64,000 nt of DNA from Candidatus Kaiserbacteria bacterium (lineage in GTDB: Bacteria; Patescibacteriota; Minisyncoccia; Phycocordibacterales; UBA918), in the NCBI GenBank assembly GCA_031430855.1, contig JANPCG010000015.1, positions 641 to 64,640 on the forward strand. Direction: 5' to 3'. The first letter of the stretch is position 1; every line of letters begins with the position of its first letter. Position numbers and translations under genes: made by a program. This document shows, piece by piece, positions 1 through 64,000 of this stretch. The notes beneath the pieces were generated by a model that was not told where the DNA came from, made no database searches, and was given only the letters and a program-made list of their open reading frames with translations.

Positions 1-668
1 GTGCCGTCACTACTCCACAGTATGGTAGCTGACTGAAATGGCACGTTGAATATCGTTCGACTAATGCGAGTAGAAGGCATGAGAGATTTTCCGATAATTC
101 CCTCAGTCGAAAGCTCACTAAAGAGAAGTTCATTATTGTATGAAAAAGCAAAATCTTTCATCTGTGGTGCCAGATTGTAGACGATACTCTCTTCTCCTCC
201 GACTAACTCAATCAATACGACTTCATTCTGAGTTCCATACCCAGAGCGAATAGCCACATATTTTCCATTTGGGCTAAATGCGGCCGATTGCGCGTTAACA
301 ATAGTTGTTTTAGAGAGCCGTTCCTCAACTCCGGTCTGTAAATTGATTTGATACACATGTCCGGTACCCGCTTCTGCGTAGCGAACAAATCTAGGTTCAC
401 TTGTTGTCGCTTGGTAATCACGAAATCCAATCACCGGTTTGGTGGTAAGTTGTCGTAGTTTGGTGGTGAGGACATCAACGGTAGTGGGAGGCACCGACTC
501 TTCTGGGGTTTCGATAAATTCACCAGGCGTATCTGAACCTAGGCCACTAAAGTTAGTAAAAACGTCAGTCAGTTGTTTTGGGGTGCCATAAAACAACAAA
601 TATAACCAAATGGTAAACAGAACAACGACCGCTGCAATTCCAATGAGAATAAGGGTTGATTTTTTCAT
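1..668 (-). CDS. Partial CDS (N-terminal part; continues past window start). N-terminal membrane anchor followed by PD40/TolB-like beta-propeller repeats (FSPNGKYVAI-type motif).
   Basis: Minus-strand ATG at 668 (MKKSTLILIGIAAVVVLF...). Frame stays open to position 1. PD40-like repeat motif seen by eye. Not in the ORF track because it is truncated. Confidence 0.5.
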   Translation of the reverse strand, partial: MKKSTLILIGIAAVVVLFTIWLYLLFYGTPKQLTDVFTNFSGLGSDTPGEFIETPEESVPPTTVDVLTTKLRQLTTKPVIGFRDYQATTSEPRFVRYAEAGTGHVYQINLQTGVEERLSKTTIVNAQSAAFSPNGKYVAIRSGYGTQNEVVLIELVGGEESIVYNLAPQMKDFAFSYNNELLFSELSTEGIIGKSLMPSTRISRTIFNVPFQSATILWSSDG

Positions 669-671
669 AGA

Positions 672-1670
672 CTAAAATTGAACACGGAATGACTCCTCGT
701 CACCCTGGAGTAATTCGGATAGATTACGAATCTTGAACCCAACTCGGGCTTCCCCGCCCCCTTCTCGTTGGATATTGATTTCAAAGGGATCTCTTGTTTC
801 GGTGTTGCTTATTTGGCTATTAATTCTCCATTCGGTAAAGAGTGAGCGTGAAATTGAACGGGTGTCTAGGTTATAGGGCACTGCTCTGATGGTGCTACTA
901 TTTCCCACAAGGGTAAGGGAATCACCAATCGCTCGCTCGGAGAGTCCGTAGAGTGTGCTGTTTTCGTAAAAAATAACGTCAACCTCTTGGATTGGAATAG
1001 ATACAACCTTACGACCAACTACCTCCCCACTTTTGCTAGTAATCGTCAGGCCAATTAAGCTGTTGCGCCCGAACGGCACCACGATCTGGGCCCGATTATT
1101 CCCCGCGCGCGGACCACCGTAAATTGACTTACCATTAAGTTGCCAATTGTAGGTATATTCCTGTGGGTTAAACATTCCGTTACTGCCTTGGATTAAGGTC
1201 GTGAGATTTATGATACTTCCATGTACTGGTAAAGCGCGACCGTGGTAAAAAACGGAAGTATAGGTTTGTGGTTCAACTACCAAATCAACGTAAAGGGGTC
1301 GAATGGTAGTTTTGGCCGAAATGGTTGGTTTGTTAGAAAAGACCAAACGCACTTCGACGGTAATAGTTTTTCCAACCGTTGGTGAAATGAGTGAAATGGT
1401 TCGTAAATTTTTAAATGTGGGAGTTTCAATACCGTCCAGGATCCACAGAATAGTAGCGCCACTACTATCGATAGAATAATCATCCAGCTCAATACTAACG
1501 AGCTCGCCAGGGCCCGGAAATTGTGGACTCAGGGTGATATTTACAGCATCTCCGATAAAGCTAGAGTCGAGTTGAGCCGACGCGTTGTTTCCGAGGCAGA
1601 AAAAACCAACCAGTAAAATTAAAACCAATATTCGCATTACTCTATTGTAGCAAATGTTTTTTGCCATCAT
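672..1670 (-). CDS. Secreted hypothetical protein with signal peptide (MRILVLILLVGFFCLGNNASA). Start may be internal at 1637.
   Basis: 332 aa ORF with an N-terminal hydrophobic signal. Same strand as the T4SS-like cluster. Confidence 0.5.
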   Translation of the reverse strand: MMAKNICYNRVMRILVLILLVGFFCLGNNASAQLDSSFIGDAVNITLSPQFPGPGELVSIELDDYSIDSSGATILWILDGIETPTFKNLRTISLISPTVGKTITVEVRLVFSNKPTISAKTTIRPLYVDLVVEPQTYTSVFYHGRALPVHGSIINLTTLIQGSNGMFNPQEYTYNWQLNGKSIYGGPRAGNNRAQIVVPFGRNSLIGLTITSKSGEVVGRKVVSIPIQEVDVIFYENSTLYGLSERAIGDSLTLVGNSSTIRAVPYNLDTRSISRSLFTEWRINSQISNTETRDPFEINIQREGGGEARVGFKIRNLSELLQGDEESFRVQF

Positions 1671-1683
1671 GTCGGTTTTACCG

Positions 1684-2421
1684 CTATTTTGGGTTAATTA
1701 CTACCGCCGCTACCCAGAGTCCTAAGAGCGGCAGCATATTAAGTAAGGGTACAAATGAACTAATTAAAATCAACAAAATGGAAATAATTTTAAATGCCGC
1801 CCCCCGACCGAACCAAGGATGGATAAAACCAATTTTAAATAACACTGTCCCGATGATGATTTGGCAGAAATAAAAAAAACAAATTAAGGCACTAAATATT
1901 AAGTAGACAAACATAAACATATCAACCGTAAAGCCTCCAATCAATTCCACGGTTGCAGCAGCAGCTTCCGCGACAAAGGAACTGTCGACTAACAATTGTG
2001 CTGCGTAGGCGAGACCAAAGAAAACACTCGCGACTACTGCTAACGGGAGCTGGATTGTTAAATACCAAGGAATAGCCCAGGCAGAAATACCGGCGGCAAT
2101 AGGAGTAGCACGGACCCGGGCTAAATTAACTAGTACTGTTTGTTTGAGTCTCTTTAGGCGACTTTTTTTCTCGCGTGGTAGGGGGGATGGAGTGGGGGCA
2201 AAGTTTTCATTAGCTGCCGCTGACGGTTCGTTGTAGCTTTGTGCGATCTCATTTTGGTATTTAACCCGGGGTCGGTTTGGCGTATTTGCTGCTCTCCCCG
2301 GCTGCACATTCCGTTGCATGGTTTGTAGTTGGGCATTCTGGACGCCCCATTGATTTTTGGGGTAATTTTCTGCCTCAAATTGAGACGCAATGTCGGGATG
2401 AAGCGGATTGGAAGCGGCCAT
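1684..2421 (-). CDS. Polytopic membrane protein, hypothetical (hydrophilic N-terminus, several C-terminal TM helices)
   Basis: 245 aa ORF with several long hydrophobic stretches. Lies next to the VirB4 gene. Confidence 0.5.
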   Translation of the reverse strand: MAASNPLHPDIASQFEAENYPKNQWGVQNAQLQTMQRNVQPGRAANTPNRPRVKYQNEIAQSYNEPSAAANENFAPTPSPLPREKKSRLKRLKQTVLVNLARVRATPIAAGISAWAIPWYLTIQLPLAVVASVFFGLAYAAQLLVDSSFVAEAAAATVELIGGFTVDMFMFVYLIFSALICFFYFCQIIIGTVLFKIGFIHPWFGRGAAFKIISILLILISSFVPLLNMLPLLGLWVAAVVINPK

Positions 2422-2436
2422 AACACCCTCAGTATA

Positions 2437-4236
2437 CTACAGCTGAGTGCCCTCTAGTTCACGCCTCGCGTTTTTTATCTGGAGGATTTGTGACGGGTCA
2501 GAGGTGATAATCTGATCCTCGGTATAGGACGCAATGACTTTAATTGCCACGTGTTTTAACCCTACAAAGAATAATCCTTCCCCCACATCGGATTCGAGCA
2601 ATAAGAATTTTTCTTCATCCGTAAGGTTGAAGGTACGTTGAATGTTATCAATCGCGGTTGGTGATTGTTTCATGAGAAATTGAAGAGAAGAGTTGGTAAT
2701 CATTGGTACGCCATAGGGGGAACGAAGAAAGTCATCCACATCTTGGGTAATGGTCGCAATCCCTAAAAAGTACTTCCGTCCTCGTTTAGCGAGACTGAAT
2801 AAAAACGATGCGGTATCTTCTGATTTCATCATCCACCACGCCTCATCAATCACCAGGAGTCGTTTAACGAGACGGCGCCTGATGGCAGACCAAATATAAT
2901 TAGTCACAATAAACATCCCAATAGTTTTGAGTTCATCTTCCATATCGCGCAGTGAAAACACCACAAATTTTTGATTTATATCAACGTTTGTTGGGTGGTT
3001 CATAAACCCAGACCAGGTTCCCGAGGTATATTTCTGTAGCCGACTGATGAGTGACCCACTCCCATTCATACCTGCCAACACCATTTCAAAATCGGATAAC
3101 AAAGGCGGCTCGAGCTCGCTAAAATTACTTTGTTCGGTAATGTCTTTTAGTGCGTAGGTCTCGCGAATTGCTTGATCGACGATCGTTTCCTCTTCGGGAC
3201 TGAGTCCGCCTAACATCAGTCGGAACAACCCAATGAGGTGCACGATTTGTGAGCGAAGGATGTCAGCCGGCTCCTCGTCTTCCCCAGGGGCTGGTAAATC
3301 AAACGGGTTAATGTGGTGTTTTGACGAAAGCGAAATATTAAAGAAACGTCCACCGGTTGCTTCAGCTAGGTATTCATATTCGCGCTCAGGGTCGATCACT
3401 ATCACTTCTGTTCCAAACATTAGGGACCGTAGAATTTCCAACTTAATACTGTATGACTTACCGGCACCAGAGGTCGCAAAGGTAACCGAGTTGTAGTTCG
3501 TGAGACCAAATCGATCAAATAGTACCAAAGATGAGTTGTGGCGGTTAATGCCGTAGAGGATTCCGGTGTCTGAGGTGAGGTCAAATGAGGTAAAGGGAAA
3601 AAAGCTCGAAAGGGGTGAAGAATTAAATTTACTATGGACCATTAATTCATCAGTACCGGTTGGAAAAATACTTCGTACCCCTTGTTCTTGCTGAAACAAA
3701 GCCGGTTTAATATAAATTAACTTAGAGTCAAGTGAACCTTTGATGTCATTTTCGACCTTATTCAAGGCTGTTTCGGTGTCACCATAGACGGCAATATAAA
3801 GCCCTACATCAAATAACTTTTCCTCAGCCTGTTGAAGTTTGTCACGCAGCTCTTCGAGATTGCGGTAGGCTGCTTCGAGCTGCGGGTCACGCACTTCCCC
3901 ACGATTGGCACGGATGTTAATTTGACTCTGTACCTCGGCTACTTTTTTTTGGAATTTTTTTAGGGTTTCTGCCGTACTGATAGGGTGAATTACAATCGTG
4001 ACATCAAGTTCCTTCTCGAGGTTAAGAATTGGTTCAAGCCACCCATCATTTAAATAGCGCGGGTAGGACACTGCGTAGAACACACGAGCTTGCGTTCCGC
4101 TAATGTTAATACTCCGGGGATTGATATTAATTGCTGACGGTGCAATCACATCAGTCAAGGTCAAGAGACTTTCACTAATCGCGTCCTGGCTCGGAGTTGT
4201 TTTAGGTTTAGGTTTTAAGTTGTCGAATAATCCCAT
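2437..4236 (-). CDS. VirB4/TraC/PrgJ-family type IV secretion / conjugation ATPase (C-terminal ATPase portion or complete short form)
   Basis: Walker A FATSGAGKSYS, Walker B VIDEAWWMM (DEAW) and a downstream ITQD motif. The N-terminus has a YPRYL-type motif seen in Gram-positive VirB4 proteins. Confidence 0.8.
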   Translation of the reverse strand: MGLFDNLKPKPKTTPSQDAISESLLTLTDVIAPSAININPRSINISGTQARVFYAVSYPRYLNDGWLEPILNLEKELDVTIVIHPISTAETLKKFQKKVAEVQSQINIRANRGEVRDPQLEAAYRNLEELRDKLQQAEEKLFDVGLYIAVYGDTETALNKVENDIKGSLDSKLIYIKPALFQQEQGVRSIFPTGTDELMVHSKFNSSPLSSFFPFTSFDLTSDTGILYGINRHNSSLVLFDRFGLTNYNSVTFATSGAGKSYSIKLEILRSLMFGTEVIVIDPEREYEYLAEATGGRFFNISLSSKHHINPFDLPAPGEDEEPADILRSQIVHLIGLFRLMLGGLSPEEETIVDQAIRETYALKDITEQSNFSELEPPLLSDFEMVLAGMNGSGSLISRLQKYTSGTWSGFMNHPTNVDINQKFVVFSLRDMEDELKTIGMFIVTNYIWSAIRRRLVKRLLVIDEAWWMMKSEDTASFLFSLAKRGRKYFLGIATITQDVDDFLRSPYGVPMITNSSLQFLMKQSPTAIDNIQRTFNLTDEEKFLLLESDVGEGLFFVGLKHVAIKVIASYTEDQIITSDPSQILQIKNARRELEGTQL

Positions 4237-4242
4237 GTTGTT

Positions 4243-4872
4243 CTATTGTATCGTAGGTGCGCTCCCGGTGATATCACCCGGATTGTATATGTGGTAAAAG
4301 AGTTCAACTAATTCATCGGTCTGGAGTGCAATCGTGCGGACTCCGATTCGGTTGAGTCCCTGTTCAACAATTGCTTGGCGTTGCTCGAGCTGGAGGCGCT
4401 GCTCTTCGATGGTCATATCATTTTGGATACTCATGCGGCCTTGAGAAATGATACTCCCAAAGCTTTTCGTGAGGTTTACCTTGGCGGCTGTGTAGGGAAC
4501 CACAACAAAAAAGTTTTTACTCATCACATCCACATCAGCCACAAAAGAGCGAATAAACTCAATGTATTCACGCAGCTGGATTCGCATTAAGTCGTTATCT
4601 TGATCGACGTTTCGCTCGTTAAGCATCGCTAAATACGGCTCAATATTAAGACGTCTTGATTGGACGTAAATCTGCAGTGAGAAATCAAGCGTGTTGAGGA
4701 AGTTTTGAAACTGAAACAGAATGGCTCGTTGTTCATCTTGAGATTTGAGCGCAAAGTTAACCGAAGAAGCTAAAAGAATCTTGCACAACTGACCACTTTT
4801 CAGTATGACAATATCATCGCGAATATCACGAATGGCAACAAATTCTTGGGTGGCTGCATTAGGGGTTGGCAT
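4243..4872 (-). CDS. VirB4 N-terminal-domain-like ORF. It is in frame with the downstream ATPase and separated only by TAG plus two codons.
   Basis: 209 aa, hydrophilic. The architecture (IRDIRDDIVILKSGQL...) resembles VirB4 N-domains. The stop TAG at 4243-4245 is in frame with the ATG at 4236. Confidence 0.45.
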   Translation of the reverse strand: MPTPNAATQEFVAIRDIRDDIVILKSGQLCKILLASSVNFALKSQDEQRAILFQFQNFLNTLDFSLQIYVQSRRLNIEPYLAMLNERNVDQDNDLMRIQLREYIEFIRSFVADVDVMSKNFFVVVPYTAAKVNLTKSFGSIISQGRMSIQNDMTIEEQRLQLEQRQAIVEQGLNRIGVRTIALQTDELVELFYHIYNPGDITGSAPTIQ

Positions 4873-4875
4873 AGA

Positions 4876-5307
4876 TTATTTTTTTTGAAGAGCTTGCAAT
4901 TCGAGACGCCTGGCGAGCGAGGTGATATCTTTTTTTGGACTACTCGCGGCGGGTATATAGCCAGGATTACGAATGGTTGTCGTGGGTAAGAAGCTTTGCT
5001 TGTGAATTATTTCTCGTTGTTGCTGCCAGAGATAGAGACGGTGTCGCCTAAAGTAATTATAAATAGCTTCTATAAAGTACGAAAAAGGTCGATTGTTGAT
5101 AGGGTAAAAAGAGAGCGCTCCCGCGAGAATTCCAAGTGGCAATCCAATGAGTATAAACACAATAAACGGAGCGGTGAGAAACAGTACGACCGCCATTCCG
5201 GCTCCCCCACCGAGATAGAGAAATTGCCGCCAAGTAAACGGGCCAAAAATTTTATCTTCAATTTCGATGAACTGCGGCACTTCAAATTGCATACCCGTAT
5301 TATACAC
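4876..5307 (-). CDS. PrgI/VirB3-like small membrane protein of conjugation systems
   Basis: 143 aa with two N-terminal TM helices (FTWRQFLYLGGGAGMAVVLFLTAPFIVFILIGLPLGIL). Sits directly upstream of VirB4, as in Gram-positive T4SS loci. Confidence 0.5.
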   Translation of the reverse strand: MYNTGMQFEVPQFIEIEDKIFGPFTWRQFLYLGGGAGMAVVLFLTAPFIVFILIGLPLGILAGALSFYPINNRPFSYFIEAIYNYFRRHRLYLWQQQREIIHKQSFLPTTTIRNPGYIPAASSPKKDITSLARRLELQALQKK

Positions 5308-5356
5308 GCACGAGGCAGTGTGACGAGAGCACTATCCCAAAATGTATTTCAGTTTA

Positions 5357-6037
5357 TTAGGCGCCCCAGCGTGGTGTTTCAATTGATGTCGCAGGCGGTG
5401 TCGTTGGTTTGGCGTCAGGGGTAGAGGTGTATGCCGGCAGGTCAGAGAGTGGGGTGCGCACTGGCGGTTGCTCCGAGGTATAGACCGGTGTTTCAACGTC
5501 AGCGATTGGTTCATAACTGGTTCGCTCTGGTGACCGCGCCATATCACTCGCCATAGTACGGATTTCAGGCATATGCGGTACTTCTTCAGTCGGAATGGGT
5601 GTAGCGCCGGTGACGGGAATACTCACGCTTGATGGTGGAATATAGAAGGTTGCACTAGAATGAGTGCTGGGGGCAGGTATAGGTGTAGACACTATGGTTT
5701 CTTCGGTTTCCGCATCTTCCTCTTCTGGTACAACAAAAGTTGGGTCAGAGAGTGGCGCCAAGAACTCGAGCACATCTGCCCCTAGTAATCCCGCGGTCGT
5801 CGCGTCTAGCCCAAGCTCTTGTTGGAGGAGTGGGACGGTGTCTTCAGTTCGGTAGAAGCCGAGGATGATGTCCCCCAGAGTTAATATTAAATCTACGTAT
5901 ATTTTTTCAAGGTGGTATTTTGTACTCATCATGATGCTAAGCTCAACAAGTCTTTTGTTGTAAAAGAACTGAATTTTTTCTGAAGACTGTTCGAGCACCT
6001 GTAGTCTTGAGTTGTGAGTTGTGTAGTTATGGTCCAT
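5357..6037 (-). CDS. Hypothetical protein with a Pro/Thr-rich C-terminal tail
   Basis: 226 aa ORF. Low-complexity PT-rich end. Overlaps the upstream gene by 11 nt. Confidence 0.4.
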   Translation of the reverse strand: MDHNYTTHNSRLQVLEQSSEKIQFFYNKRLVELSIMMSTKYHLEKIYVDLILTLGDIILGFYRTEDTVPLLQQELGLDATTAGLLGADVLEFLAPLSDPTFVVPEEEDAETEETIVSTPIPAPSTHSSATFYIPPSSVSIPVTGATPIPTEEVPHMPEIRTMASDMARSPERTSYEPIADVETPVYTSEQPPVRTPLSDLPAYTSTPDAKPTTPPATSIETPRWGA

Positions 6038-8327
6038 ATTTCTTTTTTCCTTCTTCGCTTCTGAAGTACGCTAATACACCTGGCTGAATTCCCCACCGAG
6101 CTGCATTAAATTCAAACACCTGACGAAGTTGAAATCGCTGCGCTTGATCAAGCGTCCCTTCTTTTGCGATTTCTTCAAGTATACCAGAGGATATTTTTGG
6201 ATATGCGGAAGAGTATGAAGCGTCGAGGAAAACCTCTTTCGGTAGTTGGATAAATTCCTTAGGCTTTTTGGCAAGCTCTGTAAGTATTGCGTCCGCACCA
6301 CCTCCAGGACTCTGAATAAGATCCAATATACGAGATTTCTTGTTTTGTTTAATTGAGTCATTAAGTTCAGGGGTGGTTTTCTTAGAATTCTTTGTCCAGT
6401 CATCCAACTGAGTAGCTGATAGTAAATGGCTGTTGGTGGATACCCATTCAACCCCAAGTGTGTCGAGCTCGTCTCGTGTGAGCTTTGAGGTTTTGCTTGG
6501 TGAAGGGGTTGCAATGCCTCCAATTTTATTACCAACGGCAGTTTTTCTTGCGCCAGCAATACCACCCTTTTCACTGGAAGAGATCTTTTCGCTGTCCATT
6601 AGTTTTGAGGTTTGATCAGTAGTAAAGGAAGAAGCGTATTTTGCTCGTGTTTTAGAATCAAGATCTTCGATATCACTTTTTGAAAGACCTGTAATGTATT
6701 GTTTGGCTTTAGCCTCTTCTCCCTCCAGTGATACGAGTTTACTTCTATCGTCTGCTGACATACCAGCGTATGTTGCTGGATTAGCGGCAAGAGAACGGAG
6801 ACGTTCCAATTCAGGTCGATTTTTATCGGTATCTTTGACTGCAGCCCGGCCTTTCTTGGTGTCCTTAATTCCCTGCATTCTTGAACGGTTTTTTGTTACG
6901 TCAGCCTTTTCTGATTCGATTTCACTACGTGTTTTAGCTAGACCGGTTCCGCCGGCGCCGTACTCGTAACCAGACTTAAGTCCGTTACGTAAAGATCGAG
7001 TTCCCGGCAAATTTGACATGCCAGTTCGGTCCATTATGTTCAGACCAAGCTTTGATGCTCTTCCGCCTGTGTTTCTGTAGAGAACACCTTGGGTATTTTT
7101 ACGCAACGTATTTCCCATCGAAATTGCCGTTGAGGCACCAACTGCTCCCATACTACGCGCAACAGACAGTGACATAACCAAGAACACCATTGCCATAATA
7201 AAGAACGGCAAAACAGCCAGCGCACTCTGACTGGTCGCCGGGTCGGGAGAAAACATCGCGGCGTAACTTTGTGCCCCTGGGCGAGTACTGTAGGCGTAAA
7301 GGACGCGGAACGAAAGGTACAACATCAGTAAATAGGCAGGAGCAAAAAATGCTTGTTTAAGAAATCCAGTCCAAAACTTACTCGAAGTCCCGGAGAAGGC
7401 AGGAAACACCCACCCGAGGAACATAACCGGTGAAAACACCATATAGACATTAAGCGCAATAAATCGAATGATAAGTAAGATACCCCCTGCAGCAAACACA
7501 AAAGTGGCAGTTGCAAGGAATATCATTAAACCGAATATATACGCTAATGCCCCACCATTCCCAAATGCCGTTATCTGGCCTTGAGAAATCTCGAGGGTTG
7601 TCTCAAGGTTAAGAATGTTTATGAAGGCATTTGCAATGTCACCGCGCGCTTCACCAAAACCGTCAGCGATTACCGATGATGCCACGTGGGAGAGATCAAT
7701 GATAAATTTGGTAATAAAAAGACTAAAATTTACCAAGAGGGCCGCTCCGATTAAAGACACGAGCATGCTGCGTGCGCGTGAGTCACTCGAATCAAGAATC
7801 ATCTTAAAGCCTATGTATACTAACCCAAAGATAAAGGTGAGGTTAAAGAGGTCTCGAATGATTCGCCACACTTCTTCTACTGCAAAGCCAATCCCGTCAT
7901 TGTAGTAGCGGTCACCAAACCCGAGAAGGAAAGAATTAATACCAAATGTCATCAAATATCCAGCAAAGGAAAAGAGTGTTGTAAACACTGAGTAGACGAA
8001 TTCATAGAGCCATTGGTAGAGTGGGTTGGCAAACTGAACGGTTGGTACTTCAGTGGTTTGGGTCTGAGTTTCTTCGGGTGCAGCCGCGCCCCCGCCAGTA
8101 GTGCCGCCGCCATAGGTGCCAGTTACGGGGTCATATGTTGGAGCAAAGCCGGGTCGGTTAAATTGATCAGAATAGAAACCGCGATCAATAGGGTCTGTCA
8201 CTACCGGCGGTCTCGGACCAAGGTCTCCGGCGTAAGCAGTTTGACTTATAAGAAGAAATCCAAACAGTAACAAACTACCGATCAGTATCGCTATAAAGCT
8301 CTGCATTTTTGTTACCTGTCTAATCAT
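6027..8327 (-). CDS. Large polytopic membrane protein, putative VirB6/TrbL-like T4SS channel component with a hydrophilic Lys-rich C-terminal domain
   Basis: 766 aa. Signal/TM at the N-terminus, a Gly-rich linker, at least six predicted TM helices, then about 350 aa of hydrophilic tail. Position in the cluster fits. Confidence 0.4.
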   Translation of the reverse strand: MIRQVTKMQSFIAILIGSLLLFGFLLISQTAYAGDLGPRPPVVTDPIDRGFYSDQFNRPGFAPTYDPVTGTYGGGTTGGGAAAPEETQTQTTEVPTVQFANPLYQWLYEFVYSVFTTLFSFAGYLMTFGINSFLLGFGDRYYNDGIGFAVEEVWRIIRDLFNLTFIFGLVYIGFKMILDSSDSRARSMLVSLIGAALLVNFSLFITKFIIDLSHVASSVIADGFGEARGDIANAFINILNLETTLEISQGQITAFGNGGALAYIFGLMIFLATATFVFAAGGILLIIRFIALNVYMVFSPVMFLGWVFPAFSGTSSKFWTGFLKQAFFAPAYLLMLYLSFRVLYAYSTRPGAQSYAAMFSPDPATSQSALAVLPFFIMAMVFLVMSLSVARSMGAVGASTAISMGNTLRKNTQGVLYRNTGGRASKLGLNIMDRTGMSNLPGTRSLRNGLKSGYEYGAGGTGLAKTRSEIESEKADVTKNRSRMQGIKDTKKGRAAVKDTDKNRPELERLRSLAANPATYAGMSADDRSKLVSLEGEEAKAKQYITGLSKSDIEDLDSKTRAKYASSFTTDQTSKLMDSEKISSSEKGGIAGARKTAVGNKIGGIATPSPSKTSKLTRDELDTLGVEWVSTNSHLLSATQLDDWTKNSKKTTPELNDSIKQNKKSRILDLIQSPGGGADAILTELAKKPKEFIQLPKEVFLDASYSSAYPKISSGILEEIAKEGTLDQAQRFQLRQVFEFNAARWGIQPGVLAYFRSEEGKKKYGP

Positions 8328-8387
8328 TTCGTTTTTACTCCAATCTCTCCGTTATTCTAACACCCCTCCCTTAATTCCGTGCAGAAA

Positions 8388-9863
8388 TTATGGGAGTATA
8401 CGACGCCACTCATTCACTCGCTGGGAAATTTCACTCGCTGAGGTAAGGGTGCCATTGGCAGTGAGGTCAATAAAATCAACTGCGACGTCCTGCCTAATCG
8501 CTCCAACCGGCTGCTGAGTCGTGGCGGTAGAACTTGCCGTGTCGTGACGGGTAATCATGGTGGTGAGGGTGGTTACATTGGTTTGTACGCCAACTCGAAT
8601 CGTAGTGGCGCTACTAATGAGGCTCACCAATTGGGAACTTGGTGGTGTAGTGTCAGAAGAGACGGTAGAGGTGCCGGCCGGCAGACTGGCTCCGGTAGGG
8701 CTCAAACCACGAGACCTCAGTTCAGCAGTAGCTCGAGCAATGTAGTTGTCAATAATGGCCAAGAAATTTTGTTCATTTTGGAGAGCGGTATTTATCTGAG
8801 TCCTAATCGTTGAGGTGTCAATAAAAATCCTATCGTTTTCTTCGCGAGCAGCATCTATATATGAACTGGTACCATTACTACCAAAACTATTATCCGCATA
8901 CGCTGAGTTTCCACCCAAGCCTAAGAGTCCGTTAATACCACGCATCGCCTGGAGCGTGAGTTGACTAATCAGGGCACCAATAATTTCATTAATTTCGTCT
9001 GCTTCAATTAAGGTTCGCTGTCCGGTTGAGAGCTGGAATGTTAAGGCTTCACTAATTACCTTGCCCGGTGTGGTTATTTTACAATTAGCTCCTTTTCCAG
9101 CCGGTTTACCTTCAATGGCTTCACAAACACGTTTTGAGAGGAAACCATCACTCCAGCTCGCTATTTCAATTTCTTGACCAGCTTCATTTTTGAGTCGAAT
9201 GTCGAGTTTTGCTTCAGCTTCTAGGTAAGCTCCATACGGGGTGTTTTGGGGGTTGCTACTCATTTCAAGCCATTCTTCCCAACCCCCATTACTGACGCCG
9301 CTCAAGAAACCCTCGATATTGTTTTGAATATCGGAAAGTCGACAAGCCGGTGCTGTTGGTCCAGACGGCATGCCGCTCCGCGCCTGCTGGTAGTTAATTG
9401 CCAAAGCGGCCTGGACATCAAGTCGGAATGGTGAACAAATAAATTCACCAATTCCTCCCAGACTACGAATATATTCACCGGCGGCAGTATCAAGTGCATC
9501 AAGTAAAAAACCATTTAAGTCTGTAATAAACGCTGGGCTACCTTGAAATCCAGAGTTAATCCAGTTAACGAGACTCTGGGTCATTTGACTCATAATTTGT
9601 TTGGCAATGGCCCAACCAATTCCATCAAGGAGCTCTTTATTTAAAAGACCGGCCGTAGACACCGCTGTGATACCGGTATTAGCAGCAGTGAGCGTGTTTT
9701 GTACCGCTGAAACAGCTAATTCTGCCTGTTGGGTAATCTGCATTCCTAATGTAGCGTTTCCTCCAGCGGCACGGGTATAAGGAGTTGTTGCAGTAGTGAT
9801 AGTAACTACGAGCACTACCGCAAGGAAGCTCGTACCAAATTTTTGTAGTAAAGAACGTGTCAT
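8388..9863 (-). CDS. Secreted hypothetical protein (signal peptide FLAVVLVVTITTATT), T4SS-cluster associated
   Basis: ORF track 8388..9971. The likely true ATG at 9863 gives MTRSLLQKFGTSFLAVVL... Confidence 0.5.
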   Translation of the reverse strand: MTRSLLQKFGTSFLAVVLVVTITTATTPYTRAAGGNATLGMQITQQAELAVSAVQNTLTAANTGITAVSTAGLLNKELLDGIGWAIAKQIMSQMTQSLVNWINSGFQGSPAFITDLNGFLLDALDTAAGEYIRSLGGIGEFICSPFRLDVQAALAINYQQARSGMPSGPTAPACRLSDIQNNIEGFLSGVSNGGWEEWLEMSSNPQNTPYGAYLEAEAKLDIRLKNEAGQEIEIASWSDGFLSKRVCEAIEGKPAGKGANCKITTPGKVISEALTFQLSTGQRTLIEADEINEIIGALISQLTLQAMRGINGLLGLGGNSAYADNSFGSNGTSSYIDAAREENDRIFIDTSTIRTQINTALQNEQNFLAIIDNYIARATAELRSRGLSPTGASLPAGTSTVSSDTTPPSSQLVSLISSATTIRVGVQTNVTTLTTMITRHDTASSTATTQQPVGAIRQDVAVDFIDLTANGTLTSASEISQRVNEWRRILP

Positions 9864-9873
9864 AATAATTATG

Positions 9874-10791
9874 TTATTGCGGACTAAAGGCAACAAATAC
9901 ATATACCGGATCGTTTTGATTAAACACTTTGACATGTGGAATGAGTACGTTGTATATATTTTGAAGAGCAAAGGCGAGGCCGGTGGCGTCGTCCTGATAA
10001 CGCTTCACGCGCAACAAGGAAACCACCGGATCTTTAAAGGCAAGTTTTAATCCATCTAAACTTGCAAACATAGCTTGATATACATTAATGAGATCGAGGT
10101 GCTGCTTCTCAAAACCGCGTGGTACGGGGGTAGCAAGTGCGTCATCGCGCAGGGCTTTGTACATGGCAATTAGTGGTTCAAGTTTCTCTAATTCAGCGGG
10201 GTTTTCGGTCTTCATCGCGCGATCAATAATCACCAGCTCTCCTTCTGAATTAGGAACATTCCGCGCTGAGAGGCTACTGCCGAGACTGTTCCCCCAGGCG
10301 CGAATTGCTTCCGGGGTGTTTTCTACAACAGTAATCATACTTCCATTATAGATAGTGTCACGAATGACGGTATTTCTGAGGATGTCGGTCGTTTCGGCAA
10401 CGACTTGTTCCGGAGTAGGTCCCACATTCCCCCGCCCTTTTGCCCTTAGGACGGATTGAAAGAGTTGAATACTCATTTGATCAGTAACCGTATTTGGCAC
10501 TTCGTAGACTGATGCGCTTTGGGGCTCAATATCAATTTGGAGTGGTGTTTGGGGGGCAAATTCTTCTTGCCAATCCTCAATTCCGTTTTGATCGCTGTCA
10601 ACCACTTCAATGAATGAACGCTCAGGTGCTGTGGCGGCAACGGTATACACCGATGGGTCTGCTGTTGGTGGAGTGAGGGTCGTCGGTCGAGTTAGGCTAC
10701 TGATAGTATATGAACCACCAACGAGCGCCAAACCAACCACAAACGCGCCGAGAATTTTTGGGTTAGGTTGCATACCCAATAAGTATAACAA
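9874..10791 (-). CDS. Membrane-anchored hypothetical protein
   Basis: 305 aa. N-terminal TM helix (ILGAFVVGLALVGG) then a hydrophilic domain. Confidence 0.5.
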   Translation of the reverse strand: MLYLLGMQPNPKILGAFVVGLALVGGSYTISSLTRPTTLTPPTADPSVYTVAATAPERSFIEVVDSDQNGIEDWQEEFAPQTPLQIDIEPQSASVYEVPNTVTDQMSIQLFQSVLRAKGRGNVGPTPEQVVAETTDILRNTVIRDTIYNGSMITVVENTPEAIRAWGNSLGSSLSARNVPNSEGELVIIDRAMKTENPAELEKLEPLIAMYKALRDDALATPVPRGFEKQHLDLINVYQAMFASLDGLKLAFKDPVVSLLRVKRYQDDATGLAFALQNIYNVLIPHVKVFNQNDPVYVFVAFSPQ

Positions 10792-10849
10792 GGTAGATGC
10801 TATAAAATTGATACAGCGTGTATAACATGTGCTTAACGTGGGGAATACG

Positions 10850-11764
10850 TTAGATGATTGGTTGGGGAAAACGTTGGGGATAGGTGGAGAGGTCTTTAAA
10901 AAGAATCAACCATTTTTCTAAAGGCACTACTTCAGCCCGTACATCAAGCAGTAGATTATTTTTTTGAAAAAGGTCTTGCAGGTACCTTCGATCGTATTGA
11001 TGACTTAGGTTAGAGAGTAATTGTTTCCGTTTTTGTCCAAAGCCGAGGTGTAAAAGGTTGAAAAATATAGCCATTTCGTCTAAATCAGTAAAATGTGTTC
11101 GATTGATGTGGCTAACCTGGAGAATGGCTGAGTCAACCTTTGGGACCGGATTAAAGTGTCCTCGACCAACCGTTTTAAGGTACCGGGGTATTCCAAAAAC
11201 TTTTACCGATAAAGAAAGGAGTGATTCTTTAGGGTCGCGAGCGATTCGCTCCACGACTTCTTTTTGCATTAAAAATACTAGTGTTGTTGGTTGAACTGGT
11301 CCTTCTAAGAGGGTACGCAAAAGATATCCAGAGAGGTAGTACGGAATGTTAGCCACTACTTTAAAGGAGTGGTCGACTAATCCTAGGATGGACATATTCA
11401 GTTCGCGGGCATCCCCGTGGTGAAGCATGAGTTTGGATGATGCAATTTCTTCCGTAAATTCAGTCTCTAATATAGTAATTACCCGCACATCAGCTTCGAC
11501 CGCAATCACTCGCGCGCCTGTTGCTAAAAGGGCTCGGGTGAGTGCACCGGTACCGGGGCCAATTTCTAGTATGGTATCGTCCGCCGTAACCTCTCCTGCG
11601 GCCACGAGCCACCCAGGGACAATAGCACTCGTGAGGAAGTTTTGTCCAAGAGACTTTTTATGTTGAAATCGTTCAGTTGACTCATTGGTGTCAGACTGCC
11701 TTCCTGCTCTGTGTCGTGGCTTCATGCATCGAGCATACCTATATATGTATGTGGGCGCAAGCAA
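10850..11764 (-). CDS. rsmA: 16S rRNA (adenine1518/1519-N6)-dimethyltransferase RsmA/KsgA. True start may be internal (MKPRH...).
   Basis: SLGQNFL and GPGTGALT SAM-binding motifs. Confidence 0.85.
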   Translation of the reverse strand: MLAPTYIYRYARCMKPRHRAGRQSDTNESTERFQHKKSLGQNFLTSAIVPGWLVAAGEVTADDTILEIGPGTGALTRALLATGARVIAVEADVRVITILETEFTEEIASSKLMLHHGDARELNMSILGLVDHSFKVVANIPYYLSGYLLRTLLEGPVQPTTLVFLMQKEVVERIARDPKESLLSLSVKVFGIPRYLKTVGRGHFNPVPKVDSAILQVSHINRTHFTDLDEMAIFFNLLHLGFGQKRKQLLSNLSHQYDRRYLQDLFQKNNLLLDVRAEVVPLEKWLILFKDLSTYPQRFPQPII

Positions 11765-11773
11765 GGTTGATTG

Positions 11774-13735
11774 TTAGTCTAGAAAAATAGTTGTTTCGTA
11801 GCCAGAACTGGTATTTCCCCATCCCTTTGGATTACTGCTCTCAATATAATCAGTACTAATGTCATTTAAAAAGGATGACGGCACATTCACTCGCTGACTG
11901 CCGTAAATAGTACGCATGTGCGCGTAGGTAAGGTACACCTTTTTCTCAGCTCTCGTGAGGGCCACATAAAACAGTCGGCGCTCCTCTTCGTGGTCAATTC
12001 CCGCATCATCAAGTCGTTCATGAGGAAACAGACCTTGCTCCAATCCACAAATGAATACATACGGAAACTCAAGACCTTTCGCTGAGTGTACCGTCATTAA
12101 ACGGACAGCGTCTTGTTCTTCTTTGGCTTTTAGTTCATCTTGATCACTTTGCAGTGCTGCATTCTCGAGGAGAGCCTCGACCGCGGCTTCTGGCTCGAGC
12201 TCGTCATAACGAATTGCCAAGGTGACTAATTCCCGCAAATTCTCCAATCGTGACAGATCATCTTCGGTGCCATTTTTTTTCAACTCAGTTTCTATTCCGG
12301 TTCGTTTAATAATAAATTTAAGGGTCTCGGAGAGCGGTTTGGTCCGTGCTTCATCAGCAATATCCATCATGATTTGATCAAATCGCTCAACTTTCTCAAG
12401 GGTTGCCCCTTTCAGTTCGCCCCGCTTCCCTTCCATAACTTTAAGCATCGTAACTTTCCCAATACCGCGCACTGGCTCATTGATAACTCGAGCGAGGTCA
12501 GCCGTACTGCCGGGATTTAAAGCGAGACGCAAATACGAAAGAACATCCTTTACCTCTTTTCGTTCAAAGAATTTGGTGCCCAATAATTGGTACGGTACAT
12601 TAAAGTTAAGAAACGCTTCTTCTAAAACTCGTGATTGAAAGTTCGTTCGATATAAGACGGCAATCGCGGACGGGGCGATGCCGGTAGCGACTAGTTTCTG
12701 TGCTGTGTGGGCAATGTATTCCGCTTCATCAATCCCGGTCATTGCAGCGTAGAGACTTATTTTTTCTCCTTCACTATTGGTAGTAAACACCTCCTTCGCG
12801 ACCCGGTTTTTATTTTTTTCTATCACATCATTAGACGCTCCGATGATATTTTTGGTTGAACGATAGTTTTCTTCGAGGAGAATCGTTTTGGTGGTTGGAA
12901 AATAACGTTCAAACTGTAAAACATTTTTAATATCTGCCCCCCGCCAGGAATAGATATTTTGATCAATATCTCCTACGACACAGAGGTTGTGTTTGGTTCC
13001 GGCGAGGAGTTGGGCAATCTCAAACTGCACCCGGTTTGTATCCTGGTACTCATCAATGTGAATATATTGAAATCGCCGCTGCAGTGTTTCGCGAATATGT
13101 GGGTAATTCTCCAGCAGTCGTAACGTTTTAATAAGGAGGTCATCAAAATCAAGTGCATGCTCTACTTTCATAATCTCTTCATAGGTAGCCCATACTTCAG
13201 CTGTCACCCGATCAGGGTATGATGAAGCGGCTTCTTTAAAGGCGGCAGGGGTTTTGGCATCACCCTTAGCGCGTGAGATTTTCCCAATAATTTTTCGTGG
13301 TTCAAATTCTTTGGGGTTATACCCACCGCGCTCCAGGGCAGTTTTTATCGCTCGAATGCTATCCGCACGGTCATAAATGGTAAAGTGCCGACGGAGTCCA
13401 AGGGTTTCGTGATGTTCACGCAAAATCCGTACCCCGAGCGCGTGAAAAGTAGTAACGGTCGGCAGAGAATCAAGCGCAGCTCGATTCGTCGGAGGAAACT
13501 CACGAATTAACTTTTCGACCCGTTCACGCATTTCTTTAGCTGCTTTATTCGTGAATGTCACCGCTAAAATATTGTGTGGGGCTACCCCCTCGTGAATTAA
13601 ATGGACAATCCGATGAGTAATAACACGGGTTTTTCCAGAACCGGCTCCGGCGAGAATAAGCAAAGGTCCTTCCGTGTAGAGGACGGCTTCTTTTTGGGGA
13701 GGATTTAGTCCTTGGAGGTATATTCGATCATTCAT
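11774..13735 (-). CDS. pcrA: ATP-dependent DNA helicase UvrD/PcrA family
   Basis: GAGSGKT Walker A; full 653 aa UvrD-like architecture. Confidence 0.9.
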   Translation of the reverse strand: MNDRIYLQGLNPPQKEAVLYTEGPLLILAGAGSGKTRVITHRIVHLIHEGVAPHNILAVTFTNKAAKEMRERVEKLIREFPPTNRAALDSLPTVTTFHALGVRILREHHETLGLRRHFTIYDRADSIRAIKTALERGGYNPKEFEPRKIIGKISRAKGDAKTPAAFKEAASSYPDRVTAEVWATYEEIMKVEHALDFDDLLIKTLRLLENYPHIRETLQRRFQYIHIDEYQDTNRVQFEIAQLLAGTKHNLCVVGDIDQNIYSWRGADIKNVLQFERYFPTTKTILLEENYRSTKNIIGASNDVIEKNKNRVAKEVFTTNSEGEKISLYAAMTGIDEAEYIAHTAQKLVATGIAPSAIAVLYRTNFQSRVLEEAFLNFNVPYQLLGTKFFERKEVKDVLSYLRLALNPGSTADLARVINEPVRGIGKVTMLKVMEGKRGELKGATLEKVERFDQIMMDIADEARTKPLSETLKFIIKRTGIETELKKNGTEDDLSRLENLRELVTLAIRYDELEPEAAVEALLENAALQSDQDELKAKEEQDAVRLMTVHSAKGLEFPYVFICGLEQGLFPHERLDDAGIDHEEERRLFYVALTRAEKKVYLTYAHMRTIYGSQRVNVPSSFLNDISTDYIESSNPKGWGNTSSGYETTIFLD

Positions 13736-13967
13736 GTCGCCGACTACTATACCATAGTGTCTGATAAATTTATGAAACGCATTTAATAAAAAGTCAATGT
13801 AATAAAAAACGGCCTACCCTAGGGTTCATTTTGGAGGTATCGACGCCAAAACGTTAAAAGTGCACTTCGTCAATTGTACTCTCGCGACAGTCTAGTAGAA
13901 TTGTCGACATACCAATGGTGGTATGAAAAAGCGAACTTCGCTTTTTTATTTCTGAAAATTTTCTGTA

Positions 13968-15083
13968 ATGGTTGTACTGCGGCGTGTCCATAACTCATTT
14001 CATATTCAACCTCAATCAAAAAATTCTGACGTAACCTATACTAAGAGTCCTCTGCGACAGAACCCATATACGGCAACCCACTATACGCTTGAGCTAGTTT
14101 TATTAGTGCTTGCTATTGTTGTTCCGTTCTCTGTGCAGGCCGGTGTTTTTCAAAATATCATGAGTAATGATAGAGGTGAGGTTGTTGTAGAAACAGCTCT
14201 TCTGTCTGATTTACCAGTTGATGCTCCCGTTTTGGTAGCGGCGGCAAATCCTGATCCAAACAATGCTCGTGGTGGGGCTGAGGTAACTGCCCAAGATGGT
14301 GTCCTCATTTCTACCGGTCCCGTTGGTAAAGATATAATTTCAGCTGCCCGAAGTAATAGTGGAGAGATTAGTGTCTACACCGTACGACCAGGTGATTCCC
14401 TTTCGCAAATTGCTGAAATGTTTGATGTTACCTCTAACACTATCCTCTGGGCTAATGACCTCCCCCGCGCCTCAGCGATTAAGCCCGGCGATGCACTCGT
14501 AATCTTGCCTGTTGCGGGAGTGCGGCATGTTGTTCGCTCGGGTGATTCGATTGCGGTTATTGCAAAAAAATACGAAGGCAATGCTGAAGAAATCATTTCC
14601 TATAATCAGCTTGATAACGAAAGTGATTTACGTGTCGGTGAGACCTTGGTGATTCCGGGAGGAGCGATTCATACCTCGCCCGTAAAAGCTCAGTCGAAAG
14701 CTGCACCAACCAAGTCATCAGGTTCAGTCGGAGGAGCGATTGGTTCCTTTATAAATCCGGTGCCAGGCGCTATCAAGACCCAAGGACTTCATGGCTACAA
14801 CGCCGTAGATTTTGGTGGAGCGATTGGCAGTCCTATTAGAGCTGCGCAGAGTGGAGTGGTCCTGGTGGCCAAAAGTGGTGGTTGGAATGGCGGGTATGGA
14901 AACTATATCGTTATCAAACATAAGAACGGTACGCAGACACTCTACGCACACCTTTCTCGAGTTGATGTAGGCGTGGGAGCTACGGTCGCTCAGGGTACTA
15001 CTATCGGCGCTCTCGGAAATACGGGCAAGTCGACGGGGCCACATCTACACTTTGAAGTTCGAGGCGGAAAGAATCCATTTTAG
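13968..15083 (+). CDS. LysM-domain M23 family metallopeptidase (peptidoglycan hydrolase)
   Basis: LysM repeats (YTVRPGDSLSQIA, HVVRSGDSIAVIA) and an M23 HxH motif (GPHLHFEV). Confidence 0.85.
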   Translation: MVVLRRVHNSFHIQPQSKNSDVTYTKSPLRQNPYTATHYTLELVLLVLAIVVPFSVQAGVFQNIMSNDRGEVVVETALLSDLPVDAPVLVAAANPDPNNARGGAEVTAQDGVLISTGPVGKDIISAARSNSGEISVYTVRPGDSLSQIAEMFDVTSNTILWANDLPRASAIKPGDALVILPVAGVRHVVRSGDSIAVIAKKYEGNAEEIISYNQLDNESDLRVGETLVIPGGAIHTSPVKAQSKAAPTKSSGSVGGAIGSFINPVPGAIKTQGLHGYNAVDFGGAIGSPIRAAQSGVVLVAKSGGWNGGYGNYIVIKHKNGTQTLYAHLSRVDVGVGATVAQGTTIGALGNTGKSTGPHLHFEVRGGKNPF

Positions 15084-15196
15084 GTGAAACGTCCAAAACG
15101 GACGAATCTCTGCGTTAGATAGTAAAAAATGACAGTCAACGTACATGCGTACGCCTCCTGTCATTTTTTACTATCTGCCTTGACCTTCATTCCTTT

Positions 15197-15919
15197 TTGA
15201 ACGTTTCGCAACTTCATGCGTATGTATCGTTGATCATCTTATGTGATGGTAAACTTATGCAAGTGAAATACCTAAGAACTACTTTTTCATTTTTTTGGAG
15301 CGCGCAAATTTATTTACTTGTGGGAGGATTTTTATTTTGGTTCCCAGATGATATAAATTCTTTATTTGGGTATCTTGCCAGTTTCGTATTTACTTCACTC
15401 GGTGCGTGTTTAGTAGTGCTCTCATTTAGAAGTACGTTGCGCCCCGTGGAGTTGTTACTCCCGCTGATACTTTTTTCGGGAATCACCTACTTATTTATTA
15501 AGTATTTTTACATGTCTGAGCGCACAGAAATGTTTGTTCTCGGAATGTATTCTATGGGTTTCACTATGGTAGAAACAGGACGGTTTCTTTATAACAATAG
15601 TAGTATTTCCGATAAACTACATGTCTTCCCTCTCAGTAGCCATTTAGTGGCTAGTACCCTTTCATTAGGAGTTTGGTTTTTTAGTGTTGACTTTTTGCCA
15701 TGGCAGTCGGAAGTTACAATACTAAAAAGTATATTGATTACCTATATTTTGATTGGTGTTAGTATCGTTTTCCTCCAAACATGCGAAAAATATCATGTTA
15801 TATCAATACAAACACTTAAAAAACTTTTCACCTATATTTTTGTATCCGTATTCATTATAACGACCATAAGCCTCTTTTCTTCTTTTGTAGTATTTGAACT
15901 CTCAAATACTAAATTTTAA
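15197..15919 (+). CDS. AT-rich polytopic membrane protein, hypothetical (start uncertain)
   Basis: 240 aa hydrophobic ORF. Local AT content is higher than in neighbouring genes. Confidence 0.4.
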   Translation: MNVSQLHAYVSLIILCDGKLMQVKYLRTTFSFFWSAQIYLLVGGFLFWFPDDINSLFGYLASFVFTSLGACLVVLSFRSTLRPVELLLPLILFSGITYLFIKYFYMSERTEMFVLGMYSMGFTMVETGRFLYNNSSISDKLHVFPLSSHLVASTLSLGVWFFSVDFLPWQSEVTILKSILITYILIGVSIVFLQTCEKYHVISIQTLKKLFTYIFVSVFIITTISLFSSFVVFELSNTKF

Positions 15920-17426
15920 CCCGATATTGAAGCGCCTCCAAAACATGTGTGATTCCTATTTGCTCTGATTGATCGAGGTCAGCAATCGTCCGAGCGACCT
16001 TGATAACTCGATGGTAACTGCGCGGAGAGAGTCTTAATTTTTGTGATGATTGCTTGAGGAGGTCTTTTACTTCAGGCGAAAGTACGATGATGTCATCAAT
16101 ATCACGAGCGGTCATGCTTGCGTTCGTGCTAATCCCCCGCCCATGCAGTCGCTCGTGTTGTGTGGCTCGTGCTTGTGCAATAACGGTGCGGGCCATTTCT
16201 GTCTCGCGTTCGTTTCGATTGACATTGACGAGTGTTTCGTATGCAACATGGGGAACCTCAATCCATAAATCAATCCGATCAAGGATTGGTCCTGAAATTT
16301 TTCCTTTATATGTTTCTTGCATTGCTCTAGCTAAATCAGTTGTTCCGTCATAGTTACCTCGATAGGGATTCATTGCGGCAATTAAAATAAAGTCAGCTGG
16401 AAATTGAGCAGTCCCTTGCACTCGAGCAATGCTCACGACGCGATCTTCAAGCGGTTGTCTGAGAGCATCAAGTGCCCGTCTATCAAATTCGGGAAATTCA
16501 TCCATAAAGAGAACTCCTTTATGGGCTAAAGTAACCTCTCCTGGTTTCGGGTTTGTACCACCGCCAACGAGTGCCGTGTATGACGCTGTATGGTGAGGAG
16601 TCCGAAATGGTGGTGCCGTAGTGATGACACTTTCATTATTTCCTACGAGTGAATGGATTGCTGAAACCGACAGTGCGTCGTCGCGCGTAAGGGGTGGGAG
16701 GATTCCTTGAAAAGCGCGAGCCAGCATGGTTTTCCCTGTTCCAGGCGGTCCCACTAAAAGTACATTGTGTCTTCCGGCAGCGGCAATGATGAGTGCCCGT
16801 TTTGCACTCTCTTGTCCTTTGATATCTTCCAGCTTAGTCTTTGAGTCGTGCCAATCATTTTCGATGGTAGTAATTTTTTGAACAGGAAGCGGTGCGTGTT
16901 GTGGGTTTTGTGGATCAATATGACGAATGATTGCTGTTAAATTTGTTGCTGAAATAATATTGATACCTTCGATTAAGGCTGCTTCTTTCGCATTTTCTTT
17001 CGGGACGATAACTTCAGTAAAGCCAGCTTCTTTCGCTGCAACTACAGCTGCTAAAACTCCGCGGACCGGACGAAGGGTGCCGTCGAGCGCCAGTTCGCCT
17101 ACGTAAATCCTCCGGGTTTTGTCGACGGTAATACACTCAGCAGCCAACAGATAGGCAATTGCAATTGGGACATCAAAGAGCGGTCCCTCTTTTTTGAGGT
17201 CGCTTGGTGCTAATGAAATGACTATTTTATAGTTCTGACTTTTAGGTGATTCAAATCCAGAGTACTTGATGGCAGCACTCACCCGGTCTTTAGCTTCGAG
17301 GGTAGCTTTGCCCGCGAGCCCGACAATGGAAAATGAATGCAGACCCCGCGAGAGGTCTGCTTCAATACTGACTATAGTGCCGGAGAGAACATGAGGTTGG
17401 ACAGTGTAGATTTGAGTAACGCTCAT
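15909..17426 (-). CDS. comM: Mg-chelatase-like AAA+ ATPase YifB/ComM family
   Basis: VGPPGTGKTMLA Walker A. N-terminal Lon-like domain. Likely ATG at 17426 (MSVTQIYTVQ...). Confidence 0.85.
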   Translation of the reverse strand: MSVTQIYTVQPHVLSGTIVSIEADLSRGLHSFSIVGLAGKATLEAKDRVSAAIKYSGFESPKSQNYKIVISLAPSDLKKEGPLFDVPIAIAYLLAAECITVDKTRRIYVGELALDGTLRPVRGVLAAVVAAKEAGFTEVIVPKENAKEAALIEGINIISATNLTAIIRHIDPQNPQHAPLPVQKITTIENDWHDSKTKLEDIKGQESAKRALIIAAAGRHNVLLVGPPGTGKTMLARAFQGILPPLTRDDALSVSAIHSLVGNNESVITTAPPFRTPHHTASYTALVGGGTNPKPGEVTLAHKGVLFMDEFPEFDRRALDALRQPLEDRVVSIARVQGTAQFPADFILIAAMNPYRGNYDGTTDLARAMQETYKGKISGPILDRIDLWIEVPHVAYETLVNVNRNERETEMARTVIAQARATQHERLHGRGISTNASMTARDIDDIIVLSPEVKDLLKQSSQKLRLSPRSYHRVIKVARTIADLDQSEQIGITHVLEALQYRVKI

Positions 17427-17440
17427 GATAGGTGCCGATA

Positions 17441-17815
17441 TTAAAGGTGTACGCGGTACTCTTCTTCCCGGTGCAAAATACACGTCCGGGCGGCAGGGTT
17501 TATCTGCAGGCGCTCTGTTTCGATTACGTTTGTACATACTTCGCAGGTACCAAAGGTTCCGGTTTTTATTTTATCAAGAGCGTGAACAATCGCGTGGTAT
17601 CGGTTTTCTAACTCAGCTAATATACTGACTCGTTCATCAGCCTCTTCCGCAGCATCTGCCAATAGGTCAGTATCAGCTTCAGGGTTGGCTGTATCCGCAG
17701 TCGACACTTCCCAATCATCAGTTTTGGGGTTACGCACAGCAATTTCTCGTAATTCATTTTCAATTTCAAATAGCATGGCGTCTAACTTTTTTCGTTGTTC
17801 AGGTAATTGTTCCAT
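17441..17815 (-). CDS. DksA/TraR-family C4 zinc-finger protein
   Basis: CxxC...CxxC near the C-terminus (CEVCTNVIETERLQINPAARTCILH); coiled-coil N-terminus. Confidence 0.7.
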   Translation of the reverse strand: MEQLPEQRKKLDAMLFEIENELREIAVRNPKTDDWEVSTADTANPEADTDLLADAAEEADERVSILAELENRYHAIVHALDKIKTGTFGTCEVCTNVIETERLQINPAARTCILHREEEYRVHL

Positions 17816-17846
17816 AATTATATTCTATCACGTGAAAGAACCATTG

Positions 17847-19622
17847 CTATTCTGGGAGGTTTTGTTGCAGGTTGAGAAAGGCGTTTTCACTCGTAGTAAT
17901 AACGATAATATTAGGACGAATAAATCCGTATACGATGACTATCGCACCGCTCGCGTTTCGAAGGACACGAACATCAGTCGACGCAATAGATTCATCACGA
18001 AAAGCGCTTGTTTCAATATTGGTGCCAAACCACGAAATCAAATCTTGATTCATTCGTTTTTCCCAATTAAGCATACCGCCGAGAGCCGTTGCTTCATTGA
18101 CTACTAAGAGCGCAAGGAAAGGTTCATTGCGGTAAGCTCCTGGAGTTACTACATTTATCGCTGCGGTAAAGGCAATTGATTCATCAATTTCTAGTTGCGT
18201 AAAGAACTCGGTCGGTGTGATCAAGTTGGTGGTGCTTGCGGCAAAGAGTTCTAGTTCGAGTAATGGCTCTGAAGACTGTGTCGTTTCGCGTAGTCGTTTC
18301 ATTATTTCTTCGCGGGTCAATCCAGAAATGGATAACTGCTGTTGAACACTGGTGGCAAAAAGTGGCGCCCGTACGGCTGGTCCATCTGTGGCATTAGGGA
18401 ATAAGATTGGAGTTACCATATTTACTGTACCCCACAACATAAGTAATCCAATCATAACGACAGCTCCCCCGAGTACAATTCGATTTGTATCAGCAAACCA
18501 AGATTCGAGAGTTGGATTTGTTTTTACTACTTTAGGTATGGTTGGAATAATAGCAGGGGTCCGTGGTTCTGGTGCTGCTTGGGGGGTAACAACCGGTACT
18601 ACAATTGGTTGGGGCATTGTAGGAATGGCTACAACTATTTCTACCTGGGGCACTGGTACGGATGGTAAAACTGCGGGTAGAACCGGAGTTGGGGGAGGGG
18701 TGTGTGGTTGCGGGTTAGGTTCAATATGAACAGGTACGGTTGAAATATGCGCTGCCGGTAGAATCGGTTCTTTGATGATTTCCGGGGTGCTGTGTGCATG
18801 GTTCCTTTCGGGGATTTGGTAGGCATGCGCGACTACTGATTTCGTCGGTACGCTCGGGAAAGATATAGGAGTGTGTGATTCTTCTTTGTGTGTGGTAGAA
18901 GATTCACCCTCCCAGCTCGGTGCGGTTGATTTTGGTTCTATTACTGCAGGTACTGCTGTTGCAACTGCAGGATTCTTTTTATTGTGACGCAGTCGTTCCA
19001 ATACTTGGGCATGGTCTGCCACTGAGGCTCGCCCAGTCAGTGAGGTAGCTTTCTGAATCACTCCTTTACGCCTGTCGGCTTGGGGAACTGAATACTTTGG
19101 TTTCTTTTTTCCGGTTACAATATCTTTTTTATCTTCAAACCACGACGTAATTTTTTTAGTAATGGAACTTCCAAGAGAAAACTGTCGGTATTTGGTATCT
19201 GTGATAATAGTAGCTGTTTGTGATTCCTTCTCCGCGTCTCCAACTAATACACCATGAGAAGGTGTCGTGAGTATTGATGTGCGCTGCTTACTTGCAATAG
19301 CGGTTAGTACCGCCGCATCGATAATGGGACCTTCTTCTTTAATGTGCACAATGGGTGCTTTTCGCGGTCCGGGTTTTTGAAACGCATGAAATGGAGGAAT
19401 TTGAGTAGATGGTGCGTTACTCGTAAGTGGTTTTGATTTTTCTTCAGGCATTGGCTGTTCAGCTTTGAGCGGCATCTTTTTTTCAGTAACAGCTTTGGCC
19501 GCTACTTTTGCTATAACTTTAGATTTTGCACTGACGGCAGGGGTTGGTTGATTGGCAGCTAAATCAGCCGCAAAGGTCCGCACTGCAAATGCCTTTTTTT
19601 GATCCTTTGAGGAGTCACTCAT
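17847..19622 (-). CDS. Hypothetical protein: Pro-rich linker, single TM helix, extracytoplasmic C-terminal domain
   Basis: 591 aa ORF. PxxP-rich middle region. TM helix IVLGGAVVMIGLLMLWG. Confidence 0.5.
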   Translation of the reverse strand: MSDSSKDQKKAFAVRTFAADLAANQPTPAVSAKSKVIAKVAAKAVTEKKMPLKAEQPMPEEKSKPLTSNAPSTQIPPFHAFQKPGPRKAPIVHIKEEGPIIDAAVLTAIASKQRTSILTTPSHGVLVGDAEKESQTATIITDTKYRQFSLGSSITKKITSWFEDKKDIVTGKKKPKYSVPQADRRKGVIQKATSLTGRASVADHAQVLERLRHNKKNPAVATAVPAVIEPKSTAPSWEGESSTTHKEESHTPISFPSVPTKSVVAHAYQIPERNHAHSTPEIIKEPILPAAHISTVPVHIEPNPQPHTPPPTPVLPAVLPSVPVPQVEIVVAIPTMPQPIVVPVVTPQAAPEPRTPAIIPTIPKVVKTNPTLESWFADTNRIVLGGAVVMIGLLMLWGTVNMVTPILFPNATDGPAVRAPLFATSVQQQLSISGLTREEIMKRLRETTQSSEPLLELELFAASTTNLITPTEFFTQLEIDESIAFTAAINVVTPGAYRNEPFLALLVVNEATALGGMLNWEKRMNQDLISWFGTNIETSAFRDESIASTDVRVLRNASGAIVIVYGFIRPNIIVITTSENAFLNLQQNLPE

Positions 19623-19723
19623 ATCTACTAGTATCTCATGTTTTTATTCTTTTTTGGCGTGTGGTTGGGTATGGTAAAAAACAGCAACCCCGTTAGGGGT
19701 CGCTAGTATTTATCGTCTCTCTA

Positions 19724-21841
19724 TCACGCAGTCTTCAGACCTTTCCGTTCTGCAAAATCTTGATCTATCCGTTTAATGGAAAGTCCAATTTTTCCTTCGT
19801 CATTTTTTATAACAACTACCGTCAGCGCCTCTCCTTCTGTGAGAACACCATCCAGAGTCTCAAGTCGAAACGGAGCGACTTCAGAAATATGAATTAATCC
19901 TTCGTGATGTTTATCAAGTTGGGCAAACGCTCCAAAGGGTGTGATGCGTGTAACGGTAGCACATACAACCTCTCCTACTTGATATTGTTTGGTAAGCGCA
20001 GCAATTTCCTCAGCCGCTTTCTGGGCATTTTGTTTGGTGCCGGTAATATAAACCGCTCCAGAATCTTCAATCGTAATTTCAGTAACCCCGCTCTCTTGTT
20101 TTATCTTATTAATTGTTTTTCCACCACTTCCGATAACGAGACCAATCTGCTCGCGAGTAATAGTAAGCGTAATAATTTCTGGAGCTCGGGCTGAAATATT
20201 TGGGCGCGGACAATCGATAGCTTCTTTCATAACAGCGAGGATATGGAGTCGAGCGAGGCGAGTTTTGAAGAGGGCTTCGTTTAGTATCAATAATGTGACC
20301 CCGTGTACTTTGACGTCCATTTGGATGGCCGTTATTCCAACCGAGGTGCCGGCTACCTTAAAGTCCATATCTCCATATTCATCTTCTGGTCCTTGTATAT
20401 CCGTCAGAACAGCGTACTCCTCTCCTCGAATCATTACCCCCGAAGCAATACCAGCAACGGGACGAGTAATCGGAACTCCTCCATCCATGAGAGCGAGTGT
20501 GCTTGCGCACACTGCGCCCATGGAGCTCGAACCGTTACTGGAGAGAGTTTCTGATACGACTCGGATGGTGTATGGAAACTGAGTTTCAGGGGGAATTACC
20601 GGCAGAAGCGCTTTTTCAGCGAGCGCTCCATGTCCAATCATGCGGCGATTAAACCCACCTACTCTCCCCGTTTCCCCGACTGAATAAGGGGGAAAGTTGT
20701 AGTGGTGAATAAATCGTTTCGTGCCACTCTGTTCTTCGATGGTATCAATTGTTTGGGCCGACTCTTTACCGCCGAGTGTGAGTACTGCCACCATGTGCGT
20801 TTCACCCCGATAAAACGTACCACTCCCGTGAAGTACAGGACTAATTCCTCCAACACCAGCATACAGTGGACGTACTTCATCGAAGGTTCGACCGTCAGCT
20901 CGTTCATGCCGATCGAGGGCACCGCGGTGGATTTCTTCATTTACCTGTTCGTCAAAAAGTTCACCCGCGCCCTCAGGAGAAATGTTTGCTTCAGTAAGTG
21001 TTTGGAGCCACTCTTTCTTGAGGGCAGAGATATGACTTTTCCCCGTCTGCTTTGAAAATAGCGTGGCACAGAGAGTGGATGAGAAGGAACTCTTAAACAA
21101 CGCTAGTAATTGGGGGTCTGTCGGTCGCGTTTCTATGTGTCGTTTGGGCTTTCCAATTTTTTTGATGATTTCGCACTGAAAGTCTTCCAGGCGTGCGTGT
21201 AAAACACTTGCCGCTTCGAGAACAGCAGCAATGTCTTCTTCTGTCACCTCTTTCGCTGCTGCCTCAATCATAGTGATGAGTCCATGTTTGCCGCAGGCCA
21301 GTACTTCAAAAGCATGTTCTCCCGTCTCTTGCTTCGCATGACCGGGATTGATGACAATTGCTCCTGAGTCGCTACTTTGGGCAATTCTGACAGCCGCCAC
21401 AGGACCGTTAAACGGAATATCAGAAATACCTAATGCGAGCGAGGCGCCGATGATTCCTAAAACATCTGGATTGTCTTCTCCCACTGCGAGAACGGTCGCT
21501 ACAATCTGGATATCATGACGGAGAGTGTGGTCAAAGAGCGGGCGAATTGTTCTATCTATCATCCGTGCTGAGAGGATAGCTTGGTCACTTGGTTTACCTT
21601 CACGGCGCATGAAACGACTACCAAGGATGGCACCCGCCGCGTAGAACTTCTCTTCGAACTCTACAGACAGGGGTAGGTAGGGTAGGGACTGATTTGCGCG
21701 GTCACTCATAACGGCAGTAACTAATACAACCGTCTCTCCATATCTCAGTGTAATCGATCCATTTGCTTGAATTGCCCAGTCGTTCCACTCTGCAGTTAGG
21801 ATTTTTCCACCGAGGTCGAGACTAAATGTTTGAGTCGTCAT
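19724..21841 (-). CDS. pnp: Polyribonucleotide nucleotidyltransferase (PNPase)
   Basis: 705 aa with two RNase PH domains, KH and S1 domains; typical N-terminus. Confidence 0.95.
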   Translation of the reverse strand: MTTQTFSLDLGGKILTAEWNDWAIQANGSITLRYGETVVLVTAVMSDRANQSLPYLPLSVEFEEKFYAAGAILGSRFMRREGKPSDQAILSARMIDRTIRPLFDHTLRHDIQIVATVLAVGEDNPDVLGIIGASLALGISDIPFNGPVAAVRIAQSSDSGAIVINPGHAKQETGEHAFEVLACGKHGLITMIEAAAKEVTEEDIAAVLEAASVLHARLEDFQCEIIKKIGKPKRHIETRPTDPQLLALFKSSFSSTLCATLFSKQTGKSHISALKKEWLQTLTEANISPEGAGELFDEQVNEEIHRGALDRHERADGRTFDEVRPLYAGVGGISPVLHGSGTFYRGETHMVAVLTLGGKESAQTIDTIEEQSGTKRFIHHYNFPPYSVGETGRVGGFNRRMIGHGALAEKALLPVIPPETQFPYTIRVVSETLSSNGSSSMGAVCASTLALMDGGVPITRPVAGIASGVMIRGEEYAVLTDIQGPEDEYGDMDFKVAGTSVGITAIQMDVKVHGVTLLILNEALFKTRLARLHILAVMKEAIDCPRPNISARAPEIITLTITREQIGLVIGSGGKTINKIKQESGVTEITIEDSGAVYITGTKQNAQKAAEEIAALTKQYQVGEVVCATVTRITPFGAFAQLDKHHEGLIHISEVAPFRLETLDGVLTEGEALTVVVIKNDEGKIGLSIKRIDQDFAERKGLKTA

Positions 21842-21944
21842 AGTGTGTGTATGTTATGAAGTGGTGAATTGAGCAGTGCGTTGATTGCGTTGTATACCCG
21901 TCATGTGTATATTTTGCTCTTGAATAAATACGCCTGAGTATAAC

Positions 21945-21988
21945 AAAAACACCCCTCCGACGCATGTTGCGTCGGAGGGGTGTTTTAT
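21945..21988. terminator. Bidirectional rho-independent terminator hairpin between pnp and the NYN gene
   Basis: AAAAACACCCCTCCGACGC-atgt-TGCGTCGGAGGGGTGTTTT. Confidence 0.7.
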
Positions 21989-21997
21989 TAATTCTCA

Positions 21998-22591
21998 TTA
22001 GAGATTATCGGTATCGGTACCGACAACTTTCTTAAGAGTTTTTCGGAGCGCGTTGGTGTTGTTATTCCGCTTGTGGCCGCCACCTTTATACCCGATCAAA
22101 AATTCGTGCGGGTTTTCATCCATGTCGATGAAGTCATCAACGGTCTCACGTAACTTGCCTGAAGCTGATCGTCCAAAGGTTATGACTTCAACCTGACAGC
22201 CCTGACTTTTAACATACTCTGCGAGTGGAATAAAATCTCCGTCCCCTGTTGCTAATACAATTGCGTCAACTTTGTGGGCGAGCTTAATTGCGTCAACCGC
22301 CATCCCGACATCCCAGTCAGCTTTTTTTGCGCCACCGTAAAAAATCTGTAGGTCCTTCGTTTTGATTTCAATACCAATCTTTTCAAGTGCTCCAAAAAAA
22401 GCGTTCTCTTCCCCGCTTTCAGTATTTACGACGTATGAGAGGGCGCGAATTAATTTTCGATTTCCGAGTGCGGCATGAACAACTGCTCCAAAATTCACTT
22501 TTGACTTGTAGAGATTTTTTGCGCTGTGATATAGATTTTGTGTGTCGATTAAAATGGCCACTCGTTGTTCGTCGTGTCTGATGACTCCCAT
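21998..22591 (-). CDS. NYN-domain (LabA-like) protein
   Basis: N-terminal RVAILIDTQNLYHSAK motif typical of NYN/LabA. Confidence 0.7.
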   Translation of the reverse strand: MGVIRHDEQRVAILIDTQNLYHSAKNLYKSKVNFGAVVHAALGNRKLIRALSYVVNTESGEENAFFGALEKIGIEIKTKDLQIFYGGAKKADWDVGMAVDAIKLAHKVDAIVLATGDGDFIPLAEYVKSQGCQVEVITFGRSASGKLRETVDDFIDMDENPHEFLIGYKGGGHKRNNNTNALRKTLKKVVGTDTDNL

Positions 22592-22663
22592 ATAAAAATT
22601 ATTAGTGTTCTATTATTAAAAATGTTCCCTTAACTCACCTCGTTTTACTATACGCCAAAAAAT

Positions 22664-22694
22664 AAAAAAGCTCCAGGGTAGTGGAGCTTTTTTA
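22664..22694. terminator. Rho-independent terminator downstream of rpsO
   Basis: AAAAAAGCTCCA-gggtag-TGGAGCTTTTTT. Confidence 0.7.
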
Positions 22695-22695
22695 T

Positions 22696-22962
22696 TTAGC
22701 GCTTGAGTCCAAGCTTCTTGATAAGAGCTTCGTAGGCTGTTGCGCTCTTTCGTTCAAGATATTTCAGGTGAGCTCGACGGTCGGCAACAAGTTGCAAGAG
22801 ACCGCGGCGTGAGTGAAAATCTTTTTTGTGTTTACGCAGGTGCGTAGAGAGGTCCTCAATCTGACGAGTGAGTAATGATACCTGAGCTTCTGGAGAACCA
22901 GTGTCGGTGTCATGACGTTTTGTTGTCTTGAGAACATTTTCTTTTACTCGTTTTGTTAACAT
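22696..22962 (-). CDS. rpsO: 30S ribosomal protein S15
   Basis: 88 aa with the characteristic S15 sequence (TGSPEAQVSLLTRQI...HSRRGLL). Confidence 0.95.
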   Translation of the reverse strand: MLTKRVKENVLKTTKRHDTDTGSPEAQVSLLTRQIEDLSTHLRKHKKDFHSRRGLLQLVADRRAHLKYLERKSATAYEALIKKLGLKR

Positions 22963-23216
22963 AAATATAAATATTGTGGTGATAAAGATATATTAGATAC
23001 CTGTAGAGTTACAGACTATACCGCTACCTCCATTTAATAACCTGCGAAGGTGACTTATATTATAGCATATCCTTCAAAAAATGCAAGTATACACCCTATC
23101 ATTCTGGCTTTGTCAAAAAAGTGAGTCGGTAGGTATGCATACGCGAAGATTGGTTAATCATAAAAAGAAACCGACCCCAGGGGGGTCGGCGACAGTGAGT
23201 CGAGGTGGTGACCATG

Positions 23217-23534
23217 TTAGCGATATTGCGCTTTGATGATGTTTTGGTATTCATCATAGCTCGAGAAAGGAATTGGCTGATTTCCTATTCCCGTAATCAT
23301 GCCTGACAGTGAGTGTCGGACGTTGTGCGTACGCCACGCTTCCTTGCATCGGTGGTCACAAAAGTAGAGACCACCGAGTACTGCGTCAGCGATATAGGCA
23401 TGTGAACCGTCCCCTTTGATGGAGATGTTGGTTTCGCAGTGGCGACATTGTGTGTGCATGACAATCCCCGGTTGATAATCCTGCACTAAGATGTCATAGC
23501 TCGCACAATGAGTCAAGCGAGTATGTGTCCGCAT
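23217..23534 (-). CDS. Small Cys/His-rich hypothetical protein, candidate toxin partner of the upstream HTH-Panacea gene
   Basis: 105 aa with CRHC...CDHRC, consistent with a zinc ribbon. Start is 4 nt after the upstream stop. Terminator hairpin follows at 23162-23189. Confidence 0.45.
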   Translation of the reverse strand: MRTHTRLTHCASYDILVQDYQPGIVMHTQCRHCETNISIKGDGSHAYIADAVLGGLYFCDHRCKEAWRTHNVRHSLSGMITGIGNQPIPFSSYDEYQNIIKAQYR

Positions 23535-23537
23535 TAT

Positions 23538-24236
23538 TTAAAAGATCATGTGGGATGCTTCGTCGCGAATCGAAGCGTAGGAAATAATTTCATTTGGAAT
23601 TGCAGTTTGAAAAGGGTTTTGTTCTACGGTAAATTTTACAATTTCTGCGGTAGAGGCTCCGGCCCAAGCAAGCCAAATTTTTTCTATGTGTTTCAATTCT
23701 TTAGCACTCAAAAGAGAGAGAGATTTTTTGTTCGAGCCTCTCGTTTCTTCAATCTCGTACATATGATAATCATCACGATAGATTTGTTTGATGGTGATAG
23801 TTCCGTTTTGCTCCAAGTCATCAAGGAGGCGAAAGTACACATCCGCGACCGGTCCAAATTCACCGCGTCGGTACTGTATGCCACTCATGCTTTTGTTCGT
23901 CAGGTAGTACCATGAAAAATCCGCGATATATAATAATTTTGCCAACTTGGTTTTTTTAATTGACTGTTTGGATTTTTTAGCTTCTCGCAAATATGCGAGG
24001 AGCATTTGTTGATACCGAGCTATGTTTGGCGCCTCAGTTTCAAGTAGGGCGTCAAGCGTAATCCCGAATAATTTTGTCAGGCTGGACGCCTCGGCCAAAG
24101 TAAGTTCTTTGGTTCCCTTTTCAACTGCGACATAGGAAGCGCGGGACATGTTGGTATGTTTCGCTACCTGGACTTGCGCGAGGTTTCGTTCATCTCGAAG
24201 AAATTTAATCAGGTGTGCATATGAAGTTTTTTTCAT
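23538..24236 (-). CDS. HTH-XRE DNA-binding domain fused to a Panacea/DUF4065-like domain; putative antitoxin or regulator
   Basis: N-terminal XRE HTH (LAQVQVAKHTNMSRASYVAVEKG). C-terminal KLAKLLYIADF...GEFGPVADVY resembles the Panacea core; this is from memory and not searched. Confidence 0.5.
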   Translation of the reverse strand: MKKTSYAHLIKFLRDERNLAQVQVAKHTNMSRASYVAVEKGTKELTLAEASSLTKLFGITLDALLETEAPNIARYQQMLLAYLREAKKSKQSIKKTKLAKLLYIADFSWYYLTNKSMSGIQYRRGEFGPVADVYFRLLDDLEQNGTITIKQIYRDDYHMYEIEETRGSNKKSLSLLSAKELKHIEKIWLAWAGASTAEIVKFTVEQNPFQTAIPNEIISYASIRDEASHMIF

Positions 24237-24321
24237 AGAAATACAGAGGAAGTTACTTCCATAGTGTACCGTAACAAAGAAGAATATGTGTCAATTTTAT
24301 TAACACCATGTGTCACTTTTG

Positions 24322-26739
24322 TTACCTCTTTATATCACTTAGTCCGAGTGTAATTACGTCCCCGCTTTTGATAGTTCCTGAAATAATACGTGAAGCGATA
24401 GCATCTTCAATCGTGTCTTGAATCACCCGTCCCATAGCGCGAGCACCAAATTGTTCATCATAACCCGCTTCTGATATATGAGAAATTAGTTCCGGTTCAA
24501 TTTCCAAGGTGTAGCCTTCCTTGGCTACACGTGCAGTGAGGTCACGGAGTAAGAGAGCGGCAATTTTTTCTTGTTCAGGGCGTGTGAGCGATTCAAAAAT
24601 TATTGTGTTATCAAACCGATTAATTAATTCCGGTCTAAAAATTCCGGCTTTAATAATTCCGGCAATAATTTCAATCTCGAGAGCTGGTGCTGCTCCTCGA
24701 TTATTTTTGGTTCGGGCAATCAGATCACTTCCTGCGTTACTGGTAGCAATCAGTATTGTGTTGCGTACATTAACGCGCTCTCCTCGGTGGCTGGTGAAAA
24801 AACCCTCGTCAAGAATTTGGAGAAACAAGTCATGAACCATCTGATGTGCTTTTTCAAACTCATCAAACAGAACAACGGCATACGGATGTTCATGAAACGC
24901 ATCAGTCAGTACCCCGCTGTTTTGGTCGTCACCAATCAGATGTGCGAGAGCTGTTTCATTGCTATATTCAGACATGTCAAATCGAACAAGGGCCGTCTCA
25001 TCACCAAAAAATACATACGCAAGCGCTTTCGCTGTTTCTGTCTTTCCAACACCCGTTGGTCCGAGAAAGAGAAATGAACCAATTGGTTTATCTGCTCGTT
25101 CAATCGAGACGCGAGCGCGGCGCATGGTTTTTGCTAACGCCGTAATGGCTGCACCTTGTCCAACGATGCGGGTGTGTAACACGTCTTCAAGGTGGAGTAA
25201 CTGATCACGTTCGGTGTCAGTGACAGGGCCGGTTGGGATTCCCGTCTTGTCCCCCAAGAGCTGGCCCACATACGTTTCAGTAATAGTTTTTGTGTTGCTT
25301 CGTGCTCCTATTTCTGCTACCTCTGATAAAAATTGAATTGCACGTTCAGGCATGTCGCCTACGGTAAGGTACCGCTCAGAGCCGCTCGCGATTTTTGCTA
25401 TTGCTGCGTAGGTAAATCGAATACCATAGTAGGCTTCCTTTTTAATCACCAATGGTTCAAGGATAGTGATGGTTTCCTCGACACTGGCTGGTTCAATCAA
25501 GATTTCTTCGAATCTTCTAATAAAGAGCGCATTATTTTCCAAGTGTTGGTGATAAGTGTCAGGCGAGTCGGTCGCCAAAAGGTGAAGTGTCGGAAGGGTC
25601 AAATAAGAATCCAATAAGGTGGTCATATCTACTCCTCGGGCTTTGGTTGCTAAGAGGACCTGGCTCAGGTTAGGAATAATAATTGCATGGTTCCCCGCTC
25701 GTGCAGCCCCACTGAGTATCCGATGGAGCATTAATTCAAATTGGGTGGCTTCGGGGAGTTTTGCCATTAGTCGTTCAATATCAAGAACACTAAAATGGAG
25801 TGACCGAAGCGCATTTAATCCACCACCTCGCGTTATTTTTTTAGCAGCGTGCGCAATAATTCCTAAAGTACCTACCCCTGGGTTGCCAATAAGGAGTACG
25901 TTGGCTGCTCGACTGCGGGCCAAAGCAACTTCAATTTTTTCAATAGCAGCTTTTTGTTCAGTTGAGGTACCTCCCGTTTCAGTGTCCGCAGGTAACCGAG
26001 AAAGTGGCTTTGAAAATTCTTGTAGTTCGTATGGAATACCCTCGGATAACGCACTACCAAGTGCGCCGAGTCGTGACAGCTGATCTCTTCCCCACCAGCG
26101 CTGCTTTCGTACACTATGTTCGTGTGTCTTGGTAACAAAGCGGGTCGTGGCGAGAAACATTGTTTCATCGCAGCCAGCCTGGGTGCATACTGTGCGAAAA
26201 CCAGAATCATATATATATATGTATGTTGCAATATCTACAACGGTAGTCATTCGCTCGGACTGCAGTGGGACTTCGGTAGCCGCTAATTTCATACGGGCAG
26301 CAGTGAGGTAGGCACTGATTGCTTCGGGAGTAATTTCGCAACGCTCAATTATTTCTTTACCCATAGCGGTTCCCCAAAAACCACTCACGATATCACTTTT
26401 ATTCGAGAGGAGAATCAAGGCCGCTCTGTAGGTTAGTCCGGTGTAGATTTTATTAGCGCTGTTTCTAATTGAATCAAATCCGCGAAAATAAAAACTATTA
26501 TGGTAACAATATAAAAGAACCTGCTCTAGCCAGAGCCCAAAAAACAATAATGAAATTCCAAACCAGAGCGGGAGCGGTAGTGCTAATGAAAATATAAACG
26601 TTGCTAAAAATGTCGTGATAGAAATTAAAAATACACAGAAAAATACGATGCGGAGTCTCTGCATCACGCTACGGGGGAGAATACGACTGAGTCTGATAAT
26701 GGGTTCGAAGCTCTGCAATTCTGAGTTAATAGTTTTCAT
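24322..26739 (-). CDS. Membrane-anchored Clp/Hsp100-family AAA+ ATPase. NBD1 has lost both its Walker A lysine and its Walker B acidic pair; NBD2 is intact.
   Basis: Likely ATG at 26739 with an ATGA overlap on the upstream gene. Two N-terminal TM helices. NBD1 reads GNPGVGTLGIIAHAA (no Lys) and its Walker B reads IIIPNLS. NBD2 has GPTGVGKTETAKALA and VVLFDEFEKAH. Confidence 0.75.
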   Translation of the reverse strand: MKTINSELQSFEPIIRLSRILPRSVMQRLRIVFFCVFLISITTFLATFIFSLALPLPLWFGISLLFFGLWLEQVLLYCYHNSFYFRGFDSIRNSANKIYTGLTYRAALILLSNKSDIVSGFWGTAMGKEIIERCEITPEAISAYLTAARMKLAATEVPLQSERMTTVVDIATYIYIYDSGFRTVCTQAGCDETMFLATTRFVTKTHEHSVRKQRWWGRDQLSRLGALGSALSEGIPYELQEFSKPLSRLPADTETGGTSTEQKAAIEKIEVALARSRAANVLLIGNPGVGTLGIIAHAAKKITRGGGLNALRSLHFSVLDIERLMAKLPEATQFELMLHRILSGAARAGNHAIIIPNLSQVLLATKARGVDMTTLLDSYLTLPTLHLLATDSPDTYHQHLENNALFIRRFEEILIEPASVEETITILEPLVIKKEAYYGIRFTYAAIAKIASGSERYLTVGDMPERAIQFLSEVAEIGARSNTKTITETYVGQLLGDKTGIPTGPVTDTERDQLLHLEDVLHTRIVGQGAAITALAKTMRRARVSIERADKPIGSFLFLGPTGVGKTETAKALAYVFFGDETALVRFDMSEYSNETALAHLIGDDQNSGVLTDAFHEHPYAVVLFDEFEKAHQMVHDLFLQILDEGFFTSHRGERVNVRNTILIATSNAGSDLIARTKNNRGAAPALEIEIIAGIIKAGIFRPELINRFDNTIIFESLTRPEQEKIAALLLRDLTARVAKEGYTLEIEPELISHISEAGYDEQFGARAMGRVIQDTIEDAIASRIISGTIKSGDVITLGLSDIKR

Positions 26740-27134
26740 AGTAGTGATGTAATGCAGATATATCCACCACTCACGAGAGCACCAAAAGACACAATCGGAG
26801 CAATCAGCCAAAAAGCATACCCAGTGAGACTTACAAACGTAAGTAGAGATAGGGTTGTGACACCACAGAGTAAAAGGCTGGCTCGAATACATGCGCCAAG
26901 AATACGAGAGAGTGTATTGATAATAAACGCGCTTGACCAGGCAGCAATATCAAATATACGACTCGGCGGTTCGGTGATTCGGCGAAAGGGAGAAAAAAGA
27001 GTCCTGACTAATGTCGACATAGAGAAAAACTCCGTCACGAACCAGGCGAGGTTTCGATAAATCCGCACGTACAGTACTAACGCGTACCCATAGTGCCACA
27101 ACAGATAATGTTGAAGAACACTTACGAAGAACAT
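26736..27134 (-). CDS. Small polytopic membrane protein, translationally coupled to the Clp-like ATPase
   Basis: 132 aa with four hydrophobic helices. Its stop overlaps the downstream ATG (ATGA). Confidence 0.5.
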   Translation of the reverse strand: MFFVSVLQHYLLWHYGYALVLYVRIYRNLAWFVTEFFSMSTLVRTLFSPFRRITEPPSRIFDIAAWSSAFIINTLSRILGACIRASLLLCGVTTLSLLTFVSLTGYAFWLIAPIVSFGALVSGGYICITSLL

Positions 27135-27249
27135 AATGTGTGGTATTAGTATACCGCATCAACATGCCAGAAATTATAGTTTCGTGGATACATATATACA
27201 AAAACAACCTGCGGCTTGCCGCAGGTTGTTTTTGTTCTACGTGAGTAGA

Positions 27250-27450
27250 TTATGCACGACGTACGTTAGTAGCCGCTGGTCCTTTTGGACCGTCTTCGAG
27301 ATCAAAAGTGATTTTGTCACCTTCGTTAAGCTCATCGTAGATGTTATCAACTACTGATTGTGCGTGGAAGAAAACATCCTTTCCGCCATCATCTGGAGTG
27401 ATGAAGCCGTATCCGTTATCTTTCTTCATTCGTGCGATTGTTCCTGTCAT
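27250..27450 (-). CDS. cspA: Cold-shock protein CspA family
   Basis: GTIARMKKDNGYGFI and VFFHAQS RNP motifs. Confidence 0.9.
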   Translation of the reverse strand: MTGTIARMKKDNGYGFITPDDGGKDVFFHAQSVVDNIYDELNEGDKITFDLEDGPKGPAATNVRRA

Positions 27451-27588
27451 TTTGTTTGGTTTATTTTATTAACACAAAACTTCACTACGCCTGACCACTC
27501 GTTACCTTGCTTTGAGGGAGTTATTGTTTCGCTAGTAGTATTAAAGCACATTCATAAAAAAGCACAAGCAAATTCCCCGCTCAAGCGA

Positions 27589-27855
27589 CTAAAGTTTTTC
27601 TATCTCCTTTAAATCATGGTCTGGCAAATACAGAATCAAAAAACCCATCACAATACAGATTACCCCAATTAACCAGTTCGTAGCGTCGCCGAAGAACATA
27701 ATACTCACGGTGTCGATTAAGGCCCAAATACCACGCCAAATCAGTACAATCCCAACAATTATCCCAAAATTCTTTACAAAATAACGTAACGTATGATGAG
27801 CGTGTGAATGGGATAGATTCATATATAAGCAGCGTACCATAAAAATACCATTCAA
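27589..27855 (-). CDS. Small membrane protein, hypothetical
   Basis: 88 aa ORF with two hydrophobic helices. Confidence 0.3.
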   Translation of the reverse strand: MNGIFMVRCLYMNLSHSHAHHTLRYFVKNFGIIVGIVLIWRGIWALIDTVSIMFFGDATNWLIGVICIVMGFLILYLPDHDLKEIEKL

Positions 27856-27901
27856 TCTGATGATTCTTCAACACCTGTACCCTACATGCTAGTATAAAGG
27901 A

Positions 27902-28699
27902 ATGAAAATTTACTCCTGGAACGTTAACGGTATCCGAGCGGTTCACAAAAAGGGTGATTTACAACGTTTCTTGAATACCCATGCACCTGACATTCTTTGC
28001 CTTCAGGAAACCAAAGCACATCGTGAACAGACCGACATCGATATGGGGGAGTATGAGGAATATTGGTGTTCAGCAGATAAAAAGGGCTATTCTGGGACGG
28101 CAATTTTCACTAAAATAAGCCCAGAAGAGGTGTTCTACGGTTTACCGGAGCATATTATGACAAAATATGCCTTGCTAGATGGTTATGGTGACACTACTAA
28201 AGAAGGTCGTGTAACCACCCTAGAATTTGAAAACTTCTTTGTTTCAACCGTATATACCCCGAATGCCAAGGATGATCTGTCTCGAATTCCCATGCGTCAG
28301 GCCTGGGACCCAGCCTACCTTGAATACATGCAGGAACTTGAGACGGTGAAACCGGTGATTTTTTGTGGTGATTTTAACGTGGCACACACAGAAATCGATT
28401 TAGCGCGTCCTAAGGAAAATAGTGGTAAGAAAGGTTTTACCGCAGAAGAAAGATTAGGTTTTGATGCCATGATACAGGCGGGGTTTGTTGATACACTCCG
28501 ACATCTTTATCCCACTGAGTCAGGTCTCTACACCTGGTGGTCACATTTCGGGGGAGCGCGTGAACGTAATGTTGGCTGGCGGATTGATTACGTTATGACA
28601 TCAGAAAGTCTTGTCCCGTTAGTCACCCACGCCCGGATTCATCCTGAGGTATTTGGGTCAGATCATTGCCCAGTTTCTATTGAAATATTGTTGGGTTAA
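27902..28699 (+). CDS. xthA: Exodeoxyribonuclease III (AP endonuclease)
   Basis: MKIYSWNVNGIRA N-terminus; EEP-fold motifs; 265 aa. Confidence 0.9.
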   Translation: MKIYSWNVNGIRAVHKKGDLQRFLNTHAPDILCLQETKAHREQTDIDMGEYEEYWCSADKKGYSGTAIFTKISPEEVFYGLPEHIMTKYALLDGYGDTTKEGRVTTLEFENFFVSTVYTPNAKDDLSRIPMRQAWDPAYLEYMQELETVKPVIFCGDFNVAHTEIDLARPKENSGKKGFTAEERLGFDAMIQAGFVDTLRHLYPTESGLYTWWSHFGGARERNVGWRIDYVMTSESLVPLVTHARIHPEVFGSDHCPVSIEILLG

Positions 28700-28899
28700 T
28701 AAGTGAACCAAGGAGGTATTTTGAGAAGTAAATTTAATTAAAAAAGTAAGGTTTGGGATTTTCAATAAGCACACGATTCATAAAAATGTCAACTCACACG
28801 AAAGGGTGGCAAATATATGGCTATAAATATGGATAATTTTACCTTATAAAAATATTCAAAGCAGCTGTCTTTTATAAAAGACATTCGTAAATGAGTTAT

Positions 28900-29350
28900 T
28901 CACAGTTATCCACTATGATGTCCTTTACACACATCTCTATAGGACATACTATAGTTGTAGGCCCAGAGAGGGCGCGCAGGTAGCTCCCAGAGTTCCGCAC
29001 TAAAGTTTCTTTAGTTCAGAACCCTGGGGGAAACCCCGTAAAGAGTACATTCAAAATTAAAAGTTTTTACCTCCAAAAACTCTAACGTTCACAGAACAAA
29101 GAACCCACTAGAAGAAAGGATCGAAGTGAAATCTTCTTACAAGATTAACCAAGGTGCAGAGACGAACCAGACCTTCGTAGATATTTGCAAGCAAAATCGA
29201 TTTCAACAAAAAACATATGAGCAATAAACTAGGGACCGCTCCACCATAACGGAGCCCCACATTGAGACTACGTCTCACCAAAGAGTAACGCTCAGACGTA
29301 AAAGCCCGTAGGGATTAGCAGCCAATCATATCGATTAGCTCCTGATTCCT
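28900..29350 (+). ncRNA. Candidate structured ncRNA in a 0.9 kb gene-free gap (possibly a reduced RNase P RNA). It ends with a long imperfect hairpin plus a U-tract.
   Basis: GC-rich segment GGGCGCGCAGGTAGCTCCCAGAG...GGGGGAAACCCCGTAAAGAGTACA...ACAGAAC with weak similarity to RNase P conserved regions. Hairpin AAAAGCCCGTAGGG...CCTACGGGCTTTT followed by TTTTCTATTTTC. Confidence 0.2.
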
Positions 29351-29609
29351 ACGGGCTTTTCTATTTTCTTGCCCATATTTTCTTTGGATAGCTGTGTAAA
29401 CTGATAGTTTTATTCCTGCGTCGTATATCTAATCGCCTTAGTCATAAAACTAGCAGTTTCCTTCGCTCTTCTTTGAAAATCTGACTGAGACCAATCCAGA
29501 AATAGTTTCAAGCTACAAAAATCCTACGCAAAAATCTAGCCAATTCCCTGTTTTTGACTAAATGTAATGCTAAAATGACTCAGATCAACCTTTTGTGTCA
29601 CCCGTTCCC

Positions 29610-31082
29610 CTACCCAACCCTGTGTTCCTTGGCGATTTCTTTAAGCGCGGCAGCCTCTTCCTCCGCCAATTTATCCTTCCCTGCTTCAGCCATTGATAAT
29701 AACGCCGCTTCCGGCATGACCAAAAGCTCTAGAACCCTTGATTCTAAATAGTTTTCAATATTTTTCCCCGGGTCTACCAACACCTCTTCCAACAGTGCAT
29801 GCAGTATATATCCGAGCCTTTTCCCCGGCTTTTCCCCAGAAATAGTCATAATCCGGTCGCCGTTTATTTTGAGAAGTTTAACCGAAATTGGGTCACGTAA
29901 AGCCTCGTCAACCATGGCTTTGTACTTTCGAAAGCGAAACGGCTGTTCTTTCGGTCGGCCGGTACCAATTCGGTCGCACACCCGCAAATTAAGCAGGTTT
30001 TCAATGTTGTCTTCACCAATCCGTACGATTGTTCGTCGGACTGCACTGAGAGTTATTTCATCTGGATCGGAGAAAAACATATGCCAACGCACCAGTTTCT
30101 CCACTTCGAGGGTGGTTTCGCGGGGCAGCTTGAGTCGCTCGAGGATAATTTTGGTCATTCGTGCCCCGACGACCTCGTGGCCAAAGAAGGTGTAGTGTTT
30201 ATTTTTACCTCCCGTTCGTCTCGTGGCTGGTTTACCAATGTCATGGAGTAAGGCTGCTATACGAAGATTAGTTGAATGTCCTTTATCAGCTGCTGCTTGT
30301 AGGGTGCGCAAGAGATGTTCGTATACATCGTACGCATGGATGCCGCCTTGCTCACAGCCAATTGAAGCTTTAATTTCAGGTAAAATATAATCAATCATCC
30401 CTAATTTCTCAAGCATCACCATGCCTGCCATTGGGGTGTCTGAGTTTATCAATTTTATAAATTCAGCCGCAATTCGCTCAATGGCAATATGCGACAAGAG
30501 TGCATGATTAGCCATAATTCCAGCCATGGTATCGGCATCAATCATAAAATCGAGTTCGGCCGCCAGTCGAACCGCTCTCATCATCCGTAACGCGTCTTCG
30601 CTAAAGCGGGCACCAGCTTCCCCAACCGTTTTTAACCGTTTATCTCGAATGTCTGCAATTCCATCATATAAGTCAACGGTTTCGTGAGTAGCCAAGCGGT
30701 ATGCAATGGCGTTAATAGTGAAGTCCCGGCGCGCTAAATCTTCTGCCAGACTGACCCCAAAAGTAACAGAATCAGGTCGTCGTTTATCGGTATATTCCCC
30801 TTCCGCGCGGTACGGGGTTACTTCAATTATTCGCAGTCGTTCATCTTCGGTTTCGCTATTCTTTACTCCGACGGTACCGTAGTCATTATTACAAAAACTA
30901 TCTGGGAAAAGAGCTTGAATCTGGTCCGGATGAGCATTGGTCGTAAAGTCCCAGTCTTTCGGGGTGCGTCCTACGACCAGGTCGCGAACGCAGCCCCCCA
31001 CTAAATACGCCTCATAGCCAGCGCTCTCAAGTGTTTGTGCTACTTGTTTTACTTCGAGGGGAACTGAAGTAAGGGATATCAT
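29610..31082 (-). CDS. cca: CCA-adding tRNA nucleotidyltransferase / poly(A) polymerase family with a C-terminal HD domain
   Basis: GGCVRDLVVGRTPKDWDFTT head-domain motif; HD motif LLHDIGKP. Confidence 0.85.
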   Translation of the reverse strand: MISLTSVPLEVKQVAQTLESAGYEAYLVGGCVRDLVVGRTPKDWDFTTNAHPDQIQALFPDSFCNNDYGTVGVKNSETEDERLRIIEVTPYRAEGEYTDKRRPDSVTFGVSLAEDLARRDFTINAIAYRLATHETVDLYDGIADIRDKRLKTVGEAGARFSEDALRMMRAVRLAAELDFMIDADTMAGIMANHALLSHIAIERIAAEFIKLINSDTPMAGMVMLEKLGMIDYILPEIKASIGCEQGGIHAYDVYEHLLRTLQAAADKGHSTNLRIAALLHDIGKPATRRTGGKNKHYTFFGHEVVGARMTKIILERLKLPRETTLEVEKLVRWHMFFSDPDEITLSAVRRTIVRIGEDNIENLLNLRVCDRIGTGRPKEQPFRFRKYKAMVDEALRDPISVKLLKINGDRIMTISGEKPGKRLGYILHALLEEVLVDPGKNIENYLESRVLELLVMPEAALLSMAEAGKDKLAEEEAAALKEIAKEHRVG

Positions 31083-31170
31083 AATCTCGTCATTGTACCA
31101 GAATTACATTGCTTTTTCGCCTCAGTGCGCGTATTATTTCAACCACTACATTGGCTTCGCTTAATGTACT

Positions 31171-31242
31171 GCACCCGTGGTGAAGTGGATATCATTACTG
31201 ACTTCGGATCAGTCGTCGGGGGTTCGAGTCCCTCCGGGTGCA
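31171..31242 (+). tRNA. tRNA-Arg(TCG), no encoded CCA
   Basis: Manual cloverleaf: acceptor GCACCCG/CGGGTGC; anticodon stem ACTGA/TCAGT with loop CTTCGGA; T-arm GGGGG-TTCGAGT-CCCTC. Confidence 0.85.
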
Positions 31243-31291
31243 CAAATTGGCCGACCCTAATGCGCAAGCATTGGGGTCGTTGCCATTTGTC

Positions 31292-31412
31292 GCGACCGGA
31301 GGGACTCGAAAAGACGCAGCGGGGCCCCTCTGGGCCGCGGCGTCTGGGGTCGAGCGAATGAGGTAATTTATGAACGAAGTGAAATAAATTACCCATGAGA
31401 GTGACCGAGTCC
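31292..31412 (+). repeat. Structured repeat element Y (family 1). It begins with an inverted copy of the tRNA-Arg T-arm/acceptor, then a GC-clamp hairpin, then a hairpin with loop GAACGAAGTGAA, and ends ...CATGAGAGTGACCGAGTCC.
   Basis: Paralogous to 31547..31617 and, in reverse orientation, to 43409..43533. The stems differ but remain complementary. Confidence 0.6.
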
Positions 31413-31451
31413 TTTTGAAAAGCGTTACGCGACTCGAAACCCGATTGAGTT

Positions 31452-31524
31452 GGATTAGGAGCGAAGCGAACTAATCCAACCAATTGGGATACTGAACCTG
31501 TAAGGTTCGAGTCCCCTGTCCCAG
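31452..31524 (+). repeat. Structured repeat element A (family 2): hairpin with loop GAGCGAAGCGAA, then CCAATTGGGATACTGAACCTGTAAGGTTCGAGTCCCCT
   Basis: Paralogous to 32859..32929. The 5-bp stem GAACC/GGTTC co-varies with GAACT/AGTTT in the other copy. Confidence 0.55.
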
Positions 31525-31546
31525 GAGAGGTGTGTTTAATGCTACT

Positions 31547-31617
31547 TCTGGGGTCGAGCGAATGAGCTTTATTGCAAACGAAGTGTAGCAATAAAGCCAT
31601 GAGAGAGACCGAGTCCC
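31547..31617 (+). repeat. Structured repeat element (family 1, partial copy lacking the GC clamp): TCTGGGGTCGAGCGAATGAG-hairpin(loop AAACGAAGTGTA)-CCATGAGAGAGACCGAGTCC
   Basis: Flanks identical to element Y. The stem sequence is entirely different but complementary, which is compensatory change. Confidence 0.6.
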
Positions 31618-31772
31618 TCCAAAAGCATTTCTACACTCAAAAGGTTGCCAGCTATTTTAAAAATTACGATTCAATTCATCTTAATTTCCACCACCTTCCT
31701 TCTTTTAGTTGACTCCCCCTTTATTTTTGCTACTCTTTTGCCATATCTTGTTCCAATCAAGAGGTTTACGTA

Positions 31773-31927
31773 TGGCAAGTGCTAATGGCAGCGGTAGGCT
31801 CACTCCCGCACAGCTCGCCCGTGAAGACAAAAAGCGCTTGCAGAAGGCAAAACGTCTCGCTCGCAAAAAGGCAGTGGCTGAATCTGCAAAGGTTGTCCCC
31901 CGCTCGGGCGCGCGCACCCTCTATTGA
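31773..31927 (+). CDS. Small basic protein (51 aa), possibly bS21-like; good RBS (AAGAGG)
   Basis: MASANGSGRLTPAQLAREDKKRLQKAKRLARKKAVAESAKVVPRSGARTLY. Lys/Arg-rich with a C-terminal ...LY, as in S21-type proteins. Confidence 0.4.
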
Positions 31928-32028
31928 TGTCGCGAAATGAACATCTAACCGCCCGGATAATATCCGGGCGTTCTGTTTATTACCATAAAATGAACACTGG
32001 TCTTAGTATATAATATACACACTTTGTT

Positions 32029-32709
32029 ATGCCAAAAGTTGCTCACTATAAAGAGGAAGCCTATCAACAAGCCCTCTCCTTTCGACGTCGCGGTTTTACC
32101 TATCGTGAAATAGCGAAGATTTGCAACGTTTCTGTGAGTACATTAAGTAATTGGTTAGCGCACGAACCGTTCTCTACTGAGGTTGCTAAAGATAATATAC
32201 GCAAAGCAACGAATGAAAACACCAAACGTCTCGTGCTAATAAACAAGGCTCGTATCTCAGAGCGTAAACTTCAATACAGTGAAGTGGTCCGTCAGGCTGT
32301 TGTTGAGTATCAGAATTATCATACCAATCCCCTGTTTATTGCGGGGATAATGGTTTATGCGAGTCAGGGAGATGTACATAATGAGAAAGTGATTCGTCTT
32401 TCAAACAGTCGAACTGACCAGCATCGTATCTTTATACGCTTCCTAACAACGTATTTAGGGGTTGAGAAGGCAAAAATTAGGATATGGCTGCTGCTTTATC
32501 CAGATCACGATGAAATTGCGTGTATGAAGCATTGGTGCAAGAAAACAGGCATATCAGTCGCCCAGTTTTATAAAAACCAAGTAATTACAAGTCGTAGCCA
32601 CAAACCAACATTGCATTTTGGGGTCGGTAATACTATAATCGGCAGTACTCTTTTGAAGAAGAAGCTTAAGAAGTGGATGGAGCTAATGTCAAAAGAGCTT
32701 GAGAAATAA
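32029..32709 (+). CDS. HTH-domain protein of unknown function (N-terminal resolvase- or transposase-like HTH; no recognisable catalytic domain)
   Basis: GFTYREIAKICNVSVSTLSNWL helix-turn-helix. 226 aa. Lies between two tRNA genes and is surrounded by repeat elements. Confidence 0.5.
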   Translation: MPKVAHYKEEAYQQALSFRRRGFTYREIAKICNVSVSTLSNWLAHEPFSTEVAKDNIRKATNENTKRLVLINKARISERKLQYSEVVRQAVVEYQNYHTNPLFIAGIMVYASQGDVHNEKVIRLSNSRTDQHRIFIRFLTTYLGVEKAKIRIWLLLYPDHDEIACMKHWCKKTGISVAQFYKNQVITSRSHKPTLHFGVGNTIIGSTLLKKKLKKWMELMSKELEK

Positions 32710-32714
32710 AAGCT

Positions 32715-32785
32715 GCGGCCATGGTTAAGTGGTATAATGAGTCCTTGCCAAGGATTAGTCGGGGTTTCGATTACCCCTGGCCGCA
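32715..32785 (+). tRNA. tRNA-Gly(GCC), no encoded CCA
   Basis: Acceptor GCGGCCA/TGGCCGC; anticodon stem AGTCC/GGATT with loop TTGCCAA; T-arm GGGGT-TTCGATT-ACCCC. Confidence 0.85.
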
Positions 32786-32792
32786 CAAATCT

Positions 32793-32825
32793 AAAAAGAC
32801 CCGAGCTTCTGCTCGGGTCTTTTTA
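32793..32825 (+). terminator. Rho-independent terminator immediately after tRNA-Gly
   Basis: AAAAAGACCCGAGC-ttct-GCTCGGGTCTTTTT. Confidence 0.75.
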
Positions 32826-32858
32826 GATTTTGCTTGGGTAATCGAAAGACCAATAGAG

Positions 32859-32929
32859 CCAGATTTGAAGCGAAGCGCACCAATCTGGCCAATTGGGTTA
32901 CTGAACTCGTAGAGTTTCGACTACCCCTT
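32859..32929 (+). repeat. Structured repeat element B (family 2). It is preceded at 32835-32848 by an inverted copy of the tRNA-Gly T-loop (GGGTAATCGAAA).
   Basis: CCAGATT-tgaagcgaagcgcac-CAATCTGG, then CCAATTGGGTTACTGAACTCGTAGAGTTTCGACTACCCCT. Paralog of element A. Confidence 0.55.
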
Positions 32930-33402
32930 AAGTTAGTAGCAGGTTGCGTGGCAATCGAAAGAACTTGTCTGCTATTTTTTAAGTAAAAACGAGAAAGTTG
33001 CGACAAGGTGTGCTGCTCCAGTAAGTAGTCGATTACCTATGTCTGGTTTGCAACTAAAAGTAAGTAAATGAACTACTGACCGTCAGTTTCAATCACTACA
33101 AACATTACCCTACGTTCTCTGTCCTCTAAAATTACGAAATATAAAAGCACTCGCACCTGTGCACAACTTGTCTAACATGTGTATAAAGGACAGTCGTAAA
33201 AGACACATATCTTTGAATAGTACGGCCCGATATATAGCTTTCGGGATTAATTCTGTGTATAATTATAAAATTTTGTGTACCACGTGAAACGTGTTACGTA
33301 CACCTGTAATTATAGCCTTATATAAAAAAGTTACACATGAAACCAACGTATTCTAAAAAAAATTATCAAAAAGGCTGAATCTGGCTGCTATACTAGTTCC
33401 AT

Positions 33403-33816
33403 ATGGAACAAAAAGAGAAGTTAAAACTTAAAACTAAAGAAACTGGGAATAAAGGAGAGTTAATTTGTGCCCGGTACCTTAAAAGTGAGGGATTTACTCT
33501 AATTGCAATGAATTATCAAAAAAAGTGGGGTGAAATTGATGTTATTGTGCAAAAAGCCAATAAAATTCACTTTGTTGAAGTAAAAACAGTTTCATATGAA
33601 ACGAAGGACGATCTTGATTATGCAGTTGCACATGGAACGTGGCGGCCAGAAGATAATGTTCATCAAAATAAATTAATTAAACTATCTCGAGTAATTCAGA
33701 CCTGGATTATCGAACACAAGTGGTCTGGCGACTTTCAAATTGACGTTGCGGCGATAAGAATTGTACCACGTGAAACGTATGCACGTATTAATATCATTGA
33801 AAATATTATTCTGTAA
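33403..33816 (+). CDS. yraN: YraN-family (UPF0102) endonuclease-like protein
   Basis: GELICARYLKSEGFTLIAMNYQKKWGEIDVI core. The start codon sits inside a GTTCCATATGGAAC palindrome. Confidence 0.7.
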   Translation: MEQKEKLKLKTKETGNKGELICARYLKSEGFTLIAMNYQKKWGEIDVIVQKANKIHFVEVKTVSYETKDDLDYAVAHGTWRPEDNVHQNKLIKLSRVIQTWIIEHKWSGDFQIDVAAIRIVPRETYARINIIENIIL

Positions 33817-33877
33817 TGATTTCACGTGAAATGGTTTCATATGGAACTTTAAATTTTATTACTTATACAATCCAAAC

Positions 33878-34266
33878 ATGAAATTTCTCGTTACAGGAAG
33901 ATCAACTAGAATCCCTGAAGTGATTGATGTTATGGAAAGGATAAAACACCTAGGATATAAGATTAGCTTTGACTGGCCAGTACTTCCAATGGTAAAGCCA
34001 TATGAAGATAATCAAGAAAAAGCTGCGTAATTCGCAGAATCGGCAATTAATGGGATTATATCGGCAGACGTTTATGTTTTGTTTGCCCATGGAGATGGAG
34101 CCGGTGTTTTTGCAGAATTAGGTGCTGCTCTAGGTGTTGCGCAGTTACATGGGAAACTGAAAATTTATTCTTTTTCAAACTCAATTCCTCCTGCTATATT
34201 CCACTAACACCCTTAATTTGCTGGGTTAACAGTCTTGATGAAGTGTTTATTGATTTAGTTAAGTAA
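33878..34266 (+). pseudogene. Nucleoside 2-deoxyribosyltransferase-like gene disrupted by an in-frame TAA and a -1 frameshift
   Basis: MKFLVTGRST...ISADVYVLFAHGDGAGVFAELGAAL...ICWVNSLDEVFIDLVK is recovered only by joining three frames. Confidence 0.5.
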
Positions 34267-34286
34267 ATTGATTTAGAAAACAATAA

Positions 34287-34320
34287 GAAAATCACTAGTT
34301 TCATATGAAACTAGTGATTT
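34287..34320. terminator. Perfect 34-nt palindrome AAAATCACTAGTTTCATATGAAACTAGTGATTTT. Bidirectional terminator between the pseudogene and tRNA-Pro; carries the GTTTCATATGAAAC motif.
   Basis: Seen directly. U-tracts on both sides. Confidence 0.6.
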
Positions 34321-34328
34321 TCTTATTG

Positions 34329-34399
34329 TCGGGGAGCAGGGAATCGAACCCTGACCATCCGGTCCCAAACCGGATACACTACCACTATGCTACACCCCG
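34329..34399 (-). tRNA. tRNA-Pro(TGG), no encoded CCA; C1-G72 as in bacterial tRNA-Pro; one T-T mismatch in the acceptor stem
   Basis: T-arm CAGGG-TTCGATT-CCCTG; anticodon stem TCCGG/CCGGA with loop TTTGGGA. Confidence 0.8.
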
Positions 34400-34429
34400 A
34401 TGTAGCGAGAGAAGTGTGCGGGCTTTAGT

Positions 34430-34491
34430 ACATAATTCTGTATTACAGAAAATCAAAGTTCACTTTTATTTTCTGTAATACAGAATTATGT
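34430..34491. repeat. Perfect 24-bp inverted repeat with a 14-nt spacer, between divergent tRNA-Pro and the NUDIX gene
   Basis: ACATAATTCTGTATTACAGAAAAT-caaagttcactttt-ATTTTCTGTAATACAGAATTATGT. Confidence 0.8.
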
Positions 34492-34685
34492 TGCAAGCTA
34501 TGCTTGCGCCAGCACATTTCCGAGCAAAGAGGGATGTATCGAAGATACAACCCGTGAGCTGTATTTCTCTCTTACAACCCGTAGTTTTTTGCTCTCAAAC
34601 CAAAGTTTCTCCTGATTTGTAACGAGAATCCTACCATGGTGTAGTAAAAAATGCGAGTAAAGTTGGTTATGATATTATCAAGAAT

Positions 34686-35117
34686 ATGGCTAATGCAACC
34701 GAGGTCCATTTTGAGGGGAAAATTGCGCAAAAGGTGATTATTGAAAAGGAAAATAAGGTTCTCTTGATGAGGGATCCCCGTGAAAAACAAATAATTTGGG
34801 AAATTCCTGGCGGTCGAATGAATATCAATGAAGAGCCGCGGGAAGCTGTTGTACGTGAAATCTTGGAGGAGTTAGGTGTAGAAATTAACGTTGGTGAAGT
34901 TGTCTACATGGAGCAGTTCATACATGTTAATGAAGGAAAGCGAGCATTTGTTATTGTGTATAAGGCAACCTTGGTTGATGAAACCAAGGATTTTGCTCTA
35001 TCTGAGGAAGAGGTTTGTGAAATTGCTTGGGTAAGCGCAGAAGAATTAGCAAAATATGAGCTATTTCCAGAATATCAACGGGCAATTGATTGTTATTTTG
35101 CAAACTATCATAAATAG
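34686..35117 (+). CDS. NUDIX hydrolase
   Basis: Nudix box GGRMNINEEPREAVVREILEELGV. Confidence 0.8.
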   Translation: MANATEVHFEGKIAQKVIIEKENKVLLMRDPREKQIIWEIPGGRMNINEEPREAVVREILEELGVEINVGEVVYMEQFIHVNEGKRAFVIVYKATLVDETKDFALSEEEVCEIAWVSAEELAKYELFPEYQRAIDCYFANYHK

Positions 35118-35133
35118 GGCACAATAGGGCCCT

Positions 35134-36057
35134 ATGATTACGTACTATTTCCGAACGGTTAAAGATGACTCCCTGAAACAAGTTGAAACCATACGCACGG
35201 GTATCTGGGTCCACGTTGTGGCGCCAACTGAAGAAGAAATAGCCCAATTAATAAAGGATTTTGTACTTGATGAAGATATTATGGAGGATGCGCAGGACTT
35301 TTTTGAGGTGCCGCGACTAGAACGGTCCCAAGGCGCGTCATATTTCTTTACTCGTTATCCATATACGGACCAAAAAGAAGGAACTGATACCGCGCCACTC
35401 CTGATAGTTATGGGAGAGTCGTTTGTGCTCACGCTTGCACTCCGTGATGTCCCCCCATTTAAAAAGCTGCTTGAGGGCACAGAAATAGTAATTACAACCC
35501 AAAAAGCTAAGCTTTTTATTCAGATTATGGACGCCATTACCCATGCCTATGACACAGAGTCAATGCGTTTACGTAAGGCGGTGCAAAAAGATCGAGTTAG
35601 GTTGCGTAAAATCGGACCCCGAGAAATAGAGCGTTTAGTTGGCTATGAAACCAAACTAAATACCATGGTAGACGCACTAACGCCAACAAATACCTGGCTC
35701 CAACAGGTCCCAAAAGGGAATTACATGCAGCTTTTTTCTGAAGATATTGAAATGATGGAGGACTTGGTGATTGCTAATAACCAGGTGGTTAATTCAGCAC
35801 GTTCAATTTTAAAGACAATTCAGAATATTCGGAGCTCAATTGAGGCAATTATGACCAGTCGTCTCAACAACTCGCTGCGGATGTTGACGATTGTTACTAT
35901 TTTACTTACTGTCCCAATGGTAATTGCCTCGTTATTTGGTATGAATGTACCTTTGCCTTTTCAGGACGAACCGCTTGCCTTTGTGGGGATTTTAGGAGGA
36001 AGTCTCCTCGTTGTGAGTCTTGTAGTGTTGTTTTTTAAGAAAAATGACTGGTTTTAG
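35134..36057 (+). CDS. corA: CorA-family Mg2+/Co2+ transporter
   Basis: C-terminal TM helices with a GMN signature (LFGMNVPLPF); 307 aa. Confidence 0.8.
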   Translation: MITYYFRTVKDDSLKQVETIRTGIWVHVVAPTEEEIAQLIKDFVLDEDIMEDAQDFFEVPRLERSQGASYFFTRYPYTDQKEGTDTAPLLIVMGESFVLTLALRDVPPFKKLLEGTEIVITTQKAKLFIQIMDAITHAYDTESMRLRKAVQKDRVRLRKIGPREIERLVGYETKLNTMVDALTPTNTWLQQVPKGNYMQLFSEDIEMMEDLVIANNQVVNSARSILKTIQNIRSSIEAIMTSRLNNSLRMLTIVTILLTVPMVIASLFGMNVPLPFQDEPLAFVGILGGSLLVVSLVVLFFKKNDWF

Positions 36058-36140
36058 GAAAGAAACTACTCTCTTCGAGACTGTGGATAAGTTGGTAAGA
36101 ATTAGCCTGTCGCCCCGTCTACATATATAATGGTTTCCAC

Positions 36141-36722
36141 ATGTCGAGTCCACATGAGACAAATCCTAGCGGAAGCCACGAAGAACGTTTTTTGAAGGCT
36201 TTTGAAGAATATAGTGATGCGCTATTTCGGCATGCCACGCTGCGTATTAGTGATCGGGAACGAGCCATTGACTTGGTTCACGATACCTACACCAAAGTGT
36301 GGACATACATCCGTAGTGGTCACGATATTGAAAACTTCCGACCCTTTCTTTACAAGGTCCTCAATAATTTGATTATTGATGAATATCGTAAACAGAAAGA
36401 ATCATCCCTCGATGCACTGTTTGAAAGGGATGGGGTAGATGAAGGGAGTTTCCCTGAGCTGTCGGAAAGTACCGTCGAGGCTTTGGCGGCGACGATAGAT
36501 GGAAAACAAGCCTTTGGTCTGATTTCTCGATTGCCTGATGTGTACCGAGAGGTGTTAATCATGCGATTTGTTGATGGCCTCGGTCCGCGTGAGATGAGTA
36601 CGCTGATTGAAGAGTCAGAGAATGTCATCTCAGTACGAATCCATCGTGGTCTAAAGCTTCTTCGAGACATTATTGAAGGAGAAATAACTGCTCGTGAAAA
36701 CAACCGGATAAAACCAAAATAA
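36141..36722 (+). CDS. ECF-type RNA polymerase sigma-70 factor
   Basis: Sigma-70 region 2 (DLVHDTYTKVWTYI) and region 4 HTH (REVLIMRFVDGLGPREMSTLI). Confidence 0.8.
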   Translation: MSSPHETNPSGSHEERFLKAFEEYSDALFRHATLRISDRERAIDLVHDTYTKVWTYIRSGHDIENFRPFLYKVLNNLIIDEYRKQKESSLDALFERDGVDEGSFPELSESTVEALAATIDGKQAFGLISRLPDVYREVLIMRFVDGLGPREMSTLIEESENVISVRIHRGLKLLRDIIEGEITARENNRIKPK

Positions 36723-36730
36723 TTTATATA

Positions 36731-38083
36731 ATGAAACGCTTTAGCGAACAACTCAAAAAGAAATCAGACTCAGTTATTTTATCTGTGTCAGAAAAGCGGG
36801 CGCTCGAAGCGAGAATAGTCTCGTTTATGGAGTACCATCCACTTCCAGTTACGTTAAAACGGTCAACCGTAAAACGAATGGTGACTGAACCAGGAATTTT
36901 CGTCGCTCTATCCTCACGGTATGTTAAAGCCTTTGCAGGAGCTTTCGCTCTTATCCTTATTGTTGGAGTGCCAGCCTTGGCAGAAAACACTGTTCCGGGA
37001 GATATTTTATATCCAGTTAAAGTACAAGTGACCGAAGAAATTCGTAGTTCACTGAATCGGGGATCATACGAAAAAGTTGTTTGGGAAACGACGCGTCTCG
37101 AGCGGCGTCTCTCCGAAGCCCGACAGTTGGCTGAAGCGGGACTGTTGACGCCAGAAGTTGAAGCGGGAGTAGTAAAAGCTGTTCAGACACATAAAGACGC
37201 AGCAGAACAACAAATTGCTTCTCTGCGCACTACTGATGCAGAAGGGGCAACCTTGGCACAGATGACCTTTGCTGCCGTACTTGATGTCCAGTCGGCTGTG
37301 CTTAAGGCTAACGACACGGCAAGTACCACTGAAGGGATGTCGATGGTCGCTCTGACTCAAATGCTTGATGCTGGCCGCGGGAAGGTGGGCACGGCTGATA
37401 ACTTAGATGTTCTTACGATTGACCGCCTAAAGGCGCAGTTAGAAATTGAGACCACTCGCAGTTACGAACTGCTCAAAAATATCTCTCCCGTTGCAACAGA
37501 GAAAGAGCAAAAAGATATCGAACGCCGACTGGGAGATGTATCACATAAAATGGAAAAAGCTCTTGCAGAAAGTAATCAAAATCCAGTTGCTGCAAAAGAA
37601 AACCTCATAACGGCTTGGAGTGATGTGCAGAAATTGATCTCGTTTATGACTGACATTGATGTGCGAGCTTCTTTGGCTATTGAAACATTAGTACCCGTTG
37701 TGCTTACTGATGCAGAGCGTCGTAATATACTGGATCAAACATATGCGCTAATCACCAGCAATCTCGCCCGAATTACCACTGGTCTCGAAGGAATTACCGA
37801 TGAAGGAATTACTGAGAAAATTAACCTTACACTCCCTCTCATTAGCGAGCTTCTTGTTAATGCAAGTTCCACACTTGAGACTGATCTCAGTGGAGCAGAA
37901 ACCGCGATAGCAGAGGCTAATGCGCTTACAGAATCTATTCTGGGCCTGAGTGATTTTCCATCAAGTTCTGAAGTGATTGTGGCTGAGCCGGCTGCGTCCA
38001 CAACTCTGTCTCTCCCTGAAGCGGTAGCAACCTCAACCGTGTCTGAAGCAGCTACTACCACCAAAACAGAAGTAATTGAATAA
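36731..38083 (+). CDS. Membrane protein co-transcribed with the ECF sigma factor; putative anti-sigma or DUF5667-like
   Basis: Starts 9 nt after the sigma stop. Single TM (AFALILIVGVPALA). Long helical extracytoplasmic domain. Confidence 0.45.
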   Translation: MKRFSEQLKKKSDSVILSVSEKRALEARIVSFMEYHPLPVTLKRSTVKRMVTEPGIFVALSSRYVKAFAGAFALILIVGVPALAENTVPGDILYPVKVQVTEEIRSSLNRGSYEKVVWETTRLERRLSEARQLAEAGLLTPEVEAGVVKAVQTHKDAAEQQIASLRTTDAEGATLAQMTFAAVLDVQSAVLKANDTASTTEGMSMVALTQMLDAGRGKVGTADNLDVLTIDRLKAQLEIETTRSYELLKNISPVATEKEQKDIERRLGDVSHKMEKALAESNQNPVAAKENLITAWSDVQKLISFMTDIDVRASLAIETLVPVVLTDAERRNILDQTYALITSNLARITTGLEGITDEGITEKINLTLPLISELLVNASSTLETDLSGAETAIAEANALTESILGLSDFPSSSEVIVAEPAASTTLSLPEAVATSTVSEAATTTKTEVIE

Positions 38084-38270
38084 TTTTCTCTCTACAAATC
38101 CCCCGTACTCACTTTGTACGGGGGATTTGTTATTTACTCATTTACGTTTACAATACGCGTATATGTTGCCGACCCTTCTTCTTATTCAGTTTAGGAAAAA
38201 TGTAAAGGCGGCTGAATTAGAAGCGACAAGTGTAGAGAGAGAATGTTGTGGTGTGGCAGAGGTTGTGTGT

Positions 38271-38915
38271 ATGTCCGCGCTTGATTGTAAGATTCCTTGG
38301 CATCATCCAGAAAAAGTATTGGCTTCGCATCAGGGAATAATTTTTGGTGGTTCTGGAGACTTTGATTTTGATGGTGGACGACACCGTGCCGATGAGGCGG
38401 TCATTACTTCTTACGCATTCCTCGAACAATTACGACCGTTGCTCAGTTATATTTTTTTACATGATGTTCGCACGTTGGGGATTTGTTTTGGTCATCAGTT
38501 GTTGGGCGTTTTTGCTGGAGCCGAAGTAATTCATGATACAGAGCAAAAAAAGACCCGCTCCCACCCGGTCACACTCCACACTGCTCCGACGGAACATGCG
38601 CTTCTCAATGGCCTCCCGCAGACGTTTGAGGCTCATTATGTCCATAAGGACTCACTTGACCGTGTACCTCCTGGGGCCGCATTGCTCATGAGCGGCGGCA
38701 GAGAGTGTCGTTTTTCTGCCTTGCAGTATGGGCATAATATTTACTCCACGCAGTTTCATCCGGAACTTACCTTTGAAGACCTACTGGCACGAATAGACTT
38801 ATTTCCTGGATACTTAGATGAGGGAGTAACTCCAGAATCAGTGTTTTCTCAAAATACTGAATCCAACACGATTTTACGAAATTTTGCTCAGTTAGTTGGA
38901 AAGACTAAAACGTAG
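38271..38915 (+). CDS. Class I glutamine amidotransferase-like protein
   Basis: GICFGHQLL catalytic Cys motif and downstream His. ORF track begins at 38076; ATG at 38271 preferred. Confidence 0.65.
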   Translation: MSALDCKIPWHHPEKVLASHQGIIFGGSGDFDFDGGRHRADEAVITSYAFLEQLRPLLSYIFLHDVRTLGICFGHQLLGVFAGAEVIHDTEQKKTRSHPVTLHTAPTEHALLNGLPQTFEAHYVHKDSLDRVPPGAALLMSGGRECRFSALQYGHNIYSTQFHPELTFEDLLARIDLFPGYLDEGVTPESVFSQNTESNTILRNFAQLVGKTKT

Positions 38916-38944
38916 CACAAATAGTGTGTGAGTAGTATTGTCGT

Positions 38945-40033
38945 CTACTCCAGTTCGCCCGTTAATAGGTTCGTGAGAAATGGTGACATAGTATCGGCAA
39001 AGACCTTGGCTCGATAGGGGATGTCGCCGCTGACATTATTCCGTAGCGAAGTGCCCGTTTCTTCTGTAATGGTGCGGTCGACATGAGAGAGTGTAATAGC
39101 ACGCAAACTGCCGGCTCCGTCTCGTTCGTCGTTTCCGCGAGTGGTAATCATTCCAATGACGCGAGCATCAGTGGTCAAGATTGGACCGCCTGAAGATCCT
39201 TGTTCGCCCACTGCGCTTCCTCGTAAGCCGATTACGTCAGCAAAATTAGAAGTGAAAGTATAGAGCTGGGATACGGTTGTTGTCGCCCGTTTAGGGAAGA
39301 GTCCAATATTGGTACCTTGCGAAAACAGGGCGCCGGCCGGGTATGCCGCAGCTATTACCGTTGAATCGGTGGTATCGCGCGGGACGAGTGTCGTATTGAA
39401 CGCTAACGCAGGGAATATTTTCGGTAATGGGCTCCCATCAACGGTACGGGTAACGTACAACAGCGCGTAATCCCGTTCCCCTGTGCCCAGGGGCGCTGCT
39501 GCATCAATCAGGGATGCGTTGGCCTGCACCCATGCTGGAGAAATGTATAAAAGTTCTGCTGTATAGCGTGGCGAAGCCGGGTTGCCGTTTCGTATAACAC
39601 AATCCGTTTTTCCTAGTGCATTGGTTTTTTCAAGAAGTAGAAACTGGGCGACATGAGCATTCGTTAAAATAATCCCCGACTGATCGATAAAAAACCCAGT
39701 CCCTGTCGTAGTACGAATATTTTTAGAGGTAATGAATGTGCAGTAGACATTCACAAGGGCGGCAAGAGGGTCTGTGGTAGTGATTTTAGGAACTGTTTCA
39801 CTTTCAATCACAATTGCACTTTGATAACGAGCACTTTTCAGTAATACGTTGGGAATAACGTCTATGGAATAGGCGGAGGGAAGGGGAGTAGGATTTTGGT
39901 TACTGAGCGCAGAAGATGAAACGGTTGTTGTTTCTTCAAGTGTAAAAAGGCTGCTTATCTGACTGCCGAGGAAATTAGTAAATGCAAGGTAGCCCATTAA
40001 AATTACCGTTATTCCATCAAGTATAGGTTGCAT
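38945..40033 (-). CDS. Trypsin-like (S1 family) serine protease with an N-terminal membrane anchor
   Basis: TNAHV His motif and GSSGGP Ser motif. Confidence 0.75.
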   Translation of the reverse strand: MQPILDGITVILMGYLAFTNFLGSQISSLFTLEETTTVSSSALSNQNPTPLPSAYSIDVIPNVLLKSARYQSAIVIESETVPKITTTDPLAALVNVYCTFITSKNIRTTTGTGFFIDQSGIILTNAHVAQFLLLEKTNALGKTDCVIRNGNPASPRYTAELLYISPAWVQANASLIDAAAPLGTGERDYALLYVTRTVDGSPLPKIFPALAFNTTLVPRDTTDSTVIAAAYPAGALFSQGTNIGLFPKRATTTVSQLYTFTSNFADVIGLRGSAVGEQGSSGGPILTTDARVIGMITTRGNDERDGAGSLRAITLSHVDRTITEETGTSLRNNVSGDIPYRAKVFADTMSPFLTNLLTGELE

Positions 40034-40149
40034 GGTATGTAGTATAGCATTATGTGCGTGGGCGTCAGAAAAGCGTTCCCTAAGGACGTTCCTGTATGTT
40101 GGGTATAGGGGTTTAGGTCGACGTTCGAACTTTTTATATACAATGCGAC

Positions 40150-41628
40150 TTACAAAAGTGAAATTGCTTCATCGATTGATCCCCATACACGAATAAGGGT
40201 CTTTTTTGCTACCACCAGAATAATCAAATCATGTATTGCCTCAAGGAACGATCTGTCATGTGTTACGCAAAGCACTGTTCCGTCAAACTCTCCTAGTAAC
40301 TCTACGAGAAATTGCCAGTTAACCGGATCGAGGTTGTTGGTTGGTTCATCGAGAATAATAAAGTCAGGTTTTGCATAAAACATGAGCGCGAGGCGTAGTC
40401 GTTGCTTTTGACCACCCGATAAGCGTTCTACCACCATATCCATTTCTGCTATAGTAAACAAGAGTCGCGTTAAAATAGATCGGGCTAAATCTTTCGTAAT
40501 ACCTATTATTGCAAACAATTCAAAGGCGGTGTGTTGTGCTGGCAATTCACTATGCTGACTAAATACAACGGTTTTAATGTTCACGCCGGTCTGTACTTCC
40601 CCCGCCTGTGGCTTAATGGCACCAGTAATGAGTCCGAGCAGGGTCGTCTTTCCCGTGCCGTTTCGGCCGAGAATACAGAGCTTCTGCCCAAAGCGAATAT
40701 CGAGATTAACTTTTGAAAATAATGTTATCGCACTGTATCCACCACTAACTTCGTTAAGTTTCACGATGAGCTTACCCTGTTTCTGTTCAATCTCCGCCGC
40801 TCGTATTTCAGGTCTGCGTATATCAGGTCGTACCATGGTCTCTACAAGCTCTTTTTCTACCGCCAGCTGACGTTTCTTCATTTGGTAGGTTTTTGCTTTG
40901 CTGTCACTAAAAGTGGTCTGTCGTTTTAGCTCAGTGACGAGGTTGGCCATTTTCGTCAATTTTCGTTTCGCTATCCGATAGTCGTGCTGCATCAGGTTTT
41001 GTTGTTTCAAGCGCTCTTCCACTAATTCTTCATAAGTTAGATTTGTCGTCACTGTTACCGCTTCGTGCTCTACCAAAACAATTTTCTTGGTGAGGGCATT
41101 AATTAGTGTATGGTCGTGCGACACCATAATGACGGCGCCCCAATAGTCCCGTAACAATTCCGTCAAAATATGGCACACTTTTATATCAAGATGGTTTTCT
41201 GGCTCATCGATACACAGAAACATCGGACCACGTGACAATGTTGCAGCGATTTCAAGTACCCGCAACTGTCCACCGGAAAGTTCCGATAGCACTCCGTTTT
41301 CCAGCAACTGCGGACTTATGATGCCAAACCTTTTTATAATTGCATGAATGCTAGGTGTACTCTTTTGCTGTGCTAAATACTCGTTGACCGAGAGTGACCG
41401 ATCTCCACCAAACTCCTGTGCTATGTAAGAAATTGATTGATCAACGCGCACTTCACCTTCATCAGCCGTCTCGATACCGGCCATAATCTTCAACAAGGTA
41501 CTTTTCCCAGCTCCGTTATTGCCAATAATAGCAACTCGATCACCTTGTGAGACAGCAAGTGAGACGCCAGTAAAAAGCGTTTTTTGTGCTAGGGATTTAC
41601 TGACATTTTTTAAAATAATTGTTTTCAT
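40150..41628 (-). CDS. ABC-F family ATPase (two tandem ABC domains, no TMD)
   Basis: GNNGAGKST and GRNGTGKTT Walker A motifs; two LSGGQ signatures. Confidence 0.8.
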   Translation of the reverse strand: MKTIILKNVSKSLAQKTLFTGVSLAVSQGDRVAIIGNNGAGKSTLLKIMAGIETADEGEVRVDQSISYIAQEFGGDRSLSVNEYLAQQKSTPSIHAIIKRFGIISPQLLENGVLSELSGGQLRVLEIAATLSRGPMFLCIDEPENHLDIKVCHILTELLRDYWGAVIMVSHDHTLINALTKKIVLVEHEAVTVTTNLTYEELVEERLKQQNLMQHDYRIAKRKLTKMANLVTELKRQTTFSDSKAKTYQMKKRQLAVEKELVETMVRPDIRRPEIRAAEIEQKQGKLIVKLNEVSGGYSAITLFSKVNLDIRFGQKLCILGRNGTGKTTLLGLITGAIKPQAGEVQTGVNIKTVVFSQHSELPAQHTAFELFAIIGITKDLARSILTRLLFTIAEMDMVVERLSGGQKQRLRLALMFYAKPDFIILDEPTNNLDPVNWQFLVELLGEFDGTVLCVTHDRSFLEAIHDLIILVVAKKTLIRVWGSIDEAISLL

Positions 41629-41860
41629 AAAATTTAGTTAAGAAAAAGCGCAACAAACTTAGTTGTGGCGCAGTATTTAAACAAAAAAAGTTTTTTTAAG
41701 CAGGCACCACAAAGAAGCTCAAATTTTTGCCGCCTCGAAATGTTGCATGAATGTTTGGCATGTAATGAAATACACTGTATCACAAAATTGATTGGTCACA
41801 ATATAAGTATGGAGGCCAGGTAATTTGATCACGTTATCTTAATTTAAATAACATTTGAAC

Positions 41861-42289
41861 CTATCTGTGATTCTCTGGCTTAAACTGCTCGGCAAGATCT
41901 TTTACGGTAGGAGGAACCCGCTCCAAATCTTTTAAATCATTTTTTGAAACAAACGTAATCTCAGTACATTCGTCAGAAGTTGTAAAATTGAGGCTTTCGA
42001 GTTCGGTTTCATAAACAACAATGGCAAACCAAGTTTCGGGCTCAGCAGACATTATATATCCTCCAAAAAAATATGACGGCCGCTCCGCAATATAACGTGC
42101 CGTTAACTGCATCTCTTCGTTTATTTCGCGGGCCAATCCTTTTCCTGGTGTTTCTCCCCAATCTAAGCCCCCTCCAGGCAAATCCCAAACGCCATTTTCT
42201 TTCTTAGTTAGTAAAAACTTATTTCGTTCTTCATTGAGTATCAGCGCCTTAACACTCAGTCTATAGTATTTGCTTCGTATTTCTGACAT
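41861..42289 (-). CDS. NUDIX hydrolase
   Basis: GGGLDWGETPGKGLAREINEEMQL Nudix box. Confidence 0.75.
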   Translation of the reverse strand: MSEIRSKYYRLSVKALILNEERNKFLLTKKENGVWDLPGGGLDWGETPGKGLAREINEEMQLTARYIAERPSYFFGGYIMSAEPETWFAIVVYETELESLNFTTSDECTEITFVSKNDLKDLERVPPTVKDLAEQFKPENHR

Positions 42290-42337
42290 CAGTCAAGTAT
42301 ATCAAAATCGGAGATGATAGTACGATACTTACTATGA

Positions 42338-42859
42338 TTATTTGGAGAGTGAACTAAAGTAAGTGTCTATTTCCTTAAAGCTTTTCAAAACTACCAACTT
42401 CTCTTGATATGTCTTTGAAAATTCATCTAGTTTTGCATTTTCTTTATTTCTCCATCGTCGGATGATTGTTTTTGTAAAATTAAGGTCTTGCAGCCTCGTA
42501 ATCTCCGGATGTCTGTCCGTGTCATGTAGTACTCGAAGAATATGACTCCATATTCTTTGCGGTAAAGGTCGTTTAATGAGAATGACTGTATCAGCCTTCT
42601 CCGCAATGATTGGCTGTAGTTTTGAATACGTCCCATCTATAACCCAATGCTCATTTACAGACAAAAAAGCTCGCACTTCAGACTCAATTTGTTGCGCTAT
42701 AATTTCTTTTTGCTGCGGTGCTCCATTCACGTTCCTATGACCTCCATACGTAAACCAGATCCTGTCGATTTCCAGCCTTGGAACATTAAAAGTCCGACTA
42801 ATTTTTCTAGAAAGGGTACTTTTTCCCCCGCCGCTCGAGCCAATAATTGTTAATCTCAT
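42338..42859 (-). CDS. P-loop NTPase, adenylate or nucleoside kinase-like (topology-modulation-like)
   Basis: IIGSSGGGKSTLSRKI Walker A; 173 aa. Confidence 0.55.
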   Translation of the reverse strand: MRLTIIGSSGGGKSTLSRKISRTFNVPRLEIDRIWFTYGGHRNVNGAPQQKEIIAQQIESEVRAFLSVNEHWVIDGTYSKLQPIIAEKADTVILIKRPLPQRIWSHILRVLHDTDRHPEITRLQDLNFTKTIIRRWRNKENAKLDEFSKTYQEKLVVLKSFKEIDTYFSSLSK

Positions 42860-42940
42860 TTTATAAGTATAGCAAAAATTGAATAGCGGAGACTTTTATC
42901 AAAGCGGTTAGGTAGTGTGTGTGCGGGTTGTGGGACGGTG

Positions 42941-43378
42941 TTAGAACCTATTCCTTTGATCCAAACACTCTTTTGCAAGGACGCCTGAATTAACTTCAAT
43001 TGGATATTTTTTAGAGTATCCTGCCAAATCCTTAGCCTTAATGGGGAGGGACGCTGTTATTTCTGTTTCTGCTCCATAGTAGTTAAAGGGCACTTTTGCT
43101 TTTATCATTCCAGTTAAACAAGTTGGGCAAGGTTCTGAGGTGGTATAAAATGTTGTGTTATTAAGCGACAAGGTATTTTGCTGCTTACATAGTTTACGAA
43201 TAGCATTGATTTCACCATGAGCGGTAGGGTCACACTGCTCTTTTACTCGATCATGTTCACGGCAAATAATTTCGCCAGTTGCATTATTTACTACTACGAC
43301 CCCAAACGGGGCATTGCCATCTGAAACAGCTACAGCAGCTTCTTTCATAGCTTCGCGCATAAAGTCTTCGTTTGTCAT
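42941..43378 (-). CDS. CMP/dCMP-type zinc deaminase (tRNA adenosine deaminase TadA-like)
   Basis: HGEINAI and PCPTC zinc-ligand motifs. Confidence 0.75.
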   Translation of the reverse strand: MTNEDFMREAMKEAAVAVSDGNAPFGVVVVNNATGEIICREHDRVKEQCDPTAHGEINAIRKLCKQQNTLSLNNTTFYTTSEPCPTCLTGMIKAKVPFNYYGAETEITASLPIKAKDLAGYSKKYPIEVNSGVLAKECLDQRNRF

Positions 43379-43408
43379 ATGTAAATTATACCAAATTATA
43401 CTAAATGC

Positions 43409-43533
43409 TGGTGAGAAGAATCGGTCACGAGTTACTGACTATAATTGTTCACTTCGTTCCAATTCTAGTAAGTACTCTCGACCCCAACGCGCCGGCCCAG
43501 AGGGGTCCCGGCTTGCGTCCTTCGATTCTTCAC
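43409..43533 (-). repeat. Family-1 structured repeat element X, in reverse orientation relative to the tRNA-Arg copy. Includes partial copies of the tRNA-Trp 3' end.
   Basis: Its reverse complement aligns to 31292..31412. Shared blocks are GACGCA-GC-GGG-CCCCTCTGGGCCG, TGGGGTCGAG and the GAACGAAGTGAA loop. GGTGAGAAGAATCG is shared with tRNA-Trp. Confidence 0.6.
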
Positions 43534-43616
43534 GAAATATGCTCCCAGCATATTTCTTCACTCCGCACAGCAGCAACAGAAAAACCGTCCCTAAGGACGG
43601 CTTTTCATGTTGGCTG

Positions 43617-43687
43617 TGCGGGTGAGAAGAATCGAACTCCCGACTACTGCTTGGAAGGCAGTCGTTTTACCACTAAACCACACCCGC
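43617..43687 (-). tRNA. tRNA-Trp(CCA), no encoded CCA
   Basis: Acceptor GCGGGTG/CACCCGC; anticodon stem CTGCC/GGCAG with loop TTCCAAG; T-arm GGGAG-TTCGATT-CTTCT. Confidence 0.85.
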
Positions 43688-43774
43688 AAGGTTTGATTCA
43701 TCAGTTGCAAGATTCTAGCATAATCAGCTAATTATTCAATGGAATAGATCGGGTTCTGATTTTGAAACTAAAAC

Positions 43775-43990
43775 ACCCCCGGCTAGAGGGTTTAAACAGT
43801 CGGGGTGAGAAAATGTCACTACATTTCCGCAAGACCTTTTATAAATTCATGATTTACAAAAGGTGTACCGCTTCTGTAAGAAGACTGTTTAAAACAAAAA
43901 CGCCCGGCTGATGGGTTTACACAGTCTAGTAGGCTGTGTAAAAAGGGAGTTGTCCAAAAAAGCAAAACACCCCGGCTGAGGGGTGCTCTA
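43775..43990. repeat. Three dispersed copies of an approximately 24-nt motif AAAAC-CCCGGCT(A/G)(A/G)(G/T)GGGTTTA(A/C)ACAGTC between hup and tRNA-Trp
   Basis: Copies at about 43775, 43901 and 43969. Each has a short CCC...GGG hairpin. Confidence 0.6.
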
Positions 43991-44120
43991 CTATTTGTGA
44001 TGGGAATAGCGAAGATTGCTCTTTCTTTTCCACATAGCGTTTACCTCCGCTACCTCTATATTCTAACACAAAAGCCGAGTTACCTACGTGGATAAAAATA
44101 GTCGTCGTGTATATAACAAC

Positions 44121-44158
44121 AAACGACCCCGTGCTTGCACGGGGTCGTTTGTAGTTTT
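44121..44158. terminator. Strong hairpin (13-bp stem) downstream of hup, with a T-tract on the plus side
   Basis: AAACGACCCCGTG-cttg-CACGGGGTCGTTT gtagtttt. Confidence 0.6.
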
Positions 44159-44167
44159 GTAAAGAGA

Positions 44168-44440
44168 TTACTTTACTGAATCCTTGAGTCCCTTAGCTGC
44201 GCGGAATTTTGGTACACGCATCGCTGGCACAGGAACAGTTTCACCCGTTCGTGGGTTTCGAGCCTCACGTGCAGCACGCATTTTCGCTTCGAAAATACCG
44301 AATCCAGCTACGGATACTTGCGTACCGTCTTTCATAGCTGATTCAATACTACCAAACACGGTTTCAACAGCTCGTTCTGCGTCTGCCTTGGTGGTACCAA
44401 GTACTTCGTGCACTTTTGCGATAATATCTGCTTTGTTCAT
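44168..44440 (-). CDS. hup: DNA-binding protein HU
   Basis: 90 aa with a canonical HU/IHF fold sequence (GFGIFEAKMRAAREARNPRTGE). Confidence 0.9.
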   Translation of the reverse strand: MNKADIIAKVHEVLGTTKADAERAVETVFGSIESAMKDGTQVSVAGFGIFEAKMRAAREARNPRTGETVPVPAMRVPKFRAAKGLKDSVK

Positions 44441-44631
44441 ATTCAGAAATATATACTAGGGCGATTAAATGTGTGACTGATTGTCGCTCAGACACGGTGC
44501 CTAAAATTATTGGCTTGTCATCATTATATAGCAAGCTCAATTGGCTGCAATGCCTACCGTATGGGTAATTATGTGTTGTAATAATTTACAAAATGTCGCC
44601 CACTGATGTGGGCGACATTTTGTATTTTTTG

Positions 44632-46161
44632 TTAACGAGCGTAACTAACGACACGTGTCTCACGAATAACGTGCACCTTAATTTCTCCTGGATACCGTAG
44701 CTGTGCTTCGATGTTGGTTGCAATAGTACGAGCCAGGGTGTGTGTTTCAAACTCGGTCATGTTAATAGGGTTAACGATGACTCGAATCTCACGACCGGCC
44801 GCAATCGCAAAGGCTTTTTCTACGCCGTGTAGATTCGTTGCTATTGCCTCAAGGTCAGACAATCGTTTAATATAATTTTCAATTGAATCACGTCGCGCTC
44901 CCGGTCGTGAACCAGACAGGGAATCACAGACTTGGACAATCAGAGATTCAGGAGTCTCATACGGATACTCTTCGTGATGAGCACGCATGGCGAGGATAAC
45001 CTTTTGGTCTACCCCATATTTCTCTAAAATTCTAATACCAATTTCAACGTGGGTCCCGGCCACTTCATGACTAACGGTTTTACCAATGTCATGTAAGAGG
45101 GCTCCAGCGCGCGCTACGGCCACATCCGCTCCTACTTCTTCAGCGATAATAGCAGCCATATGTGCCATTTCAACCGAGTGCCAGAGTACGTTTTGTCCGT
45201 AACTCGTACGGAAGTGAAGACGACCGATAATTGAAATCAAATCGGGATGTAGGTTCGGAACGTTCGCATCGTACGCGGCTTTTTCTCCAAATGCGCGAAC
45301 GGTCTTGGCGACTTCTTTGCGTGCTTGTTCTACCGATTCCTCAATTTTTGCTGGCTGGATGCGCCCGTCTTTCATTAATGACTCAAGTGCAACGCGGGCG
45401 ATTTCTCGTCTGATTGGGTCAAACGAAGAGAGTACTATATATCCGGGAGTTTCATCAATCAGCACATCCACGCCGGTAGCTCTCTCAAACGCGCGTACGT
45501 TACGACCTTCTTTTCCAATTACTTTACCTTTGAGGTCATCGCTTGGAATCTCTACGTTACTGGTCATGACACTCGTGGGCATAACGTTGCCGATTCGATG
45601 AATTGCAGAAAGGAGAATATTAGTTGCTTTCGCCTCAATCTGTTCATTATTAAACAGTTCAATTTTCTGAAGTCGAGCAGTAAGGTCTAGAGCGCGCTCT
45701 TTTTCAATTTTAGAACTGATCCGGACGAAAGCCTCTTCGGCCGTGACACCGGCAATTGTCTCGAGTTTCTTATCAAGTTCATCTTTTCGTTCATCCAGAC
45801 GAGCCTTGAGACTCTTCACTTCGTCAATTTTATTTTGCAGTGATTCCTTTTGTGAATCGATATCGATTTGCCGGGTGTCCAATAACTCTTCTCGTTTATC
45901 GAGACGGGCTTCTTTTTGGGCTACTTTTTCGTCGAGTACTTTTCGTTCGGTTTTTGCTTCAAGCTCTATAGTTGCTGCCTTTTCTTCCGCGTGAGCAATA
46001 ATTTTTATAGCACGCTCTTCGGCTGCAAGGAGCCGTTCTTTGATGATAATTTCAATCGAAGATTTCTTTGAGTGTGCGTGCAAGTATCGCACGTAGTATC
46101 CAGCAGCTAATCCGAGCCCAAGACTCGCCGCCAGGGCAGCGATAATCAGTAATGGGGACAT
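44632..46161 (-). CDS. rny: Ribonuclease Y
   Basis: N-terminal TM, coiled coil, KH domain (LKGKVIGKEGRNVRAFE), HD domain (HDIGK). Confidence 0.9.
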   Translation of the reverse strand: MSPLLIIAALAASLGLGLAAGYYVRYLHAHSKKSSIEIIIKERLLAAEERAIKIIAHAEEKAATIELEAKTERKVLDEKVAQKEARLDKREELLDTRQIDIDSQKESLQNKIDEVKSLKARLDERKDELDKKLETIAGVTAEEAFVRISSKIEKERALDLTARLQKIELFNNEQIEAKATNILLSAIHRIGNVMPTSVMTSNVEIPSDDLKGKVIGKEGRNVRAFERATGVDVLIDETPGYIVLSSFDPIRREIARVALESLMKDGRIQPAKIEESVEQARKEVAKTVRAFGEKAAYDANVPNLHPDLISIIGRLHFRTSYGQNVLWHSVEMAHMAAIIAEEVGADVAVARAGALLHDIGKTVSHEVAGTHVEIGIRILEKYGVDQKVILAMRAHHEEYPYETPESLIVQVCDSLSGSRPGARRDSIENYIKRLSDLEAIATNLHGVEKAFAIAAGREIRVIVNPINMTEFETHTLARTIATNIEAQLRYPGEIKVHVIRETRVVSYAR

Positions 46162-46337
46162 GTGGTGTTCGCTATCTAATAGGGAGTCTTTTCAGTCAAT
46201 TTCTGTCGGTCAGACAATCAAACTGTACCAGATAATATAACCGTCGTCCATAAAGGGTATAATCCAGTTTTCCACTTTTAATACGCAACCGCCACCCTCG
46301 TGCGTGGGTGGCGGTTGCAAACCGTGTGAAGGGAATT

Positions 46338-46937
46338 TTATTTGTAGATTTGGTCCACAATTCCGTAGTTGAGTGACTCTTCGGCGTCCATAAAGAAATC
46401 ACGGTCTACATCAGCTTCAATTTTTGAGAGCTTTTGCCCCGTCGCTTTGGCGAGCATTTTATTCAGTCGGTCTCGTGTTTTAAGGATGTGCTTGGCAGTA
46501 ATATCGATATCTGAAGCTTGACCGTAGGCGCCACCGGATGGTTGATGGATCATCACCTCAGCATTGGGCAACATAAAACGCTTACCTTTTGCCCCTTGTG
46601 AGAGGATGAGAGATCCCATTGAAGCAGCCATACCAACACACACTGTCGCAATGTCTGGTTTGATGTGGTGCATGGTGTCGATAATTGAGAGTCCCGCAGT
46701 AACACTTCCTCCAGGTGAATTGACGTAGAGGTAAATATCTTTTTTAGGATCTTCTGACTCGAGGAATAAGAGTTGTGCAACAACGAGATTTGCCATATGG
46801 TCTTCAATCCCTCCCGTAATAAAGATAATTCGTTCTTTTAAGAGTCGTGAGTAGATATCATACGCTCGTTCACCACCCTGGGTTTTTTCAATTACCATCG
46901 GAACAAGTTGGCTCGATTCAATTTCAGTGTGTTTCAT
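46338..46937 (-). CDS. clpP: ATP-dependent Clp protease proteolytic subunit
   Basis: ClpP catalytic region ([16 protein letters not shown]). Confidence 0.95.
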
Positions 46938-47018
46938 AATATATAGAGTTAATGTCGCGTGGGACGGCCAAAAAGAAAGTGCGACTACAGCATCCTAGCA
47001 AATTGATAGAGAAAAGAA

Positions 47019-47070
47019 AATGGGGCGGTGAGCTAGTCTTTCGACACTGCTCATCGCCCCACCAGCACAC
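47019..47070 (-). terminator. Strong rho-independent terminator (12-bp stem plus U-tract) about 85 nt upstream of clpP, in the tig-clpP spacer
   Basis: Minus strand: GGGGCGATGAGC-loop-GCTCACCGCCCC ATTTTCTTTTCTC. Confidence 0.6.
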
Positions 47071-47389
47071 TGCCTATTTCCCAAGTCAGAGCCTGCGTCG
47101 AGGATGGTACACAGCCTCCCTTGTGTGCTGGTTCGTCCGAGCGCCTCTGATTCGCCCTGACGTATTTGAGATCAAGCCTCAGCCTCCGCGATTTACCCAA
47201 TCATCCTGTTATCGGATTACTCGGCGAAGGTTCATTGATTGTACTGCAATTTTAGAAAAAGAAAATGGTCGCGCTAAGTCACTCTAAAACTGCTTCAGAT
47301 GCGCGAAAGACAAGAAAAAAGACCCGAGTGGGACGAAACTGTCCAGCGAGGGCCTTTTTTCGAAGTCTGCCAAAGCAGATGAAATAGTT

Positions 47390-48577
47390 TTAGAGTGACT
47401 CGAGCATCTTCATTACGGCTTCATTCGTCATCACTGAAGCAACATATACACCAACGCGATGTTTGTCTGCATCTTTGTACTGTTCTAGGAGTTGGCTTAC
47501 TTGGTTCTCGAGCTGTAGGGGATCGGGGGTAACATTTTCTACTTTAGCAATTTCATTTAATACGAGTTGGAGTTTTGCTCGTTTTTCAGCCGCCGGGGTC
47601 CATTCCTTCTTCATGTCATCCTGGGTTTTGTTGATATGTTTTAGGTAGTCTTCCATTTTAAGATTGGCGCGCTCCAGGTCTTCGTTCATTTGGGCAAACA
47701 TTTGATTTAACTCAGAATCAATCACAATTTGTGGCAGTTCCATAGTGGTAGCCTCAATAATTGTGTCAGTGATTTTTGCGCGGTGCTTGGCGGTGCCGTC
47801 ACGTTTCTTTTCAATCGTGAGATGTTCTCGGAGTTTGGCTTTAAAATCAACAATGTCGGTAAATTGTCCAGGCTGTCCAAGAGTTTGAACAAGCTCATTC
47901 GTAACTTCCGGTAATGGTAGTTTTGCAAAGTCTTCTTCTGTTTCAATCGGTGTCTCTTCAGTTGGCGGAGTATCTATTCCTTCAGCTATATTTTTGGCTG
48001 CTGCTTTTGCTTGGAGTCTATCGTACGCCATTTTTTGCCGGAGAATATCACCGATTTGTTTTTCGATGTCAGCATCAGTTACCTCCAAAGATTCCTTAGC
48101 GAGGTTGGTTGTTTTAGCAAGTTGTTTATAGTCCGGAAGAGTAATGGTAGGAAGTACGGCTACGGTGGCAGTAAATCCGAGTGGGTTGCCGGTAGCAATT
48201 TTAGTAATAGAAATTTGTGGATACCCAATCGCATCAATCGCATGAGCTTCAAGGATGTGGGGATACATATGATTGATTGCCCGCTCAGCCATTTCAGCCA
48301 AGATTCCCATCTCCCCGACGGTTTTTACAATTATCGCTTCAGGCACATGTCCTGGCCTGAATCCGTCAATTTTGAGGTTAGCTCCGAGATGGGCAATTGC
48401 ACCACTGCGTTCAATTTCTAGTTCAGAGAAAGGTATTTCGCCCGTAATTTTTACTTGAGAACCGGGTTCTTTTGTGACCGTAAAGGCAGTTTTAAAATCA
48501 ATATCGTGGTGATGGTGTGAATGTGACATAGTACGCGCTAGTGTACTTATATATAGAAGATTTGCAACCTGGTACAA
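47390..48577 (-). CDS. tig: Trigger factor (peptidyl-prolyl isomerase chaperone); His-rich N-terminus (HSHHHH)
   Basis: FRPGHVPEAIIVKTVGEM PPIase-region motif; 395 aa. Confidence 0.85.
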   Translation of the reverse strand: MYQVANLLYISTLARTMSHSHHHHDIDFKTAFTVTKEPGSQVKITGEIPFSELEIERSGAIAHLGANLKIDGFRPGHVPEAIIVKTVGEMGILAEMAERAINHMYPHILEAHAIDAIGYPQISITKIATGNPLGFTATVAVLPTITLPDYKQLAKTTNLAKESLEVTDADIEKQIGDILRQKMAYDRLQAKAAAKNIAEGIDTPPTEETPIETEEDFAKLPLPEVTNELVQTLGQPGQFTDIVDFKAKLREHLTIEKKRDGTAKHRAKITDTIIEATTMELPQIVIDSELNQMFAQMNEDLERANLKMEDYLKHINKTQDDMKKEWTPAAEKRAKLQLVLNEIAKVENVTPDPLQLENQVSQLLEQYKDADKHRVGVYVASVMTNEAVMKMLESL

Positions 48578-48620
48578 AAAATCCCGGTCAGGAGAGCGGG
48601 ATGCGTACGTTGAGGAACGT

Positions 48621-49037
48621 TTACTCTACTGCAGCTAGCGCAGCATCGAGTTCGGCCTTTATTGGGTTTACTTCAGCAGTGAGATCACCTAAATAGGTTG
48701 ATTCGAGATCGGCCTTAATAGTAGAAAGTTCGTCTGAAGTGCTCACGACATCCATTACTTCAGTACGAGCCTCGGCGGTTGTGCTCTCAGGTTCGTTATT
48801 TTGTAAGGCGGTTGGTCGAAGTTGGGCGGGAATCGCCTCTGGTTTTGCGACGAGGAGGTACCAGTAGAATAATCCAGCCAGGATAGCGACGAGAATCAAA
48901 AAGAGAAGAATTATAATTGGAGCCGAGAGCACCTTATCATTTTTTGGTACTTCAATTTTTTTACTCTTTGAAGACGTCGGCATTCTCATGGCTGCTCCTT
49001 CAAAATTCGGCTCAATAATTTTTTCGTTGTGTTGCAT
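48621..49037 (-). CDS. Membrane-anchored hypothetical protein (start set at the ATG at 49037)
   Basis: N-terminal basic region, one TM helix (IIILLFLILVAILAGLFYWYLL), acidic C-terminus. Confidence 0.4.
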   Translation of the reverse strand: MQHNEKIIEPNFEGAAMRMPTSSKSKKIEVPKNDKVLSAPIIILLFLILVAILAGLFYWYLLVAKPEAIPAQLRPTALQNNEPESTTAEARTEVMDVVSTSDELSTIKADLESTYLGDLTAEVNPIKAELDAALAAVE

Positions 49038-49047
49038 ACCTATGTAA

Positions 49048-49647
49048 TTATTCGGGTAGTGTACTCGTGGCAGTGCTGGTTGATGTCGACGATGGAAGCG
49101 ATGAGCTCTCCAATGCTTGCACACTTTCACGAAGAGCGGTGTGTGCGGTAACTACCTGTGCTCCAATCGTACCATAGATGTTTTCCAGTCGAACCCATGC
49201 CGTGAGCGGATCACTTGATCCAACAAAAGCCGCCACTTCAGCATCAATGGTTTGGAGACTAATAGTCGCTACTTGGAGTTGGGTCAATGCCTCGCGGTGA
49301 GATTTTCTCGCTTCGGTAACTATAAAACCCTCAGCCTCCATTTTACTCAAGCGCTGCTCGAGTCGGCCAGCCACGTTAGTGAGTCTTCGTACGCTGGCGT
49401 CGAGACGATTACTTAAATTGGCGGCGAGATTTGTGATGCGACTCTGAGCCACTGGTTGTAGTGCCGCTTGGCGGGAATCAACTACCGGAGGAAGGGATAG
49501 TAAAAGTGTTGAAGTACTGGTATTTTCGTTCCGCGTTTCGAGGCTCGAAGTAGTACTTGTCGTAGTTTGGGCAACGGAAAGAAACGGTAATATCACAAAA
49601 ACAGATAGAATTATGAGACGGGCTGTGCAGGATACGATACGCAACAT
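49048..49647 (-). CDS. Secreted hypothetical protein (signal peptide, Ser/Thr-rich, coiled coil)
   Basis: Start chosen at the ATG at 49647 (MLRIVSCTARLIILSVFVILPFLSVAQT). ORF track extends to 49710. Confidence 0.4.
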   Translation of the reverse strand: MLRIVSCTARLIILSVFVILPFLSVAQTTTSTTSSLETRNENTSTSTLLLSLPPVVDSRQAALQPVAQSRITNLAANLSNRLDASVRRLTNVAGRLEQRLSKMEAEGFIVTEARKSHREALTQLQVATISLQTIDAEVAAFVGSSDPLTAWVRLENIYGTIGAQVVTAHTALRESVQALESSSLPSSTSTSTATSTLPE

Positions 49648-49747
49648 ATGGCAGTAGTATAGCAGCCATGCACGGACGAGAGTAGGGCAGTCGTGTAAAA
49701 CAAAAACCACAAGCCGAGACCTATGATTTTTGTGACTTCATTTTGGA

Positions 49748-50668
49748 CTAGAGTTTTAGGACCGGAAGAATTTGTTTTTTGCGGGAGAGAATACCAGGGA
49801 GTACTTCGGTGTCGCTGGCGACTGTGACACCAAATGAATTTTGAATTACCTGCTTCGTGAGGTCATTGTAGGTTAAGACCGTGGCTTCTTCTTTAAGGAT
49901 GTCGACGATAAAAAATAATACATCATCAATATCACCTTCGGTTGCTACTAATTCAGTCATGGCGGCAACAATACCGGCTTTTCTGCTCAGAATAGTTTCT
50001 GGACTGGTAGTTTCTATGACGGAAACGCGGAAATTTTTATCGCCTACGTCATATTTTTTACTATCAAGCTTAATCAGACCGCTATCCGTAAACATAGAGA
50101 CGTCTGATTTAGCAGCGAACATTTGATCAGCGTATTCAATGATGTTTATCTTAAGTACTGCAGCGATAGATTCAGCGACGTCTTTGTCGTGAGGGGTGGT
50201 GGTGGGAGAGCGGAATGCCAAGGTGTCAGAGAGAATGCACGATAAAATCAGTCCAGCAATATCGTTTGGTAGTTCGGATGCTTCTATTTCCATTTCATCA
50301 AACATTACGGTCGCTGTACAGGCCAGCGGTCGGACGGTGATAGTGGCTGGCAATTCGGTAGTTAGTCCGCCTACGAGTTTATGGTGGTCAAGGATTGCTA
50401 TAATCGAAACTTCATTGATTGTTGGTGGTAATTCCTGTGGGTTGTTAGTGTCAACAATAATAACCTCCTCCCCGGCTATTAGTTCCGGTAGTAGTGCTGG
50501 CGTCAGGACACCAAAGTGATTTAGTACAAAAGCAGTTTCTGTATTAAGGTCACCGAGCACATACGGAGTAGCATCACTTCCCGTGTGTGTGTTCAGATAC
50601 CAGGCCCATATAATTGCCGACGCGGTCGCGTCTGTGTCCGGTGAGAGGTGTCCAAAAACTTTTATCAT
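49748..50668 (-). CDS. ppaC: DHH/DHHA2 family II (Mn-dependent) inorganic pyrophosphatase-like
   Basis: MIKVFGHLSPDTDATASAI, ETAFVLNHFGV and ILDHHK motifs parallel PpaC; 306 aa from the ATG at 50668. Confidence 0.7.
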   Translation of the reverse strand: MIKVFGHLSPDTDATASAIIWAWYLNTHTGSDATPYVLGDLNTETAFVLNHFGVLTPALLPELIAGEEVIIVDTNNPQELPPTINEVSIIAILDHHKLVGGLTTELPATITVRPLACTATVMFDEMEIEASELPNDIAGLILSCILSDTLAFRSPTTTPHDKDVAESIAAVLKINIIEYADQMFAAKSDVSMFTDSGLIKLDSKKYDVGDKNFRVSVIETTSPETILSRKAGIVAAMTELVATEGDIDDVLFFIVDILKEEATVLTYNDLTKQVIQNSFGVTVASDTEVLPGILSRKKQILPVLKL

Positions 50669-50790
50669 AGAAATAATTACGTTTACTAATTGAATCTGTA
50701 GTGTAGAACAAGAGAGAATTGCACGCAAGCGGGCTACCAAAAATCGACACGAGGACTATGTCCTCGTGTCGATTTATTGGAAGCACTCAA

Positions 50791-52200
50791 TTATTTTGCT
50801 TCTGCTTCAGTTCCTTCAAGATCTGTCATCTCCGCTTCTTCGTTAATCAGAGCTTCAGCTTCTTCAGGAGTCTCTACCTCTTCTAGCTGCTCGTCCTCGG
50901 TACTGACGTCACGGTCAGTTGTTGCTTCATCAGCCACTTCTTCGGTCGCAACGATTGATTCCGAATCTTCATTTACCAATTCGTCTTCAGCTGAAGTAGT
51001 GGGGACAGCTTTACTAACTGAGGTGCCATCCGCTTCAGCTACGGCTTCTCCTGTTTGGGCAGAAACAATATCAATTTTCCAGCCCGTTAGTTTGGCGGCT
51101 AAACGAACGTTTTGTCCGCCGCGCCCGATAGCAAGCGACTGTTGATCGGCTGCCACTTCAGCAACCGCGTGACCGCGTTCACTTCCTGATTCGTTCGGTT
51201 CAGTCACAATTTTTACCCCCATGACTTGCGCTGGGCTCAAGGCATCTTCGATAAATTCGCTCGCAACCGGTGACCACTCGATAATATCGATTTTTTCCCC
51301 ACCTAATTCACTCATAACGGTTGAGACACGAACCCCGCGTTGTCCCACCATTGAACCAACCGGATCGATATGTGAATCGTTTGCGTAGACAGCAATTTTT
51401 GATCGTGCCCCGGCCTCTCGAGCTACTGCTTTTACTTCCACGGCCCCGGTTTGTAACTCGGGTGTTTCAATGGCAAACAGTCCGGCGAGGAAATCTGGGT
51501 GAGAACGAGAGAGTTTAAGGAAAATTCCTCGAGGCGTTTCTTCTACGGCCAAGAGAATTGCGCGGATTCGTTCTCCCGGTTTGTATCGTTCGCCTGGCAT
51601 TTGTTCGTCGTACGGCATAATCGCTGTTACGCGTCCGAGGTCAACGTAGAGATTTCCTCGTTCGAATCGCTGAACAATACCAACGACAATATCACCGGCC
51701 TTTTGTCCAAACTCTGCCAAGGCCGACTCCTTCTCTGCTTCGCGGATTTTTTGAACGATAACTTGTTTTGCAGTCTGCGCCGCAATTCGGCCAAAATCAG
51801 CTTTTGATTCAAGGGGGAACATCAACTGTTCTCCTAATGTAGCTCCTTTTTTGATCATTTGAGCAACCCCAAGCATGATGTGCTTTTCTTCGTCAAAGCG
51901 CACTTTTTTGATTCCTTCCGCGTCTGGAATCACATCTTCTTCGTCGATGGTGTCTTCTTCTCCTTCAGCTGGTTCCGGTCGGAGCATGCTTTCATCTACG
52001 ACGATTTTAATCTGATTAAAATTAACGTCTCCAGTATTTAAATCAAAGTTGGCAGTAATAATTTGTCCACGCTTTCCAAATTCTTTTTTATAGGCCGTCG
52101 CTAAAGATTGCTCAATGGCGTCAATCATCTTTTCGCGCTTAATGCCGCGTTCTTCTTCCATCTCAGTCAGTACCGCGTGAATCACTTTTAAATCGAACAT
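50791..52200 (-). CDS. nusA: Transcription termination/antitermination factor NusA with an acidic C-terminal extension
   Basis: N-terminal MFDLKVIHAVLTEMEEERGI, S1 and KH domains; ATG at 52200. Confidence 0.9.
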   Translation of the reverse strand: MFDLKVIHAVLTEMEEERGIKREKMIDAIEQSLATAYKKEFGKRGQIITANFDLNTGDVNFNQIKIVVDESMLRPEPAEGEEDTIDEEDVIPDAEGIKKVRFDEEKHIMLGVAQMIKKGATLGEQLMFPLESKADFGRIAAQTAKQVIVQKIREAEKESALAEFGQKAGDIVVGIVQRFERGNLYVDLGRVTAIMPYDEQMPGERYKPGERIRAILLAVEETPRGIFLKLSRSHPDFLAGLFAIETPELQTGAVEVKAVAREAGARSKIAVYANDSHIDPVGSMVGQRGVRVSTVMSELGGEKIDIIEWSPVASEFIEDALSPAQVMGVKIVTEPNESGSERGHAVAEVAADQQSLAIGRGGQNVRLAAKLTGWKIDIVSAQTGEAVAEADGTSVSKAVPTTSAEDELVNEDSESIVATEEVADEATTDRDVSTEDEQLEEVETPEEAEALINEEAEMTDLEGTEAEAK

Positions 52201-52461
52201 ATATGTATTGTGAGGTATTCCTCTTAGTTGTAAATAATCCTTAAATTCATCACTTTTTGGACAAAGAACGCGCGGGCAAGCGCCCGCGCGGAAGTCATAT
52301 ATACTATAGCTTCCTTTTGTGTGATTGTCAAAATGATAAATCAAACGACATACTGAATTATTTTTTGTGTTTGCAAACAGTCAAAACAAAAATCTGACGG
52401 AAACGTTTGCTATACTATAAGTACGACAAGTTCTTTTGTTCGTTAATTTTTGGAGCATCAC

Positions 52462-54213
52462 ATGCGTATTGCTGATGATCAGTTAAAGCGATTTATTCTT
52501 GATTCCAACCTTGTAACCAAGGCTGATATTGCTGCTGCCGAGAAAGTCTCCAAGGACGAAAAACGAACATTAAGCGAAGCCTTGATTGCCGGAGGTCTTA
52601 TGACCGAAGATGACATGCGGCGAGTAGAGTCATATATTCTTGGGATTCCGTTTGTGTCACTCAAAGACATTAAGATTGATTTTGAAATCCTCTCGCTGAT
52701 TCCTGAGCCGGTTGCGCGGACACATAATATTATAGCGTTTAAGAAAAACGAGTTTACGCTCGAGGTAGCCATGCTTGATACCGCAGATTTACCGGCTATA
52801 GATTTCATTAAAAAAAAGGTAGGATTAAAAATCTTACCCCGCTTGACGGATACCGACTCAATGCGCGGGGCCTTGCGCCAGTATCAAAAAACCCTCAAGG
52901 ATGAATTTGGTGACATTATTATGCGTGACGCCAGCTCACTTAAAGTGGTAAGTGACGCAAATGGTGAAGAGATGTCAGAGGCTGATCTAAAGAAAATGGC
53001 AGAAGATTTGCCCGTGGTACGAATTGTCGACACCCTCCTCCGACATGCCATCATTCAAGGCGCCTCAGATATTCATATTGAACCAATGGAAGAAGAAGTG
53101 TTAGTGCGGTACCGTATCGACGGTATCTTAAATGACGCCATGAAATTGCCAAAGATTGCGGCGGGTACTATTGTCGCTCGTCTTAAGGTGCTCTCTAACC
53201 TTAAACTTGACCAAAAACGACTTCCGCAAGACGGTAGATTTAAAATGGAAATGGATGGACAAAAAGTAGCCTTTCGCGTGTCGATGCTCCCAGTTTATTA
53301 TGGAGAAAAGGTGGTCATGCGTTTATTGCGAGAAAACCGCAGCGGCTTTTCGCTCGAAGGAATTGGTTTTCATGGGAGTACGCTCGAGCGTATTCACAAA
53401 GCAACGCGAGCAACGACCGGTATCATTTTGGTAACAGGTCCAACGGGGTCAGGAAAATCAACCACGCTTTATACGGTGCTTGATCTCTTAAATACGCCGG
53501 AAGTAAATATCTCAACCGTAGAAGATCCGATTGAATATCAGATGGCCCGTGTTAATCAAACACAAGTGAAGCCTGATATTGGTTTTACGTTTGCGGCTGG
53601 CCTAAGGTCTTTGATGCGTCAAGATCCCGACATTATTATGGTGGGAGAAATTCGCGATCAAGAAACGGCCAGTCTGGCTATCAATGCAGCCTTAACCGGA
53701 CACCTGGTCTTAGCTACTGTGCACACCAATTCCTCGTCGGGTACCATTGCCCGTTTAATTGATATGGGGGTTGAATCATTTCTCTTGGTATCAACCCTGC
53801 GGGTTGCGATTGGTCAGCGTCTCGTCCGAAAATTAGCTGATGACAAAATCGCGTACACTCTTACGAAAGCAGAGCGTGACGAACTAGCACTTCATGCCAA
53901 CCTCGATTTTGTATTAGAAACACTCAAAGAAGAAAAAATTGTGAAAGATGACGCGACATGGAATGATATCCCGTTCTATCATCCCAAAGAAAAGGGAGTG
54001 ACCGAAGATGGATATCATGGTCGAATGGGAATTCATGAAGTCTTGGAAATGTCAGCGACCATTAAAAATATGGTAATGAGTAGAGAGACGGGTGATGCGC
54101 TTGAAGCACAGGCGCGCAAGGAAGGGATGCTTACGATGATGGAAGACGGAATTTACAAAGCCGCCAAGGGACTGACGAGTATTGAAGAGGTGCTTCGAGT
54201 CATTAGTGAATAA
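52462..54213 (+). CDS. pilB: Type IV pilus assembly ATPase PilB/GspE family
   Basis: Walker A GPTGSGKSTT; Asp and His boxes; tetracysteine-less variant. Confidence 0.9.
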   Translation: MRIADDQLKRFILDSNLVTKADIAAAEKVSKDEKRTLSEALIAGGLMTEDDMRRVESYILGIPFVSLKDIKIDFEILSLIPEPVARTHNIIAFKKNEFTLEVAMLDTADLPAIDFIKKKVGLKILPRLTDTDSMRGALRQYQKTLKDEFGDIIMRDASSLKVVSDANGEEMSEADLKKMAEDLPVVRIVDTLLRHAIIQGASDIHIEPMEEEVLVRYRIDGILNDAMKLPKIAAGTIVARLKVLSNLKLDQKRLPQDGRFKMEMDGQKVAFRVSMLPVYYGEKVVMRLLRENRSGFSLEGIGFHGSTLERIHKATRATTGIILVTGPTGSGKSTTLYTVLDLLNTPEVNISTVEDPIEYQMARVNQTQVKPDIGFTFAAGLRSLMRQDPDIIMVGEIRDQETASLAINAALTGHLVLATVHTNSSSGTIARLIDMGVESFLLVSTLRVAIGQRLVRKLADDKIAYTLTKAERDELALHANLDFVLETLKEEKIVKDDATWNDIPFYHPKEKGVTEDGYHGRMGIHEVLEMSATIKNMVMSRETGDALEAQARKEGMLTMMEDGIYKAAKGLTSIEEVLRVISE

Positions 54214-54218
54214 ATCCT

Positions 54219-55445
54219 ATGCCAACATTTACCTATCAGGGAGAGGATTCAGAAGGAAAAAAGGTTACTGAGACAGTAACGGCTGATGATCGGTATGCGG
54301 TGTATGACATTGCCCGGACAAATGGACATACGGTTTCGGGAATAGAAGAGCGGACAGGGATCAAACTCAAGCGCTTGTTTGACATGGAGGCTATTAATGC
54401 TCGGTTGGGACGGGTAAAACAAGACGAGCTCGTCATGGTGACACGAAATCTCGGTTCTATGTTGGTAGCGGGGCTCACTATTACAAGGGCACTCTCGGTT
54501 ATCGAACGTCAAACCACCAATGCGAAGCTTAAGGACGTGGTTCGAAAAATTATTGCACGTATTAACAAAGGTGATCAGTTTAATGAAGGCCTCAAGGATC
54601 ATCCAAAAGTTTTTTCTGATTTATATATTGCAATGGTTCGCGCTGGGGAAGAGAGTGGTAATTTAGCCCAGTCTCTCCAGACGTTAGCGATTCAAATGGA
54701 ACGAGCATCAAATCTCAAGAAGAAAATAAAAGGTGCCATGATGTACCCGTCAATCGTAATTATTGTTATGTGCATCATTGCAGTTTTAATGATGATATTT
54801 GTGATGCCAGCGATTACCGGAGTGTTTGAAGGGATGGGTAAAGATCTGCCAGCCACCACGAAAGCGTTGATTGCGGCAACCAACTTTTTTGCGAACTATA
54901 CCCTCATCGCTGTTGGGGGTATCCTTGCGTTTGTTGTTTCTATCATTTGGGTCCTAGGTACCAAGATTGGGAAACGCTGTACCTCATGGATTGTCACGCG
55001 GCTACCCGTTATCGGTACTCTCGCCAAAGAAATGAACTCTGCCCGTACCGCACGGACACTCTCATCACTCTTGGATTCTGGAGTTGATGTAATGCAGTCA
55101 TTATCGATAACCGAAGAAGTGGTGCAAAATTTCTACTACAAAAAAATTTTACAAACAGCTCGCGAGCGAGTAGAGAAGGGGACGGCGCTCTCAGAATCTT
55201 TTATTGAGCGGTCAGATTTATATCCCGTTCTCGTCGGGGAAATGATTTTGGTAGGAGAGGAAACTGGTCAAATTTCAGGCATGCTTGGTGAATTAGCGAT
55301 TTTTTATGAGACTGAAGTTGAGCGTAAGACCAAGGATCTCTCTACTATTATTGAGCCAATACTAATGGTGGTAATAGGTGCAGGAGTTGGTTTCTTTGCG
55401 CTCGCCCTCATTGCTCCAATTTATTCAATCTCAGATGGTCTCTAG
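54219..55445 (+). CDS. pilC: Type IV pilus platform protein PilC/GspF
   Basis: Two GspF repeats, three TM helices, 408 aa. Confidence 0.9.
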   Translation: MPTFTYQGEDSEGKKVTETVTADDRYAVYDIARTNGHTVSGIEERTGIKLKRLFDMEAINARLGRVKQDELVMVTRNLGSMLVAGLTITRALSVIERQTTNAKLKDVVRKIIARINKGDQFNEGLKDHPKVFSDLYIAMVRAGEESGNLAQSLQTLAIQMERASNLKKKIKGAMMYPSIVIIVMCIIAVLMMIFVMPAITGVFEGMGKDLPATTKALIAATNFFANYTLIAVGGILAFVVSIIWVLGTKIGKRCTSWIVTRLPVIGTLAKEMNSARTARTLSSLLDSGVDVMQSLSITEEVVQNFYYKKILQTARERVEKGTALSESFIERSDLYPVLVGEMILVGEETGQISGMLGELAIFYETEVERKTKDLSTIIEPILMVVIGAGVGFFALALIAPIYSISDGL

Positions 55446-57168
55446 ACATATCACAAAGAAAAATGGCTTTTCTCTCGTAGAGGTTTTGATTGTCTCAGCC
55501 ATTATGGTTATTGTATTTGGCGGTTTGATTATGGGGGTAAAGTATACACTTGATTTGATTTCAATTAGTCGAGCAAAATTAACGGCACTCACCGTCGCGA
55601 ATAATCATATGGAATATATACGCTCTCTTTCCTATAACGCAGTGGGAACGGTAGCCGGTATTCCGTCGGGCGCTATACCGCAAGTGAGTACTACCTCACT
55701 GAATCAAGTCGTCTTTACGCGCACCACTCTCGTGGAGTACATTGACGACGACGCTGACGGTAGTGGTGTCGCTGACAGTAATAGTATTACGACAGACTAC
55801 AAACAAGCAAAAGTTACTATTTCTTGGGAATATCGCGGCGTGCCGTATGAAATATTTTTAGTCAGTAATATTATTCCTCGATCGATAGAAACAAGTGTCG
55901 GTGGTGGGACGCTCCGGATTAATGTGTTTGATAAGAATGTTGCACCCTTGCCGGGAGCGACGGTGCGTTTGCTTAATACAAGTGCTACGACTACGGTTGA
56001 CGTGACGAGGATGACCGATGCGACAGGCATTGCCCTGTTTGGTGGGGCACCAGCCGGTCCTGATTATCAAGTATTTGTGAGTGCTCCAGGGTATTCATCA
56101 GATCAGACGTATGTTGCGACGACGTCACTTCCGAACCCAACTACCAGGCCGGCTACGGTATTAGAGTCAGACATTACGACGATGAATTTTTTTATCGATC
56201 GTGTTAGTGATGTTTCGATTACCACCTATGCCAGTCGTATGGAAGCATTCTCCGTCGAGGAATTTATCGATACAAGTGGTGTTGCTACTACTACTGCAGC
56301 GGTTGTTGTGGGGGGGCAGTTAGTGCTCGAGGATACTGCAGGAGTGTATCAGCCAACCGGAAGGGTACAGTTGATACCGGTGTCGCCAGGAAGTTTAGCT
56401 CATTGGGAACGTATTGTATTTGAAAGCGTCCTCCCCGGGGGAACAGGTTACCAAGTCCAGGTTTTTACGGGCACCTCATCTCCTGTTCTTATTCCTGACT
56501 CTGATTTACCAGGTAATAGTCTTGGTTTTTCTGGAGGAACTATTGATTTGGCCGCGCTTGATCCCGTACTGTACCCAGGTATCATTATTGGCATTACTCT
56601 CACTACGACAAATCCCTCAGTTACTCCACAAATTCGATCTCTCAAGACCTGGTACATAACGAGCGAGACAGTTGAGCCTAATGTTGACCTAACCCTAACT
56701 GGCGGGAAAACAATTGGAACGCGCGCGGACACGTCATTGGTTTACAAGTCAGTGATTGCAACGACGACTAATGGTTCAGGGGAGAGAACGCTCCAAAATA
56801 TCGAATGGGATGGGTATACCGTTCGGGCGAGTGGATATGATATTCGCGAAGCGTGCCCCGCGAACCCTTTGGTCGTTGAGCCTGACGATGACATTGATCT
56901 TGGGGTAGTGCTGGCTTCTAATTCTGCACATAGTCTGCGAGTAGTGGTGCTTACCGCTGGAGGCATGACGCAATCAGAGGCTGAGGTTACGCTCACGCAA
57001 GGAGCTTTTTCGAGTACTGAAACGACAGGATTATGTGGACAGGTATTTTTCAGTAGCTTAAGTTCAGCTCCTGATTATAATCTTTCGGTTACGACTCCAG
57101 GATTAGGAACTCAAGTAGTAACGGCTTTTGATATTACCGGTGATGTTGTGCAGGTAGTACAATATTAA
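55435..57168 (+). CDS. Large type IV pilin-like protein (prepilin leader plus roughly 550-aa extracellular domain)
   Basis: Class III signal MVSRHITKKNG|FSLVEVLIVSAIM with Glu at +5. Overlaps the pilC stop by 11 nt. Confidence 0.65.
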   Translation: MVSRHITKKNGFSLVEVLIVSAIMVIVFGGLIMGVKYTLDLISISRAKLTALTVANNHMEYIRSLSYNAVGTVAGIPSGAIPQVSTTSLNQVVFTRTTLVEYIDDDADGSGVADSNSITTDYKQAKVTISWEYRGVPYEIFLVSNIIPRSIETSVGGGTLRINVFDKNVAPLPGATVRLLNTSATTTVDVTRMTDATGIALFGGAPAGPDYQVFVSAPGYSSDQTYVATTSLPNPTTRPATVLESDITTMNFFIDRVSDVSITTYASRMEAFSVEEFIDTSGVATTTAAVVVGGQLVLEDTAGVYQPTGRVQLIPVSPGSLAHWERIVFESVLPGGTGYQVQVFTGTSSPVLIPDSDLPGNSLGFSGGTIDLAALDPVLYPGIIIGITLTTTNPSVTPQIRSLKTWYITSETVEPNVDLTLTGGKTIGTRADTSLVYKSVIATTTNGSGERTLQNIEWDGYTVRASGYDIREACPANPLVVEPDDDIDLGVVLASNSAHSLRVVVLTAGGMTQSEAEVTLTQGAFSSTETTGLCGQVFFSSLSSAPDYNLSVTTPGLGTQVVTAFDITGDVVQVVQY

Positions 57169-57172
57169 GCAT

Positions 57173-57805
57173 ATGGATACTCCCCTCATTAATCATTGTT
57201 GTCCTAAAGCACTGAGAGGATTTACGATTGTTGAAATGATTGTCGTCATTGCCGTTAATACCATACTCATGCTAGCGATTACTTCTACTGTTGTTTCAAT
57301 TTATCAAACAAATGCGTATTCAATTGCTCAGGCAAACGAAATTGATGCTGCCCGTCGCGGTATTGCTGTTTGGACGCAGGACGCACGAGAGATGACGCTC
57401 GCCGCAACGGGGGCCTTTCCCGCCGCCGTTTTAGAGAATAACCGAATGGGTTTTTATAGTGATATTGATAAAGATAACTTGGTGGAATACGTCGAGTACA
57501 CCCTCAGTACCACGACATTACGAAAACGAAGCTACAACCCGGTAGGTTACCCTCCGGTATATAGCACAACGACTGCAGACTCCACGGAAGTTCTCTCTGA
57601 GTATGTGCAAAATATCACTCAAGCATTACCCGTCTTCACGTATTATGATAGTAATGGAGTGGTGTTGGCTTCTCCATCAGCAATGATATCTGATGTCCGG
57701 TATATTACAATAAAATTGATTGTAAATATTGACCCAATTAGGTCGCCGGGGGAGTTCATGTTGCAGAGTAGTGCTGCGCCCCGTAACCTCAAAGATAATT
57801 TATAA
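57173..57805 (+). CDS. Type IV pilin or pseudopilin
   Basis: Prepilin motif KALRG|FTIVEMIVVIAV with Glu+5; 210 aa. Confidence 0.7.
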   Translation: MDTPLINHCCPKALRGFTIVEMIVVIAVNTILMLAITSTVVSIYQTNAYSIAQANEIDAARRGIAVWTQDAREMTLAATGAFPAAVLENNRMGFYSDIDKDNLVEYVEYTLSTTTLRKRSYNPVGYPPVYSTTTADSTEVLSEYVQNITQALPVFTYYDSNGVVLASPSAMISDVRYITIKLIVNIDPIRSPGEFMLQSSAAPRNLKDNL

Positions 57806-57808
57806 ATT

Positions 57809-59245
57809 ATGCGTCGTTCTTTCACCTCATCACAAACTCCCTCGGGTTTCTTATTGGTATTGGTATTAGTATTTGGTTCAGTGCTCTTTACTATCGCCAG
57901 TTCTTTCATTGTGTTTATCGTTACACAGAGTCGCTTAATTGAACAGAAAGTCCAGCTTGAGGGTGCTGGTCAGATTGCAGAGGCCGGCCTCAATTATTAC
58001 AAATGGTATTTAGCACACTTTCCGAATGATGTAACAAATGGTACCGGGTTACCGGGTCCGTATGTGGGAATTTACAATGATCCCGAAGGGGGAGCAATTG
58101 GAGAGTACTCACTCTCGATTGCGTCGACGTCCTACTGTGGGAGTATTTCGAGTATTGATGTGACATCTACAGGTCACACCTATGAGATGCCAGCCGTAAA
58201 ACGTCAGATTAGTGCACGGTACGCGAGACCAACAGTAGCAGAGTTCGCTTTTATACTTAATTCAAGCGTGTGGGCAGGGCCAGATAGAATCATTAATGGA
58301 CCGTATCACTCAAATGGAGGAATTCGCATGGACGGCACCCATAACTCTGTCGTAACCAGTAATGTTGCCACGTGGAATTGCGATAGCACTTTTGGGTGTA
58401 GTCCATCAGGGAATCGGAACGGCGTGTTTACCACAACCGCTAATGCGAACCCTGCCTTGTTTGAGTTCCCGTCTGCCCCCATTAATTTTGCCGGGTTAAC
58501 GGTCGATTTAGCCACTATGCAAACTCGGGCTCAGAATAATGGAGGTTTGTATATTGCTCCCTCCGGAGCCTCAGGTTACCGGGTGGTATTTAACGCGGCT
58601 GGGACGGTGAGTGTCTACCGAGTTACCTCAACGCAATTGTATTGGGGATACACTACAGAGTCAGGGTGGCAGCAGGAACGAAATGTCTACAGCGCCAACA
58701 CTCTTGTCGGTACCTATGCTATTCCGGCGACCTGCCCGCTCATTTTTGTAGAAGATAAAGTGTGGCTTGAGGGGACAGTGAGGGATCGGGTTGCGTTAGC
58801 GGCCGCCGATCTCGATACCTCAGGTGTTAATCCTTCCATAATTCTTAAAAACAACATAACGTACGTTTCGGCTACCACCTCGGCACTTCTTGCGGTGGCG
58901 GAACAAGATGTTTTGATAGGAGTTGATGTGCCTGACGATATGAATATAAATGGAATTTATATTGCTCAAAATGGGCGGTATGGACGAAATCACTACGTTA
59001 ACAGTGGAGGGTATTCACTCCCTAGTGGTCTCTTAGGCAATGTTATTAGAAATTCAGAAACTATGAATGGTACGATTGTCAGTAACGGTCGGGTTGGCAC
59101 GCAGTGGACAAGTGGTGGCATTACTATTTCAGGGTTTCGAAATCGAAACAATACCTATGATCGAAATTTGGTAGCCAACCCGCCTCCACTCGTTCCTGTT
59201 ACGTCTGACGTATTCGAATTCTCTGAGTGGAGAGACAGTAATTAG
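57809..59245 (+). CDS. Pilin-like or minor-pilin (PilX-like) protein, lacks the Glu+5
   Basis: N-terminal hydrophobic segment SGFLLVLVLVFGSVLFTIA. 478 aa. Sits in the pilus operon. Confidence 0.5.
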   Translation: MRRSFTSSQTPSGFLLVLVLVFGSVLFTIASSFIVFIVTQSRLIEQKVQLEGAGQIAEAGLNYYKWYLAHFPNDVTNGTGLPGPYVGIYNDPEGGAIGEYSLSIASTSYCGSISSIDVTSTGHTYEMPAVKRQISARYARPTVAEFAFILNSSVWAGPDRIINGPYHSNGGIRMDGTHNSVVTSNVATWNCDSTFGCSPSGNRNGVFTTTANANPALFEFPSAPINFAGLTVDLATMQTRAQNNGGLYIAPSGASGYRVVFNAAGTVSVYRVTSTQLYWGYTTESGWQQERNVYSANTLVGTYAIPATCPLIFVEDKVWLEGTVRDRVALAAADLDTSGVNPSIILKNNITYVSATTSALLAVAEQDVLIGVDVPDDMNINGIYIAQNGRYGRNHYVNSGGYSLPSGLLGNVIRNSETMNGTIVSNGRVGTQWTSGGITISGFRNRNNTYDRNLVANPPPLVPVTSDVFEFSEWRDSN

Positions 59246-59270
59246 TCATTCTTCTTCGTATGCTACAATT

Positions 59271-60041
59271 TTGCATATGAAACATACGACAACCCCATTG
59301 GTAATCGCCAATTGGAAGATGAACCCAGCTACATTAATTGAAGCTAAGACGATATTTTCAGGGACTAAAGCCGCTGCAAAAAAATATCAGCAAGTGAAGG
59401 TTGTTGCAGCTGTACCCACCCTGTATGTACTTGAATTAAAAAAATTATTAGGAAAGAGTACATTGGCGCTCGGAGTACAAAATGCCCATGAAGCTTCCTT
59501 GGGTGCGTATACAGGGGAAACGGGAATCGGAATGTTGCAAGCAGCCCGAGTCGCTTACGTTATTTTGGGTCACAGTGAACGAAGGCTGCTGGGTGAAACC
59601 GATGAAGCGATTGCTCGTAAAGTCGCTTCATTACTGAAAGCACACATCACCCCGGTTATCTGTGTTGGAGAACGAGAACGAGATTCGCAAGGAAATTTCT
59701 ATAGTGTAATAGAATCACAAATTTCTATAGCTCTCTCTCTAGTAAAAGCCACGGCCTTGAAAGATGTTGTTATTGCCTACGAACCAATCTGGGCAATTGG
59801 TACTGGTAAAACCGCCAATGTGGCAGATGTATATGAAATGCAATTGTTTATTGAAAAAATTCTCACAAAACTATTTAATCGGGCGGCTGCCCGTAAGGTC
59901 ACCATTATTTACGGTGGTTCTGTAAATGCTGAGAATGCTCAAACATTGTTCACTGAAGGAGGGGTAACCGGTTTCTTGGTTGGAGGTGCTAGTCTGAAGC
60001 CAGCTGAATTTACAAAAATAATTGCTGCCACTACGAAATAA
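59271..60041 (+). CDS. tpiA: Triosephosphate isomerase
   Basis: NWKMN, GHSERR and AYEPIWAIGTG motifs. Confidence 0.9.
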   Translation: MHMKHTTTPLVIANWKMNPATLIEAKTIFSGTKAAAKKYQQVKVVAAVPTLYVLELKKLLGKSTLALGVQNAHEASLGAYTGETGIGMLQAARVAYVILGHSERRLLGETDEAIARKVASLLKAHITPVICVGERERDSQGNFYSVIESQISIALSLVKATALKDVVIAYEPIWAIGTGKTANVADVYEMQLFIEKILTKLFNRAAARKVTIIYGGSVNAENAQTLFTEGGVTGFLVGGASLKPAEFTKIIAATTK

Positions 60042-60044
60042 ATT

Positions 60045-61160
60045 ATGAAGTCCATTAAAGACGCCGGAGAAGTGAGAGGAAAGTATGTCATGGTGCGTTC
60101 ATCGTGTAACGTTCCTTTGGTTGACGGAGCTGTTTCAAATACCTATCGCTTGAGTCGAGCTCTTCCGACATTGGCGTATCTTAAAGCTGCGGGCGCGCGC
60201 GTAATTGTCGTTGCTCACATTGGTCGAGATGAGCACGACACGTTGTTGCCTGTCCTGTCGGCTATGCAACCTTTCATTGCGGTTGCCTGGGGTGGTGTTA
60301 TAGGTTCGGAAGGATTTAGCGCAGCTCGAAGCAACCTGCAAGATGGAGATATCATTCTCGCTGAAAATTTGCGACAAGATCCGCGTGAAGTAAGTAATGA
60401 CCCAGAGTTTGCAAAGTTACTTGCGTCACTGGCTGATGTATATGTTGATGACGCTTTTGATAATATTCACCGCGATCATGCGTCGATGGTCACGTTGCCA
60501 ACACTACTTCCCGCGTATGCCGGACTCACTCTGTTGGAAGAAGTGACTGAATTACAAAAGGCAATGGAGCCTCAGTCACCATCGTTGTTGATTCTCGGCG
60601 GGGCAAAGTTTGAGACAAAAATGCCCCTGGTTGAGAAATACCTCGATCTTTACGATAATGTTTTTGTCACAGGGGCTTTAGTCAATGATATTCTCAAAGC
60701 CGAAGGTCATGAAGTGGGGCAATCGCTCGTGTCTGATATTTCGCTTGCAGGCGCATCGTTTCTCTCGAGCTCAAAACTCATCCGAGCCATTGATGTGGTG
60801 GTAACCGGACCGCGGGGATTACGGACAGCACCTATAACGGATGTGGCGCCTGATGAAAAAATTACTGATATGGGACCGCTTACGATTGCAGCCCTTGCGC
60901 CGTATATCACAAGTGCCGCCACTATTTTATGGAATGGACCATTAGGCCTTTATGAAAGTGGTGCCCCGGGGGGAACACACTCAGTGGCGAGGCTGATTGC
61001 TGACGCCGATGGCTTTAGTATTATTGGGGGAGGGGATACTGTTGCAGCGGTCGAGGAGCTGGGACTAAATGATCAATTTGGATTTGTTTCGATTGGCGGC
61101 GGAGCGATGCTGACACTCCTGGAGCATGGGTCCACACCGGCGCTGGATGTTTTAGAGTAA
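60045..61160 (+). CDS. pgk: Phosphoglycerate kinase (short form)
   Basis: PGK N- and C-domain motifs (NVPLVDG; GGGA...LPG); 371 aa. Confidence 0.85.
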   Translation: MKSIKDAGEVRGKYVMVRSSCNVPLVDGAVSNTYRLSRALPTLAYLKAAGARVIVVAHIGRDEHDTLLPVLSAMQPFIAVAWGGVIGSEGFSAARSNLQDGDIILAENLRQDPREVSNDPEFAKLLASLADVYVDDAFDNIHRDHASMVTLPTLLPAYAGLTLLEEVTELQKAMEPQSPSLLILGGAKFETKMPLVEKYLDLYDNVFVTGALVNDILKAEGHEVGQSLVSDISLAGASFLSSSKLIRAIDVVVTGPRGLRTAPITDVAPDEKITDMGPLTIAALAPYITSAATILWNGPLGLYESGAPGGTHSVARLIADADGFSIIGGGDTVAAVEELGLNDQFGFVSIGGGAMLTLLEHGSTPALDVLE

Positions 61161-61206
61161 CGTTACCATGTATAAAAGAACCACAAGGAAGTAACTCGTG
61201 GTTTTT

Positions 61207-61644
61207 TTATTGGAGTACGGTTTTGATTTTTTCCTCCAGTAGCTGTAATTCTGCATCAGACGCTTCTGCTGTCGAAGCTAAAATATGACTTAGGTTTGGG
61301 GTAGTACTCAGCATAGGATAAAGTTTGATATGAACATGCGGCACTTCGAAACCCTCAATTACAAGACAGGTACGTTCAGTCATAAATACAGTGTCCAAAG
61401 CACGGGCGATTTTTTTCGACACCATAAGGATATGTTCATAAATGTTATCCTCAAGGTCAAATATGTAGGCAGATTGCTGTTTAGGAATGACAAGAGATTG
61501 TCCGCTGATACCCGGGAATTTATCGAGTATTACAATACATGCCCCATCTTCATATACGATATGGGATGGTATTTCACGATTTATAATCCTTGTAAAAATT
61601 GAAGCTTCTGGTACTGGAGTCATGGTAAATATGGTACCATGCAC
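61207..61644 (-). CDS. HIT-family nucleotide hydrolase
   Basis: HxHxHxx motif (VPHVHIKLYP). Confidence 0.8.
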   Translation of the reverse strand: MHGTIFTMTPVPEASIFTRIINREIPSHIVYEDGACIVILDKFPGISGQSLVIPKQQSAYIFDLEDNIYEHILMVSKKIARALDTVFMTERTCLVIEGFEVPHVHIKLYPMLSTTPNLSHILASTAEASDAELQLLEEKIKTVLQ

Positions 61645-63351
61645 ACACTCCGTATGTCTCTTCCGTTTACGCTCACTCCTTTGATCACTATTTCTGCTCG
61701 CGAAGCGCTCGCCTCGTATAGTCTTGAGTTACAGCAACTGTTATTTAGTCGAGGAATTGTTACAAAAGAGGACGCCGAGGCGTTTCTTAATCCTAATTAC
61801 GAAACGCAACTCCATAGCCCGCTTTTGTTACATGATGTGGCGAAGGCAACGACCAGAATAAAGGCAGCCCTATTAGCACAAGAAAAAATTGCTATTTTTA
61901 GTGATTATGACTGTGATGGGATACCGGGAGCAGTTGTTCTGTATGATTTTTTTACTGCGATTAGCTACACAAATTTTGAAAATTATATCCCGCACCGTCA
62001 TTTCGAAGGCTTTGGATTGAGTAGCGAAGCAGTAGAAAAATTAGCCGCTAAAGGAGTCATCCTCATTATTACGATTGATTGTGGAACGAGTGATGTGGCG
62101 GCCATTGTGCGCGCGAAGGAATTAGGAGTTGACGTGATTGTGACTGATCACCATGAGCCGGGAAGTAGTTTGCCGGACGCGGTTGCGATTGTAAATCCCA
62201 AGTTGGGTAATTATCCGTTCCCCCATTTATGTGGGTCGGGGGTCATTTATAAATTAGTCCAGGCTTTGATTGCTACGGGGGATTTTAATTTACCACCCGG
62301 CCGAGAAAAATGGTGGCTCGATATGGTGGGAGTTGCGACAATTGCAGATATGGTTCCATTGGTGGGGGAGAATCGAGTGTTTGCACACTATGGACTGACG
62401 GTATTACGTAAATCACGTCGACCTGGACTACAGCAATTGCTCAGAAAAGCGAAAATGAATCAGGCGAAACTGACCGAAGAGGACATCGGATTTACGATTG
62501 GTCCCCGCATTAATGCAGCTTCACGCATGGATGCACCGGAGCATGCATTTTTGATGCTTACAACCACTGACGAAGGTGAGGCAGGTGCTCATGTTGAGCA
62601 CCTAGAAAAACTCAATAATGAACGAAAAGGAGCGGTCGCCACGATGACCAAAGAGCTGCATAAACGAATGCATGAACTTACTGATATCCCACCGGTCTTA
62701 GTAATGGGTAATCCACTATGGCGACCGGCCTTAGTTGGTTTAGCTGCTAATAAGTTGTCGGAAGAATTTAAGCGCCCAGTATTTTTATGGGGTCGTGATG
62801 GTAATGATGTTATTAAAGGTTCGTGTCGCTCGGGTGGGGGCGTGAGCGTCGTGAGGCTTATGGAGCGAGCCGCAGAATATTTCCATGAGCATGGGGGACA
62901 TCATATGTCGGGTGGATTTTCTGTCCGGGAAGAACATATATTTACACTCGGCGATGCACTTAATCAGGCGTATCAAGAACTTGGTAACGAAGCAATTATT
63001 CAAACTGAGTATGTCGTTGATGCCACCTTGTCACTGGAGGCTGTGTTTGGAGAAATGAAACGCGCCCTCGCAGTGCTATCTCCTTTTGGAACCGGAAACC
63101 CAAAACCACTTTTTGCATTTGTTCGCGTGAGCCCAAGTGCGGTTGAAGTTTTTGGTAAAGCCAAAGAGCACCTCAAACTCGTGTTTCAAACTGACCGGGG
63201 ACCGCTCGAAGCAATTGCGTTTTTTAGTGTGCCAACGGATTATGCGATGGTACCAGTGGTAGGAGAATCCCTTACATTGTTGGCCCACATTGAGAATTCA
63301 TTTTTTATGGGACGACAACAGATCAGGTTGCGGATTGTTGACATTATGTAG
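61639..63351 (+). CDS. recJ: Single-stranded-DNA-specific exonuclease RecJ
   Basis: DHH motifs (IFSDYDCDGIPG, TDHHEPG) and DHHA1 (GGHHMSGG). Start overlaps the HIT gene start divergently. Confidence 0.85.
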   Translation: MHTLRMSLPFTLTPLITISAREALASYSLELQQLLFSRGIVTKEDAEAFLNPNYETQLHSPLLLHDVAKATTRIKAALLAQEKIAIFSDYDCDGIPGAVVLYDFFTAISYTNFENYIPHRHFEGFGLSSEAVEKLAAKGVILIITIDCGTSDVAAIVRAKELGVDVIVTDHHEPGSSLPDAVAIVNPKLGNYPFPHLCGSGVIYKLVQALIATGDFNLPPGREKWWLDMVGVATIADMVPLVGENRVFAHYGLTVLRKSRRPGLQQLLRKAKMNQAKLTEEDIGFTIGPRINAASRMDAPEHAFLMLTTTDEGEAGAHVEHLEKLNNERKGAVATMTKELHKRMHELTDIPPVLVMGNPLWRPALVGLAANKLSEEFKRPVFLWGRDGNDVIKGSCRSGGGVSVVRLMERAAEYFHEHGGHHMSGGFSVREEHIFTLGDALNQAYQELGNEAIIQTEYVVDATLSLEAVFGEMKRALAVLSPFGTGNPKPLFAFVRVSPSAVEVFGKAKEHLKLVFQTDRGPLEAIAFFSVPTDYAMVPVVGESLTLLAHIENSFFMGRQQIRLRIVDIM

Positions 63352-63410
63352 AGATAGTTTAATACTAGAACGTAGTTACGTTCCCCTCCCCCGATTAGTA
63401 AGGTGCACAC

Positions 63411-63641
63411 ATGGAAATCAAGCTCGGTCTGTATGTTATCGCTGCTGGCAGCTACACATTATATCAAGACGACAGTAGTGGTCAGATCTATTACCGTACT
63501 CGTGGTGGTCAGAAAGAAGCGGTCATTCCACTGCCAAAAGGTAACGTGCAGGCCTTTGGTCAAACCTCGTTACCCATTTCCCCACCGCTTCCAAGTGAAG
63601 CACTTGCCCGCTATAAGCAACGTCGATCCGCCCAGAAATAA
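63411..63641 (+). CDS. Small hypothetical protein
   Basis: 76 aa ORF; no recognisable motif. Confidence 0.25.
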   Translation: MEIKLGLYVIAAGSYTLYQDDSSGQIYYRTRGGQKEAVIPLPKGNVQAFGQTSLPISPPLPSEALARYKQRRSAQK

Positions 63642-63684
63642 TGGGCGGTTCAACTTATTTCAATACTGTAGTACTATAAATTTA

Positions 63685-64000
63685 TGGAAACGATTATTTG
63701 CTCTGCGGCCGGAGATTCTCGTGGTAACCCTGGTCTTGGTGGGGTAGGTGTATATATTGCTGATACGGATGGTGTTATGGTGTCTGAAGAAGCTCAGACC
63801 ATTGGCAACACCACCAAGCGTTTCGCTGAATACCATGCTGTAATGCTGGCGCTGCAAACGCTCATTTCACTCTATGGTGAGCAAACCAAAACAAAACAGT
63901 TTGAAATATTGCTTGATAGTGAGTTGGTAAAAAAAGAGCTCAATGCCGAAGCGCTAATCACCGAGCCGGGAGTGGTTCCGATGTTTATTGAAATACATAA
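63685..64000 (+). CDS. rnhA: Ribonuclease HI family (partial, runs off the window end)
   Basis: ICSAAGDSRGNPGLGGVGVYI N-terminal RNase H motif. Confidence 0.7.

What the first reader, a model, noticed from the sequence alone, without database searches (positions are those of the whole stretch)
31660..32790. Two-gene cassette (small basic protein plus HTH protein) inserted between tRNA-Arg and tRNA-Gly and bracketed by the repeat elements
Between the two tRNA genes lies a 51-aa Lys/Arg-rich protein with a strong RBS (AAGAGG, 8 nt upstream), ending ...RTLY like bS21-type proteins. It is followed by a 226-aa protein with an N-terminal resolvase- or transposase-like HTH (GFTYREIAKICNVSVSTLSNWL) and a C-terminal domain I cannot place. 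It contains LLLYPDHDE and no obvious DDE, HUH or tyrosine/serine recombinase signature. Structured repeats lie on both sides (families 1 and 2 upstream, family 2 downstream). This layout suggests a small, possibly novel, tRNA-associated mobile or regulatory module.
Basis: partly seen in the sequence, partly recalled or inferred. Interest (0 to 1): 0.55.

Follow-up and report, generated by a model that had tools for sequence, protein, structure and literature searches.

The report
Conserved tRNA-linked HTH–LAGLIDADG-like gene
The "cassette" is not a mobile insert: its larger gene belongs to an undescribed family of DNA-binding proteins, probably derived from a homing endonuclease, that across the tiny-celled Patescibacteria almost always sits directly in front of a tRNA gene, here tRNA-Gly.

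Summary
All described features are present: tRNA-Arg(TCG), a 51-aa basic ORF (31772-31927), a 226-aa HTH protein (32029-32709), tRNA-Gly(GCC) 5 nt after its stop, and structured repeats on both sides.

The "inserted, repeat-bracketed mobile cassette" reading fails.
- **HTH gene.** It is conserved, under purifying selection (dN/dS about 0.1) and syntenic. In 48 related Paceibacteria loci and 76 of 77 metagenomic relatives of a sister subfamily it lies just 5' of, or overlaps, tRNA-Gly(GCC). Other paralogues precede tRNA-Arg, Gly(TCC) or Val genes.
- **Small ORF.** It is real but restricted to close relatives, with its own RBS and terminator. It is not bS21.
- **Repeats.** They are tRNA-trailer elements, each carrying a copy of the preceding tRNA's T-arm. 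They follow tRNAs in many genomes and are not cassette ends.

The biochemical function is inferred, not shown.

The parts
31171..31243 (+). tRNA-Arg(TCG); the CCA end is not encoded
   Evidence: ARAGORN; Rfam tRNA, 60.5 bits. It lies upstream of the HTH gene in most related loci, at 137-3241 nt.
31282..31310 (+). Reverse-complement copy of the tRNA-Arg 3' half plus trailer
   Evidence: Inverted repeat I3, 29 nt, 79% complementary to 31223-31251. Other loci show the same layout: tRNA, hairpin, antisense copy of the tRNA 3' half.
31343..31412 (+). Family-1 repeat, copy a
   Evidence: Direct repeat D1. Its hairpin stem is fully compensated relative to copy b while the loop AACGAAGTG is kept. The hairpin matches positions 18-56 of model R1.
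31428..31527 (+). Family-2 tRNA-trailer element, copy a. Three-way junction; the outer stem carries the tRNA-Arg T-arm sequence
   Evidence: R1, 99 bits. In the consensus structure 28 of 31 pairs show compensatory changes. Absent, together with 31547-31616, from the close relative L061.
31547..31616 (+). Family-1 repeat, copy b
   Evidence: D1, 79% identical to copy a. Lies in the 204-nt block that is missing from L061.
31709..31736 (+). Candidate promoter of the small ORF: TTGACT, 16 nt, TACTCT (inferred)
   Evidence: Read from the sequence. The same block is conserved in L058 and L061. The consensus scan did not report it.
31759..31764 (+). Shine-Dalgarno sequence AAGAGG, 7 nt before the ATG of the small ORF
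   Evidence: Sequence. The equivalent site in L058 is AGGAGG.
31772..31927 (+). 51-aa Lys/Arg-rich ORF; a lineage-restricted small protein of unknown function
   Evidence: Only 3 homologous clusters among 5.8 billion sequences (69-90% identity, 50-51 aa). Each one looked up lies about 100 nt upstream of an HTH-gene orthologue. L003 carries a 54%-identical copy in the same slot. dN/dS is 0.24-0.34. No Pfam family matches.
31950..31980 (+). Intrinsic terminator of the small ORF (9-bp G+C-rich stem followed by a T tract)
   Evidence: Terminator scan. The stem is kept through compensatory changes in L058.
31973..32028 (+). Conserved promoter/operator block of the HTH gene: TGTTTAT..AAAATGAACA..AGTATATAATATACAcACTTTGtt. 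The palindrome GTATATAATATAC is at 32006-32018. No Shine-Dalgarno sequence
   Evidence: The block is alignable in loci whose proteins are only 43-77% identical. The palindrome (2 or fewer mismatches) is within 45 nt of the start in 43 of 48 loci, with only 6 other matches in 425 kb. It is unique in the 64-kb window.
32029..32709 (+). 226-aa HTH + LAGLIDADG-like protein (type A). The HTH is residues 14-44 (nt 32068-32160). A long basic helix is residues 47-97. The LAGLIDADG-like domain is residues 98-226 (nt 32320-32706), with motif helix PLFIAGIMVYASQGD
32715..32786 (+). tRNA-Gly(GCC), starting 5 nt after the HTH stop codon; inferred to be co-transcribed
   Evidence: The stop-to-tRNA gap is 0-19 nt in the related loci. 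No terminator lies between the two genes.
32787..32830 (+). Perfect 20-bp palindromic hairpin with A/T-rich flanks, directly after tRNA-Gly; terminator-like
   Evidence: Inverted repeat I6, 100% complementary. A comparable ~19-20-bp hairpin follows the tRNA in 19 of the 19 loci examined.
32837..32936 (+). Family-2 element, copy b; the outer stem carries the tRNA-Gly T-arm sequence (GGTAATCG / CGACTACC)
   Evidence: R1, 87.3 bits; alignment.
32950..33048 (+). Family-2 element, copy c; degenerate, in tandem with copy b
   Evidence: R1, 47.5 bits, E 5.9e-13.

Best explanation
**What the locus is.** It is a conserved, vertically inherited Patescibacteria locus, not an insertion. The 226-aa gene encodes three parts: an N-terminal helix-turn-helix, a long basic helix, and a single C-terminal LAGLIDADG-like domain. 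That makes it a protein derived from a homing endonuclease, built on the same logic as WhiA.

**How it is expressed (inferred).** It is transcribed from its own strongly conserved promoter, which carries the gene-specific palindrome GTATATAATATAC. No terminator separates it from tRNA-Gly(GCC) 5 nt downstream, so the two are very likely co-transcribed. The protein and the tRNA would then share one promoter.

**The wider family.** The gene is the 'type A' branch of a large family (at least 735 clusters at 50% identity). Members examined here sit immediately 5' of a specific tRNA gene. This pattern is best explained by an ancestral free-standing homing endonuclease that settled next to its tDNA target.

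**Likely function (inferred).** In the type A branch the canonical catalytic acid is no longer constrained, and it is Gln in this window. The protein most likely now acts as a sequence-specific DNA-binding protein. It probably binds the promoter palindrome as a dimer and so autoregulates the protein-tRNA-Gly transcription unit.

**The other features.** The 51-aa ORF is a separate, young, lineage-restricted small basic protein gene. It occupies the variable slot between tRNA-Arg and the HTH promoter. The flanking repeats are tRNA-trailer elements tied to the tRNAs, not to the genes between them.

**Shown versus inferred.** Shown: conservation, synteny, tRNA linkage, purifying selection, fold and motif similarity, the conserved promoter palindrome, and the independence of the repeats. 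Inferred: co-transcription, dimeric DNA binding, autoregulation, loss of nuclease activity, and the homing-endonuclease origin.
For: **Conservation.** There are 609 homologues, the 120 listed being 62-98% identical and almost all 221-242 aa, all from Patescibacteria sources. 53 genome loci were recovered, of which 49 are real relatives.

**tRNA linkage.**
- tRNA-Gly(GCC) follows the gene within 0-19 nt in these loci. In 5 loci a tandem paralogue takes that position instead.
- In a metagenome sample of the sister subfamily, 76 of 77 genes with enough downstream sequence abut or overlap tRNA-Gly(GCC). The gap ranges from -23 to +124 nt with a mode of -15, which places the stop codon in the D-loop.
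- All 7 weaker paralogues in those loci abut tRNA-Gly(TCC), Val(GAC), Gly(GCC) or Arg(TCG).
- Type C paralogues sit directly upstream of tRNA-Arg(TCG), 15-16 nt in the loci computed, in 7 loci.

**Vertical descent.**
- Identity to the window's protein correlates with that of the neighbouring CCA-adding enzyme (r = 0.70, 33 loci). It is similar in level to that of the neighbouring yraN gene.
- dN/dS is 0.11 against L058.

**Fold.**
- hhalign aligns the family motif PLFxAGxxLYWgEGDK..SNsDP..FL with the second LAGLIDADG motif of I-DmoI (E 2.6e-4, probability 42%). The I-DmoI sequence was verified against 2vs8.

**Catalytic position.**
- The residue aligned with I-DmoI E117, which is essential for catalysis (PMC3384342), is Q113 here.
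- Across 121 type A proteins it is E in 60% and A, V, Q, T, I, L or S in about 40%.
- The wider family keeps GEGDK.

**Promoter palindrome.** It is present in 43 of 48 loci and is almost absent elsewhere.

**Precedents.** WhiA is a LAGLIDADG + HTH autoregulator, and I-TevI is an endonuclease that represses its own gene (PMC3384342).
Against: **The fold assignment is only moderately supported.**
- Foldseek against the PDB and against viral models gives nothing significant.
- No Pfam LAGLIDADG family matches any of the 34 diverse members tested.
- The five AlphaFold2 models range from pLDDT 58 to 83.
- The domain modelled on its own folds poorly, at pLDDT 61.
- The model places an extra helix and a disordered loop between strands 3 and 4.

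**Catalysis may not be lost.**
- D115, two residues after the canonical acid, is 97% conserved in type A and could conceivably substitute for it.
- The glutamate is still present in 60% of orthologues.

**There is no direct evidence** of DNA binding, autoregulation or co-transcription.

**The operator idea is not general.** Palindromes are not enriched upstream of the sister (type B) genes. The type A palindrome also overlaps a TATAAT-like box and may simply be promoter sequence.

**Sampling bias.** All loci were found through the protein. The frequency of tRNA-Gly(GCC) genes that lack it is therefore unknown.
Confidence: 0.55

Rival explanations
1. The protein is still an active, free-standing LAGLIDADG homing endonuclease. 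It would cut tRNA-Gly(GCC) loci that lack it and be copied in by repair, much as T4 SegB promotes inheritance of the T4 tRNA gene region. Its position next to the tRNA would be its homing site.
For: - The family is precisely and specifically linked to particular tRNA genes, and sometimes overlaps them.
- Type B and type C copies are sporadic: tandem type B in 5 of 49 loci, and type C before tRNA-Arg in 7 loci.
- The wider family keeps the GEGDK motif, which aligns with I-DmoI E117 and K120.
- D115 is 97% conserved in type A.
- SegB is a precedent (PMC2330249).
Against: - The canonical acid is Q in the window and non-acidic in about 40% of type A proteins.
- The gene is present in every related locus sampled, at a fixed syntenic position. 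Its divergence tracks the neighbouring genes, and dN/dS is 0.11. This is unlike the gain, decay and loss cycle expected of a selfish endonuclease.
- No empty sites or degenerate copies were seen.
Confidence: 0.15
2. The C-terminal domain is not LAGLIDADG-derived. The protein would then be an ordinary HTH transcription factor with a novel effector or oligomerisation domain, and its tRNA linkage would reflect only operon history.
For: - Foldseek finds no significant match. Its best hits are OmpA-like or YfiB domains, at E 0.03 or worse.
- There is no Pfam LAGLIDADG hit.
- AlphaFold2 confidence is variable.
- hhalign probability is only 13-43%.
Against: - The only sequence-level hit falls exactly on the LAGLIDADG motif helix and the following strand of I-DmoI, with matching GLY.AEGDK and N.....L...F..FL spacing.
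- It leaves unexplained why every paralogue is tied to a tRNA gene.
Confidence: 0.15
3. The protein acts on RNA. It would be a maturase-like factor that binds the nascent ORF-tRNA transcript and helps, or gates, 5' processing of the adjacent tRNA.
For: - The ORF ends 0-19 nt before the tRNA, or inside it. In the overlapping cases RNase P cleavage would remove the stop codon, coupling translation to tRNA processing.
- Some LAGLIDADG proteins act as intron maturases (established knowledge).
- A long helix with invariant Asn, Arg and Lys residues (N64, R67, K73, R75, R79) could contact nucleic acid.
Against: - The HTH matches DNA-binding families (HTH_23, resolvase HTH, sigma-70 region 4).
- No RNA-binding domain was detected.
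- A conserved DNA palindrome lies at the promoter.
- There is no evidence of RNA binding.
Confidence: 0.1
4. One reading: a small mobile two-gene cassette that inserted between two tRNA genes, delimited by the repeat elements.
For: - The tRNA-Arg to HTH interval is variable between genomes, from 137 to 3241 nt with different genes.
- The small ORF is restricted to close relatives.
- The repeats vary in copy number.
Against: - The HTH gene is never absent and is always fixed to tRNA-Gly.
- The repeats follow tRNAs in genomes with quite different intervening genes, and carry the sequence of their own tRNA.
- The two genes are separate transcription units.
- There is no recombinase or transposase domain.
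Confidence: 0.03

Closest known systems
WhiA / DUF199 (bacterial LAGLIDADG-derived transcription factor; PDB 3hyi, 8dy9)
   Same: - A LAGLIDADG-type domain is fused to a helix-turn-helix domain.
- The catalytic acid is not required.
- It is a conserved, vertically inherited host gene.
- WhiA regulates its own gene (PMC3384342).
   Different: - WhiA has two LAGLIDADG-like domains at the N-terminus and the HTH at the C-terminus. This protein has the HTH at the N-terminus, a 50-residue helix, then a single domain, which would need to dimerise.
- There is no sequence match to the WhiA Pfam families.
- WhiA is not linked to tRNA genes.
I-DmoI and other LAGLIDADG homing endonucleases (I-CreI, I-CeuI, I-Tsp061I, PI-PfuI)
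   Same: - The family motif LYWgEGDK..SNsDP aligns with I-DmoI LYVAEGDKTLKRLRIWNKNK.
   Different: - The gene is not in an intron or intein.
- It is not sporadic.
- The window protein has Q at the position of the catalytic E117, and a non-basic residue at the position of K120.
- It carries an added N-terminal HTH.
- The model has an extra helix and loop between strands 3 and 4.
Phage T4 SegB (free-standing GIY-YIG homing endonuclease in the tRNA gene cluster)
   Same: An endonuclease-type gene embedded among tRNA genes, whose position is tied to the inheritance of that tRNA region (PMC2330249).
   Different: - A different nuclease family.
- A phage gene, and optional.
- The present gene is chromosomal, universal in its clade, and probably non-catalytic.
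Serine recombinase / transposase HTH domains
   Same: The N-terminal HTH scores against HTH_7 (resolvase), HTH_23, HTH_28 and HTH_Tnp families.
   Different: There is no catalytic recombinase or transposase domain. The rest of the protein resembles a LAGLIDADG domain instead.

Membership tests
LAGLIDADG homing endonuclease | [quoted passage not shown] | tested here: inconclusive
   - Foldseek is not significant.
- The model has an insertion between strands 3 and 4, and model confidence is variable.
LAGLIDADG homing endonuclease | LAGLIDADG motif helix ending in a conserved catalytic Asp/Glu (I-DmoI D21/E117) | tested here: not met
   - The motif helix is present (PLFIAGIMVYASQGD).
- The aligned catalytic position is Q113 in the window.
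- Only 60% of 121 orthologues have E there.
- The wider family does keep GEG.
LAGLIDADG homing endonuclease | Sequence match to the Pfam LAGLIDADG_1, _2, _3 or WhiA families | tested here: not met
   - Pfam finds no such hit for the window protein at E up to 1, and none among the 25 best-populated families for 34 diverse members.
- The only support is a weak hhalign hit to I-DmoI, E 2.6e-4.
LAGLIDADG homing endonuclease | Selfish genomic behaviour: intron, intein or free-standing location with a patchy distribution | tested here: not met
   Type A is present at the same syntenic site in all 48 related loci, and its divergence tracks the neighbouring genes. The type B tandem copies and type C copies are patchy.
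LAGLIDADG homing endonuclease | Site-specific DNA cleavage | not testable with these tools
   This needs a nuclease assay.
WhiA / DUF199 | Two N-terminal LAGLIDADG-like domains plus a C-terminal HTH; match to the WhiA Pfam models | tested here: not met
   The domain order is reversed, there is a single domain, and there is no Pfam WhiA hit. Only fold resemblance remains.
Serine recombinase / resolvase or IS transposase | Catalytic domain (Ser-recombinase, DDE, HUH or Tyr) | tested here: not met
   Only the HTH matches. NCBIfam transposase models score E above 0.01, and only over the HTH.
Ribosomal protein bS21 (for the 51-aa ORF) | Match to Ribosomal_S21; broad conservation | tested here: not met
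   There is no Pfam hit apart from a chance-level HHH_5 match at E 0.03. Only 3 homologous clusters exist, all in close relatives.
Mobile cassette or MITE bounded by terminal repeats | Repeats mark the ends of a unit that is present or absent as a whole | tested here: not met
   - The repeats are tied to tRNAs in 41 of 44 cases.
- They occur with different intervening genes.
- They vary independently of the genes, as in the 204-nt indel in L061.

The most novel reading that the evidence does not exclude
The HTH-LAGLIDADG-like family and the tRNA-trailer three-way-junction elements would be two halves of one previously unrecognised tDNA-centred system in Patescibacteria.

In this reading, endonuclease-derived proteins each recognise one tRNA gene. 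The trailer elements carry an antisense copy and a sense copy of that tRNA's 3' half. They would be either the footprints or immunity insertions of tDNA-targeted homing, or RNA switches that control maturation of the neighbouring tRNA.

tRNA genes would then be dedicated hubs of a selfish or regulatory system in these reduced genomes.
Probability: 0.12. Interest if true: 0.85.

Novelty: new variant of a known kind. Interest (0 to 1): 0.6.

Why it matters
**A gene family defined by its position.** A protein family whose members examined here are encoded directly in front of a specific tRNA gene, sometimes overlapping it, is unusual. This holds for 124 of the 126 type A and type B genes that could be scored. 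I found no description of it in Pfam, NCBIfam, PHROGs, Rfam or the searchable literature.

**A second domestication.** If the domestication reading is right, this is a second, independent case of a LAGLIDADG endonuclease becoming a host DNA-binding protein, after WhiA. It occurs in a phylum with very few known regulators.

**A testable handle.** It offers a way to study how tRNA gene expression is organised in Patescibacteria.

**Practical use.** The family is currently annotated as 'XRE-family regulator', 'transposase' or 'hypothetical', so this gives it a name. The flanking structured repeats should be studied as tRNA-linked elements, not as transposon ends.

Tried and rejected
- **Family libraries.** Pfam, NCBIfam and PHROGs on the 226-aa protein return HTH hits only. 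My first Pfam and PHROGs query for the small ORF used a frame shifted by one base (31773). It was repeated in the correct frame for Pfam only.
- **Sequence search of the PDB.** With the protein alone there was nothing. With profile A2 there were HTH hits only.
- **Foldseek.** Searches against the PDB and against the viral model library (BFVD) gave no significant match. The afdb50 library was unavailable.
- **Domain-only AlphaFold2 model.** Residues 98-226 gave pLDDT 61 and were not used.
- **hhalign.** Against I-CreI and against the N-terminal domain of I-DmoI there was no signal.
- **Rfam.** At E up to 10 over 31050-33400 it finds only the two tRNAs, plus terminator-driven chance hits such as Leu_leader.
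- **Metagenome scan.** The scan was redone with the YWGEGDK subset.
- **Palindromic operators.** I tested whether they are a general feature upstream of type B genes. They are not enriched: 9% against 6% upstream of other genes.
- **Retroelement primer-binding site.** I considered this for the antisense copy of the tRNA 3' half. I rejected it because the copy matches the genomic trailer, not CCA.
- **Hammerhead-like junction.** I considered this for family 2. The junction sequences do not fit, judging by inspection.
- **L054.** The second half of this locus is an inverted duplicate, probably an assembly artefact, and was ignored.
Full report
**Observation**

- tRNA-Arg(TCG) is at 31171-31243 and tRNA-Gly(GCC) at 32715-32786, both on the + strand.
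- Between them lie a 51-aa Lys/Arg-rich ORF and a 226-aa ORF at 32029-32709.
- The small ORF's true coordinates are 31772-31927. AAGAGG lies 7 nt upstream of its ATG.
- Pfam, NCBIfam and PHROGs recognise only an N-terminal helix-turn-helix in the 226-aa protein (HTH_23, resolvase HTH_7, sigma-70 region 4; residues 7-44). They find no catalytic recombinase or transposase domain.
- Two repeat families flank the genes.

The window comes from a Patescibacteria genome of the Paceibacteria/Kaiserbacteria type, judging by the source names of the homologues.

**The 226-aa gene is a conserved core gene fixed to tRNA-Gly(GCC)**

The large protein database returned 609 homologues. The 120 listed are 62-98% identical, almost all 221-242 aa, and all come from Patescibacteria sources. 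A scan of one genome per species gave 49 real relatives at 43-74% identity.

In these loci the gene's stop codon lies 0-19 nt before a same-strand tRNA-Gly(GCC). The exception is 5 loci where a tandem paralogue is interposed, and that paralogue then abuts the tRNA.

The whole neighbourhood is syntenic: CCA-adding enzyme, tRNA-Arg(TCG), a variable interval, this gene, tRNA-Gly, a yraN-like gene, tRNA-Pro(TGG).
- Identity of the protein to the window copy correlates with that of the neighbouring CCA-adding enzyme (r = 0.70 over 33 loci).
- It is on a par with the yraN-like gene.
- Against a relative that is 81% identical, dN/dS is 0.11.

**A tRNA-linked superfamily**

A profile search of 1.84 billion representative proteins found 735 clusters at E 1e-10 or better, nearly all about 220 aa. 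Their consensus motif is PLFxAGxxLYWGEGDK...SNxDP.

I sampled the sister subfamily ('type B', 31-35% identical to the window protein) from metagenomes through the YWGEGDK motif.
- 76 of 77 genes with enough downstream sequence abut or overlap tRNA-Gly(GCC).
- The most common arrangement is a 15-nt overlap. The ORF reads into the tRNA and stops at TAA or TAG in the D-loop.
- All seven weaker paralogues present in those loci also abut tRNAs: Gly(TCC) three times, Val(GAC) twice, Gly(GCC) once, Arg(TCG) once.
- A third type ('type C', 24-29% identical) sits directly upstream of tRNA-Arg(TCG), 15-16 nt in the loci computed, in 7 of the genome loci.

The window has only the one member. In summary, type A and type B are near-universal next to tRNA-Gly(GCC). 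Tandem type B copies and type C copies are patchy.

**What the C-terminal domain is**

An AlphaFold2 model built on 35 orthologues reached pLDDT 83, although the five models ranged from 58 to 83. It shows the HTH, a 50-residue helix (residues 47-97), and an alpha/beta domain.

Evidence for a LAGLIDADG-like fold:
- hhalign of the family profile against I-DmoI aligns the motif helix and the following strand with I-DmoI's second LAGLIDADG motif (IAFIKGLYVAEGDKTLKRLRIWNKNKALLEIVSRWL). The E-value is 2.6e-4 and the probability 42% (repeated locally).

Evidence against:
- Foldseek finds nothing significant.
- Pfam LAGLIDADG models do not match.
- The isolated domain models poorly.

I therefore treat 'LAGLIDADG-like' as probable, at roughly 70%, not established.

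The residue aligned with I-DmoI E117 is one of two acids essential for catalysis (PMC3384342).
- It is Gln113 in the window protein.
- It is Glu in only 60% of 121 orthologues.
- The wider family keeps GEGDK.
- Asp115 is 97% conserved in type A, so residual activity cannot be excluded.

**Expression signals**
- The small ORF is followed by a terminator at 31950-31970 plus a T tract. Its stem is maintained by compensatory changes in a relative.
- The 226-aa gene then has its own upstream block of about 55 nt. This block is alignable across loci whose proteins are only 43-77% identical: TGTTTAT..AAAATGAACA..AGTATATAATATACAnACTTTGnnATG, with no Shine-Dalgarno sequence.
- The palindrome GTATATAATATAC lies within 45 nt of the start in 43 of 48 loci. 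It has only 6 other matches in 425 kb and is unique in the 64-kb window.
- No terminator lies between the ORF and tRNA-Gly. A perfect 20-bp hairpin follows the tRNA.

From this I infer a single transcription unit (ORF + tRNA-Gly) and a plausible operator for a dimeric protein. Palindromes are not generally enriched upstream of type B genes. The operator idea therefore applies, at most, to type A.

**The small ORF**
- Only three homologous clusters exist (69-90% identity, 50-51 aa). There is also a 54%-identical copy in L003.
- Every copy lies about 100 nt upstream of an orthologue of the 226-aa gene.
- dN/dS is 0.24-0.34, which fits a real but fast-evolving small protein.
- It matches no Pfam family, including Ribosomal_S21.
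- Slightly more distant relatives carry YdjM, a deaminase and other ORFs in the same interval, or almost nothing. The interval ranges from 137 to 3241 nt.

The small ORF is therefore the lineage-specific part of the locus. The HTH gene is not.

**The repeats**

Family 2 is a roughly 100-nt three-way-junction element. In an alignment of 21 copies from the window and 17 other loci (18 genomes in all), 28 of 31 predicted pairs show compensatory double changes.

A covariance model (R1) finds three copies in the window: 31428-31527, 32837-32936 and 32950-33048. It also finds 41 strong copies in the 52 other loci searched.
- 41 of the 44 strong copies lie 46-345 nt downstream of a same-strand tRNA-Arg, tRNA-Gly or tRNA-Pro.
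- Weaker copies occur in the type B lineages.

The outer stem differs according to the tRNA:
- GGGACTCG/CGAGTCCC after tRNA-Arg.
- GGTAATCG/CGATTACC after tRNA-Gly.
- GGGAATCG/CGATTCCC after tRNA-Pro.

Its 3' strand, together with what follows it, is a copy of that tRNA's T-arm and acceptor 3' strand. The general layout is: tRNA, a perfect ~19-20-bp A/T-flanked hairpin, an antisense copy of the tRNA 3' half, the conserved core, then a sense copy of the tRNA 3' half.

A close relative (L061) lacks a 204-nt block comprising family 2a and family 1b, yet keeps both genes. The repeats are therefore tRNA-trailer elements. They 'bracket' the genes only because the genes lie between two tRNAs. Their own nature (RNA switch, att-like scar of a miniature insertion element, or something else) is unresolved. 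They are not in Rfam 15.

**Most likely mechanism**

The gene encodes a homing-endonuclease-derived, HTH-bearing DNA-binding protein that has become a fixed host gene.
- The family's universal position at the 5' edge of specific tRNA genes is most simply explained by ancestral free-standing homing endonucleases that targeted conserved tDNA. T4 SegB in the T4 tRNA cluster is a comparable case (PMC2330249).
- In the type A branch, relaxation of the catalytic glutamate, strong purifying selection elsewhere in the protein, strict synteny and a dedicated promoter palindrome all point to a non-catalytic role. That role would probably be autoregulation of the shared protein-tRNA-Gly transcript.
- WhiA, and I-TevI acting as its own repressor, are the precedents (PMC3384342).

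The rivals are listed separately with their tests: a still-active endonuclease, a non-LAGLIDADG regulator, an RNA-binding processing factor, and the mobile cassette.

**Novelty and verdict**

I found no description of this family or of its tRNA linkage in Pfam, NCBIfam, PHROGs or four literature searches. Recent work on patescibacterial tRNA introns does not mention it (PMC13011429).
- The finding as written, a mobile two-gene cassette, is not supported.
- What lies beneath it is a new variant of a known kind: a LAGLIDADG-derived protein with an unusual, near-obligate gene-to-tRNA linkage.
- Biochemical function remains inferred.
- Sampling was protein-first, so the frequency of tRNA genes without such a neighbour is unknown.

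Noticed in passing
window 31428-31527, 32837-32936, 32950-33048 (weak: 43405-43486 on the - strand); L001-L049 and several of L064-L143: Family-2 repeat is a conserved three-way-junction element of about 100 nt that is absent from Rfam. 28 of 31 pairs covary. 41 of 44 strong copies lie 46-345 nt after a same-strand tRNA. Its outer stem and 3' flank duplicate the 3' half of that tRNA, and an antisense copy precedes the core. It could be an RNA switch or the scar of a miniature tDNA-targeting insertion element.
   Followed up: partly
window 32787-32830 and 34280-34329; 19 loci: tRNA genes are followed directly by a perfect ~19-26-bp palindromic hairpin with A-rich and T-rich flanks. It looks like a bidirectional terminator, and sometimes the palindrome extends into the tRNA acceptor 3' strand.
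   Followed up: partly
window 33330-34311; 40 of 50 type A loci: A 14-nt palindrome, GTTTCATATGAAAC, is clustered here: 5 of the 7 window matches, against 0.47 expected by chance. In other genomes it always lies between tRNA-Gly and tRNA-Pro. It sits at fixed offsets to the yraN-like gene: -75/-45, over the start codon, +186, +222, and just after the stop. It is a candidate operator set with an unknown binder.
   Followed up: partly
L066, L075, L078, L087 and about 35 other metagenome loci: In type B genes the ORF overlaps tRNA-Gly(GCC) by 10-23 nt, with the stop codon in the D-loop. RNase P cleavage would therefore leave a non-stop mRNA. This implies that translation and tRNA processing are mutually exclusive or coupled.
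   Followed up: partly
window 31343-31412 and 31547-31616: The two family-1 copies have fully compensated 10-bp stems and a conserved loop, AACGAAGTG. Their flanks (..CGAATGAG / CCATGAGAG..) could form a kink-turn-like internal loop. The hairpin resembles the long arm of family 2 (R1 partial hits).
   Followed up: no
window 29610-31082 (- strand): The CCA-adding enzyme next to tRNA-Arg is unusually conserved, at 62-89% identity across loci where the neighbouring proteins are 41-76% identical. The two tRNA genes read at the 3' end (Arg, Gly) do not encode CCA.
   Followed up: no
L054 (GCA_041749315.1, JBGTBO010000043.1): The second half of this locus is an exact inverted duplicate of the first, with genes mirrored around position ~7550. 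It is most likely an assembly artefact.
   Followed up: no
L040 (JBLHQB010000031.1): An 8.4-kb contig carrying the patescibacterial HTH gene, tRNA-Arg and tRNA-Gly is binned into a 'Patiriisocius sp.' (Flavobacteriaceae) MAG. This is probably bin contamination.
   Followed up: no
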